Assembly: GCF_000354175.2 (NCBI RefSeq)
Contig: NC_022349.1
Coordinates: 990,001 to 1,022,000 of the forward strand
Reading direction: 5' to 3'
Length of the DNA stretch: 32,000 bases
DNA from: Vibrio alginolyticus NBRC 15630 = ATCC 17749
GTDB lineage: Bacteria; Pseudomonadota; Gammaproteobacteria; Enterobacterales; Vibrionaceae
The position numbers and the translations under genes are program-made. The first letter of the stretch is position 1, and the number at the start of each line of letters is the position of its first letter. Below are positions 1 through 32,000 of this stretch, one piece after another. The notes below the pieces were generated by a model. The model did no database searches. It worked only from the letters and a program-made list of their open reading frames with translations, and had not been told where the DNA came from.

Positions 1-190
1 TAGGACCACTTTTAGTCATACGTTCTTGTATTGAACGCCAGTCACCAAGCAACTCTTCGGGAAAGTGAATATCTAAAAGACTTGAAGTCGCCTCATTGGC
101 ACTAAGCAAGCGACTTCTCGCATCTCCAGCTCCAATACACAACTCTTCTACTGCATCATCAATACGACATTTAACATATTGGTATTTCAT
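1..190 (-). CDS. Hypothetical cassette protein, C-terminally cut by window edge; identical paralog of 18588..18908
   Basis: 1..228 is identical to 18719..18946. ATG (cat) at 188..190 corresponds to the MKYQYVKCRIDD start of the full copy. Confidence 0.7.
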   Translation of the reverse strand, partial: MKYQYVKCRIDDAVEELCIGAGDARSRLLSANEATSSLLDIHFPEELLGDWRSIQERMTKSGP

Positions 191-221
191 GTATAAATTT
201 CCTCGGAACTTGGATGAGTTA

Positions 222-341
222 TAACGCCCTGTTAAGGGGTGAGCAACGCAATACCAATGCCGCCGCATACCACCTTAATCACTTAAACCAACGCATAGTG
301 AAGATGCCACGCGTTGCGAATCCCTCTTGAACAGTTTGTTA
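222..341 (-). repeat. attC site (VCR-like), 120 bp
   Basis: Plus strand starts TAACGCC and ends TTGTTA. Arms are imperfect inverted repeats (CTTAACAGGGCGTTA vs CTTGAACAGTTTGTTA, with an extra G). Identical to 14749..14868. Confidence 0.9.
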
Positions 342-688
342 ACTGAGCGCCTTTCAGTTTTCGCCGATTTTTCAGCCACTTTCGCCAAAGCTCGTTTTGC
401 TAATTAATGATTAGCAAAGCTAACTCAAATATGTGTTTAACAAAAAAATTACCGTTGATCTTTAGTTTGAAATGCGTCTCACAACACCATACTTCGGCGA
501 TGTAAGTGCGCCGAACTAATCGCGAACGCCTTATATTATTAGAAGGCTTTATGCCGCCTTTCACATCAGTAAGCTTAAGTACCAAACTGAAATTAGTCGC
601 ATTACCTCAGCTAAGGAAACCGACCGAACACGCTAAACCTCCGAACCTAGAAACCGTATCAATGTGCTTTCGTATTTTCTGTGCCAGT
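342..688 (-). other. ORF-less integron cassette, type X copy 1 (identical to 14869..15215)
   Basis: Bounded by attC sites. The only ORFs are two overlapping 61-aa frames with TTG/GTG starts. Contains the palindrome TTGCTAAT-TAATG-ATTAGCAA. Confidence 0.6.
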
Positions 689-808
689 TAACGCCCTGTT
701 AAGGTGTGAGCAACGCAATACCGATGTTGCAGCAGACCACCTTAAACACTAAACGCAACGCATAGTAAAAATGCCACGCGTTGCGAATCACTCTTAAACA
801 GATTGTTA
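689..808 (-). repeat. attC site, 120 bp
   Basis: TAACGCC...TTGTTA architecture with conserved GCAACGC / GCGTTGCGAATC inner arms. Confidence 0.9.
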
Positions 809-812
809 TAAG

Positions 813-1502
813 TTAATCCGCAATAGCTATAGCAATTGAAATGTCATCGCTACTATAGTCACCAAAATCTACTAGCCATGCATTCTTTGGGTTACCTGGA
901 GTAAGCGGATTTTCGCCAGGATTAAACTCCAAACCTATTGCTGCGTGATTCCACAAAAGGTCTTTTAAATAGCTAATATACGATTCAATTGTATTTTTTG
1001 AGCTTGCGTACTTTTGCTTATACCTTGAAATATGTGAGTCATAATCTTCAGAAAATGGTTTCGGTATATGCATAAAGTCACCACATTTTTTGTAAATCTT
1101 AATCAACTCACCATGGGTAGCTTTAATGTCTTTGCGCTGAATTTGATGTAAGCCATCGCTAAATTGGCTCTGACCTAAAGGAATTGGCATAAAGTGAGGA
1201 CTAATAGAGTTAAGTTTCTGTAGGATAACTCTCGCATTCCAGTCCTTTGTAAAATCACCATTGATGTCACTTTCTTCACCTTCAATTCGTCTAAATTCTT
1301 TATATCTATTTTTGTCGCATAAAACAGAGCTAAAGCAAACTTGTTCGACAATTTTTCTTAATTGAAGAAAGCAGAACTCAGCATCCAGCGGAGGTAAAGA
1401 GCTTTTTTCTGAATGTTTAGAAAGGCATTCATCCACAGCTCTAATCCTCACTTTGACTTCAAGCATCATAGACTGATAAATCTGATATGGTTGAACTTTC
1501 AT
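813..1502 (-). CDS. Hypothetical cassette protein, 229 aa, soluble, no recognisable domain
   Basis: ATG-initiated ORF that fills the cassette between two attC sites. Stop codon lies 5 nt from the attC. Confidence 0.7.
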   Translation of the reverse strand: MKVQPYQIYQSMMLEVKVRIRAVDECLSKHSEKSSLPPLDAEFCFLQLRKIVEQVCFSSVLCDKNRYKEFRRIEGEESDINGDFTKDWNARVILQKLNSISPHFMPIPLGQSQFSDGLHQIQRKDIKATHGELIKIYKKCGDFMHIPKPFSEDYDSHISRYKQKYASSKNTIESYISYLKDLLWNHAAIGLEFNPGENPLTPGNPKNAWLVDFGDYSSDDISIAIAIAD

Positions 1503-1522
1503 GACTATCTCACTTTAACTTA

Positions 1523-1643
1523 TAACGCCTTGCTAAGGTGTGAGTAACGCAATACAAAAGCTACCGCACAGCGCCTTAATCACCATAAGCCACCGCAAAG
1601 TAAAAATGCCACGCGTTACGAATCACTCTTAAGCAATTTGTTA
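1523..1643 (-). repeat. attC site, 121 bp, subtype shared with 2695..2816 and 9124..9244
   Basis: TAACGCCTTGCTAAGGTGTGAGTAACGC...GTTACGAATCACTCTTAAGCAATTTGTTA. Near-identical in three places. Confidence 0.9.
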
Positions 1644-2069
1644 GTACATGCGCTACTTCTATTTATGCGCTCCAAGATATTGAAAAGTGGCATGATATGA
1701 AAGACTTTGAACACTGAAGTGAGACGGGCAGCTACAAAACTTAAACTCGGTTAAGAGACGAGAGTTAGCTAGAAGAAAAACGTAATGAACTGCCCTACTT
1801 TCACTGGTTTCAAATTAGAAAAGGATTTTTTCCTCGTACTTCAACAGCCACACCAAAAATAATCATGGTTCTCTCAAAAGCCACCACAAAAGTGAAGAAG
1901 CACCAAAGAAATAGGCTAAGAGTTAGAAACCGTAAACGGTGAAATCAAAGCGAACACTCCGCATATAGTGCCACCGGAAAGAACGTGAAAGGCACTAACT
2001 GAAAGGTGTAAAGACGAGCGCCAAAACAGATAAATACTAAAACTTAGACTTTTAATGCTAAAACCGTAC
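1644..2069 (-). other. ORF-less integron cassette, family N copy A (426 bp)
   Basis: No ORF of 61 aa or more on any frame. Homologous to 2817..3243, 9245..9671 and, more distantly, 14319..14748. Plus strand is A-rich and T-poor. Confidence 0.75.
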
Positions 2070-2188
2070 TAACGCCCAGTTAAGGGGTGAAGCACGCAAT
2101 ACCGATGTTGCCGCATAGCACTTCAACACCGAAACCAACGCATACCCAAAATGCCACGCGTGCTGAATCCCTCTTGAACTGTTTGTTA
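2070..2188 (-). repeat. attC site, 119 bp
   Basis: TAACGCCCAGTTAAGG...CTCTTGAACTGTTTGTTA. Confidence 0.88.
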
Positions 2189-2695
2189 TGTTCGTAGCTT
2201 TTGTAACCCTTGTATTGCTCGGTTGGTCGAATCTATTAAGTCTGTACGCTTCAGTTTCGTTCGAATAGCCAAAGCTTCAATAAACTGCTTTTCAGCGAGT
2301 TCATAGTTACCAAGCTCCACGTTTAATTTACCCAAGTGTTGTAAACTGAAACTCAAAGAAAGCACACAACCGTAATCTTGGCTTTGTAAGTATGCTCTTT
2401 CAGCACCACCCATATCACCTGCGTATTGCAACGCAATACCCGAAATATGAGTAGACCAAAACTTGTGCTTATCGCTAGATGTAGACATTTGGACTTTGGA
2501 AGCTAGCCAATAAGCCAAACTACAAAACCCTATAACACGCAAACAATCGGCTACTAAAATTTGCTGCCACTCTAGCTTTTCTGTTTCGCCTAACACCTTA
2601 AATTTTAAGCATTTGTAAATAGTTAAAGCAAGTTTATGGAAAACGCTGAAAGTTACCCTATCCCTTTGATAGCCCACCATTTCCTCCAAGAACAT
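2186..2695 (-). CDS. Hypothetical cassette protein, 169 aa, C-terminal TPR-like helical repeat
   Basis: ORF fills the cassette. The C-terminal segment LGKLNVELGNYELAEKQFIEALAIR resembles a TPR unit. The start abuts the attC (cat 2693..2695); alternative ATG at 2680. Stop TAA lies inside the attC. Confidence 0.6.
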   Translation of the reverse strand: MFLEEMVGYQRDRVTFSVFHKLALTIYKCLKFKVLGETEKLEWQQILVADCLRVIGFCSLAYWLASKVQMSTSSDKHKFWSTHISGIALQYAGDMGGAERAYLQSQDYGCVLSLSFSLQHLGKLNVELGNYELAEKQFIEALAIRTKLKRTDLIDSTNRAIQGLQKLRT

Positions 2696-2816
2696 AACGC
2701 CTTGCTAAGGTGTGAGTAACGCAATACAAAAGCTACCGCACAGCGCCTTAATCACCATAAGCCACCGCATAGTAAAAAATGCCACGCGTTACGAATCACT
2801 CTTAAGCAATTTGTTA
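2695..2816 (-). repeat. attC site, 122 bp (same subtype as 1523..1643)
   Basis: Near-identical to 1523..1643. Confidence 0.9.
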
Positions 2817-3243
2817 GTACATGCGCTACTTCTATTTATGCGCTCCAAGATATTGAAAACTGGCATGATATGAAAGGCTTTGAACACTGAAGTGAGACGG
2901 GCAGCTACAAAACTTAATTCCAATTGAAAGACGAAAGTTGGCTAGAAGAAAAACGCACTGAACTCCCCTACTTTTACTAACTTCAAATTAGAAAAGGATT
3001 CGTTCCTCGCACTTCGACGGCAACACCAAAGAAAGACAATTCTGACTTAGTAAAAACCACGAAAGAGAAGAAGCGCCACAGAAATAGGCTAAGAGTTAGA
3101 AACCGTAAATGGTGAAACCAAAGCAAACACTCCGCATATAGTGCCACCGGAAAGAACGTGAAAGGTACAAACTGAAAGGTGTAAAGACGAGCGCAAAAAC
3201 AGATAAACACCAAAACTTATGACCTTTGATTTCAAACCCGTAC
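2817..3243 (-). other. ORF-less integron cassette, family N copy B (427 bp)
   Basis: Homolog of 1644..2069. Its only long ORF (2983..3213) is in a different frame from the ORF seen in copy C. Confidence 0.75.
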
Positions 3244-3363
3244 TAACGCCCTGTTAAGGGGTGAGCAACGCAATACAAAAGCCGCCGCATACCACCTTAA
3301 CCACTAAACGCAACGCATATTGAAAATGCCACGCGTTGCGAATCCCTCTTGAACAGTTTGTTA
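3244..3363 (-). repeat. attC site, 120 bp
   Basis: TAACGCCCTGTTAAGGGGTGAGCAACGC...GCGTTGCGAATCCCTCTTGAACAGTTTGTTA. Confidence 0.9.
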
Positions 3364-3374
3364 TGTGCGAACTT

Positions 3375-3647
3375 CTAGCTTGTAGATGACTGCTCAGCAA
3401 CACTAACTTTAGGCTCTTTCTCTGGCGTCGACCATTTGATGATTGCTCTAAGGTTCATTGAGAAAAAGATGATATTTGCAATTATCATTGCCACACTGCC
3501 AGTAAGATAACCAACTGCTACCCAACTAGTGTTACCGCACATCATTAAGATGAAACCGATTTTGTTCTTATTTCCAATTTGCCAAATTGCAAGAAACGTA
3601 AGTACCATTGCAACCCAGTCGATTCCATAGTACTGAAAATATTCCAT
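3375..3647 (-). CDS. Small integral membrane protein, 90 aa, about 3 TM helices
   Basis: ATG at 3645..3647 is preceded by GGAGGAAAA. Three hydrophobic segments. The 5-codon extension in the ORF track runs into the attC. Confidence 0.65.
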   Translation of the reverse strand: MEYFQYYGIDWVAMVLTFLAIWQIGNKNKIGFILMMCGNTSWVAVGYLTGSVAMIIANIIFFSMNLRAIIKWSTPEKEPKVSVAEQSSTS

Positions 3648-3663
3648 TTTTCCTCCAAGCACA

Positions 3664-3783
3664 TAACGCTCTGTTAAGGGGTGAGCAACGCATTACCGAA
3701 GCAGAAGCAAACCACCTTAATCACTAAAACCAACGCATAGTGAAAATGCCACGCGTTGCGAATCCCTCTTAAACAGTTTGTTA
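3664..3783 (-). repeat. attC site, 120 bp
   Basis: TAACGCTCTGTTAAGG...CTCTTAAACAGTTTGTTA. Confidence 0.9.
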
Positions 3784-3791
3784 GCTGTGTT

Positions 3792-4199
3792 TTACAACAC
3801 GAGCTTTGCCCCCAGCATACCGAGTACTGCGATAGCTACCATCGTAAACCAAAGGTAAATCAGAAAAGATAGGCATAACGAAAATAAACCTCTCACAGCT
3901 TTATCTAAGTTTGCATCTTCATCGTGCTGTAAAAAATACGCTAGTTCTGCTGTAGGTATTGATCCAGCAGAACTCTTAAATTTGAGCTTTAACATCATCA
4001 GGCCCATTGAGATTGGAAGACTAGATGCTAGTAAAATAATTCCCACCGAAATCCAGACACTCTCGGGGAATTCATTACCTAAAACTACTGCTGCCCCGAA
4101 CAACACTAAAAGCATTCCCAGAAAGCCCTTGAAAGATGACAACAACGAGTCTCTTGTTTTTATATACAGCCAGAATAGCGGCTTATCGTATTTTCTCAT
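3792..4199 (-). CDS. Integral membrane protein, 135 aa, hypothetical
   Basis: ATG preceded by AAGGAAAAAA. About four hydrophobic helices. Fills the cassette. Confidence 0.65.
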   Translation of the reverse strand: MRKYDKPLFWLYIKTRDSLLSSFKGFLGMLLVLFGAAVVLGNEFPESVWISVGIILLASSLPISMGLMMLKLKFKSSAGSIPTAELAYFLQHDEDANLDKAVRGLFSLCLSFLIYLWFTMVAIAVLGMLGAKLVL

Positions 4200-4215
4200 T
4201 TTTTCCTTAAACAGC

Positions 4216-4338
4216 TAACGCCGCGTTAAGGGGCAGCAACGCGCTACCACCAAACTTCAACTTACCACCATAAACACAAATACCAAGATTTGAGCCAAAC
4301 TCGCTACGCGTTGACTGTCCCTCTTGAACGCCTTGTTA
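4216..4338 (-). repeat. attC site, 123 bp, divergent subtype
   Basis: TAACGCCGCGTTAAGGGGCAGCAACGCG...CGCGTTGACTGTCCCTCTTGAACGCCTTGTTA. The arms (GACAGTCAACGCG on the minus strand) and the centre differ from the majority type. Confidence 0.85.
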
Positions 4339-4863
4339 TATGCGTGCTTGAGTAGATAACGTAACCAGTTCATCACTGTCGTAAAGTTGATCACTGGACT
4401 CAATCATACCCAATTTTTTAAGCAGACTTATTGATGCCCGGTTTTCAATTACAGCGACACCATGAACTTCAGAAACTATGCTAGTTTCTAGTGTGAAGTT
4501 TAAAACAGCCTTTGACGCTTCAAAAGCATAGCCTTTGCCTTGAAATTCAGGAAGTAAGCCGTACCTAATATCAGAAAATTTTGTATTAGGAATTTGCTCT
4601 ACACCCGCATAACCTATTTTTACGGTCGGCTCGTCTTTTAAGGAAATAATGAATGTCCCGAAACCTTTCTCCCAGTGACCAACTTTCTCAGGCACGTAGT
4701 TCTCAATGTACTCTAAACTAAATGGCTTACCACCAGGTAAGTAACGAGTTGTTACTTCACACGTTAAAAGCTTTGTATATATTTCAATATCTTCCAAAGC
4801 TACAGGTGTAAGTTCTAACCTTTCTGTTTCGATCATTGAACCATCCATTTTCACCGAAAGCAT
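4336..4863 (-). CDS. GNAT family N-acetyltransferase (RimJ/RimL-like)
   Basis: IETERLELTPV...QGKGYAFEA...ENRASISLLKKLGM is a typical RimJ/L-type GNAT pattern. Start is uncertain (ATG at 4863, 4848 or 4836). The ORF-track N-terminus runs through the attC. Confidence 0.75.
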   Translation of the reverse strand: MLSVKMDGSMIETERLELTPVALEDIEIYTKLLTCEVTTRYLPGGKPFSLEYIENYVPEKVGHWEKGFGTFIISLKDEPTVKIGYAGVEQIPNTKFSDIRYGLLPEFQGKGYAFEASKAVLNFTLETSIVSEVHGVAVIENRASISLLKKLGMIESSDQLYDSDELVTLSTQARI

Positions 4864-4864
4864 A

Positions 4865-4984
4865 TAACGCCTTGTTAAGGTGTGAGGCACGCAATACCGA
4901 AGCTGACGCATAACACCTTAACCGCTAAAACCAACGCATAGCAAAAATGCCACGCGTGCCGAATCACTCTTAAACAATTTGTTA
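4865..4984 (-). repeat. attC site, 120 bp
   Basis: TAACGCCTTGTTAAGGTGTGAGGCACGC...GCGTGCCGAATCACTCTTAAACAATTTGTTA. Confidence 0.9.
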
Positions 4985-5662
4985 TGAGTATGACTCAAAG
5001 TGTGTGAGATCAACCTCCTCAAAATCACATACAGCTCTTATTACTGAATTGCGACAGAGGCGTTTCAGATAATCCGATAAGTGCTGATAACTCTCCACAT
5101 GCGCCTCTTCTGGTAGCCACCCTGCTAACATGAACAGAAAGTAGTCGCATGCAGTTAACTCATTTCCGATTAAGTATTCATGTTGCTTAAGTTGCTCATC
5201 AAGAATGGATAACACTTCCATAATGCGATAGTTTTGAGCCGAGACTATATCTGAAGCACCTAATTCACTAGTTGTGTGACGCTTTGGGTAATAGCGAATC
5301 ATTAATTCTGACTGTAGCGTATTGTTAAGAAATGCTAACCATTGAAAGAATAAAGGACGCTTGGCATCACCCAATGCTGGCATTAACCCTGAGTCAGGGT
5401 GTAATTCACAAATATGAATACAGATCGCAACACTTTCAAAAACCGCCTGCCCATCGATAATCAGAGTTGGAATACGACCCGCAGGGTTCAATCTGAGATA
5501 GTCTTTCTTTTTGTGGGATTGAGCCTTCTTGTCTACCAACAACAATTCAAAGTCAGCTTTCACATGCTGCAATAGAAAGTGTGGTGCCAAACTCGCGTTG
5601 TTTGGATAGTAGTAAAGCTTGAACAAGTTAGGCTCCTTGCCTGTAATTCTGGGGGTACTCAT
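4982..5662 (-). CDS. Glutathione S-transferase family protein, 226 aa
   Basis: N-terminal thioredoxin-like GST pattern (LNPAGRIPTLIIDGQAVFESVAI) plus a helical C-terminal domain. ATG directly abuts the attC. Stop lies in the next attC. Confidence 0.8.
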   Translation of the reverse strand: MSTPRITGKEPNLFKLYYYPNNASLAPHFLLQHVKADFELLLVDKKAQSHKKKDYLRLNPAGRIPTLIIDGQAVFESVAICIHICELHPDSGLMPALGDAKRPLFFQWLAFLNNTLQSELMIRYYPKRHTTSELGASDIVSAQNYRIMEVLSILDEQLKQHEYLIGNELTACDYFLFMLAGWLPEEAHVESYQHLSDYLKRLCRNSVIRAVCDFEEVDLTHFESYS

Positions 5663-5781
5663 AACGCCTTGTTAAGGGGTGAGCAACGCAATACTGATGC
5701 CGCCGCATAACGCCTTAATCACTAAAATCAACGCATAGTGAAAATGCCACGCGTTGCGAATCCCTCTTGAACAATTTGTTA
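5662..5781 (-). repeat. attC site, 120 bp
   Basis: TAACGCCTTGTTAAGGGGTGAGCAACGC...TCCCTCTTGAACAATTTGTTA. Confidence 0.9.
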
Positions 5782-5790
5782 TACGATTTC

Positions 5791-6267
5791 TCACAACGAG
5801 CGCTGAAACTGACCATTTTGGGCTTTGAAACCTAATTTTTCAAACAGAGCTTTAGACCGAAAGTTACCTTTATCAATGTCTGCATACAATATTTCAATAC
5901 CCAAAGATTTTGCGTGAGAAAATAACAAACTGAGGGCTTCCGACATATAGCCTTGTCGCCAATATGATGAATTAAGTAAGCATCCAACCTCACATGAATG
6001 ACCACAATCACTAAAACTATGTAAACCACAAGTTCCGATAACTTTGTTGGTCGATTGCTCTAAAACTGCCCATTCCAACGATTCACCCAACTTTTCTAAT
6101 TGGACGACGCTTTCCAACATCTGAAATATCGTATCTTTCGATGGAAAAACCGGATCTGAGGCAAATTCCATTGTTTGAATATCACCATAAATTTCAAACA
6201 AGTCATCAGAATCATCCATTTGAATTGACCTCAAAACAACCCTACTTCCGTGTAAATCAGGCTTCAT
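5791..6267 (-). CDS. GNAT family N-acetyltransferase, 158 aa
   Basis: RQGYMSEALSLLFSHAK...NFRSKALFEKLGF acetyl-CoA binding pattern. AAGGAG lies 5 nt upstream of the ATG. Confidence 0.8.
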   Translation of the reverse strand: MKPDLHGSRVVLRSIQMDDSDDLFEIYGDIQTMEFASDPVFPSKDTIFQMLESVVQLEKLGESLEWAVLEQSTNKVIGTCGLHSFSDCGHSCEVGCLLNSSYWRQGYMSEALSLLFSHAKSLGIEILYADIDKGNFRSKALFEKLGFKAQNGQFQRSL

Positions 6268-6284
6268 TTTTCTCCTTAATCGTA

Positions 6285-6404
6285 TAACGCCTTGCTAAGG
6301 TGTGAGCAACGCAATACCTTAGCCTCCGCATAATACCTTAAACACATAAACCGACACATAGTAAAAATGCCACGAGTTGCGAATCACTCTTAAGCAACTT
6401 GTTA
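6285..6404 (-). repeat. attC site, 120 bp (differs from 15965..16084 by one base, 6375 A vs 16055 G)
   Basis: TAACGCCTTGCTAAGGTGTGAGCAACGC...GAATCACTCTTAAGCAACTTGTTA. Confidence 0.9.
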
Positions 6405-6427
6405 TACCGCTTGGTTGAGGCTAAAAT
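6399..6427 (+). promoter_or_regulatory. Predicted sigma70 promoter of the TA operon: -35 TTGTTA (attC end) and -10 TAAAAT
   Basis: TTGTTA at 6399..6404, a 17-nt spacer, then TAAAAT at 6422..6427. This lies 35 nt upstream of the antitoxin ATG. Confidence 0.4.
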
Positions 6428-6461
6428 GACCAACATAAAAACCACTTAAGAGACCGATTAT

Positions 6462-6710
6462 ATGACCACTAGAATTTTAGCCGATGTTGCTGCAAGCATT
6501 ACTGAGTTGAAAGCTAACCCTATGAAAGTTGCAACTAGTGCTTACGGCGAACCTGTTGCTGTATTAAACCGAAATGAACCAGCATTTTATTGCGTGCCTG
6601 CCGAAGCGTACGAAATGATGATGGACAGACTCGAAGATCTGGAACTACTAGCTATCGCTAAAGAGCGTGAATCTGAAGAGAGCATTTCGGTAAATATTGA
6701 TGACCTATAA
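6462..6710 (+). CDS. Type II antitoxin, Phd/YefM (StbD/RelB-like) family, 82 aa
   Basis: N-terminus ITELKANPMKV...PVAVLNRNEPAFYCV is the Phd/YefM signature. It overlaps the downstream RelE-type toxin gene by 11 nt. Confidence 0.85.
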   Translation: MTTRILADVAASITELKANPMKVATSAYGEPVAVLNRNEPAFYCVPAEAYEMMMDRLEDLELLAIAKERESEESISVNIDDL

Positions 6711-6990
6711 ACTCGACTTTAAAAAGAGTGCACTCAAAGAGTGGAAAAAGCTTGGCTCTACTCTGCAACAACAATTTAAGAAAAAGCTAATCGAGCGCTT
6801 AGATAACCCACATGTTCCGGCTTCAAAGCTTTCTGGAGCTGACAACATGTATAAAATTAAGTTGCGTCAATCGGGCTACCGTCTCGTCTACAAAGTTGAA
6901 GACGATGTCATCATTGTAACCGTCTTAGCAGTTGGAAAACGCGAACGTAGCGATGTTTACCGTAAAGCCATGAAAAGGTTAGATGATTGA
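6700..6990 (+). CDS. Type II toxin, RelE/StbE family mRNA interferase, 96 aa
   Basis: KLDFKKSALKEWKKL...YRLVYKVEDDVIIVTVLAVGKRERSDVY is a classical RelE/ParE-fold pattern. True ATG is at 6700; the ORF track used TTG at 6697. Confidence 0.85.
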   Translation: MTYKLDFKKSALKEWKKLGSTLQQQFKKKLIERLDNPHVPASKLSGADNMYKIKLRQSGYRLVYKVEDDVIIVTVLAVGKRERSDVYRKAMKRLDD

Positions 6991-6998
6991 TTGCGGTA

Positions 6999-7118
6999 TA
7001 ACGCCCTGTTAAGGTGTGAGCAACGCAATACCGAAGCTTCCGCCTACCACCTTAACCACTAAACACAACGCATAGTAAAAATGCCACGCGTTGCGAATCA
7101 CTCTTAAACAGATTGTTA
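6999..7118 (-). repeat. attC site, 120 bp
   Basis: TAACGCCCTGTTAAGGTGTGAGCAACGC...AATCACTCTTAAACAGATTGTTA. Confidence 0.9.
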
Positions 7119-7126
7119 GGTTTTTG

Positions 7127-7456
7127 TCATGACGGATAATATTTACCGTCTGTTTTTCTTACATAATTGCTAGGATAATAATGACCGTCTGCTTTTCTAG
7201 AAAAGTACGAAGGGTAATATCTACCATCACTTTTTCTACTCCAATTTTTCGGATAATAATGTCCATCAGCTTTTCGTAAGAAGTCCTTCGGATAGTAGTT
7301 ACCATTAGCCTTTCGGTTCCAGTCGCTTGGATAATATTGCCCATTGGCTTTTCTCGATGTTTTACCGGTCAAATATGGTTGAATCTCCATCATTACCTCA
7401 GGGAAGGTAAATGCTAAATACTGAATTTGATTATTAAACTGTTTGACTAATTCCAT
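7127..7456 (-). CDS. Hypothetical repeat protein, 109 aa: 34-aa N-terminus followed by six tandem 13-aa RK-x-(D/N)-G-x-YYP units
   Basis: ATG preceded by AAGGATGAAAA. A 39-bp DNA periodicity runs across 7130..7354 with amino acids conserved and codons diverged. Confidence 0.7.
   Translation of the reverse strand: MELVKQFNNQIQYLAFTFPEVMMEIQPYLTGKTSRKANGQYYPSDWNRKANGNYYPKDFLRKADGHYYPKNWSRKSDGRYYPSYFSRKADGHYYPSNYVRKTDGKYYPS
7130..7354 (-). repeat. Tandem 39-bp coding repeat, about 5.8 units
   Basis: On the plus strand the units begin GGATAATA/GGGTAATA/GGATAGTA every 39 bp. Confidence 0.85.
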
Positions 7457-7644
7457 TTTTCATCCTTTATGAATCTAACACCTTATTAAAGTGCAAATAA
7501 ACCACCCAAGATACTGAATAGTATACAATTTACTGTAAGAAACCAACGAAGTAAAACGGGCGATAGAAGTAATATACGACTTTGAACTGAGTGGCACTCA
7601 CACCAACATAGCAGAAGTGCTTTCCGCATGTAGCAGCAAAGACC

Positions 7645-7765
7645 TAACGCCGCGTTAAGTGGTGAGCAACGCTACCACTTAACCTAAATCATTGTGCCGT
7701 AATCACTAAATTCAAAGCAAACCGAAAATGCCAAGCGTTGGGAATCCGTCTTAAACGCTTTGTTA
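7645..7765 (-). repeat. attC site, 121 bp, divergent subtype
   Basis: TAACGCCGCGTTAAGTGGTGAGCAACGC...GCCAAGCGTTGGGAATCCGTCTTAAACGCTTTGTTA. Confidence 0.85.
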
Positions 7766-8233
7766 GCTGCGAAGCTTTTTGGAGAGCAGGTTCTGTTTTG
7801 ATTCGAATCCGGCGCTAGTATAAAAACCGATAGCTCCTGTGTTATTTGACCAAACATGCAGGTCAACTGAACTAGCACCAAGAGCACTAGCCCACTTAGA
7901 AAAGTAAGAAACTAGCCCTGTAGCTACACCCAGCTTTCGAGCTTCGCTAGAAACGATTAACTCTTCAATATATCCATACGTTCGTGATTGCGTCCAACGA
8001 CGCTCTTTAACGTCAGCGAGATTCCCCAATAAAGCTCCGACTACCTTTCCATCGTGCTCGCTAACAATAAGCAACTGATTTTCATCAGATAGAATATCTT
8101 GAAGCTCAGTTTCATTTAGTACATCTTCAGTTTTGCGAACAACATCTGGGGCTAAGTCTGAGTTGTGCTCGTTCTCGGCTATGAAAAGGCTAACCAACAC
8201 ATCTAAATCTTTGATTTTGGCTACACGAACCAT
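7763..8233 (-). CDS. GNAT family N-acetyltransferase, 156 aa
   Basis: Starts MVRVAKIKDLDV with GGAGAAAATTT upstream. Motif RKLGVATGLVSYFSKWA...NNTGAIGFYTSAGF. The 31-aa ORF-track extension is attC sequence. Confidence 0.8.
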   Translation of the reverse strand: MVRVAKIKDLDVLVSLFIAENEHNSDLAPDVVRKTEDVLNETELQDILSDENQLLIVSEHDGKVVGALLGNLADVKERRWTQSRTYGYIEELIVSSEARKLGVATGLVSYFSKWASALGASSVDLHVWSNNTGAIGFYTSAGFESKQNLLSKKLRS

Positions 8234-8251
8234 AAATTTTCTCCAAGCAGC

Positions 8252-8371
8252 TAACGCCCTGTTAAGGTGTGAGCAACGCAATACCGAAGTTCCCGCAGAC
8301 CACCATAAACACAAAACGCAACGCATAGCAAAAATGCCAAGCGTTGCGAATCGCTCTTAAACAGATTGTTA
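8252..8371 (-). repeat. attC site, 120 bp
   Basis: TAACGCCCTGTTAAGGTGTGAGCAACGC...AATCGCTCTTAAACAGATTGTTA. Confidence 0.9.
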
Positions 8372-8977
8372 GGCAAATTCAGGGAGCGCGATAAATGTGT
8401 CGCGAGCCATATTTCCGATGGTATTGGTTGTTACTGAGTCAAAGGTAGCTCCAACGATACCTCCGACCAACGGAATTGCTTTACCTAAATTTATAGCCCC
8501 TTTTTCCCCAAACTTAGTTAGTAACCTAAAACCTACAGCCTGATTAATTTTAGTTATTGTTTTCCCACTAATACTCTTAATCGCATTTTCTGTAAGCTTT
8601 CTACCAACTACAATACCTATATCTTTGAGGATATCTTTAGCCGCATTGCCAGTCAGACATGCATAAACCATCGCTTTGACACGATCGTCTTTCAAGTCGT
8701 GCCCCCCCATATGAGCAATTGCAGCTATCATTCGGATTTGTACGTACATAACGCTCGTTATGTTGGCTGGTAAAGTTACTGGCATTGTTATCAAACCACC
8801 TAACCCCGTGAGGAAGCCTGAAGTGCCTGCTTTTGTATTTTGCCAACGAATTAATGAGTTTGCTTGGCTTATTGGATCACTTGATTCTTTCATGTAGCTC
8901 AATGCTAGTTCTTGGGCAGAATCTAAACCAGCTACACCGTTGATCGCCTTGTCGTATGCCCAATCTAGGGCCTGCAT
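8369..8977 (-). CDS. EcsC-like family protein, about 202 aa (family assignment tentative)
   Basis: Gly-rich amphipathic pattern (TSGFLTGLGGLITMPVTLPANI...AIPLVGGIVGATFD) recalled from EcsC-family proteins. Start is uncertain: ATG 8977 vs TTG 9034. Confidence 0.5.
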   Translation of the reverse strand: MQALDWAYDKAINGVAGLDSAQELALSYMKESSDPISQANSLIRWQNTKAGTSGFLTGLGGLITMPVTLPANITSVMYVQIRMIAAIAHMGGHDLKDDRVKAMVYACLTGNAAKDILKDIGIVVGRKLTENAIKSISGKTITKINQAVGFRLLTKFGEKGAINLGKAIPLVGGIVGATFDSVTTNTIGNMARDTFIALPEFA

Positions 8978-9123
8978 TATCTTATTTTCAGTTAATTCTT
9001 GAGACACCTTTTGTAACCTCAGGTTTATTAGCAATTATTCATGTGAAAAATACCATACGATAAATACAGAAGCATAAAATCAAAGATGAAAAGTGTGATT
9101 TGTAGCATATGATTGAATATGCC

Positions 9124-9244
9124 TAACGCCTTGCTAAGGTGTGAGTAACGCAATACAAAAGCTACCGCACAGCGCCTTAATCACCATAAGCCACCGCAAA
9201 GTAAAAATGCCACGCGTTACGAATCACTCTTAAGCAATTTGTTA
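9124..9244 (-). repeat. attC site, 121 bp (same subtype as 1523..1643)
   Basis: Near-identical to 1523..1643 and 2695..2816. Confidence 0.9.
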
Positions 9245-9671
9245 GTACATGCGCTACTTCTATTTATGCGCTCCAAGATATTGAAAACCGAGATGATATG
9301 AAAGGCTTTGAACACTGAAGTGAGACGGGCAGCTACAAAACTTTACCCCGATTGAAAGACGAAAGTTGGCTAGAAGAAAAACGCACTGAACTGCCCTATT
9401 TTCACTTGCTTTAAATTAAAAAAGGATTCTTTCCTCGTCACTCAACAGCCACACCAAAAGTAATCACGGTTCTCTCAAAAACCACCACGAAAATGAAGAA
9501 GCACCAAAGAAATAGGCTCAGAGTTAGAAGCCGTAAACGGTGAAATCAAAGCGAACACTCCGCATATAGTGCCACCGGAAAGAACGTGAAAGGCACTAAC
9601 TGAAAGGTGTAAAGACGAGCGCCAAAACAGATAAACACCAAAACCTATGACCTTTGATGCCAAACCCGTAC
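9245..9671 (-). other. ORF-less integron cassette, family N copy C (427 bp)
   Basis: Homolog of 1644..2069. Its only long ORF (9475..9681) runs into the attC and is out of frame with the ORF of copy B. Confidence 0.75.
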
Positions 9672-9791
9672 TAACGCCCAATTAAGGTGTGAAGCGCGCA
9701 ACCACGACACTCAATTTAACCACCGTAATCACCAAACTTAAACCAAACTAAAAATGCCAAGCGTGCTGAATCACTCTTAAATTGCTTGTTA
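9672..9791 (-). repeat. attC site, 120 bp, divergent centre
   Basis: TAACGCCCAATTAAGGTGTGAAGCGCGC...GCCAAGCGTGCTGAATCACTCTTAAATTGCTTGTTA. Confidence 0.88.
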
Positions 9792-9794
9792 GCC

Positions 9795-10328
9795 CTATGC
9801 CCAAAGGTTGCACGCCTCTACCGCTTCGATTTTAACACCGAAACTAGAAATGCTAGGTAACGTGTCATTGTGGTGCTCTCGAATTTGAGCCCCACTGGCG
9901 TGCTCCTTATCATGAGTTGTGTGAGCATCCGAAACCAAAGTTACGGGGTAGCCTAAACCTGCAGCTCTGCGAATGGTGGTATCAACGCAAAACTCTGAGG
10001 CGTAGCCACACACAATTAAGCTATCTACATCGAGTTCATTCAAAACACTTTGAAGATTAGTATTCAAGAAAGAGTCTGGTGTTGTTTTGCGAACGAAATG
10101 GTCACCAGTTTGTGTAATTAAGCTCGACTGCAATGACCAACCAGCGCTTTCATATTCAATAACAGATTTAGGTTGCTCGTGCCGAACAAAGATAACTGGG
10201 ACAGACTTAGCACGCGCCAATTTCGTAACTTCATTAATTTTGGTGAGTACGATTTGTGACTCAAATGGTTGAGGTTCCGGGTCGAACAGAATCGACTGAA
10301 CATCAATAACTAATACTGCAGATTTCAT
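9795..10328 (-). CDS. Isochorismatase-family cysteine hydrolase, 177 aa
   Basis: AVLVIDVQ...VIFVRHE...LIVCGYASEFCVDTTIRRAAGLGY carries the family catalytic D/K/C pattern. AGAGGAAAACA lies upstream of the ATG. Confidence 0.85.
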   Translation of the reverse strand: MKSAVLVIDVQSILFDPEPQPFESQIVLTKINEVTKLARAKSVPVIFVRHEQPKSVIEYESAGWSLQSSLITQTGDHFVRKTTPDSFLNTNLQSVLNELDVDSLIVCGYASEFCVDTTIRRAAGLGYPVTLVSDAHTTHDKEHASGAQIREHHNDTLPSISSFGVKIEAVEACNLWA

Positions 10329-10347
10329 TGTTTTCCTCTGATAGGGC

Positions 10348-10467
10348 TAACGCCCTGTTAAGGTGTGAGCAACGCAATACCGATGCCGCCGCATACCGCC
10401 TTAAACACTAAACGCAACGCATAACAAAAATGCCAAGCGTTGCGAATCACTCTTAAACAGTTTGTTA
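10348..10467 (-). repeat. attC site, 120 bp
   Basis: TAACGCCCTGTTAAGGTGTGAGCAACGC...AATCACTCTTAAACAGTTTGTTA. Confidence 0.9.
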
Positions 10468-10574
10468 TGTGTATTGGTTGATATAAATCATATCAATTTT
10501 ATTACCTAGATGAGTAGAATGCCGCTCCTTTTATTCGCAGAACAAGTAGAAGACTCAAGGCAGCTCTATTCACC

Positions 10575-11510
10575 ATGAAAAGAAACATAATCACAATTGC
10601 TTTTATCGCATCATTAACTGGTTGTATGGCAACACAACAAGCAACCAAATCAGCAATAACACCGACTAACAGCGTTAGCTCACAACCAGCTACAACGTGT
10701 GTGTATGAAAGTATGCCAGGAGCTGAGTTTTCGTACACTGGCGAGTCCAAGTACTTCTCCCTTTACTTTGAAGACGATCAAGGTTATCTCGGTAGAAGTA
10801 ATATTGGAGAAACGCTAAAAGGTAAAAAGTTTAAATTCTCTGGAAATTTAAAACCTGACCATAAAGCGTTTAATAAGTATCCCAAAGTATTAAACATCCA
10901 AGGTAAGGACTATTCATTTGATAGTAATGTTTCAACTGCTGTTATGTTTGAAGGTTGCTCTACCGCCCTATGGTTCAAAGGACATGTTAACTACAACGCA
11001 TTGATAGAAAAAAAAGGCTTTGAAAAAACTAATGCCTCGCCCTTTGATGCCAATGACTTAGCCTACGCGTATGGCACAGAAAATGTAAAGGAAGCCAGCT
11101 ACGAACCAATAATCACAACAGATGAATTTGCAGATTCCTCTACGATTAAAACTGAATATCAAGATCGAATACTCCTACGTACATGGTCTAATGGCAAGCT
11201 GACTAGGAAACCCAAAGTATTCCAAGTATACGCTGATCTGCTATTTCTAAATGATTGGGGGCACATCCGCACCGCTCGCACGAAAGATGGAAAAGTGCAT
11301 GAGTTAACCAGAATTGACACCGATGTTGACTGTAGTGGAAGCTTTGGTTGCTCTTTGACTGAAACTGTCGGCGTAACATTGCCTCTTTCAATGCTAGAGA
11401 AAAACCCTAATGGGTTTGAAATTAAGTTTTATGGGACTAGAGAGCAAGTAGTCTCCATCAGTAGCTACCATGTCAAAACCCTCCTCGCAGGAATTAGTCA
11501 AATTAAGTAA
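10575..11510 (+). CDS. Putative lipoprotein, 311 aa, in reverse orientation relative to the cassette array
   Basis: Signal peptide with lipobox: MKRNIITIAFIASLTG-C. It is the only long ORF in this 1.1-kb cassette. Confidence 0.7.
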   Translation: MKRNIITIAFIASLTGCMATQQATKSAITPTNSVSSQPATTCVYESMPGAEFSYTGESKYFSLYFEDDQGYLGRSNIGETLKGKKFKFSGNLKPDHKAFNKYPKVLNIQGKDYSFDSNVSTAVMFEGCSTALWFKGHVNYNALIEKKGFEKTNASPFDANDLAYAYGTENVKEASYEPIITTDEFADSSTIKTEYQDRILLRTWSNGKLTRKPKVFQVYADLLFLNDWGHIRTARTKDGKVHELTRIDTDVDCSGSFGCSLTETVGVTLPLSMLEKNPNGFEIKFYGTREQVVSISSYHVKTLLAGISQIK

Positions 11511-11529
11511 ATCCTAGCTTTACTGTATT

Positions 11530-11555
11530 GAGCAGACCGAGATTAAGGTCTGCTC
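11530..11555 (+). terminator. Hairpin downstream of the lipoprotein gene (possible terminator, no U-tract)
   Basis: GAGCAGACC-GAGATTAA-GGTCTGCTC begins 20 nt after the stop codon. Confidence 0.3.
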
Positions 11556-11562
11556 AGACACA

Positions 11563-11682
11563 TAACGCCTTGTTAAGGTGTGAGGCACGCAATACAGAAG
11601 CCTCCGCATACCACCTTAACCACTAAACCTAACGCATGGTAAAAATGCCACGCGTGCCGAATCACTCTTGAACAATTTGTTA
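11563..11682 (-). repeat. attC site, 120 bp
   Basis: TAACGCCTTGTTAAGGTGTGAGGCACGC...GCGTGCCGAATCACTCTTGAACAATTTGTTA. Confidence 0.9.
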
Positions 11683-11692
11683 TGTTGTGGAC

Positions 11693-12175
11693 TCAAGGCA
11701 GAGGCATCCATTCTTTTACGCCTACATACTGGTCATATTTGTCTTGTTCGTCTTTTGTTTTTTGGTCTCTGATGTAACGCATTGAAAATCCACCATACAT
11801 TGAACCACTGTTATTCAGAGACCAATCTACGATATCTTCATCTGAAACTGAGTACGCTTCACCGACGACAATATGACCTAACTGAGGGAGTGTTTCAAAA
11901 GCTTGAACCACGAAAGACTTTGAATCTACATCTACCACCATGAACCATAAGTAAGCACCTTGTTCTGGGAAGTATACTTTTACAAGAGCAAAACTAGATG
12001 CAAGCTCAGGTTTAGACAATAGGTCGCGAAAGGATCCTATGCTCGCTTTAGCTTCGATAATTGTCCTCTGCCATAAAAGGTCATTGGATAAAACTGGATT
12101 ACTCTTCACTTCGTCACCCGAAAAACTTAAACCTGAATGTAGAATTGATACCAATAGTAGTAACCAATATTTCAT
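11693..12175 (-). CDS. Secreted protein, 160 aa, DUF2314-like (tentative)
   Basis: Signal peptide MKYWLLLLVSILHSGLSFS. The C-terminal pattern YLWFMV...VVGEAYSVSDEDIVDWSL...MYGGFSMRY resembles DUF2314. The 20-aa ORF-track extension is attC sequence. Confidence 0.6.
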   Translation of the reverse strand: MKYWLLLLVSILHSGLSFSGDEVKSNPVLSNDLLWQRTIIEAKASIGSFRDLLSKPELASSFALVKVYFPEQGAYLWFMVVDVDSKSFVVQAFETLPQLGHIVVGEAYSVSDEDIVDWSLNNSGSMYGGFSMRYIRDQKTKDEQDKYDQYVGVKEWMPLP

Positions 12176-12193
12176 TGTTAGCCTCAAACAACA

Positions 12194-12313
12194 TAACGCC
12201 CTGCTAAGGGGTGAGCAACGCAATACGAAAGCCACCGCAAACCACCTTAATCACTAAAATCAACGCATAGTAAAAATGCCACGCGTTGCGAATCCCTCTT
12301 GAGCAGTTTGTTA
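12194..12313 (-). repeat. attC site, 120 bp
   Basis: TAACGCCCTGCTAAGGGGTGAGCAACGC...AATCCCTCTTGAGCAGTTTGTTA. Confidence 0.9.
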
Positions 12314-12813
12314 GTCGCGAGGCACCGAGCGACAATTTTAAGCCGAACCAAACTTTGCAAACAACAAACTTTATGTGCTTTGATGCATTTAAATCAGGCG
12401 TAGTCTCAAAGCGACTACTCAATGAAACCACTTGGAACAAACAACGCCGTAGAAAACGGACTGACAACACCAAAAAACGCTTTTGGAAAACCAATCTCAC
12501 AGTGCGGACTTTCAACAAAGTCACTCAAACCAAGTGGAACTTACCACACCAGAGAAAACGCCTTTTCAGCGAGTAGATCAGCTTTTGAACCAACAAACTC
12601 ACCGAGCAGAGTTGCAACCAAAAACAGACTCTCGATTGCCCTGTTATGTCAGCACCAAAGAACAAAAAAACCGCTAGGACAATTGCAAAACTTTGTACTT
12701 AAAACAGCTGAAAATGAGTTTGGACCAACAACAATAAAGCTGTAAACCGAACAACAAGCAGCCAAATTTTGAGCTTAGAAACATGATTTTGACAGCTAGC
12801 TTTTTCTGGCGAC
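12314..12813 (-). other. ORF-less integron cassette (500 bp), A/C-rich on the plus strand, hairpin-dense
   Basis: Four mutually overlapping ORFs in different frames or strands, none with an SD. Short perfect hairpins at 12314..12333, 12400..12418, 12447..12459, 12470..12486 and 12554..12567. Confidence 0.6.
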
Positions 12814-12933
12814 TAACGCCCTGTTAAGGGGTGAGCAACGCAATGCCGAAGTTCCCGCATACCGCCTTAAACACTAAAACCAACGCATAGTGAAAATGCC
12901 ACGCGTTGCGAATCCCTCTTGAACAGTTTGTTA
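12814..12933 (-). repeat. attC site, 120 bp
   Basis: TAACGCCCTGTTAAGGGGTGAGCAACGC...AATCCCTCTTGAACAGTTTGTTA. Confidence 0.9.
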
Positions 12934-12942
12934 GAGCGCAAC

Positions 12943-13242
12943 TCAAAGGTTGAACAGAACTTTCAAAAGAGAATTTACCAAGGAAGAGATCCCTAGAAAG
13001 AGAACTACTGGCAAACCTATCGCTATTATCAGTTTAAACTCGACAAACTGACCTACCACAGCATCACCATATCTACCTCCCAGAAACTTTCTCGATTCGT
13101 CTCCTACCGTAGATTTGACTTCATCTGTGACCGTCTTGCGATCTTTACCGATAAATTCTTTGAACAACATAAAGCCAAAGGGAGCGATAATAATGCCGGT
13201 GATAAGATATGAAATGTATTCAATTATGTCCGTCATATTCAT
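12943..13242 (-). CDS. Small membrane protein, 99 aa, hypothetical
   Basis: Starts MNMTDIIEY with AGGAGAAGAATA upstream. Two hydrophobic helices. The 26-aa ORF-track extension is attC sequence. Confidence 0.65.
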   Translation of the reverse strand: MNMTDIIEYISYLITGIIIAPFGFMLFKEFIGKDRKTVTDEVKSTVGDESRKFLGGRYGDAVVGQFVEFKLIIAIGLPVVLFLGISSLVNSLLKVLFNL

Positions 13243-13260
13243 TATTCTTCTCCTGCGCTC

Positions 13261-13351
13261 TAACGCCGCATTAAGGTGTGAGCGACGCATGGCTATACTT
13301 GAGCGAAGCGAAACTGCCAAGCGTTGCGAATCACTCTTAAATGCTTTGTTA
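13261..13351 (-). repeat. attC site, short form, 91 bp
   Basis: Same TAACGCC...TTGTTA ends and GAGCGACGC / GCGTTGCGAATC inner arms. The central region is about 30 bp shorter and unrelated. Confidence 0.8.
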
Positions 13352-13356
13352 GCACT

Positions 13357-14178
13357 TTATCTCGCTTGGTAGATAAACTCTCGATGGTACTTTAAGTACT
13401 GAGCTGTTTCTTTACTCAAGCTGCGAAGTTTTAAACTTTGCTCAACATTCAATGCCGTTAGCGCTGAAGGGTCTAGTGATTCGGAAATTAAAATTTTCCC
13501 ATTCTCATCAAAACTAATCATGCCACTATCGAACAAGGTATCCAGATTTGGTGTCAGCAACAAGCCATTGTAAGGATCTAATCGTTCTTCATTTGAAGAA
13601 TCACGCCAAGGTTTTATATGCGAAGCTTTTAAGAGCCCAACTTGCTCGCACCCAGTTACAGAACATCTTTTCCAAAGGTCGATTAAGGTTTTTCGATACT
13701 TACCCTGTCCCCTGCGACTACTAACTAAACGCTCCACTTCTGTTTCAGTAAGTTTATCAAGTTCACCACTTGCTTTAGCGTCTGCTATTTCGTCTTCTGG
13801 GTTTCTCAAGTAGAGTGGCTTTAATTCTGACAAACGAATCAAAAAAGAGCGCATGGATTCTTTTGTTTGAAACCCAAATGGGATTCCAAATGGTATAGGC
13901 AGCTCCCCTCGGTTGAGTCTTTTAGGAAACTTGCGCATGCTAGACTTGTGATTCAATGAACCTGTAGTCTCTACTCCATCGAGCAAAGCTAGTTCATTTT
14001 TGTAGAATTCTGCACGAGGATGGATCACTAACCCCGAAGGTTTCGCTCCAGCCTGTTTATTAATGTAAACGTATTGTTTTAGCGATGGTAAAAAGAACTG
14101 AATCGCATATTTAACTTCATGCCTTTCAGTAGCTTTGAACTCACTCAATACTTCTTCCATTTCTTTTAATGTGATCAT
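13357..14178 (-). CDS. HNH endonuclease domain protein, 273 aa, with an uncharacterised N-terminal domain
   Basis: The C-terminal CSVTGCEQVGLLKASHIKPW...NGLLLTPNLDTLFDSGMISF matches the HNH (HNH_2-type) nuclease pattern seen in restriction-like enzymes. Confidence 0.75.
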   Translation of the reverse strand: MITLKEMEEVLSEFKATERHEVKYAIQFFLPSLKQYVYINKQAGAKPSGLVIHPRAEFYKNELALLDGVETTGSLNHKSSMRKFPKRLNRGELPIPFGIPFGFQTKESMRSFLIRLSELKPLYLRNPEDEIADAKASGELDKLTETEVERLVSSRRGQGKYRKTLIDLWKRCSVTGCEQVGLLKASHIKPWRDSSNEERLDPYNGLLLTPNLDTLFDSGMISFDENGKILISESLDPSALTALNVEQSLKLRSLSKETAQYLKYHREFIYQAR

Positions 14179-14198
14179 TTACCAACTCTCGAAAGTGC

Positions 14199-14318
14199 TA
14201 ACGCCCAATTAAGGGGTGAGTAACGCAACACCAATGCTACCGAAAACCACCTTAACCACTAAAATTAACGCATAGTAAAAATGCCACGCGTTACGAATCC
14301 CTCTTGAATTGTTTGTTA
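14199..14318 (-). repeat. attC site, 120 bp
   Basis: TAACGCCCAATTAAGGGGTGAGTAACGC...GCGTTACGAATCCCTCTTGAATTGTTTGTTA. Confidence 0.9.
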
Positions 14319-14748
14319 GTACGCTGCCCTTAAAGCCTTTGGCACACACCAAGATATTGAAATATAGCACGAAAATTATGGCTTAAAACGCTGAAGCCAA
14401 ACAGACAACTACCAAACTTGAACTCAATTTCAAAACCCAAGCTGGCGAGAAGAAAAACTTGCTTAACTGACCTATTTTCACCGTTTTCAAATTAGCAAAG
14501 GATACGGACTTCGAAACTGAACGGCAGCGCCAAAGAAACTCAGTGTTTGACAAAAATGTTCCAGCATCAAAGAAATCACACCAAAGAAATAGCCAAAAAG
14601 TTAGAAACCGTAAACGGTAAATTCACAGCGAACACTCCGCATATAGTGCCACCGGAAAGATCGTGAAAGGCACAATGTTTCAGGTGTAAAGCAAAGCAGA
14701 GAAACCGGTAAACTCTGAAAATTTTAACTTTTGATGCCAACCCCGTAC
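14319..14748 (-). other. ORF-less integron cassette, family N copy D (430 bp, divergent member)
   Basis: No ORF of 61 aa or more. Patchy homology to copies A-C, with a near-identical core at about 14600..14673. Confidence 0.7.
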
Positions 14749-14868
14749 TAACGCCCTGTTAAGGGGTGAGCAACGCAATACCAATGCCGCCGCATACCAC
14801 CTTAATCACTTAAACCAACGCATAGTGAAGATGCCACGCGTTGCGAATCCCTCTTGAACAGTTTGTTA
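14749..14868 (-). repeat. attC site, 120 bp (identical to 222..341)
   Basis: Part of the exact duplication 222..688 = 14749..15215. Confidence 0.9.
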
Positions 14869-15215
14869 ACTGAGCGCCTTTCAGTTTTCGCCGATTTTTC
14901 AGCCACTTTCGCCAAAGCTCGTTTTGCTAATTAATGATTAGCAAAGCTAACTCAAATATGTGTTTAACAAAAAAATTACCGTTGATCTTTAGTTTGAAAT
15001 GCGTCTCACAACACCATACTTCGGCGATGTAAGTGCGCCGAACTAATCGCGAACGCCTTATATTATTAGAAGGCTTTATGCCGCCTTTCACATCAGTAAG
15101 CTTAAGTACCAAACTGAAATTAGTCGCATTACCTCAGCTAAGGAAACCGACCGAACACGCTAAACCTCCGAACCTAGAAACCGTATCAATGTGCTTTCGT
15201 ATTTTCTGTGCCAGT
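14869..15215 (-). other. ORF-less integron cassette, type X copy 2
   Basis: Identical to 342..688. Confidence 0.6.
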
Positions 15216-15335
15216 TAACGCCCAATTAAGGTGTGACCCACGCGACCACGATACTAAAATTAGACGCCGTAAACACTAAACTTAACCCAAACTCAAAATG
15301 CCAAGCGTGGGGAATCACTCTTAAATTGTTTGTTA
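15216..15335 (-). repeat. attC site, 120 bp, divergent subtype
   Basis: TAACGCCCAATTAAGGTGTGACCCACGCG...GCCAAGCGTGGGGAATCACTCTTAAATTGTTTGTTA. Confidence 0.88.
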
Positions 15336-15938
15336 TGCGTGTGCCTGAGCCTTCAAAGAATCTAGCATTTTCTGCTGAAACTCTTTTCGCATTATTTCTC
15401 TTTCTTCGTTCTCATGAAGAACCAACAAGAATGTTTGCCGATCACCCCACTCTTCTACTTTACGCTTTGGCAAACCACCTAATTCTCTAAGTTTCTCAGA
15501 CATTTGAATGGCTAATAAACCTAAAGCAGCATATTTCGTTGCTCTCGCCTCATAAAATTCCGCAAAATCAGGAGGTGTAGCAGCATAATCACTTACAGCT
15601 GAGATATATGAATTAGCTTCGTGAACCAATTGAGGTAGGTTTAACAAATCGTAGAGTAAATCCTGGGGAAGTATTTTCCAATCAACCTCAAGTTCTAACG
15701 GAATAAAGCTTGGGGTTTTCGAGTGATAGTAAGTGTATCCATTCTGATCTTCGGTGCCATCATCAGTGACGACTTCACGACAACCGACTATAAACTGCTC
15801 GATACTACTCGTGACAATAATTGCAAGGTAGTACGTTTCTGCTGCTTTTGACTTTTTCGCAGCAACAGACTCTTTGAGGATAGTTAAAAGAAAACCGACC
15901 AAACCGCCTAAAATGACAACAATTAATTTCTCAAACAC
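15333..15938 (-). CDS. Hypothetical membrane-anchored protein, 201 aa
   Basis: GTG start preceded by AGAGGATTATC. One N-terminal TM helix (LIVVILGGLVGFLLTIL) followed by a soluble helical region. Stop lies in the attC. Confidence 0.65.
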   Translation of the reverse strand: MFEKLIVVILGGLVGFLLTILKESVAAKKSKAAETYYLAIIVTSSIEQFIVGCREVVTDDGTEDQNGYTYYHSKTPSFIPLELEVDWKILPQDLLYDLLNLPQLVHEANSYISAVSDYAATPPDFAEFYEARATKYAALGLLAIQMSEKLRELGGLPKRKVEEWGDRQTFLLVLHENEEREIMRKEFQQKMLDSLKAQAHA

Positions 15939-15964
15939 GATAATCCTCTAGTCGATAAAACGCA

Positions 15965-16084
15965 TAACGCCTTGCTAAGGTGTGAGCAACGCAATACCTT
16001 AGCCTCCGCATAATACCTTAAACACATAAACCGACACATAGTAAAAATGCCACGGGTTGCGAATCACTCTTAAGCAACTTGTTA
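15965..16084 (-). repeat. attC site, 120 bp (paralog of 6285..6404)
   Basis: Part of the duplication 6285..6998 = 15965..16678. Confidence 0.9.
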
Positions 16085-16107
16085 TACCGCTTGGTTGAGG
16101 CTAAAAT
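16079..16107 (+). promoter_or_regulatory. Predicted TA promoter, second copy (-35 TTGTTA, -10 TAAAAT)
   Basis: Same sequence as 6399..6427. Confidence 0.4.
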
Positions 16108-16141
16108 GACCAACATAAAAACCACTTAAGAGACCGATTAT

Positions 16142-16390
16142 ATGACCACTAGAATTTTAGCCGATGTTGCTGCAAGCATTACTGAGTTGAAAGCTAACCC
16201 TATGAAAGTTGCAACTAGTGCTTACGGCGAACCTGTTGCTGTATTAAACCGAAATGAACCAGCATTTTATTGCGTGCCTGCCGAAGCGTACGAAATGATG
16301 ATGGACAGACTCGAAGATCTGGAACTACTAGCTATCGCTAAAGAGCGTGAATCTGAAGAGAGCATTTCGGTAAATATTGATGACCTATAA
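16142..16390 (+). CDS. Type II antitoxin, Phd/YefM family (second copy)
   Basis: Protein identical to the product of 6462..6710. Confidence 0.85.
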   Translation: MTTRILADVAASITELKANPMKVATSAYGEPVAVLNRNEPAFYCVPAEAYEMMMDRLEDLELLAIAKERESEESISVNIDDL

Positions 16391-16670
16391 ACTCGACTTT
16401 AAAAAGAGTGCACTCAAAGAGTGGAAAAAGCTTGGCTCTACTCTGCAACAACAATTTAAGAAAAAGCTAATCGAGCGCTTAGATAACCCACATGTTCCGG
16501 CTTCAAAGCTTTCTGGAGCTGACAACATGTATAAAATTAAGTTGCGTCAATCGGGCTACCGTCTCGTCTACAAAGTTGAAGACGATGTCATCATTGTAAC
16601 CGTCTTAGCAGTTGGAAAACGCGAACGTAGCGATGTTTACCGTAAAGCCATGAAAAGGTTAGATGATTGA
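16380..16670 (+). CDS. Type II toxin, RelE/StbE family (second copy)
   Basis: Protein identical to the product of 6700..6990. Confidence 0.85.
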   Translation: MTYKLDFKKSALKEWKKLGSTLQQQFKKKLIERLDNPHVPASKLSGADNMYKIKLRQSGYRLVYKVEDDVIIVTVLAVGKRERSDVYRKAMKRLDD

Positions 16671-16677
16671 TTGCGGT

Positions 16678-16705
16678 TGGTGTACCCCACAAAAAGTAGA
16701 CAGTA
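16678..16705. repeat. IS terminal inverted repeat (orfB-distal end)
   Basis: TGGTGTACCCCACAAAAAGTAGACAGTA matches the reverse complement of 17836..17863 (CGAGTACCCCACGTTTAGTAGACACTTT). Confidence 0.7.
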
Positions 16706-16710
16706 CATAA

Positions 16711-17493
16711 CTACATACTTTCGTACTCAACTGGGCTGACCTGCCCCAACGCTGAGTGTCTTCTTCTGCGATTGTAAAATACCTCGATGTATTCGAAGAT
16801 GCCCATTCGGGCTTCTTCGACAGTTTGATAGTCTTCTGCGTATATCAGTTCGACTTTCAGTCGACTGTAGAACGACTCCATCACCGCATTATCCCAGCAG
16901 TTACCCTGCCGACTCATGCTCGGTACACCTCCATGCTTACGCATGAAGTCTTGATATTTGTAGGCTCTGTATTGTACACCACGGTCTGAGTGGATAATGA
17001 CGCCCTTAGGCGGCTTACGTGACTCAAACGCCATTTTTAGAGCGTTAGTGATTAGCTCGACGGTCATCGTTGTCCCAAGCGACCAACCCACAATGCGTCT
17101 TGAATGCAAGTCCATCACTGTCGCTAAGAAGAGCCAACGGCTCTTCACCCAGATATACGTAATGTCCGTAACCCATTTCTGATTTGGCGTCTCAGACTCA
17201 AAGTCTCTACGCAGTAAATTGTCGGCAACATTCGTCATAGCAGCCACATAATTCACGCAGCAGGCATAGCCTGCTTCGTTGAGCTCTTCGGCTATTCGCA
17301 CTGAGCCGTAACGTGCCCGATATTGGGCAAAGGTACACATGACGAGCTGTTCAAAGCGCTCTCGCCGCTTTGAACGCTCACTCGGCGTATGATGGCACCA
17401 CTTATAATAGCCGCCCCGACTCACTTCTAAGGTGCGGCACATTAAGCTAATGGAATACTCACCGACATAGCTTTCGATGAACTCGTACTTCAC
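16711..17493 (-). CDS. IS3-family transposase OrfB (DDE integrase domain), expressed as an OrfAB fusion by -1 frameshift
   Basis: WVTDITYI...HSDRGVQY...GNCWDNAVMESF carries the DDE motif. It overlaps the orfA stop in the -1 frame. Confidence 0.88.
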   Translation of the reverse strand: MKYEFIESYVGEYSISLMCRTLEVSRGGYYKWCHHTPSERSKRRERFEQLVMCTFAQYRARYGSVRIAEELNEAGYACCVNYVAAMTNVADNLLRRDFESETPNQKWVTDITYIWVKSRWLFLATVMDLHSRRIVGWSLGTTMTVELITNALKMAFESRKPPKGVIIHSDRGVQYRAYKYQDFMRKHGGVPSMSRQGNCWDNAVMESFYSRLKVELIYAEDYQTVEEARMGIFEYIEVFYNRRRRHSALGQVSPVEYESM

Positions 17494-17798
17494 TCTTGCT
17501 GCTTCGCGAAGTACGCCGAGACCTTTTTTAGGAATTCCATTTCATCTTTGAGTCGCTTGTTCTCGCGCCTTAGCGCCCGAAGCTCTTCGGACTCTTTCTT
17601 CGAGTAATCGACACCGTCTAAGGTGTTAAACTGTTTATCAGATAGGCGTGTGAACTGGCGCTTCCAGTTTCGGATCTGCTGGGCACTGATGCCCAGCTCC
17701 TTGGCAACGGAAACGGCTGTTCGGCCAGGAAGACTGGCCAAGCGGACTGCTTCTTTGCGGAACTCTTCGGTGTACGCTGGATTACGATGTTTAGCCAT
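17490..17798 (-). CDS. IS3-family transposase OrfA (HTH and leucine zipper), 102 aa
   Basis: YTEEFRKEAVRL...VAKELGISAQQIRNWKRQ helix-turn-helix followed by a coiled-coil LRRENKRLKDEMEFLKK. Confidence 0.88.
   Translation of the reverse strand: MAKHRNPAYTEEFRKEAVRLASLPGRTAVSVAKELGISAQQIRNWKRQFTRLSDKQFNTLDGVDYSKKESEELRALRRENKRLKDEMEFLKKVSAYFAKQQE
17523..17529 (-). promoter_or_regulatory. Programmed -1 ribosomal frameshift heptamer A-AAA-AAG
   Basis: Minus strand reads CTA AAA AAG GTC near the end of orfA. The -1 frame continues GLGVLREAARVKYEF into orfB. Confidence 0.7.
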
Positions 17799-17835
17799 AA
17801 ATCACCTCTCAATTAGACCCTAGATCTAACTTAGT

Positions 17836-17863
17836 AAAGTGTCTACTAAACGTGGGGTACTCG
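17836..17863. repeat. IS terminal inverted repeat (orfA-proximal end)
   Basis: See 16678..16705. Confidence 0.7.
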
Positions 17864-17869
17864 GCGGTA

Positions 17870-17990
17870 TAACGCCGCGTTAAGTAGTGAGCGACGCCTA
17901 CACCTTACCTAAACAACTACACCGTAAACACAAAACTCAACTTGAACTGAGAATGCCACGCGTTGCGAATCTGCCTTAAACGCTTTGTTA
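17870..17990 (-). repeat. attC site, 121 bp, divergent subtype
   Basis: TAACGCCGCGTTAAGTAGTGAGCGACGC...GCGTTGCGAATCTGCCTTAAACGCTTTGTTA. Confidence 0.85.
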
Positions 17991-18011
17991 TAAGCAAAAT
18001 AGCACCGATGT

Positions 18012-18431
18012 CTAGCTGCTCTTTAATTGCTCAACCTCCGATAACACCCAAGCACTATGATGATGTTCAAAACCTATTTTTGGATAATAACCTTCAGCTT
18101 GCGGTGCCGATAATAAAATAACCTTACAGCTTGGAGTTAGTTGCTTTTTAGTAATCAATATTAAATTTTTTCCGATACCACTAGATTGAACACTTTCATC
18201 GACGGCTAGATCAGAAAGGTAGCAACAATAATGAAAGTCAGTCACCGAACGTGCAATCCCGATGAGCTGGTTGTTAAACCATGCAGTAACAACTAGATTA
18301 GCATTTTCCAACATACCTTGAATTGTAAGGTTGTCATCAAGCGGTCTACGTACACCAAGTGATGTTTTTTCTAACAATTCAATAAACTGTACCGCTGTAA
18401 TTGGACAGTTAACTTTATACTCAATTTCCAT
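18012..18431 (-). CDS. GNAT family N-acetyltransferase, 139 aa
   Basis: Starts MEIEYKV with AAGGGTATCAA upstream. Motif VQSSGIGKNLILITKKQL...AEGYYPKIGF. Confidence 0.75.
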   Translation of the reverse strand: MEIEYKVNCPITAVQFIELLEKTSLGVRRPLDDNLTIQGMLENANLVVTAWFNNQLIGIARSVTDFHYCCYLSDLAVDESVQSSGIGKNLILITKKQLTPSCKVILLSAPQAEGYYPKIGFEHHHSAWVLSEVEQLKSS

Positions 18432-18460
18432 TTGATACCCTTTGAATCTGACTTTGCTTA

Positions 18461-18583
18461 TAACGCCCAATTAAGGGGTGAGCAACGCTACCACCTAAAC
18501 CTGAAGCATTGTGCCATAAACACTATATTTGAAATAGAAGCAAAAATGCCAAGCGTTGGGAATCCCTCTTAAATTGTTTGTTA
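18461..18583 (-). repeat. attC site, 123 bp, divergent subtype
   Basis: TAACGCCCAATTAAGGGGTGAGCAACGC...GCCAAGCGTTGGGAATCCCTCTTAAATTGTTTGTTA. Confidence 0.88.
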
Positions 18584-18587
18584 TAAC

Positions 18588-18908
18588 TCAGTATTCTGAC
18601 TGCAATTTCTTATGTAGCTTCAATATATCCGCCGCAATTTTGCTCGCTGTTTTATTTTGGATCTTAGTCATTGTATGAGCGACAGCACCTTCAACCATTT
18701 TGCCTTCAAAGTTAGTTCTAGGACCACTTTTAGTCATACGTTCTTGTATTGAACGCCAGTCACCAAGCAACTCTTCGGGAAAGTGAATATCTAAAAGACT
18801 TGAAGTCGCCTCATTGGCACTAAGCAAGCGACTTCTCGCATCTCCAGCTCCAATACACAACTCTTCTACTGCATCATCAATACGACATTTAACATATTGG
18901 TATTTCAT
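18588..18908 (-). CDS. Hypothetical cassette protein, 106 aa (paralog of the truncated 1..190)
   Basis: Starts MKYQYVKCRIDD. The 40-aa ORF-track extension is attC sequence. Confidence 0.65.
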   Translation of the reverse strand: MKYQYVKCRIDDAVEELCIGAGDARSRLLSANEATSSLLDIHFPEELLGDWRSIQERMTKSGPRTNFEGKMVEGAVAHTMTKIQNKTASKIAADILKLHKKLQSEY

Positions 18909-18939
18909 GTATAAATTTCCTCGGAACTTGGATGAGTTA

Positions 18940-19059
18940 TAACGCCCGCTTAAGTGGTGAGCAACGCAATACCGATGTTTCCGCATACCACCTAAATCAC
19001 TAAATTTGCCGCAAACCACAAATGCCACGCGTTGCGAATCCGTCTTAAAGCGTTTGTTA
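18940..19059 (-). repeat. attC site, 120 bp (attC of the first cassette)
   Basis: TAACGCCCGCTTAAGTGGTGAGCAACGC...GCGTTGCGAATCCGTCTTAAAGCGTTTGTTA. Confidence 0.88.
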
Positions 19060-19605
19060 GGCTTCTAGCTCACGATATAGCACTAAGCAATTGTATTCTT
19101 TGCCGAATTCTATTTCTTGATCGATAGCTCGAATTTGCGTAAAACCTTGTCTGTACCAGAACCTAAAAGCAGAAATGTTTTCTGCATAAACATTTAAACC
19201 TACGTTGTGTAAATTTGCGTACTCACAGGCTACGGCGATAACACTACTAACTATTTCTGAACCCAAGCCTTTACCTTTAAAACTCGGTAGAATTGTTAAC
19301 ATAGGAAGCCAAAGTGTGCCAGTTGACGGAGCATGAAACTCCATCTGTATGTAACCAACCACTTGACCTTTCTTTGTGCTAATTTTTCTTAGGTAAAATG
19401 CACCTTGCTCGTCAGATAATTTTGACTTGTTGCTTTCAGCTATTAATTTTTCATACTCGGTGATAGACCATTCCCTAAACGTTGGGTCCATTGCTTTTAC
19501 ATTTAAGTTACTGTCAAAGATTGACTTGGCTAGCTCCGCCTCATCACTTGAAAACTCAGTGAAAACCAAATTTTTGGATTCCCATTGTGGTATCAACACT
19601 AACAA
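19057..19605 (-). CDS. GNAT family N-acetyltransferase, about 180 aa; first, attI-proximal cassette
   Basis: FKGKGLGSEIVSSVIAVA...ENISAFRFWYRQGF. No ATG start is available: either TTG at 19605 or GTG at 19599, downstream of AAGGAGGAAG. Confidence 0.75.
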   Translation of the reverse strand: MLVLIPQWESKNLVFTEFSSDEAELAKSIFDSNLNVKAMDPTFREWSITEYEKLIAESNKSKLSDEQGAFYLRKISTKKGQVVGYIQMEFHAPSTGTLWLPMLTILPSFKGKGLGSEIVSSVIAVACEYANLHNVGLNVYAENISAFRFWYRQGFTQIRAIDQEIEFGKEYNCLVLYRELEA

Positions 19606-19618
19606 CTTCCTCCTTGAA

Positions 19619-19625
19619 GCCTAAC
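19619..19625 (-). other. attI core site (minus strand GTTAGGC, crossover G/TT)
   Basis: Fits the GTTRRRY box at the junction between the first cassette and the intI-proximal non-repeat sequence. The full extent of attI to the right cannot be defined from sequence alone. Confidence 0.65.
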
Positions 19626-19811
19626 GCTTTCTATACGGCGATTTGCCGTTTTTCTGGCAGGCTACCGCCTTCTTTCTTATCAAAAGCGCTATCAATCGTA
19701 GCACTTATATGCATGAAACAAATAGAAAAACAGTATGAATATGTGTGGTGGCGCGCGCAATTAGGCGGCGCACAGCACGCTAATTTCAAAAGTGGTGATA
19801 CATTAACGGAG

Positions 19812-19827
19812 CTGTATAAATAAACAG
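19812..19827 (+). promoter_or_regulatory. LexA (SOS) box CTGTATAAATAAACAG overlapping a TATAAAT -10-like element upstream of intIA
   Basis: Perfect CTGT-N8-ACAG palindrome 12 nt upstream of the intI ATG. Confidence 0.8.
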
Positions 19828-19838
19828 GTTAATTTATC

Positions 19839-20801
19839 ATGAAAAGTCAGTTTTTACTTAGTGTAAAAGAGCACATGCTTACTCGTCATTATGCGAATAA
19901 AACTATCGAAAGTTATCTATTTTGGATAAAACGTTTTATCACTTTTCACCAGCTCGCCCACCCATCAACACTAGCAGAAGATGATGTCATTCAATTTCTG
20001 AGTTACTTAGCGGTAGAAGAAAAAGTTGCGGTAAAAACGCAAGCTTTGGCGCTGAACTCAATATCATTTTTATATCGTGATTATTTTAAAACCCCACTAT
20101 CACTTGATATGAGATTTCAGAAATCCTTGACCGAAAAGAAACTTCCCGTTGTGTTAACCAGGGAGGAGATCCGAAGATTCGTTCAGCATATCGACCCGAG
20201 GTATAGACTCCATATTCAGCTACTTTACGGCTCCGGGCTTCGAGTTATGGAATGTTTACGCTTAAGAGTTCAAGACATCGATTATGATTATGGTGCAGTT
20301 CGCGTTTGGCAAGGAAAAGGAGGTAAAAATCGTACAGTCACATTAGCCAAAGAACTACATGAACCACTCAAAGCTCAAGTTAATTTAGCAAGAAACTACT
20401 ACTTTAAAGATAGGCACATGCCTGGTTATGCGGGCGTATATATCTCTGAAGGTTTACGACGTAAATACCCAAAAGCGGAGCTAGATTTTAACTGGCACTT
20501 TTTGTTTCCATCAACAAAGTTAAGCGCAGATCGAGACACTGGTGAACTCAGAAGGCATCATATCAATGAAAGCGCAATACAAAGAGCGGTAAAGCGCGCG
20601 GCAAGCGACGCAAGCATTGAGAAAACTGTAACTTGCCACACACTAAGACACAGTTTTGCCACGCATTTATTGGAATCTGGCGCAGACATTAGAACTGTTC
20701 AGGAACAATTAGGGCATACTGATGTAAAAACCACGCAAATCTATACTCACGTTATCGAGCGCGGGGCTGGTGGTGTGTTGAGTCCATTATCCAGCCTTTA
20801 G
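19839..20801 (+). CDS. intIA: Integron integrase IntIA (tyrosine recombinase), 320 aa
   Basis: Conserved R...HxxR...Y catalytic pattern (GLRVMECLRLRV, HTLRHSFATHLL, TQIYTHV). Also carries the integron-specific insertion (RRKYPKAELDFNWHFLFPS). Confidence 0.95.
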   Translation: MKSQFLLSVKEHMLTRHYANKTIESYLFWIKRFITFHQLAHPSTLAEDDVIQFLSYLAVEEKVAVKTQALALNSISFLYRDYFKTPLSLDMRFQKSLTEKKLPVVLTREEIRRFVQHIDPRYRLHIQLLYGSGLRVMECLRLRVQDIDYDYGAVRVWQGKGGKNRTVTLAKELHEPLKAQVNLARNYYFKDRHMPGYAGVYISEGLRRKYPKAELDFNWHFLFPSTKLSADRDTGELRRHHINESAIQRAVKRAASDASIEKTVTCHTLRHSFATHLLESGADIRTVQEQLGHTDVKTTQIYTHVIERGAGGVLSPLSSL

Positions 20802-20807
20802 AAAAAC

Positions 20808-20836
20808 AAAGCCACCTCGAAAGGTGGCTTTGTTTT
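20808..20836. terminator. Bidirectional rho-independent terminator between convergent intIA and the 20845 gene
   Basis: AAAGCCACCT-CGAA-AGGTGGCTTT is flanked by an A-run on the left and a T-run on the right. Confidence 0.8.
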
Positions 20837-20844
20837 ATAACTCT

Positions 20845-21318
20845 TTATTGACGAACACCGAGTTTCACATTGCCTTTTGAATCAAACCAAAGTGCTTGCG
20901 AACGGCGACGTCCTATTAGTATCGGACCATCGTCATAAAAGAGAAAGTTCTTCCAGTGCTTTTTAAAAATAGACCATTTCGTTTCGATGACATTGTACTT
21001 CTCGTAGCAAAAGTAAACGGTTACATCGTCTTGCCAATCGATATGTGCCTCAGCTTCCACTGGCATGTCAGGATCGTCCGACTCCCACGCAGCCATCCAA
21101 TCCACAGTTTCAGACCAATTCGCCTCATTCATTGGCCAGTCTTGGGAACTAAGTCTATCCATATCAGGGCTTTGAGCACTGATATTTTCTTTCCAAAATT
21201 GTGCTGAGCGGGCTTGGCTCATCGGCTTAATAAAAGCCAAATCTTCTTCTGGCACAGGCATCGACTGATGCGTAAAAATCCATTTTCTTTGGTATTCGTC
21301 CAAAGGCAAATAAGACAT
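20845..21318 (-). CDS. Conserved hypothetical protein, 157 aa (acidic, Trp-rich)
   Basis: ATG with AAGGAG upstream. No motif recognised with confidence. Confidence 0.7.
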   Translation of the reverse strand: MSYLPLDEYQRKWIFTHQSMPVPEEDLAFIKPMSQARSAQFWKENISAQSPDMDRLSSQDWPMNEANWSETVDWMAAWESDDPDMPVEAEAHIDWQDDVTVYFCYEKYNVIETKWSIFKKHWKNFLFYDDGPILIGRRRSQALWFDSKGNVKLGVRQ

Positions 21319-21331
21319 TCAGTCTCCTTTA

Positions 21332-21919
21332 TTACGATTTCAGCCAACCTTTCTCTGTGGCTTCTTCAATCAACTCTTTCGCTTTGTCCCATAAGGTAAC
21401 AGAGCCAAATTCAATTCGTTTATTAATGGTAAGTGCTTGTTCGCGTGAGACACCATGTTCCTTCCAACTCTGACCATTATTATGGTAGTTCAAGAGCATT
21501 GGAATTAACCGATCGAGTGCTTTTGCATACTTAGCATCATCGGTCTGCGCGGCTTCAAATTCATGCCAAAGCGCCAATAGCTCTTGCTCCTGATCGCTGG
21601 GTAACATACCAAACAAGCGCTCTGCGGCTCTGATTTCTTTTTCTGCTTGCTCTTGAGACGCAGCAGTATCATAAACAAAGGTATCGCCCGCGTCGATCTC
21701 TACTACGTCATGTATCAATAACATTTTCATCACTCGGCAAATATCAACAGGTGCATTCGCATGCTCTTCCATCAATATTGCCATCAGTGCGACATGCCAA
21801 CTATGCTCACCACTATTTTCGAGGCGCCCTTCAGCACTTTTAACTCGAGTTCGGCGCAAAATGCTTTTGAGTTTATCGAGCTCGATTACAAGTGCTAACT
21901 GCTTTTCCAATCGTTCCAT
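21332..21919 (-). CDS. HD-domain phosphohydrolase (YfbR-like 5'-nucleotidase family)
   Basis: ENSGEHSWHVALMA...LLIHDVVEIDAGD carries the H...HD...D metal-binding signature. Confidence 0.8.
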   Translation of the reverse strand: MERLEKQLALVIELDKLKSILRRTRVKSAEGRLENSGEHSWHVALMAILMEEHANAPVDICRVMKMLLIHDVVEIDAGDTFVYDTAASQEQAEKEIRAAERLFGMLPSDQEQELLALWHEFEAAQTDDAKYAKALDRLIPMLLNYHNNGQSWKEHGVSREQALTINKRIEFGSVTLWDKAKELIEEATEKGWLKS

Positions 21920-21920
21920 A

Positions 21921-22505
21921 CTATCGCCCTTCTGGCTGCCAATTCGGATTAATAAGCGACGTTAGAACGTGGTCTTGCCACTCACCATTAATCAAAAGGT
22001 AATCTTTTGCATACCCTTCTCGGTTGAACCCTACATGCTCTAGCACAGATTCACTGCGTTTATTGTGAGGCATGTAGCCAGCTTGAATACGATGCAGTTT
22101 CTGAACGTTAAACATGTAGTCGCAAGCCATGGTTAATCCACGACGCATATAACCATGCCCTTGCGCTTTTTCAGCGAGAGAATATCCGACGTTACAAGAA
22201 TAAAAAGGAAAACGACTCAAACTACTAAAGGATATCGTACCTAGCATTTCACCCGAAGAGGCTCTGACTAAAAGGCAATAATACCCCAATCCCATTCGAT
22301 GCAGCTCATTGAGCTTGATAAGCTTTTGCAACCAACCGTTCACTGAGAAAAAAGCCTCTTCACGTTTCGGTTCAAACGGTTTCAGGTATTCTCGGTTGGC
22401 TTGAAAATATTCGGCAATCATATCTGCGTCAACGATTTCAGCGGTACGAAGAAGCAAGTCACCGTCCAACTTATGAACGGCGATAGATGAGCTGTTATCT
22501 TCCAT
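21921..22505 (-). CDS. rimJ: Ribosomal-protein-S5-alanine N-acetyltransferase-like GNAT
   Basis: 194 aa with RimJ-type architecture (NREYLKPFEP...GYSLAEKAQGHGYM...HNKRSESVLEHVGF). Confidence 0.7.
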   Translation of the reverse strand: MEDNSSSIAVHKLDGDLLLRTAEIVDADMIAEYFQANREYLKPFEPKREEAFFSVNGWLQKLIKLNELHRMGLGYYCLLVRASSGEMLGTISFSSLSRFPFYSCNVGYSLAEKAQGHGYMRRGLTMACDYMFNVQKLHRIQAGYMPHNKRSESVLEHVGFNREGYAKDYLLINGEWQDHVLTSLINPNWQPEGR

Positions 22506-22541
22506 TACAAATGATTAATTCCGTCTTTTCGTTCAATTCGA

Positions 22542-24086
22542 TTAATTCTTACGTATACCGTAATCACGCAGTTTATTAGCGATTGAGGTATGCGATACAT
22601 TCAAGCGCTTAGCAAGCTTGCGGCTTGATGGGAATGACTGATACAAACGTTCCAGAACTTGAGATTCATAATCACGCATGATCTCATCCAAAGAACCGTC
22701 GATGTTAAGCGTTGCACTACCAGCGCCGACTGACTGAGGCTGAGGTAAATTGAAGTGATCCGCGTTTAGTATATCACCATCCATTTCCGTGAGCGCTCGA
22801 AGAACCATGTTATCCAGCTGGCGCATGTTTCCTGGCCACTGATAATTTGCAAGGGCATCAACTAGACCATCATCAAACTCTGGCTTATCAATCCCAAGCT
22901 GTTGAGCATGTTTCGCCACAAACAACTCAAGCAATGGTGCAACGTCGTTTGAGCGCTTACGTAACGGAGGAATGCTGAGCGTAAGTACGTTGAGACGATA
23001 ATACAAATCTTCACGGAACATTCCTGCTTCAGAAAGCTCGGCAAGGTTATGTTTTGTTGAAGCGATGATACGAACATCGACATGCATCTCATCTTCTGCA
23101 CCGACACGACGGAAATTACCATCCTGTAGAAAACGTAACAGCTTGATTTGAAGGTGCGAACTCATTTCACCGATTTCATCAAGAAATACCGTGCCGCCAT
23201 TTGCTTGCTCAAAGATGCCTTTGTGGCCTTGTTCATGATTGAATGAACCCGGCGCATGACCAAAAAGTTCGGTTTCTGCTACATCGTCAGGCATCGAAGC
23301 ACAACTCAAAACAAGGAATGGCTTGCTCGCGCGGCTAGAACGGCTGTGGCAAGCTTTAGCAAGCATTTCTTTACCAGTCCCCGTTTCGCCCTCAATCAAC
23401 AATGGTTGGTCAAGCACAGACAGCTTTTTAGCTTGGTTCATTAGTGCTTTATGACGGTTCGATATACCAACAAAGTGCTCAAAACCCAGAGGATTATGCA
23501 GCGGTAGTGCTTCTTCAATTCTGGCAACTTGCTGACTAGAGCGAATCGTCATTAGAGTACTCGCTAGAGTCGAGTTTTGCGCTTCGTCTCGGATATAAAC
23601 GGGCATCAACTCTAGAACATAGTCCAAGCCATCAATCACAAGGTTTTCCCGCGTTCGACCATTAACACCTTCAGACCAACGAGAGAAACGAACACTTGGT
23701 AACAAAGCACCGATTTGAGTACCAATCACTTCTTGCTTGTGAAGGCCAAGCAATGAAAGTGCAGACATGTTTGCCATGTCTACGGCACCTTTAAGATCAA
23801 TGGCAAAAACCGGATCGGGCAAGTTATCAACTAACGAGAGCAGCTCCGTATTGTGGCGCTCCATCGGCATAAACTGGATTTTACGTACGTCTTTCACCCC
23901 CGGAATACGGCGGATTTCAGCCATCAGCTCACTAAACGTATCAAAATCAATATCTGGGCAATTCAAATAGATAATACCGCTAATATCGATTTCGATACCA
24001 CGCAAGTCGATGCTTTTAGACGCTAAAATATCGAGCAGTTCTCGGGTCAAGCCGAGTCGATCTTCACATAAGACTTCAAGACGCAC
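22542..24086 (-). CDS. tyrR: Transcriptional regulator TyrR (ACT-PAS-AAA+ sigma54-interaction-HTH), 514 aa
   Basis: The N-terminus MRLEVLCEDRLGLTRELLDIL closely matches E. coli TyrR. Walker A GETGTGKE, GAFT-like loop, C-terminal HTH. GTG start. Confidence 0.92.
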   Translation of the reverse strand: MRLEVLCEDRLGLTRELLDILASKSIDLRGIEIDISGIIYLNCPDIDFDTFSELMAEIRRIPGVKDVRKIQFMPMERHNTELLSLVDNLPDPVFAIDLKGAVDMANMSALSLLGLHKQEVIGTQIGALLPSVRFSRWSEGVNGRTRENLVIDGLDYVLELMPVYIRDEAQNSTLASTLMTIRSSQQVARIEEALPLHNPLGFEHFVGISNRHKALMNQAKKLSVLDQPLLIEGETGTGKEMLAKACHSRSSRASKPFLVLSCASMPDDVAETELFGHAPGSFNHEQGHKGIFEQANGGTVFLDEIGEMSSHLQIKLLRFLQDGNFRRVGAEDEMHVDVRIIASTKHNLAELSEAGMFREDLYYRLNVLTLSIPPLRKRSNDVAPLLELFVAKHAQQLGIDKPEFDDGLVDALANYQWPGNMRQLDNMVLRALTEMDGDILNADHFNLPQPQSVGAGSATLNIDGSLDEIMRDYESQVLERLYQSFPSSRKLAKRLNVSHTSIANKLRDYGIRKN

Positions 24087-24108
24087 TTAAAATATCCCAA
24101 TTCACAAC

Positions 24109-24126
24109 TGTCAGGAAAAGTTGACA
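24109..24126. promoter_or_regulatory. TyrR-box-like palindrome TGTCAG-N6-TTGACA upstream of tyrR
   Basis: Fits the TGT-N12-ACA spacing of the TGTAAA-N6-TTTACA consensus. Located 23-40 nt upstream of the tyrR start. Confidence 0.45.
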
Positions 24127-24186
24127 GTAGTTTCTATCATGCTTGGAATGGCGTCAAGCAATCCTATCCATCAAAGTTGATATTCG

Positions 24187-25227
24187 TTACGGTTTCATCG
24201 TAATTGATGCAACTTTCGCCGCCACTGCCTTGCGTATGGTGCCCAACTTAACCTGACGGTCAGGATACCAGGGTAGTGGACGCAATAAGGTCATCGCTTT
24301 CAAGCCCAAACGTGCCGTTAGAATACCAACACCTAGTCCCTGCCCCGCACGAGCAGAAACTTTGCCAGCAAGATCCATCGACATCAAATCCATACTGGCA
24401 TCAATAGCGAGCTCACTGGCACCAGCCGCCGCCATATTGACAAATACCGCTCTTAGTAACTTGATGCGAGATGCATAACCTAGCTCTACCCCATATACCT
24501 TGGAGAGGTTGTCGATCATTTTGAAATTTCGCCAAGCCACCAGCAACATATCAGCGGCAGCCAGAGGGCTCACGGCGACTAGGGCCGCACACTCGGTTGC
24601 GTGCTGTGATACGATTTTCGTTGCCAACTTGTCTTGTTGGCTCACAACCATCGAGTCATACATATCAAGAATTTCAGCGTCACTATGAGCAGGGTTAATA
24701 CTGTTCTGCCAACGATCAAAGCCCGGATTCTCTGCCATCACACCACTTTGTTCTGCTACGGTTTCGCAAAAGGCTTTCCCTTTCCCAACGCTCTCACTAT
24801 TAACAAGTGCTTCTGCTTCTTCTTGAACACTAAAATGATTTCGTAGTTTTCGCAGTTTCCAAAGCTCTTTACCCATAGCTCCTAAACCAAGCGAAGCGAT
24901 CGCAGCAATAAACCCCGTCCAGCTTAAGGCTAGCCAATCAGAAGCCTGAATTGCGGTTATAACCGAGTCCACCGCTTGCCAGCCAACCAGACCAGCAAAA
25001 GTTGCAAATGCGCCAGTCGCGAGCCATTTTCTGCCCGATTTTGGACGAATGACATGCTCGAGTTGCAATTCCTGTTCGGTCTCCTGGTGCGCTTCTTTAA
25101 CTTCAACAGGTACAAATGTTTCTTTTTCGCCGAATGTTTGCTGCGCCGTCAACTCCGGTTGATTCGATTGCTGCTCTTTTTCCATTACCTTTTCAGAGAA
25201 AACTTGTTTTTGCTTCAACTCACTCAT
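24187..25227 (-). CDS. ycjF: UPF0283 inner-membrane protein YcjF
   Basis: 346 aa. The start overlaps the stop of the upstream ycjX-like gene (ATGA overlap), with the same ycjX-ycjF-tyrR synteny as E. coli. Confidence 0.8.
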
Positions 25228-26600
25228 TTCAATTTATCTCCAATCAGGTAATCCAATGCTTTGTCTAAGCGTATGTGCTTCATTGGCTCATCATTCGGTG
25301 AGGGCATCGGACGAAACGACGTAAAATCAAACCCGTTGTTTTGCCAATACGCTGCATTTGGTAGCTTTTTCGGCACCTCTCCGGGAAACATAGTCATCGG
25401 CTCACCACCCAATGTTGTTCCTTGTAACGCCGGGATGGTCTTATCTCCAGAGGAAATAAACCCCGTCGTGGTTGCTTGGATGGAAGCGATACTCATGCAG
25501 CTCATCTCAATATTCTCGTAGGCTGCCGTTTGCCACGCTGGATGCACCATTTGTTGGAGCAGAGACACCAAATTTGGGTGCTGATCGGGCGTGATATGAT
25601 CCGCTTTTGTAGCAGCAAACAACACTTTGTCGATTTTTGGTGAGAACAAACGACGCAAAAAGCTACTACGACCATAACGGAAGCTATGCATGATCTGTTC
25701 TAGCGCTTGGCGCATGTCGTAAAACGCTTCATCACCAGCATTGAGAGGCTGCAAACAATCCACCAGTACAATCTGGCGATCGAAGGTCGCAAAATGATGC
25801 TTATAAAACGCTTTCACGACTTTCTGTTGGTATTCCTGAAAACGGGCTTCTAGCATCGCTAAGTTACTGCCCTTGGGCGCTTTGCTTTCTGAATCAACAC
25901 GACACGGGAAAAACTGTAGCACCGGCGCGCCTGCTAGCTCACCAGGTAATACAAAGCGGCCAGGCTGAACCCAATGAAGGCCAGAGTCTTTACAAGAATG
26001 AAGGTACTCTGTGTATGTGTGTGCAACTTTCTCAAGTAGTTTATCATTCACTTCTGCAAAGAGATCCACTTTCTCCAGTTCAGAAAGCCAAGCTTTGGCT
26101 AAATCGCCACGCTGGCCTTTAAGTGCATCAAACTGAGTTTGCGACCACGTTGCAAAGTCCATGTCCAATAAAGGCAGGTCGAGCAACCACTCTCCTGGAT
26201 AGTCGATAATATCAACATTTAAAATTGCGGTTTTACTCAACAGCTTTTTCGTAGTTTTATTTGGTTTGTACTTGAGCGCTAAGCGAATCTCACTCACATC
26301 ACGTGTCGGTACTGGCCACTGAGGTGGAGTGGCATGAATTTGGCTCATCGCCTCATCGTAAGCAAAGCGTGGCACCATCATATTCGATTGAGGCTCACGC
26401 TTCGCCCCAATAAGGCGCTTATCTCTAGCCGCAGTCAAAAGAGGCAAATTGTCATGGGTTGCAGTATGAAGAAGCTGATTCACTAATGACGTGATGAATG
26501 CCGTCTTACCGGCACGAGAAAGTCCGGTGACAGCAATTCGAACATTAGAGTCCATACCTCTGTTGATAAAGTCATTAACTTCTTTCTTTATTCTCTTCAT
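25224..26600 (-). CDS. ycjX: YcjX-family P-loop NTPase
   Basis: 458 aa. Walker A GLSRAGKT near the N-terminus. Translationally coupled to ycjF. Confidence 0.85.
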
Positions 26601-26745
26601 TACGCTTCTTTATCTTACTCCACTTTAAAACAACGTTGTCAGCGACTTCGAATTTCGAGCTATGAATACTGTTCTATCCCGAATCCTATGAGTTTAACTT
26701 TATATACCTTAATAAAAGATGAACAAAACATCCGGCTTAATGCTG

Positions 26746-26783
26746 TGTTAAAAAAGAAAAGCCCCTGAGTGGTTCAGAGGCTT
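26746..26783 (-). terminator. Rho-independent terminator of the small membrane-protein gene
   Basis: Minus strand reads AAGCCTCTGA-ACCAC-TCAGGGGCTT followed by TTCTTTTTT. Confidence 0.6.
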
Positions 26784-26855
26784 ACTTAATCTACAGCATT
26801 AGTAACTCTATATGCGCTGATTACTATGTTAAACAGGAACCCGCTTTCTTTAAGC

Positions 26856-27041
26856 CTAGTCGTCTTCGATTAACTTATAGATAACAAATAGAGCGATTTC
26901 TAAAATCAACCACAACACACATGTGATGGTCACGTACTTTTCATCAAAGATGCTGATACCGTGAAGAATCAAGTCATAGCCAACAAAGCCACCTATCACT
27001 ACAGCAAGAATAATTTGTAGAATCTGAATAAAACGAGGCAT
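26856..27041 (-). CDS. Small membrane protein, 61 aa, 2 TM helices
   Basis: ATG preceded by AGGAGACGGC. Two clear hydrophobic helices. A terminator follows downstream. Confidence 0.6.
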   Translation of the reverse strand: MPRFIQILQIILAVVIGGFVGYDLILHGISIFDEKYVTITCVLWLILEIALFVIYKLIEDD

Positions 27042-27110
27042 GCCGTCTCCTAATTATTGTTCGCATAACGTTTGATTGCTATGCCTAAAGGTTTATATCC
27101 TTAATTATAT

Positions 27111-27141
27111 AGACAAAAAGTGCAGGTTTCGCTGCACTTTT
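27111..27141 (-). terminator. Rho-independent terminator downstream of the fumarate hydratase gene
   Basis: AAAAGTGCAG-GTTTCG-CTGCACTTTT. The minus-strand transcript ends in CTGCACTTTTTGTC. Confidence 0.7.
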
Positions 27142-27215
27142 GTCAATTGTTTGCTAGGTAAATCAGCACCTTGTCACATTCTCTCTACTGAGACGCAGCA
27201 AGATTGCCCTTTGCC

Positions 27216-28733
27216 TTATGCTTCCATCTCTTGAATTTTCACTTTCCAAGTGTCTGGACCAATTTGGTGCGCGTTAACACCATTTGAGTCGACAGCCACT
27301 GTTACTGGCATATCTTCAACTTCAAATTCGTAAATCGCTTCCATACCTAAATCTTCAAATGCGACAACGCGAGCTTTCTTGATCGCTTTCGCCACCAAGT
27401 ACGCAGCGCCACCGACAGCCATTAGGTAAACCGCTTTGTGATTCTTGATAGATTCAACCGTTGCAGGGCCACGCTCAGCTTTACCGATCATGCCCATGAT
27501 GCCGGTCTTTTCTAGCATCATGTCGGTGAATTTATCCATACGCGTAGATGTTGTTGGGCCAGCAGGACCAACGACTTCATCACCAACTGCATCGACAGGG
27601 CCTACGTAGTAAATGAACTTACCGTTTAGATCTACGCCTTCAGGTAGACCTTCACCGTTATCTAGCATGCCTTGAATACGTTTATGCGCAGCATCACGAC
27701 CAGTCAGAATTTTACCTGATAGAAGAACCGTTTCGCCTGTCTTCCACTCTTGTACTTCTTCTTTAGTAATTGTGTCTAAGTTTACGCGACGCGTATTTTC
27801 GCCCGCTTCCCAAGTGATATCTGGCCAATCTTCTAGTTTAGGTGGTGCTAGCTCTGCTGGGCCGCTACCATCAAGCGTGAAGTGTACGTGACGAGTCGCC
27901 GCACAGTTCGGGATCAAACAAACAGGCTTAGAAGCCGCGTGCGTTGGCGCAGTTTTGATTTTAACGTCGACAACAGTCGTCAAACCGCCAAGACCTTGCG
28001 CACCGATACCAAGTTTGTTCACGCGATTGAAGATATCCAAACGAAGCTCTTCTTCTGCGTTTTGTGGACCACGGTCGATAAGCTCTTGAATATCGATGTG
28101 TTCCATTAGAGATTCTTTTGCCAATACCGCTGCTTTTTCAGCCGTACCGCCGATACCAATGCCAAGCATGCCAGGAGGACACCAGCCCGCCCCCATAGTT
28201 GGTAGCGTTTTTTCTACCCACTCAGCAATATCGTCAGATGGGTTTAGCATCACCATCTTAGTTTTGTTTTCGCTACCGCCGCCCTTCGCAGCGATCTGAA
28301 TTTCAACTTTATCGCCCGGAACCATGTTGATATGTACGACGGCAGGCGTGTTGTCTTTGGTATTAATACGTTTACCAGCAGGGTCCATAAGTACTGACGC
28401 ACGCAACGGGTTATCAGGGTTCGTGTACGCTTGTCGAACACCTTCATCTACCATCTGCTGAACCGTCATGTCGGTCGAATCCCATTGCACGCCCATACCG
28501 ATGTTGACGAAACACGTCACAATACCAGTATCCTGACAAATTGGACGGTGACCTTCTGCGGACATTCGGGAGTTAATTAGGATCTGAGCAATCGCGTCTT
28601 TCGCGGCTTGACTCTCTTCGCGGTGATAGGCTTTTTCAAGAGCTTGAACAAAGTCTAGCGGGTGGTAGTAAGAAATATACTGTAGCGCATCAGCGACACT
28701 GCTGATCACATCCTGCTTGCGTATTACCGTCAT
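27216..28733 (-). CDS. fumA: Class I (Fe-S dependent) fumarate hydratase, 505 aa
   Basis: N-terminal catalytic domain with CQDTGI and a C-terminal beta domain (GPTTSTRMD...AVGGAAYL), typical of fused class I fumarase/tartrate dehydratase. Confidence 0.88.
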   Translation of the reverse strand: MTVIRKQDVISSVADALQYISYYHPLDFVQALEKAYHREESQAAKDAIAQILINSRMSAEGHRPICQDTGIVTCFVNIGMGVQWDSTDMTVQQMVDEGVRQAYTNPDNPLRASVLMDPAGKRINTKDNTPAVVHINMVPGDKVEIQIAAKGGGSENKTKMVMLNPSDDIAEWVEKTLPTMGAGWCPPGMLGIGIGGTAEKAAVLAKESLMEHIDIQELIDRGPQNAEEELRLDIFNRVNKLGIGAQGLGGLTTVVDVKIKTAPTHAASKPVCLIPNCAATRHVHFTLDGSGPAELAPPKLEDWPDITWEAGENTRRVNLDTITKEEVQEWKTGETVLLSGKILTGRDAAHKRIQGMLDNGEGLPEGVDLNGKFIYYVGPVDAVGDEVVGPAGPTTSTRMDKFTDMMLEKTGIMGMIGKAERGPATVESIKNHKAVYLMAVGGAAYLVAKAIKKARVVAFEDLGMEAIYEFEVEDMPVTVAVDSNGVNAHQIGPDTWKVKIQEMEA

Positions 28734-28994
28734 TACATGCCTCGTTATAGTTATGCTTCCATTATTGGCTTAGCTTCAATCGTGTTTGTTGAGCTTATTG
28801 CTCTTTTGAGCTTCGTTTTTTATAAACAATTGTCGAACGGCTGATATCGACACACGAAATGCTGAAGTTGCCTACTTGTAAACCATCTCAAAACCCTATG
28901 AATAGAGGGAGTTTGGCTACACAGAGGAATATGATACTCTTGCTGCCCATGACATGCCATGCAGTGAACGATCTCTTTGTCACAAATTACACAA

Positions 28995-30368
28995 ATGAAC
29001 AACATGGACAATCAATTCATTGATTTTAAAGCGTTGGAATACGCACCAGAGTTTGCTCTTCACCTTTTTTCTCGCATTCAACACCTACCTTGGGCGATGT
29101 TGCTGCGTTCTGCATCAAAAACGCATATCGATAGCCGCTTCGATGTGTTGGTCGCCAACCCGATTGCAACGTTAGAAACCACTGCCGACAACACACAAGT
29201 TGAAACGCCATCGAATGCCTATTCAACTCAAGATGACCCATTCACGCTGCTTCATCAATTGCAAGAACAGTGGCTTCCTCACGTAGAGTTAAATAAAGAA
29301 TTGGATTTGCCTTTTGTTGGTGGTGCGCTCGGTTACTTCAGTTACGATTTAGGTCGCCGCGTAGAAACGATGCCAGAAGTGGCAGAAAAAGATCTCAACA
29401 CGCCGGATATGGCGGTAGGTCTGTATGAATGGGCCGTTGTTGTTGACCACAAGCTTAAAAAAGCATGCCTAGTTGGTCAGAATATCGAGCAAGCTTGGCA
29501 GTGGTTAAACGAGCAAAAAGCAGAACAAACCGTTGACTTCGCTTTGTCTGGTGCTTGGCAGTCAAACATGACGAAAGAGAGCTACGCTACTCGCTTTGAC
29601 AAGGTGCAAGAATACTTGTTGAGCGGTGACTGTTATCAGATAAATTTGGCGCAGCGCTTTAACGCACCGTATCAAGGCAGCGAGTGGCAAGCGTATCTGA
29701 AATTGGAGTCCGCCAACCAAGCGCCATTCTCAGCGTTTATCCGTATGCCTGAGTCTTCGATTTTGAGTATCTCTCCAGAGCGCTTTTTAGAGCTCAAAGA
29801 TCGCGTCATTGAAACAAAACCAATCAAAGGTACTCGCCCACGCAGCGAAGATCCAACGAAAGATAACGCTAATGCCCATGACTTGCAGACAGCGGAAAAA
29901 GATCAGGCAGAAAACCTGATGATTGTCGATTTGCTGCGTAATGATATTGGTCGAGTTGCATCACCGGGTAGCGTCCACGTGCCAAAGTTGTTCGATATTG
30001 AAAGCTTCCCTGCCGTGCATCATTTGGTGAGCACCATTCGTGCAAATTTGGATGAACAATACGCTCCTGCGGATTTGCTGCGAGCGTGTTTTCCAGGCGG
30101 TTCAATTACGGGAGCACCTAAAGTTCGCGCAATGCAGATTATTGAAGAACTGGAGCCGCATCGACGCAGCGCGTATTGCGGCAGTATTGGCTACATTTCA
30201 CGCCATGGTCGTATGGACACCAGCATTACTATCCGAACTCTTGTAGCGGAAAAAAACAAACTTTACGCTTGGGCTGGCGGCGGCGTCGTGGCAGATAGCG
30301 ATTGCGCCTCTGAGTATCAAGAAACGTTGGATAAGCTTTCAAAGATTTTGCCAGCGCTGCAATCGTAG
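28995..30368 (+). CDS. pabB: Aminodeoxychorismate synthase component I
   Basis: LPWAMLL near the N-terminus, SPERFL, PIKGT(R)PR and GGSITGAPK chorismate-binding motifs. Start is ATG 28995 or 29004; the ORF track used TTG 28977. Confidence 0.88.
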   Translation: MNNMDNQFIDFKALEYAPEFALHLFSRIQHLPWAMLLRSASKTHIDSRFDVLVANPIATLETTADNTQVETPSNAYSTQDDPFTLLHQLQEQWLPHVELNKELDLPFVGGALGYFSYDLGRRVETMPEVAEKDLNTPDMAVGLYEWAVVVDHKLKKACLVGQNIEQAWQWLNEQKAEQTVDFALSGAWQSNMTKESYATRFDKVQEYLLSGDCYQINLAQRFNAPYQGSEWQAYLKLESANQAPFSAFIRMPESSILSISPERFLELKDRVIETKPIKGTRPRSEDPTKDNANAHDLQTAEKDQAENLMIVDLLRNDIGRVASPGSVHVPKLFDIESFPAVHHLVSTIRANLDEQYAPADLLRACFPGGSITGAPKVRAMQIIEELEPHRRSAYCGSIGYISRHGRMDTSITIRTLVAEKNKLYAWAGGGVVADSDCASEYQETLDKLSKILPALQS

Positions 30369-30433
30369 GTTTCAACAGCACACAACGCCGCTTTAATGCT
30401 ATTGACGAAAACAATCTAAAACGCCTCCAGAAC

Positions 30434-30453
30434 GGATAATGCCGCTCATTTAA
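30434..30453. repeat. Left arm of a 20-bp long-range inverted repeat
   Basis: GGATAATGCCGCTCATTTAA. Its reverse complement matches 30626..30645 at 19 of 20 positions. Confidence 0.8.
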
Positions 30454-30625
30454 CAGCGAGTGGCATATTTCTGTATCTCATCACCCTGCACAGCGACGAA
30501 GGAGCGTGATACAGGTTCTTCTATTCAAGCACTTTGTGGTCAAATTTGTTTCATTACCCGCTCATCGTGTTGCTACTAGATTCTTAGTCTCGCCAAGGCT
30601 CGCTAGAATGACCCAAAAAACATCG

Positions 30626-30645
30626 TTAAACGAGCGGCATTATCC
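30626..30645. repeat. Right arm of a 20-bp long-range inverted repeat
   Basis: TTAAACGAGCGGCATTATCC, followed 11 nt later by a T7 run. Confidence 0.8.
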
Positions 30646-30733
30646 AGTTTGGTGCGTTTTTTTGTGTGTTTTATTTGCATGTACTTTAGCTTTTAGCCGT
30701 TGGCCAACAAACATACTTTTTAAGAGGCAGCGT

Positions 30734-32000
30734 CTACTGCTCAAGCCACTTACACATAATCTGTTCGATATCGGTTGCGGTGTACGGCTTAGTGAGTATG
30801 TCGTCCATGCCTGAATCAATGCACTTTTGACGCTCTTCGATGGTAGTGCCAGCGGTTAATGCAATAATAGGATGAGTAAAGCCACGCTCTCTCAGATACA
30901 TCGTCGCCTCATAACCATCCATTTCTGGCATTCGGCAGTCCATGAATATCAGTTCGTAGTCTTTACTTTTCACCGCTTCTAATGCTTCTTTTCCGTTGGC
31001 TTTTAAATCAGGTGTAATGTCGAGTTTTTTCAGCATTTGAGTAACAATGACTTGATTCATTCTGATGTCATCAACCACTAATATTGAGCGTCCTGCTAAA
31101 TCGCTTCGCTCTATAGTGACCAATTCCCCCTCTGCTGTGCCTTGTGCTTGCCCTTCCTCAAGAGGAATAGCAACTTTAAAAGTTGTCCCTTTGCGCTCTT
31201 CACTCTCAAAGCTAATTTGACCTTGCATCAAATCCACGAGGTTTTTACAAATCGCGAGACCTAAACCTGAGCCTTCAAAGCTGCGTTTCGCCGAGCGATC
31301 AACTTGGACAAATGGATCAAAGAGTGACGGCTGTGCTTTTATTGGGATGCCAATACCAGTGTCTTCAACCTCAAAATAAGCCGTGCCGTTAAGCCATTCC
31401 ACCCGTAACACGACACCACCCAAGTGAGTAAACTTAATCGCGTTTCCCACCAAGTTAACCAAAATTTGTGTAATGCGCTCTAAGTCACCGACTAAAAACT
31501 CAGGGATCCCCAGCTTTTTGTCGATAGAGAAATGGATGCGTTTTTCCGCAGCCTTAGCGGCAAATACACCCATGATGGCTTTTTCAAGCTCCTCCCAGGC
31601 AAAAACTTTATGTATGATTTCCATCATACCGGCATTCATCTTACTGAAATCAAGAAGATCATTAATGATCACTCTCAATAAGTCCCCTGATTGAGTCAGA
31701 TTGCTCAAGTATTGACGCTGCTCTTCTTCTAATTGGGTTCGACTCAATAACTCCGCACTACCCAATACGCCATTGAGAGGAGTTCGCAGCTCATGGTTAA
31801 TCATGGCGACAAACTCCTTCGTCGCTTTTTCTGATTCCTCAGCCCGCTTTCTCAGCTCGACCTCTCGCTCTAAACTTAAGTGTCGACCAATAACACCATG
31901 AACTAAGTCAGACACGAGCTCCATCTGTTTGGAAATAAAAGACTGATCGATTTGATCTTGCAACACAGAGAAAATCAACTCCCCAACCGTTTCCCCATCA
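30734..32000 (-). CDS. Hybrid sensor histidine kinase/response regulator (HisKA-HATPase-REC), N-terminus beyond the window
   Basis: H-box HELRTPLNG, N/G boxes (NLVGNAIKFT, DTGIGI, GSGLGL) and a C-terminal receiver (ILVVDD...DCRMPEMDG...LTAGT...KP). The frame stays open to the window edge; the ORF-track M is a TTG artefact. Confidence 0.88.
   Translation of the reverse strand, partial: DGETVGELIFSVLQDQIDQSFISKQMELVSDLVHGVIGRHLSLEREVELRKRAEESEKATKEFVAMINHELRTPLNGVLGSAELLSRTQLEEEQRQYLSNLTQSGDLLRVIINDLLDFSKMNAGMMEIIHKVFAWEELEKAIMGVFAAKAAEKRIHFSIDKKLGIPEFLVGDLERITQILVNLVGNAIKFTHLGGVVLRVEWLNGTAYFEVEDTGIGIPIKAQPSLFDPFVQVDRSAKRSFEGSGLGLAICKNLVDLMQGQISFESEERKGTTFKVAIPLEEGQAQGTAEGELVTIERSDLAGRSILVVDDIRMNQVIVTQMLKKLDITPDLKANGKEALEAVKSKDYELIFMDCRMPEMDGYEATMYLRERGFTHPIIALTAGTTIEERQKCIDSGMDDILTKPYTATDIEQIMCKWLEQ

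Follow-up and report, generated by a model that had tools for sequence, protein, structure and literature searches.

Non-coding cassettes account for 6-49% of Vibrio integron arrays in published counts, and what they do bears on whether large arrays are silent gene stores or are actively expressed. Conserved, paralogous non-coding cassettes restricted to vibrios have been described previously, and it was proposed that they are either selfish elements or benefit the integron by means of promoters or integron-regulating RNAs (Boucher et al., 2006, BMC Evol Biol 6:3; PMC1382264). More recently, sense-strand promoter activity was measured in 25 of 30 Vibrio gene-less cassettes, where the mapped start sites were often without consensus boxes and in silico prediction failed (Blanco et al., 2024, NAR 52:2961; PMC11014356). 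A cassette of another genus, Xanthomonas, carries the trans-acting sRNA-Xcc1 of X. campestris, as far as the article citing it relates (Chen et al., 2011, cited in PMC8876359).

We analyzed a window of 32,000 nucleotides from Vibrio alginolyticus NBRC 15630 = ATCC 17749 (NC_022349.1, positions 990,001 to 1,022,000), in which four cassettes, designated copies A to D, very probably belong to a non-coding cassette family that is under selection (Table 1). A repeat search located 27 attC repeats in the window, and the adjoining intI gene encodes a product with Phage_integrase and SAM_4 domains. The same search, combined with alignment, showed that the four cassettes are homologous, ~427 bp each and at the positions given in the initial annotation, that they lie on the minus strand downstream of intI, and that the near-identity noticed in that annotation between the attC sites of copies A and B extends to that of copy C. 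An integron cassette is defined by attC sites (R''...R' with GTTRRRY) around its body and a place in an array beside intI and attI; with attC on both sides and an array next to intI, the four are cassettes of a sedentary chromosomal integron. Because intI lies on the plus strand and the cassette ORFs on the minus strand, the plus strand is antisense to the cassettes and is the attC bottom strand, as had also been claimed. Copies A to D are members of the conserved non-coding Vibrio cassette class that is already known, while this family itself is uncharacterized; we found no paper reporting the core sequence.

Table 1. Positions, strands and main properties of the cassettes, their conserved parts and their integron context, numbered from the first letter of the window.
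Feature	Position	Strand	Remarks
Copy A, cassette body	1644..2069	-	Gene-less; ~25th cassette counted from attI; oriented along the minus strand
attC of copy A	1523..1643	-	Plus strand is the bottom strand; R' end ...TTTGTTAG
Copy B, cassette body	2817..3243	-	86% identity with A
attC of copy B	2695..2816	-	Near-identical with attC of A
Copy C, cassette body	9245..9671	-	91% identity with A; 98.8% with a copy of Vibrio sp. WZ-1 (L015)
attC of copy C	9124..9244	-	
Copy D, cassette body	14319..14748	-	Divergent subfamily; ~69-70% identity with A-C; core kept
attC of copy D	14195..14318	-	Differing attC variant
intI, integron integrase gene (context)	19839..20801	+	Sets array orientation
Conserved core of copy A	1904..2013		Conservation peak
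Core equivalents	~3077-3186 (B), 9505-9614 (C), 14582-14691 (D)		
Second almost invariant island, CCAAGATATTGAAAA	1672..1686		~30 nt from own attC; overlaps a weak sense-strand TTCATA-16-TATCTT
Hairpin 1, ACCG-TAAA-CGGT	1929..1940	+	Not kept across the family
Hairpin 2, GTGCC-N18-GGCAC	1968..1995	+	Contains the invariant GTGCCACCGGA; loop nearly invariant
Small hairpin GCGGA-GTG-TTCGC, then TTTGATTTCA	1950..1962	-	Weak terminator-like site
Best conserved sigma-70-like site, GTGAAA-19 nt-TATAGT	1939..1969	+	Antisense to array; weak
Sense-strand promoter candidate, TTCACG-N16-TATATG	1962..1989	-	Poor score, 3.9

To place the copies among their relatives, a profile search was performed on fetched Vibrio and metagenome loci; it returned 144 matches, far beyond chance, and 117 of these were full length (111 unique sequences). 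All 117 full-length relatives were bounded by attC sites, the R' end of the cassette's own attC lying on one side in 114 of 114 members and TAAC on the opposite side in 114 of 116. There were 45 true loci in the genomes of 21 Vibrio species and 68 loci in marine metagenomes, and the family was also present on Vibrio plasmids. Carriers include V. harveyi (among them DSM 19623), V. campbellii, and V. parahaemolyticus, and distant members lie at loci L043 (770-1101) and L035 (964-1201). In the one RefSeq plasmid record examined (NZ_CP010886.1) the family stretch carries no annotation. GenBank phages gave no match. Most neighbors were ORF cassettes in sense orientation (85 of 97 downstream, 79 of 93 upstream), and the family is multi-copy: among other arrangements, copies formed five tandem pairs and, in one case, an adjacent row of three. 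Each copy in the window was closer to copies elsewhere (86-99% identity) than to its siblings (69-91%), and therefore recent local duplication did not produce them; very recent duplication as the sole cause of core conservation, which the initial annotation had left as an escape, is thereby ruled out. The family is restricted to Vibrio, has been exchanged between species, and is mobilized and duplicated by the integron integrase. Two loci that had suggested other readings were examined and these readings rejected. A 172-nt partial match beside tnpA on pVA1-type plasmids proved to be a decayed family remnant with an IS200-type element inserted into its attC; the similarity starts past the attC R' end and outside the IS, and does not mark the family as an IS200/IS605 end or derivative. 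At a chimeric locus (L033), the first ~110 nt of the family, in sense orientation, are fused to the ORF of a 237-aa TRADD-N-associated membrane protein without its first 61 residues, which reflects a deletion fusing two neighboring cassettes and not a functional 5' leader.

Members of the family encode no protein. Copy A, credited earlier with no ORF of 61 aa or more, has none of even 30 aa or more; the longest ORFs of copies B and C (76 and 62 aa) are indeed in different frames, that of copy D has 56 aa, and no reading frame is common to the family. Variability by codon position (0.089, 0.102, and 0.090) revealed no codon periodicity, the synonymous fraction was 0.30 against 0.25 expected with control frames giving equal values, and seven variants make stop codons. 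Together with the absence of any family match in Pfam and NCBIfam, this is neither the conserved frame nor the coding substitution pattern of a small-protein or type I toxin gene. The published definitions of a gene-less cassette set a limit on ORF size (150 bp or 210 bp), and further demand that the cassette lack a protein homologue and have homologues conserved along their full length with no synonymous-site pattern (Boucher et al., 2006; Blanco et al., 2024). Copy A is under both limits and copies C and D are under the 210-bp limit, while the 76-aa ORF of copy B slightly exceeds it.

Conservation is concentrated in a core of ~110 bp that is under purifying selection on its primary sequence. 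A peak of ~90 nt (1922..2013) had been reported for copy A, and our alignments bore this out with a somewhat earlier left boundary (Table 1). In divergent pairs the core was 80% identical, vs. 61% and 67% in the flanks; GTGCCACCGGA was invariant, with the invariant columns clustering there, and the most constrained part was a block of ~40 bp, ACTCCGCATATAGTGCCACCGGAAAGAACGTGAAAGGCAC. Elsewhere in the window, four 11-mers of the core were found where ~2 were expected. The plus strand of the family contains 38-40% A and 20-21% T, compared with 30% and 28% in the whole window, so the strand asymmetry noted at the outset, A-rich and T-poor on the plus strand, is real; in the other array cassettes the plus-strand A-T difference ranged from about -0.06 to +0.08, with one exception (12314-12811).

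As to what the core does, we tentatively favor transcriptional control of neighboring cassettes as the main function, by analogy with the measured promoter cassettes and with less than even confidence. On this view the core would act in cis as a regulatory DNA segment that RNA polymerase or a DNA-binding regulator (or both) recognizes, and would endow the cassette with promoter activity. Transcription would most probably run in the sense direction, across the attC of the cassette itself and on into the following one, and expression might thus be re-started in cassettes far from Pc. Such a benefit, along with easy attC x attC duplication, would account for the multiple copies in an array and for the conservation between species. 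By the same analogy, a promoter or regulatory element is a more likely reading of the core than a structured RNA or ssDNA. In silico support for a sigma-70 promoter, however, was weak on both strands. A consensus scan found no sigma-70 site in the cassettes, and weight-matrix scores in the family did not exceed 9.4, whereas the best score within a 700-nt piece of the window has a median of 10.0. The internal promoter offered as an alternative in the initial annotation thus fared unevenly: its minus-strand candidate scored poorly, while its plus-strand -10, TATAGT (at 1964; family mean score, 6.9), belongs to the best conserved promoter-like site, which is itself weak and faces antisense. Moreover, a plain promoter has no obvious need for ~110 nt of near-invariance, and the extreme A/T strand skew would be left unexplained.

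Several other signals were considered and discarded. The sigma-54 consensus is TGGCAC-N5-TTGC, and in the minus-strand candidate (TGGCAC-TATAT-GC) the spacing from GG to GC is two bases short of it. A sigma-28-like plus-strand pair (TAAAG...GATAA) and a LexA-like dyad (CACT-N8-AGTG) deviate from the consensus sequences in spacing or half-sites, and parS and CRP half-sites fit no better. The left-hand island (AGTTGGCTAG) has 10 nt of complementarity with the conserved region of the Qrr sRNAs; since this is broken in copies A and D, we regard it as chance. Likeness of the cassettes to the attI/Pc region was no better than that of shuffled sequence, and a tRNA/tmRNA search found none.

Both hairpins that had been proposed for the core are present in copy A, and the three stem substitutions listed with them (C to T at 3110 and 3166, A to G at 9530) were found at those positions. 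The resulting wobble pairs, which suit a folded plus strand, had been taken to argue for a functional RNA or ssDNA element, an argument that does not carry far considering that very few independent events lie behind it. Of hairpins 1 and 2 and a small third one, hairpin 2 alone stands up to comparison across the family. For hairpin 1, complete pairing on the plus strand is possible in only 86 of 111 members, several of its variants favoring the minus strand or neither, and the minus strand also gives the better pairing of the third hairpin (GCGRA/TCCGC, 1950-1962). Hairpin 2, the stem of which reaches 7 bp in copy A (TAGTGCC/GGCACTA), can pair in 104 of 111 members on the plus strand and in only ~66 on the minus strand; three of its transition types favor the plus strand and one favors the minus strand, and one member shows a single compensatory change (G-C to G-U to A-U). 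In copy A it folds at -10.8 kcal/mol (z = -3.4), and the core region gave z = -2.5 on the plus strand vs. -1.6 on the minus. In 90 of 111 members the loop carries no change, and since its 18 nt are as invariant as the stem, sequence-specific recognition, not shape, is indicated.

These observations bear on the possibility that transcription of the plus strand, antisense to the array, yields either a regulatory RNA or an antisense transcript silencing the upstream cassette. The core would then combine a promoter with the 5' part or seed of the RNA, and hairpin 2 would be an RNA or ssDNA element. The plus-strand preference of hairpin 2, the orientation of TATAGT and the A-rich, T-poor composition are all in keeping with such a transcript, array cassettes with plus-strand ORFs being skewed likewise but more weakly, and there are precedents, as far as the sources describe them, in sRNA-Xcc1 and in the antisense-promoter cassette F1 of Vibrio fischeri. 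Nevertheless, we consider it somewhat unlikely. In a covariation test on 93 distinct cores, changes on both sides occurred in 2 of 14 pairs and 432 of 500 shuffles reached the observed score, and de novo scanning for helices of at least 6 bp with repeated covariation found none. The RNAalifold consensus retained only 4 bp of hairpin 2 (-2.3 kcal/mol; covariation term, -0.23); the power of all these tests is limited by the near-invariance of the core. Rfam was searched at gathering thresholds with the whole window and at E <= 10 with 1500-3300, in both cases finding no match; thus, neither a curated covariance model match nor compensatory changes beyond controls marked the core as a structured RNA. 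Long-range helices from single-sequence folds were not kept by copy D and other members, and the left arm of an internal inverted repeat (1687-1699/1962-1974) was not conserved. A trans-acting sRNA gene would have its own promoter, a discrete transcript, and an intrinsic terminator; the sole plus-strand promoter-like site is weak and no intrinsic terminator was found on the plus strand, the minus strand having only one weak terminator-like site. Furthermore, six divergent members have lost the essential A of the -10 (CATCTAGTG or CACCTAGTG) while keeping the rest of the core, and a start after TATAGT would leave the 5' arm of hairpin 2 outside the RNA.

A related and unlikely reading is that the core is a strand-specific signal, recognized on the attC bottom strand or on an RNA copied from that strand. 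Such a signal, centered on hairpin 2 and spread through Vibrio by integrons, might take the form of either a conserved regulatory RNA or a folded ssDNA site, and if so it would be the first widely conserved RNA/ssDNA cassette family in sedentary chromosomal integrons. The initial annotation had argued for a functional non-coding element of this kind, RNA or structured ssDNA; the non-coding nature of the cassettes and the constraint on the core stand, while the argument from structure is weak, covariation being no better than in shuffled controls.

It is quite improbable that the core acts only in cis on the fate of its own cassette, with no gain for the neighbors, for example as a bottom-strand ssDNA signal favoring excision, re-insertion, or survival of the excised circle. 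Selfish cassettes of this sort were among the options raised by Boucher et al. (PMC1382264), and the tandem and triple copies, the spread across species of vibrios only, the G-T wobble pattern of hairpin 2, which fits the bottom strand, and the L033 deletion junction, which falls exactly at the end of hairpin 2, are consistent with them. However, the core is unlike attC and has no evident integrase-binding boxes, its sole stable hairpin has 5-7 bp, and spread alone does not account for a core much better conserved than its flanks. Finally, a small protein, e.g., from a recurrent 48-aa minus-strand ORF through the core, is scarcely credible: although this frame stays open through the core in most members and the ORF recurs in ~25 of 47 unique full-length members examined, open minus-strand frames are expected by composition because that strand is A-poor, and the ORF is missing or shifted in copy A and many others, has ends that vary between subfamilies, begins with TTG without a Shine-Dalgarno sequence, and conflicts with the substitution patterns and domain searches described above.

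If there is a promoter in the cassette, as we tentatively favor, silent resistance cassettes could be turned on once a mobile integron captures the cassette, an effect that other gene-less cassettes have produced (Blanco et al., 2024; PMC11014356). The family is a well-defined test case: its more than 100 copies are spread over at least 21 species, and its invariant block of ~40 bp has sharp boundaries and lends itself to mutation. [quoted passage not shown]

Compared with known systems, the family resembles sRNA-Xcc1 in being an ORF-less integron cassette, the function of sRNA-Xcc1 being non-coding as far as its source describes it, but the two differ in host genus and show no sequence relationship. 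Gene-less promoter cassettes have reportedly been found in Treponema as well, by Tansirichaiya and colleagues in 2019. The properties listed for the class of Boucher et al. are all reproduced here: members lack an ORF and a codon-like pattern of substitution, share >80% identity over their full length with homologues of other vibrios, and occur as several paralogues per array, and no homologue was found outside vibrios. Unlike that description of the class, with which the comparison was made, the family has a sharply conserved core and a strand skew. None of 15 k-mers from the family occurred in the sequences tested by Blanco et al., placing it outside their 30 cassettes. With those promoter cassettes it shares the lack of a gene, a similar size, attC boundaries, and a scattered distribution along Vibrio sedentary integrons, although their activity was measured in reporters whereas evidence for the family comes from comparative analysis. 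Some of the cassettes of Blanco et al. resemble degenerated genes or have scattered start sites, whereas this family maintains a tight core across many species.

An integron platform and the first part of its array lie in the window. The identical IntI protein was found in more than 1000 public assemblies, and a repeat search of the window identified 27 attC repeats to the left of intI, reaching to about position 220. Since intI lies on the plus strand and the cassette ORFs are nearly all on the minus strand, it is the minus strand that serves as the cassette (top) strand, leaving the plus strand as the attC bottom strand, in agreement with the initial annotation. Repeat searching and an alignment of all four agreed on the homologous cassettes described there (copies A to D; see table), each adjoined by its own attC; D, C, B, and A stand roughly 7th, 14th, 23rd, and 25th from attI. 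By alignment, the attCs of A, B, and C are nearly identical, as had been noted for A and B, and D has a variant attC. The strand asymmetry was likewise borne out: in the copies, A makes up 38-40% and T 20-21% of the plus strand. The remaining array cassettes are near-balanced in A/T, except for one of unrelated sequence (12314-12811; plus strand A 0.38, T 0.21), which is ORF-poor and has only overlapping low-complexity ORFs, on both strands. Extreme skew may be a general trait of gene-less cassettes in this array.

Other parts of the array are also duplicated. A 345-nt cassette occurs at 342-686 and 14869-15213 (222-521 matches 14749-15048 at 100% identity in the repeat search, over part of its length); the longest ORF on each strand is 61 aa, and it may be another gene-less cassette. 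One of its copies lies directly upstream, in the sense direction, of copy D. Cassette segments 6278-6577/15958-16257 and 1-300/18719-19018 are duplicated at 99% and 94% identity, respectively.

Features of the integron and of the gene-less cassette family (loci with an L number are outside sequences in their own coordinates)
Feature	Position	Strand	Remarks
intI	19839-20801	+	Phage_integrase and SAM-like domains
Copy A	1644-2069		repeat search, four-way alignment
Copy B	2817-3243		repeat search, four-way alignment
Copy C	9245-9671		repeat search, four-way alignment
Copy D	14319-14748		repeat search, four-way alignment
Second island, CCAAGATATTGAAAA	1672-1686		~30 nt from the cassette's own attC
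Hairpin 1, ACCG-TAAA-CGGT	1929-1940		copy A
Third hairpin, GCGRA-NNN-TCCGC	1950-1962		pairs much better on minus
Hairpin 2, GTGCC-N18-GGCAC	1968-1995		copy A
Adjacent family cassettes, L038	3852-5372		
Adjacent family cassettes, L040	18-992		
Adjacent family cassettes, L055	5082-6054		
Adjacent family cassettes, L023	2945-3920		

To determine the distribution of the family, representative genomes were searched with an exact 18-mer from the conserved core, giving 45 true loci in 21 Vibrio species, among them V. harveyi, V. owensii, V. jasicida, V. diabolicus, V. proteolyticus, V. splendidus, V. nereis, V. nigripulchritudo, V. aestuarianus, V. bivalvicida, and V. ouci; five extra matches in unrelated organisms were attributed to chance. 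A second pattern, from the hairpin 2 loop, gave 68 metagenome loci, and BLAST recovered full-length copies from Vibrio plasmid-collection records, with no gene annotated across the match in the one region examined (plasmid NZ_CP010886.1). A profile search of all fetched sequence yielded 144 hits, 117 full length and 111 unique, with a median pairwise identity of 85% (minimum 59%). All full-length members have attC ends on their flanks; the family is therefore always a cassette. Each window copy has its closest relative elsewhere (86-99% identity, vs. 69-91% among window siblings), in genomes or metagenomes, which marks the copies as old lineages moving between species. Recent local duplication is thus ruled out as their source, and with it the very recent duplication that the initial annotation had entertained as an explanation of core conservation.

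Several outside loci showed rearrangements or unusual settings. Five pairs of family cassettes stand side by side, one run of three among them. An IMG/VR contig filed as viral (UViG_2511231129_000002; L121) carries two copies (3022-3115 and 11011-11105); GenBank phages gave no match to the family, and the contig is probably an integron region mis-called as prophage. The shrimp-pathogen virulence plasmid pVOWZ4 (L052, 2340-3330) bears a decayed remnant, a match shared by about 14 pVA1-type AHPND plasmids, with an IS200/IS605-type tnpA element inserted into its attC and the block after CATATAGTG swapped for a different, T/C-rich hairpin. In Vibrio proteolyticus (L033, 6960-7586), the first ~110 nt of the family stop precisely where hairpin 2 ends on its 3' side (...TTCCGGTGGCAC/CTTGC...) and are joined to a 237-aa TRADD-N-associated membrane protein from its residue 62 on; this chimeric cassette is a deletion fusing two neighbours.

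As the initial annotation had seen, conservation peaks in a core, here taken as 1904-2013 in copy A, at a mean pairwise identity of 87% vs. 75% and 81% in the flanks; for pairs below 72% overall identity, the values are 80% vs. 61% and 67%. Among 93 distinct cores, invariant columns are concentrated in GTGCCACCGGA and the few positions following it, and the 18-nt loop of hairpin 2 is identical in 90 of 111 members. The second island is short and almost invariant. Least conserved is the middle of the cassette (about 1855-1895), which is deleted in some members; its clean loss (profile positions 178-233) from L119 (5990-6363) and L113 (1-327) suggests that it is the left and right modules that count. 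That a single mobile unit is conserved so unevenly speaks for selection acting on the core and not just recent spread, and by these alignments the core is under selection.

We tentatively favor, as a possibility, a cis-regulatory role for the cassette. The core would be a DNA segment recognized by RNA polymerase and/or a regulator, and would confer promoter activity that is most probably sense-directed and renews transcription of cassettes distant from the cassette promoter Pc; we propose that this benefit, combined with the ease of integrase-mediated duplication, accounts for the multiple copies and their conservation. From sequence alone, neither strand presents a convincing promoter. A sigma-70 consensus scan found no site inside the family cassettes, and their best scores with a simple weight matrix were ≤9.4, the median best for any 700-nt piece of the window being 10.0. 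The minus-strand promoter proposed initially, TTCACG-N16-TATATG, scored 3.9. The proposed plus-strand TATAGT -10 fared better, GTGAAA-N19-TATAGT scoring 7.9 and being the best conserved promoter-like site (family mean 6.9), but its essential A is lost in six divergent members that otherwise keep the core. Next was the sense-strand TTCATA-16-TATCTT at the left island (family mean 5.4).

The main rival, which we consider unlikely, is that the A-rich plus strand is transcribed as an antisense or small RNA. The plus-strand location of the best promoter-like site leans its way, as do the A/T skew and the wobbles seen in hairpin 2, and an sRNA encoded in a Xanthomonas integron cassette (Chen et al., 2011, cited in PMC8876359) is a precedent. 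The extreme skew is explained neither by such an RNA nor by promoter activity, and the unrelated cassette at 12314-12811 shares it. Both hairpins and the three stem substitutions are where the initial annotation had put them, the substitutions at 3110, 3166, and 9530. In 86 of 111 members, hairpin 1 can pair fully on the plus strand; its variants are mixed, with plus-favoring, minus-favoring, and plainly disruptive changes. Hairpin 2 is the sole survivor, paired on the plus strand in 98.9% of cells; its common GGTAC variant forms G-U if the plus strand folds but A-C if the minus strand does, and one member has a compensating GTACC...GGTAC. The initial claim of wobble direction thus retains three plus-favoring transition types and one compensation against one minus-favoring type, a suggestive pattern that is not significant. 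On the minus strand, a T-rich run follows the third hairpin, which was picked out there as a weak terminator-like site.

The structural argument for an RNA or ssDNA element fared poorly in broader tests: for the three candidate hairpins taken together in the 93 distinct cores, 432 of 500 shuffles reached the observed covariation score. RNAalifold kept only four pairs of hairpin 2 (consensus energy -2.3 kcal/mol), a de novo search for helices along the full cassette, on both strands, found none that covaried consistently, and an Rfam search gave no match even at E ≤ 10. In single-sequence folding, the core was mildly better than shuffles (z = -2.5 plus, -1.6 minus; whole cassette, -1.7 and -1.3), and hairpin 2 alone was locally significant in copy A (-10.8 kcal/mol, z = -3.4). 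Since the core is near-invariant, covariation tests have low power, and structure is unsupported rather than disproved; the invariant loop of hairpin 2 suggests that what is recognized is sequence, not shape. That a bottom-strand signal serves a selfish or recombination-related role is improbable.

The family cassettes are non-coding. As initially observed, there is no conserved frame: copy A lacks any ORF of at least 30 aa, the longest ORF of B and that of C do not share a frame, and no frame is common to the whole family. A 48-aa, TTG-start, minus-strand ORF found in about half of the members is lost or shifted in the others, copy A included, and its ends vary by subfamily; recurrent plus-strand ORFs differ in frame from member to member. 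Variability is equal across codon positions (0.089, 0.102, 0.090), the synonymous fraction in the ORF frame (0.30 vs. 0.25 expected) is no different from two control frames, and seven variants introduce stop codons. Family peptides had no match in Pfam or NCBIfam, and long open frames on the minus strand are expected by composition since that strand is A-poor. An encoded small protein is very improbable. A 40-aa "DUF3265 domain-containing protein" is annotated within a cassette array on V. parahaemolyticus CHN25 plasmid P2 (L051, 1144-1266); this Pfam family may represent translated Vibrio attC repeats.

In the literature searched, we found no paper on the core sequence itself, and neither the family nor its breadth nor its sharply conserved core appears to have been characterized; the family is a clean, mutable target for learning what gene-less cassettes do. 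That the core acts as a promoter we infer from the published behavior of this class. Among 30 gene-less cassettes assayed from four Vibrio species, 25 had sense-strand promoter activity, mostly at weak-Pc strength; several had weak antisense activity and one a strong antisense promoter, mapped start sites often lacked consensus boxes, and prediction programs failed (Blanco et al., 2024; PMC11014356). None of 15 family k-mers was present among the sequences synthesized in that study; the family therefore lies outside those 30. Earlier, non-coding cassettes were described as >80% identical over their full length between Vibrio species, paralogous within arrays, absent outside vibrios, and without a synonymous-site pattern, and were proposed to be selfish or to benefit the integron via promoters or integron-regulating RNAs (Boucher et al., 2006; PMC1382264). 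Those are exactly the same kind of element as the present family, which belongs to an established class: conserved non-coding cassettes of vibrios as in Boucher et al. (2006), framed functionally as promoter cassettes by Blanco et al. (2024).

Follow-up and report, generated by a model that had tools for sequence, protein, structure and literature searches.

The window analysed here, a stretch of 32 000 nt from Vibrio alginolyticus NBRC 15630 (NC_022349.1), contains the integron integrase gene intI and, divergent from it, a cassette array that extends from approximately position 19600 down to position 1. Vibrio species keep hundreds of cassettes in their sedentary chromosomal integrons, a considerable share of them gene-less. 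Four copies of one gene-less cassette family (A, B, C and D) lie within the window. Cassette D is located ~5 kb from intI, and an HNH-endonuclease gene (13357..14178) is the next cassette downstream of it. The features of the locus are as follows.

19839..20801, plus strand: intI, integron integrase gene, divergent from the cassette array; its product matches Pfam Phage_integrase (E=2.5e-41) and carries an N-terminal SAM-like domain
14202..14751, minus strand: cassette D, a complete gene-less integron cassette of 550 nt, crossover to crossover (CTAA|CGCC at 14198 and 14748)
14202..14322, minus strand: attC of cassette D, 121 nt, a VCR-like family-specific variant that falls into the array's 19-27-copy attC repeat families
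14323..14751, minus strand: non-coding body of cassette D, ~429 nt (crossover to attC)
1526..2072, minus strand: paralogue A, A-type subfamily
2698..3246, minus strand: paralogue B, A-type subfamily
9127..9674, minus strand: paralogue C, A-type subfamily

The bounding sequence CTAA|CGCC is the reverse complement of GGCG|TTAG, and the cassette is attC-bounded with its crossover in the G|TTRRRY core site. Cassette D has the same orientation as the array and attC sites on both flanks. Its left boundary marks the end of conservation: among 39 homologues, column entropy was ~1.8 at 14156-14194 compared with 0.2-0.5 inside the cassette. The attC of D was kept along with the body in all homologues (entropy 0.17-0.49) and, as had been noticed previously, differs visibly from the attC of copies A-C. 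An initial annotation of this DNA had placed the attC at 14199..14318 and the body at 14319..14748; the cassette itself is real, and the coordinates were shifted slightly relative to the crossover-defined 14202..14322 and 14323..14751. We conclude that the segment 14202..14751 constitutes a whole, mobile cassette without a gene in a Vibrio chromosomal integron and belongs, as a divergent copy of cluster c5, to a multi-copy non-coding family.

Distribution and subfamilies of the cassette family

The similarity of cassette D to copies A, B and C is patchy, as the initial annotation had described it, and amounts to 68-71% identity over 640 nt. The family comprises 109 copies from >20 Vibrio species and marine metagenomes, always as cassettes, and its copies fall into nine clusters with identity down to 57%. 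The earlier claim that the family long predates a local duplication holds. The body together with its own attC occurred among unrelated neighbours at 46 Vibrio genome loci and 42 metagenome loci, that is, as a discrete mobile unit in different contexts, and all 46 genome loci with the family belonged to Vibrio, apart from a chance match (locus L007).

Multiple copies per array were frequent: 22 of the 83 copy-holding loci carried two to four copies (maximum: four per fetched locus), and ~2 to 8 copies per genome were visible in the fetched loci. Tandem copies accounted for 6/85, with three in a row at locus L036. A-type copies of different species were 81-95% identical, and the best identities for the cassettes (94-96%) were found in members of the V. 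harveyi, V. rotiferianus and V. diabolicus group. Carriers of the family include V. harveyi DSM 19623 and strains of V. campbellii, V. parahaemolyticus and V. proteolyticus. Mosaic haplotypes are present within A-type, suggesting recombination between copies. Distinct subfamilies stood side by side and unhomogenised in one array, both in the window and at loci L020/L021, L023 and L032. Alignments between family members were full-length with few indels (0.03 indel events per substitution), and the aligned body measured 417-421 nt in 98 sequences, a length that refers to the aligned stretch 14327..14747 and not to the whole ~429-nt body. No annotation of homologues was found in plasmid records, and a literature search with sequence k-mers of the family matched only unrelated papers.

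Cassettes that are non-coding, paralogous and confined to Vibrio form an established class (Boucher et al. 2006, BMC Evol Biol 6:3, PMC1382264). By description, our family matches this class point by point: both are ORF-less, lack a BLASTX-type match, are found in vibrios only, are similar over the whole cassette length and have several paralogues per array. The cassettes concerned in that study are numbers 26, 46 and 48 of Vibrio sp. DAT722; no synonymous-site pattern was seen in the non-coding cassettes, and purifying selection was inferred from the lack of it (PMC1382264). Boucher et al. described the class and its copy numbers, without the present sequence family (PMC1382264). What is new here is the division into subfamilies, the 75-nt core and the negative outcome of the structure test described below; the family appears to be a previously undescribed member of the known gene-less Vibrio cassette class. 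The initial annotation had missed this class (PMC1382264, PMC11014356).

Conserved islands and the 75-nt core

The following conserved segments were located in cassette D.

14599..14673, minus strand: conserved core of the family, 75 nt, with stretches of 20, 34 and 12 nt in which D equals the A-type consensus
14644..14656, minus strand: invariant block 1, sense strand TCCGGTGGCACTA, the same in all nine cluster consensus sequences and in 82 distinct core sequences
14600..14616, minus strand: invariant block 2, sense strand CGTTTACGGTTTCTAAC, nearly invariant and outside both search patterns
14349..14362, minus strand: conserved island, sense strand TTTCAATATCTTGG, with 100 occurrences in family copies and three one-mismatch matches outside
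14448..14458, minus strand: conserved island, sense strand GTTTTTCTTCT
14486..14495, minus strand: conserved island, sense strand CTAATTTGAA
14581..14592, minus strand: conserved island, sense strand CTATTTCTTTGG; its motif TTTCTTTGG occurs again at 14530..14538
14530..14538, 14599..14618, 14627..14660, 14662..14673 and 14682..14691: further stretches in which D and the A-type consensus are identical

All islands named in the initial annotation exist, and they coincide with the longest identity runs between D and the A-type consensus. The longest identical run was 34 nt (permutation 95th percentile: 22), and eight runs of at least 10 nt were found (permutation mean: 4.0). The islands are thus clustered beyond chance.

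The invariance of block 1 is partly forced by the search patterns. Bystander copies, defined as copies without the pattern that fetched their locus, are free of this bias. In 16 bystander copies, mean identity to the family consensus was 0.905 in the core and 0.785 elsewhere (ranges: 75-97% and 60-92%), and in the eight that belong to divergent clusters it was 0.75-0.93 in the core and 0.60-0.72 elsewhere. Because the bystander copies show the same contrast, the conservation of the core is no search artefact. Taken together, the permutation test and the bystander copies confirm that the core is the most constrained part of the cassette and that the island-type conservation proposed earlier is real.

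Block 1 occurred 117 times inside family copies and twice outside, both times in the chance locus L007, and block 2 occurred 105 times in family copies and never outside. Apart from L007, the conserved blocks were not found outside the family in 600 kb of fetched integron DNA. The two blocks TCCGGTGGCACTA and CGTTTACGGTTTCTAAC are ~27 nt apart in a length-constrained cassette. Since the islands exceed chance, the core excess is present in unbiased copies, the length is near-constant and the blocks are private to the family, we infer that selection acts on primary sequence and length, and not on RNA helices. Mutagenesis can target ~100 nt instead of 430, since selection is clear for the short core and a few islands, whereas the remainder of the body drifts.

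Two origins of the core and body were considered and rejected. The core could be a degenerate attC left by the fusion of two cassettes, but an attC HMM built from 27 sites of the window matched family bodies only at E>=1.3 (0.4-3.2 bits). Internal repeats as building units of the cassette were dismissed as well, the best self-alignments scoring no higher than shuffles.

Candidate promoter and possible role in the array

By analogy with other gene-less cassettes, the reading that we favour, and to which we give somewhat less than an even chance, is that the cassette is a cis-regulatory, promoter-bearing element that feeds transcription into the downstream cassette. Initiation by RNA polymerase would take place within the element, on the minus strand, which is its sense strand; for D and the subfamilies related to it, an extended -10 is the likely site.

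14361..14369, minus strand: candidate extended -10 TGcTATATT on the sense strand, by consensus match, with a weak -35-like TTTTAA at 14383..14388

Transcription would then pass through the attC into the next cassette, in the case of D the HNH-endonuclease gene at 13357..14178, and the result would be expression of cassettes to which the Pc promoter of the integron is too distant. A protein or the polymerase would probably recognise the 75-nt core, whose two invariant blocks are private to the family.

The analogy comes from reporter assays on 30 gene-less cassettes of four Vibrio integrons: sense-strand promoter activity was seen for 26 of them, but not for size-matched lacZ control fragments (PMC11014356). 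According to Blanco et al. (2024, NAR 52:2961, PMC11014356), in-silico promoter calls fail to predict this activity. Our family and the cassettes of that study are alike in size (~450-650 bp including attC), in the lack of an ORF above 70 aa, in a T/G-rich sense strand and in forming paralogous families in sedentary chromosomal integrons. In contrast, homology to 14 representatives of the 30 tested cassettes (C1-3, C6, F1-3, P1-4, V1, V2 and V7) was not found, the best results against these 14 being E=0.18 with nhmmer and E=0.13 with sensitive blastn, and a text search did not find core k-mers in the supplement of the article (PMC11014356). The family lies outside the tested cassettes, and promoter activity is therefore suggested for it by analogy only. 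In Tansirichaiya et al. (2019, Sci Rep 9:8388, PMC6557892), ORF-less cassettes of oral (Treponema-type) integrons are likewise reported as promoter-bearing and promoter-active; as described there, these share the lack of an ORF with our family but belong to another host lineage and another attC type.

The candidate extended -10 is located ~35 nt upstream of the attC in D and its closest subfamilies and occupies the same alignment column in 39 of the 98 family sequences, D included. At this column the A-type consensus has TGCCACTTT, and the A-type subfamily, which makes up the majority of the family, is without an extended -10. A consensus scan of D revealed no full sigma-70 site on either strand, and no conserved promoter was detected upstream of the core. 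A sense-oriented ORF of at least 70 aa followed within 700 nt after 66 of the 79 non-tandem copies, a figure to be expected of any cassette in arrays of this kind.

Inspection of the core by eye gave no resemblance to a sigma-70 promoter in the cluster consensus sequences; of a sigma-54 site, TGGCAC occurs, with a GC element that lies 2 nt too near and that some clusters lack. No convincing or cluster-wide fit was seen by eye for sigma-E, sigma-28, sigma-32, CRP, IHF, dif, RfaH ops or boxA, and for parS only the half-site TTTCACG was present.

Several properties of the family argue against a promoter role. A promoter needs no ~420 nt of length-constrained sequence, tandem copies would be purposeless for a promoter, and the most conserved part, the core, is unlike a sigma-70 or sigma-54 promoter, with A-type copies lacking the extended -10. 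Possible, though doubtful, is that the 75-nt core is a dedicated functional module that has been spread among vibrios by the integron, either as the site at which a host or integron factor binds to control array expression or recombination or as the seed of a regulatory RNA; in both cases the cassette would be a mobile regulatory element with a type of its own rather than a generic AT-rich promoter.

What gene-less cassettes do has so far been answered in part, by the reporter assays on 30 cassettes of four strains. Should a factor bind the core, or should transcription from the cassette reach silent cassettes downstream, this would bear on the expression of large arrays and also on the outcome of capture by mobile resistance integrons.

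Alternative explanations for the conserved body

Rather unlikely, in our estimate, is a selfish or hitch-hiking cassette without host function that spreads since its attC is a good integrase substrate. Conservation of the body would then result from recent horizontal spread and gene conversion between paralogues, possibly with a contribution from sequences that aid recombination or retention. The same possibility was raised by Boucher et al. (PMC1382264), and the confinement of the family to Vibrio arrays, its invariable multi-copy state with tandems, the 81-95% cross-species identity and mosaic haplotypes of A-type, and the lack of an ORF, of conserved structure and of a clear promoter are all consistent with it. 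However, drift combined with gene conversion does not predict the uneven conservation seen in divergent unbiased copies (core 75-93% vs 60-72%), nor does it predict a near-constant length despite identity down to 57% or unhomogenised subfamilies that share one array. A purely selfish family would illustrate cleanly how the integron system can be parasitised.

A regulatory RNA, which comes close to the idea of the initial annotation, we regard as unlikely. Transcription of the cassette would yield a small or antisense RNA, for the most part without structure, with targets elsewhere or in neighbouring cassettes, and the invariant blocks would be seed or protein-binding sequences. The family-private invariant blocks of 13-17 nt do look like seed regions, and non-coding cassettes of Vibrio sp. 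DAT722 are detectably transcribed (PMC2945992). For two candidate helices on the sense strand of the core, the ratio of changes preserving G.U pairing to disruptive ones was ~5:1 (~2:1 in unpaired C columns), but this bias tallies sequences and not independent events.

The structural evidence was assessed on the two hairpins that had been proposed previously, both of which are present as inverted repeats.

14607..14618, no strand assigned: inverted repeat ACCG-TAAA-CGGT (hairpin 1), outer pair broken in 30 of 82 sequences
14646..14673, no strand assigned: inverted repeat GTGCC-N18-GGCAC (hairpin 2), pairs hardly varying and one pair unpaired in 12 of 82 sequences

No compensatory changes were found in these two hairpins among 82 distinct sequences, and the only frequent departure in hairpin 2 disrupts pairing. 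In pair counts for the two hairpins and for an alternative pair of sense-strand helices, compensatory cells numbered 0 and 1 in 738, which was no better than shuffles. The fold of an 86-nt core segment was no better than ~10% of dinucleotide shuffles on either strand, with z reaching only -1.2 to -1.9. RNAalifold was applied to sets of 48 and 98 sequences, each strand being folded over the whole body as well as in 100-column windows: the structure conservation index was 0.15 for the whole body on either strand, and in the 100-column windows it was ~0 everywhere except in the core (~0.3). Rfam 15 gave no match at the gathering threshold in the window and none at E<=10 for 14150..14800. The body has no intrinsic terminator, the sole terminator-like site being in the attC, and, as stated above, a conserved promoter upstream of the core was not detected.

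The family shares with Rfam-catalogued structured RNAs or sRNAs conserved non-coding sequence and short inverted repeats, but neither a family match nor covariation. The structured-RNA reading of the initial annotation finds no support, given the missing Rfam match, the index of ~0 outside the core and the lack of a covarying helix. The initial annotation had also proposed a comparison of the islands with predicted helices; from the missing Rfam match, the low structure conservation index and the lack of compensatory changes, we conclude that the islands do not coincide with conserved helices.

Highly improbable is that the cassette is coding after all, either for a small protein (e.g. a type I toxin or a leader peptide) or as a decayed known gene. 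It had been described as ORF-less, and indeed the longest ORF within D has 56 aa and no frame is open in all copies. Coding tests comprised six-frame open-frame surveys, translated frames, a search for conserved ATG-initiated ORFs, mini-ORF haplotypes, Pfam and NCBIfam. Above the ORF thresholds used for the class (150 bp in Boucher et al.; 70 aa in Blanco et al.), D contains nothing that is conserved or matched in Pfam or NCBIfam. A sense-strand frame of ~50 codons does remain open in most copies, and a 13-codon ORF, MRSVRFDFTVYGF, which starts at 14642 inside the core, is present in 73 of the 98 sequences. This mini-ORF, however, is cut short in clusters c6, c7 and c8 by a stop at codon 2-3, and some copies have lost its start codon. 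Reading frames are shifted between copies by indels of 1-2 nt, differences between subfamilies are mainly non-conservative changes at codon positions 1 and 2, and substitutions had no 3-base periodicity (entropy by codon phase). Pfam returned nothing at E<=10 for seven ORFs, and NCBIfam gave only noise on the longest open frames of the family (12-15 bits compared with cut-offs of 74-825). A small-protein or type I toxin cassette was rejected for want of a conserved ORF or an amino-acid-level conservation pattern, and a pseudogenised known gene was rejected as well, with no translated similarity found in Pfam (E<=10) or NCBIfam.

Copy B carries a 76-aa ORF with a TTG start that is absent as a conserved ORF from the other copies. 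A short motif, TTCTTTGGCGCTG, is common to the family and to cassettes V1 and V7 of Blanco et al., and may be compositional.

Cassette D in the integron array

The window carries a Vibrio-type chromosomal integron. Approximately 27 VCR-like attC repeats of 120–140 nt each lie left of the integrase gene, from ~19070 down to position 1. Their plus-strand sequence, TAACGCC...TTGTTA, is reverse-complementary to an attC in the usual orientation. The cassettes thus have the minus strand as their sense strand, in agreement with the minus strand holding most array ORFs of at least 70 aa. The attC belonging to each cassette is the one at its low-coordinate end. Relevant features are:

19839..20801, + strand, tyrosine-recombinase gene with the integron-integrase domain pair
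14202..14751, - strand, gene-less cassette D, 550 nt, bounded by CTAA|CGCC crossover motifs at 14198 and 14748
14202..14322, attC of D
14323..14751, body of D
1526..2072, 2698..3246 and 9127..9674, paralogues of D

The initial annotation had described a cassette with island-type similarity to three other copies, a different attC and no long ORF, and this was confirmed. The three paralogues (A, B and C) share ~90% mutual identity, whereas D is only 68–71% identical to them; its attC is visibly unlike theirs and its longest ORF has 56 aa. All named islands were found in D, with nothing missing from the list, as were both inverted repeats (14607..14618 and 14646..14673). The proposed cassette and attC boundaries were correct except for an offset of 3–4 nt from the crossover-based ones.

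The cassette directly downstream of D (13357..14178, - strand) encodes a 273-aa HNH_2 endonuclease-domain protein with a weak DUF2002 match. Directly upstream in array order, cassette 14752..15218 (~467 nt, without an ORF of at least 70 aa) has a second, 100% identical copy at ~225..691, near the left window end; it is a second gene-less family in the same array, unrelated to that of D. A Phd/YefM antitoxin and ParE toxin cassette is also duplicated (6462..6990 and 16142..16670, + strand and thus inverted relative to the array; 99% identity, 9.7 kb apart). The array further contains an IS3-type insertion sequence (16711..17798, - strand) with an HTH_Tnp_1 orfA and an rve integrase-core orfB. 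The ORF nearest to the integrase, at the attI-proximal array end, encodes a GNAT acetyltransferase (19057..19605, - strand).

Delineation of the family and its conserved core

An exact 20-mer from the core (14599..14673, 75 nt) matched at 46 loci in one-genome-per-species Vibrio assemblies. Carriers include V. harveyi, V. rotiferianus, V. owensii, V. jasicida, V. diabolicus, V. proteolyticus, V. nereis and V. nigripulchritudo as well as, among others, V. splendidus, V. aestuarianus, V. bivalvicida and V. ouci. Plasmid-collection records added V. parahaemolyticus, V. campbellii and V. alginolyticus, and none of these records had annotation under the match. A degenerate core pattern found 42 further loci in metagenomes. 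The single 20-mer match outside Vibrio, in a Lachnospiraceae MAG (L007:5975-6090), sits in the motif cgcatatagt[ag]ccaccggacatcgtaaatgt, repeated 78 nt apart in what looks like a repetitive coding region; we take it as a chance match unrelated to the family, since a collection this large should yield ~1 by chance.

With a body profile HMM and a score of at least 150 as copy threshold, we found 109 copies in all fetched DNA, some of them without either search pattern. The 98 distinct full-length bodies, aligned in 435 columns, formed nine clusters at 80% identity, the lowest pairwise identity being 57%. The small cluster of D also contains three copies from Vibrio sp. HA2012, which stand head to tail with a spacing of ~550 nt (L036:3853-5365). 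Overall, 6 of 85 copies have another family copy directly after them. In a first alignment of 39 full-length homologues, the own attC was conserved along with the body and similarity stopped at the crossover (entropy ~1.8 outside versus 0.2–0.5 inside), which makes the unit a mobile cassette rather than part of a larger element.

The constraint is on primary sequence, in the core and a handful of islands of 10–15 nt, and also on length. The aligned body (window 14327..14747) measured 417–421 nt in 98 of 98 sequences, with 0.03 indel events per substitution among cluster representatives. D was 71% identical over 420 positions to the consensus of the major subfamily, that of A, B and C, with identical runs of 34, 20, 14, 12, 12, 11, 10 and 10 nt. 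The longest exceeds the permutation 95th percentile of 22 nt, and the eight runs of at least 10 nt compare with a permutation mean of 4.0.

As the core supplied the patterns of both collection scans, its invariance is partly forced; in the 16 copies without the fetching pattern, mean identity to the family consensus was nonetheless 0.905 in the core versus 0.785 elsewhere (0.75–0.93 versus 0.60–0.72 for such copies of divergent clusters). One nearly invariant block lies outside both search patterns:

14600..14616, - strand, block 2, CGTTTACGGTTTCTAAC (sense)

Within 600 kb of fetched integron DNA, the conserved blocks, found 96–117 times in copies, were essentially absent elsewhere, and are private to the family. 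No internal repeats were found in the cassette. We rejected the core as a decayed attC. By eye, the alignments contain a perfect sigma-54 -24 element (TGGCAC) in the core, but the -12 GC is two bases too close and missing from some clusters; likenesses to other sigma-factor, CRP, IHF, parS, dif, ops and boxA sites, also judged by eye, were unconvincing.

The least-conserved stretch (columns ~178–215 of alignment A2; D ~14535..14570) has two sharply different haplotypes in the major subfamily, ...TTTTTACTA-AGTCAGAATTG... and ...GTGGCTTTTG-AGAGAACCTTG.... Their association with the remaining cassette sequence is shuffled, which suggests recombination among paralogues in this subfamily.

Proposed promoter activity and alternative functions

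Boucher et al. 2006 (PMC1382264) described Vibrio-array cassettes without ORF or BLASTX match, often paralogous, with homologues in other vibrios only and high identity over their full length. Purifying selection was inferred there, and the cassettes were suggested to be selfish or to serve as promoters or regulatory RNAs. The D family is exactly of this class. Of 30 gene-less cassettes that Blanco et al. 2024 (PMC11014356) cloned from V. cholerae, V. fischeri, V. parahaemolyticus and V. vulnificus, 26 had sense-strand promoter activity, and size-matched lacZ controls had none; start sites mapped at varied positions, also inside attC, and activity was not predicted by promoter-prediction software. 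Our family profile matched none of 14 representatives of the Blanco families, transcribed from the supplement (best E 0.18 with nhmmer, 0.13 with blastn), so that we regard the D family as a further family of the known class. Known since 2006 and experimentally characterised in 2024, the class gains here the delineation of this family, its subfamilies and its core, and an explicit negative result for RNA structure.

By analogy with the promoter activity of the class, we tentatively put forward the same role for the D family; a cis-regulatory, promoter-bearing cassette is the likeliest reading of D in our judgement, albeit a guarded one. A full sigma-70 scan of D was negative. In a scan of 98 members, one site recurred at a fixed column, the extended -10 TGcTATATT (sense, 14361..14369), preceded at 16 nt by a weak -35-like TTTTAA. 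D is among the 39 sequences that have this site, which lies ~35 nt upstream of attC; the major subfamily has TGCCACTTT in its place and no site above threshold. A transcript from this candidate would run across attC and reach the HNH-endonuclease gene (13357..14178) first. Of the non-tandem copies with sufficient flank, 66 of 79 are followed by a sense ORF of at least 70 aa, which is compatible with the promoter model, yet expected of any cassette in such an array. Sequence-level support for a promoter role is modest.

The promoter reading leaves the core unexplained. The core may be a specific recognition module carried about by the integron; we consider this doubtful, but if true it would raise the interest of the family. 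The 420 length-constrained bases are more than a promoter needs, and tandem copies make little sense for one. That D is instead a selfish cassette, one of the proposals of Boucher et al., seems unlikely to us.

Transcripts of non-coding cassettes have been detected (Michael and Labbate 2010, PMC2945992), and D might act as a regulatory RNA without structure, which we consider slightly less likely still. The structured RNA preferred in the initial annotation was not borne out by Rfam, RNAalifold, covariation or shuffling. With Rfam 15, neither the whole window at gathering threshold nor the cassette at E<=10 had a match. For 48 sequences (427 columns), consensus energies of -15.5 kcal/mol (sense) and -11.8 kcal/mol (antisense) against single-sequence means of -101 and -81 kcal/mol correspond to a structure conservation index of 0.15. 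In 100-column windows of 98 sequences, the consensus energy was zero except over the core, where the index was ~0.3. Among 82 distinct sequences, compensatory changes were absent from both annotated hairpins: one GTGCC/GGCAC pair was broken in 12 sequences and the outer ACCG/CGGT pair in 30, and 500 of 500 shuffles scored at least as well. An alternative sense fold, GGUGG/UCACC enclosing GCGG/UCGC, had one compensatory cell in 738, matched by 228 of 500 shuffles, and the 86-nt core fold had z-scores of -1.2 to -1.9. The one hint of pairing is that sense-strand C-to-T changes that keep a G.U pair outnumbered transversions ~5:1 in the alternative helices versus ~2:1 in unpaired C columns, counted as sequences and not as independent events.

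A coding or pseudogene origin is highly improbable and was rejected: no reading frame was open in all copies, body length varies by 1–4 nt, three-base periodicity of column entropy was absent throughout, and in the sole sense frame open in most copies subfamily differences fell mainly at codon positions 1 and 2. Pfam (E<=10) gave no match and NCBIfam only noise, so that at this level D is not the fragment of a known gene or element that the initial annotation had named as a refutation. A 13-codon ORF in the core (14642..14601, - strand; MRSVRCEFTVYGF in D), present in 73 of 98 copies, stretches between the two invariant blocks (block 1, 14644..14656), its stop being the TAA of block 2. In three clusters it is stopped at codon 2–3; some copies no longer have the start codon, and radical replacements are numerous.

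A short motif also present in other gene-less cassettes

The motif TTCTTTGG(C/T)G occurs one to three times per family copy on the minus strand. D has two occurrences of TTCTTTGG (14530..14538, 14581..14588), and A, B and C have one apiece (1903..1910, 3026..3033, 9504..9511). The window holds 10 matches to TTCTTTGG versus 2.0 expected, half of them inside the D family. The motif is also present in the unrelated Blanco cassettes V1, V7, C2 and P3 (PMC11014356), and could be compositional or shared between families. D and V1 share a 13-nt exact match, TTCTTTGGCGCTG.
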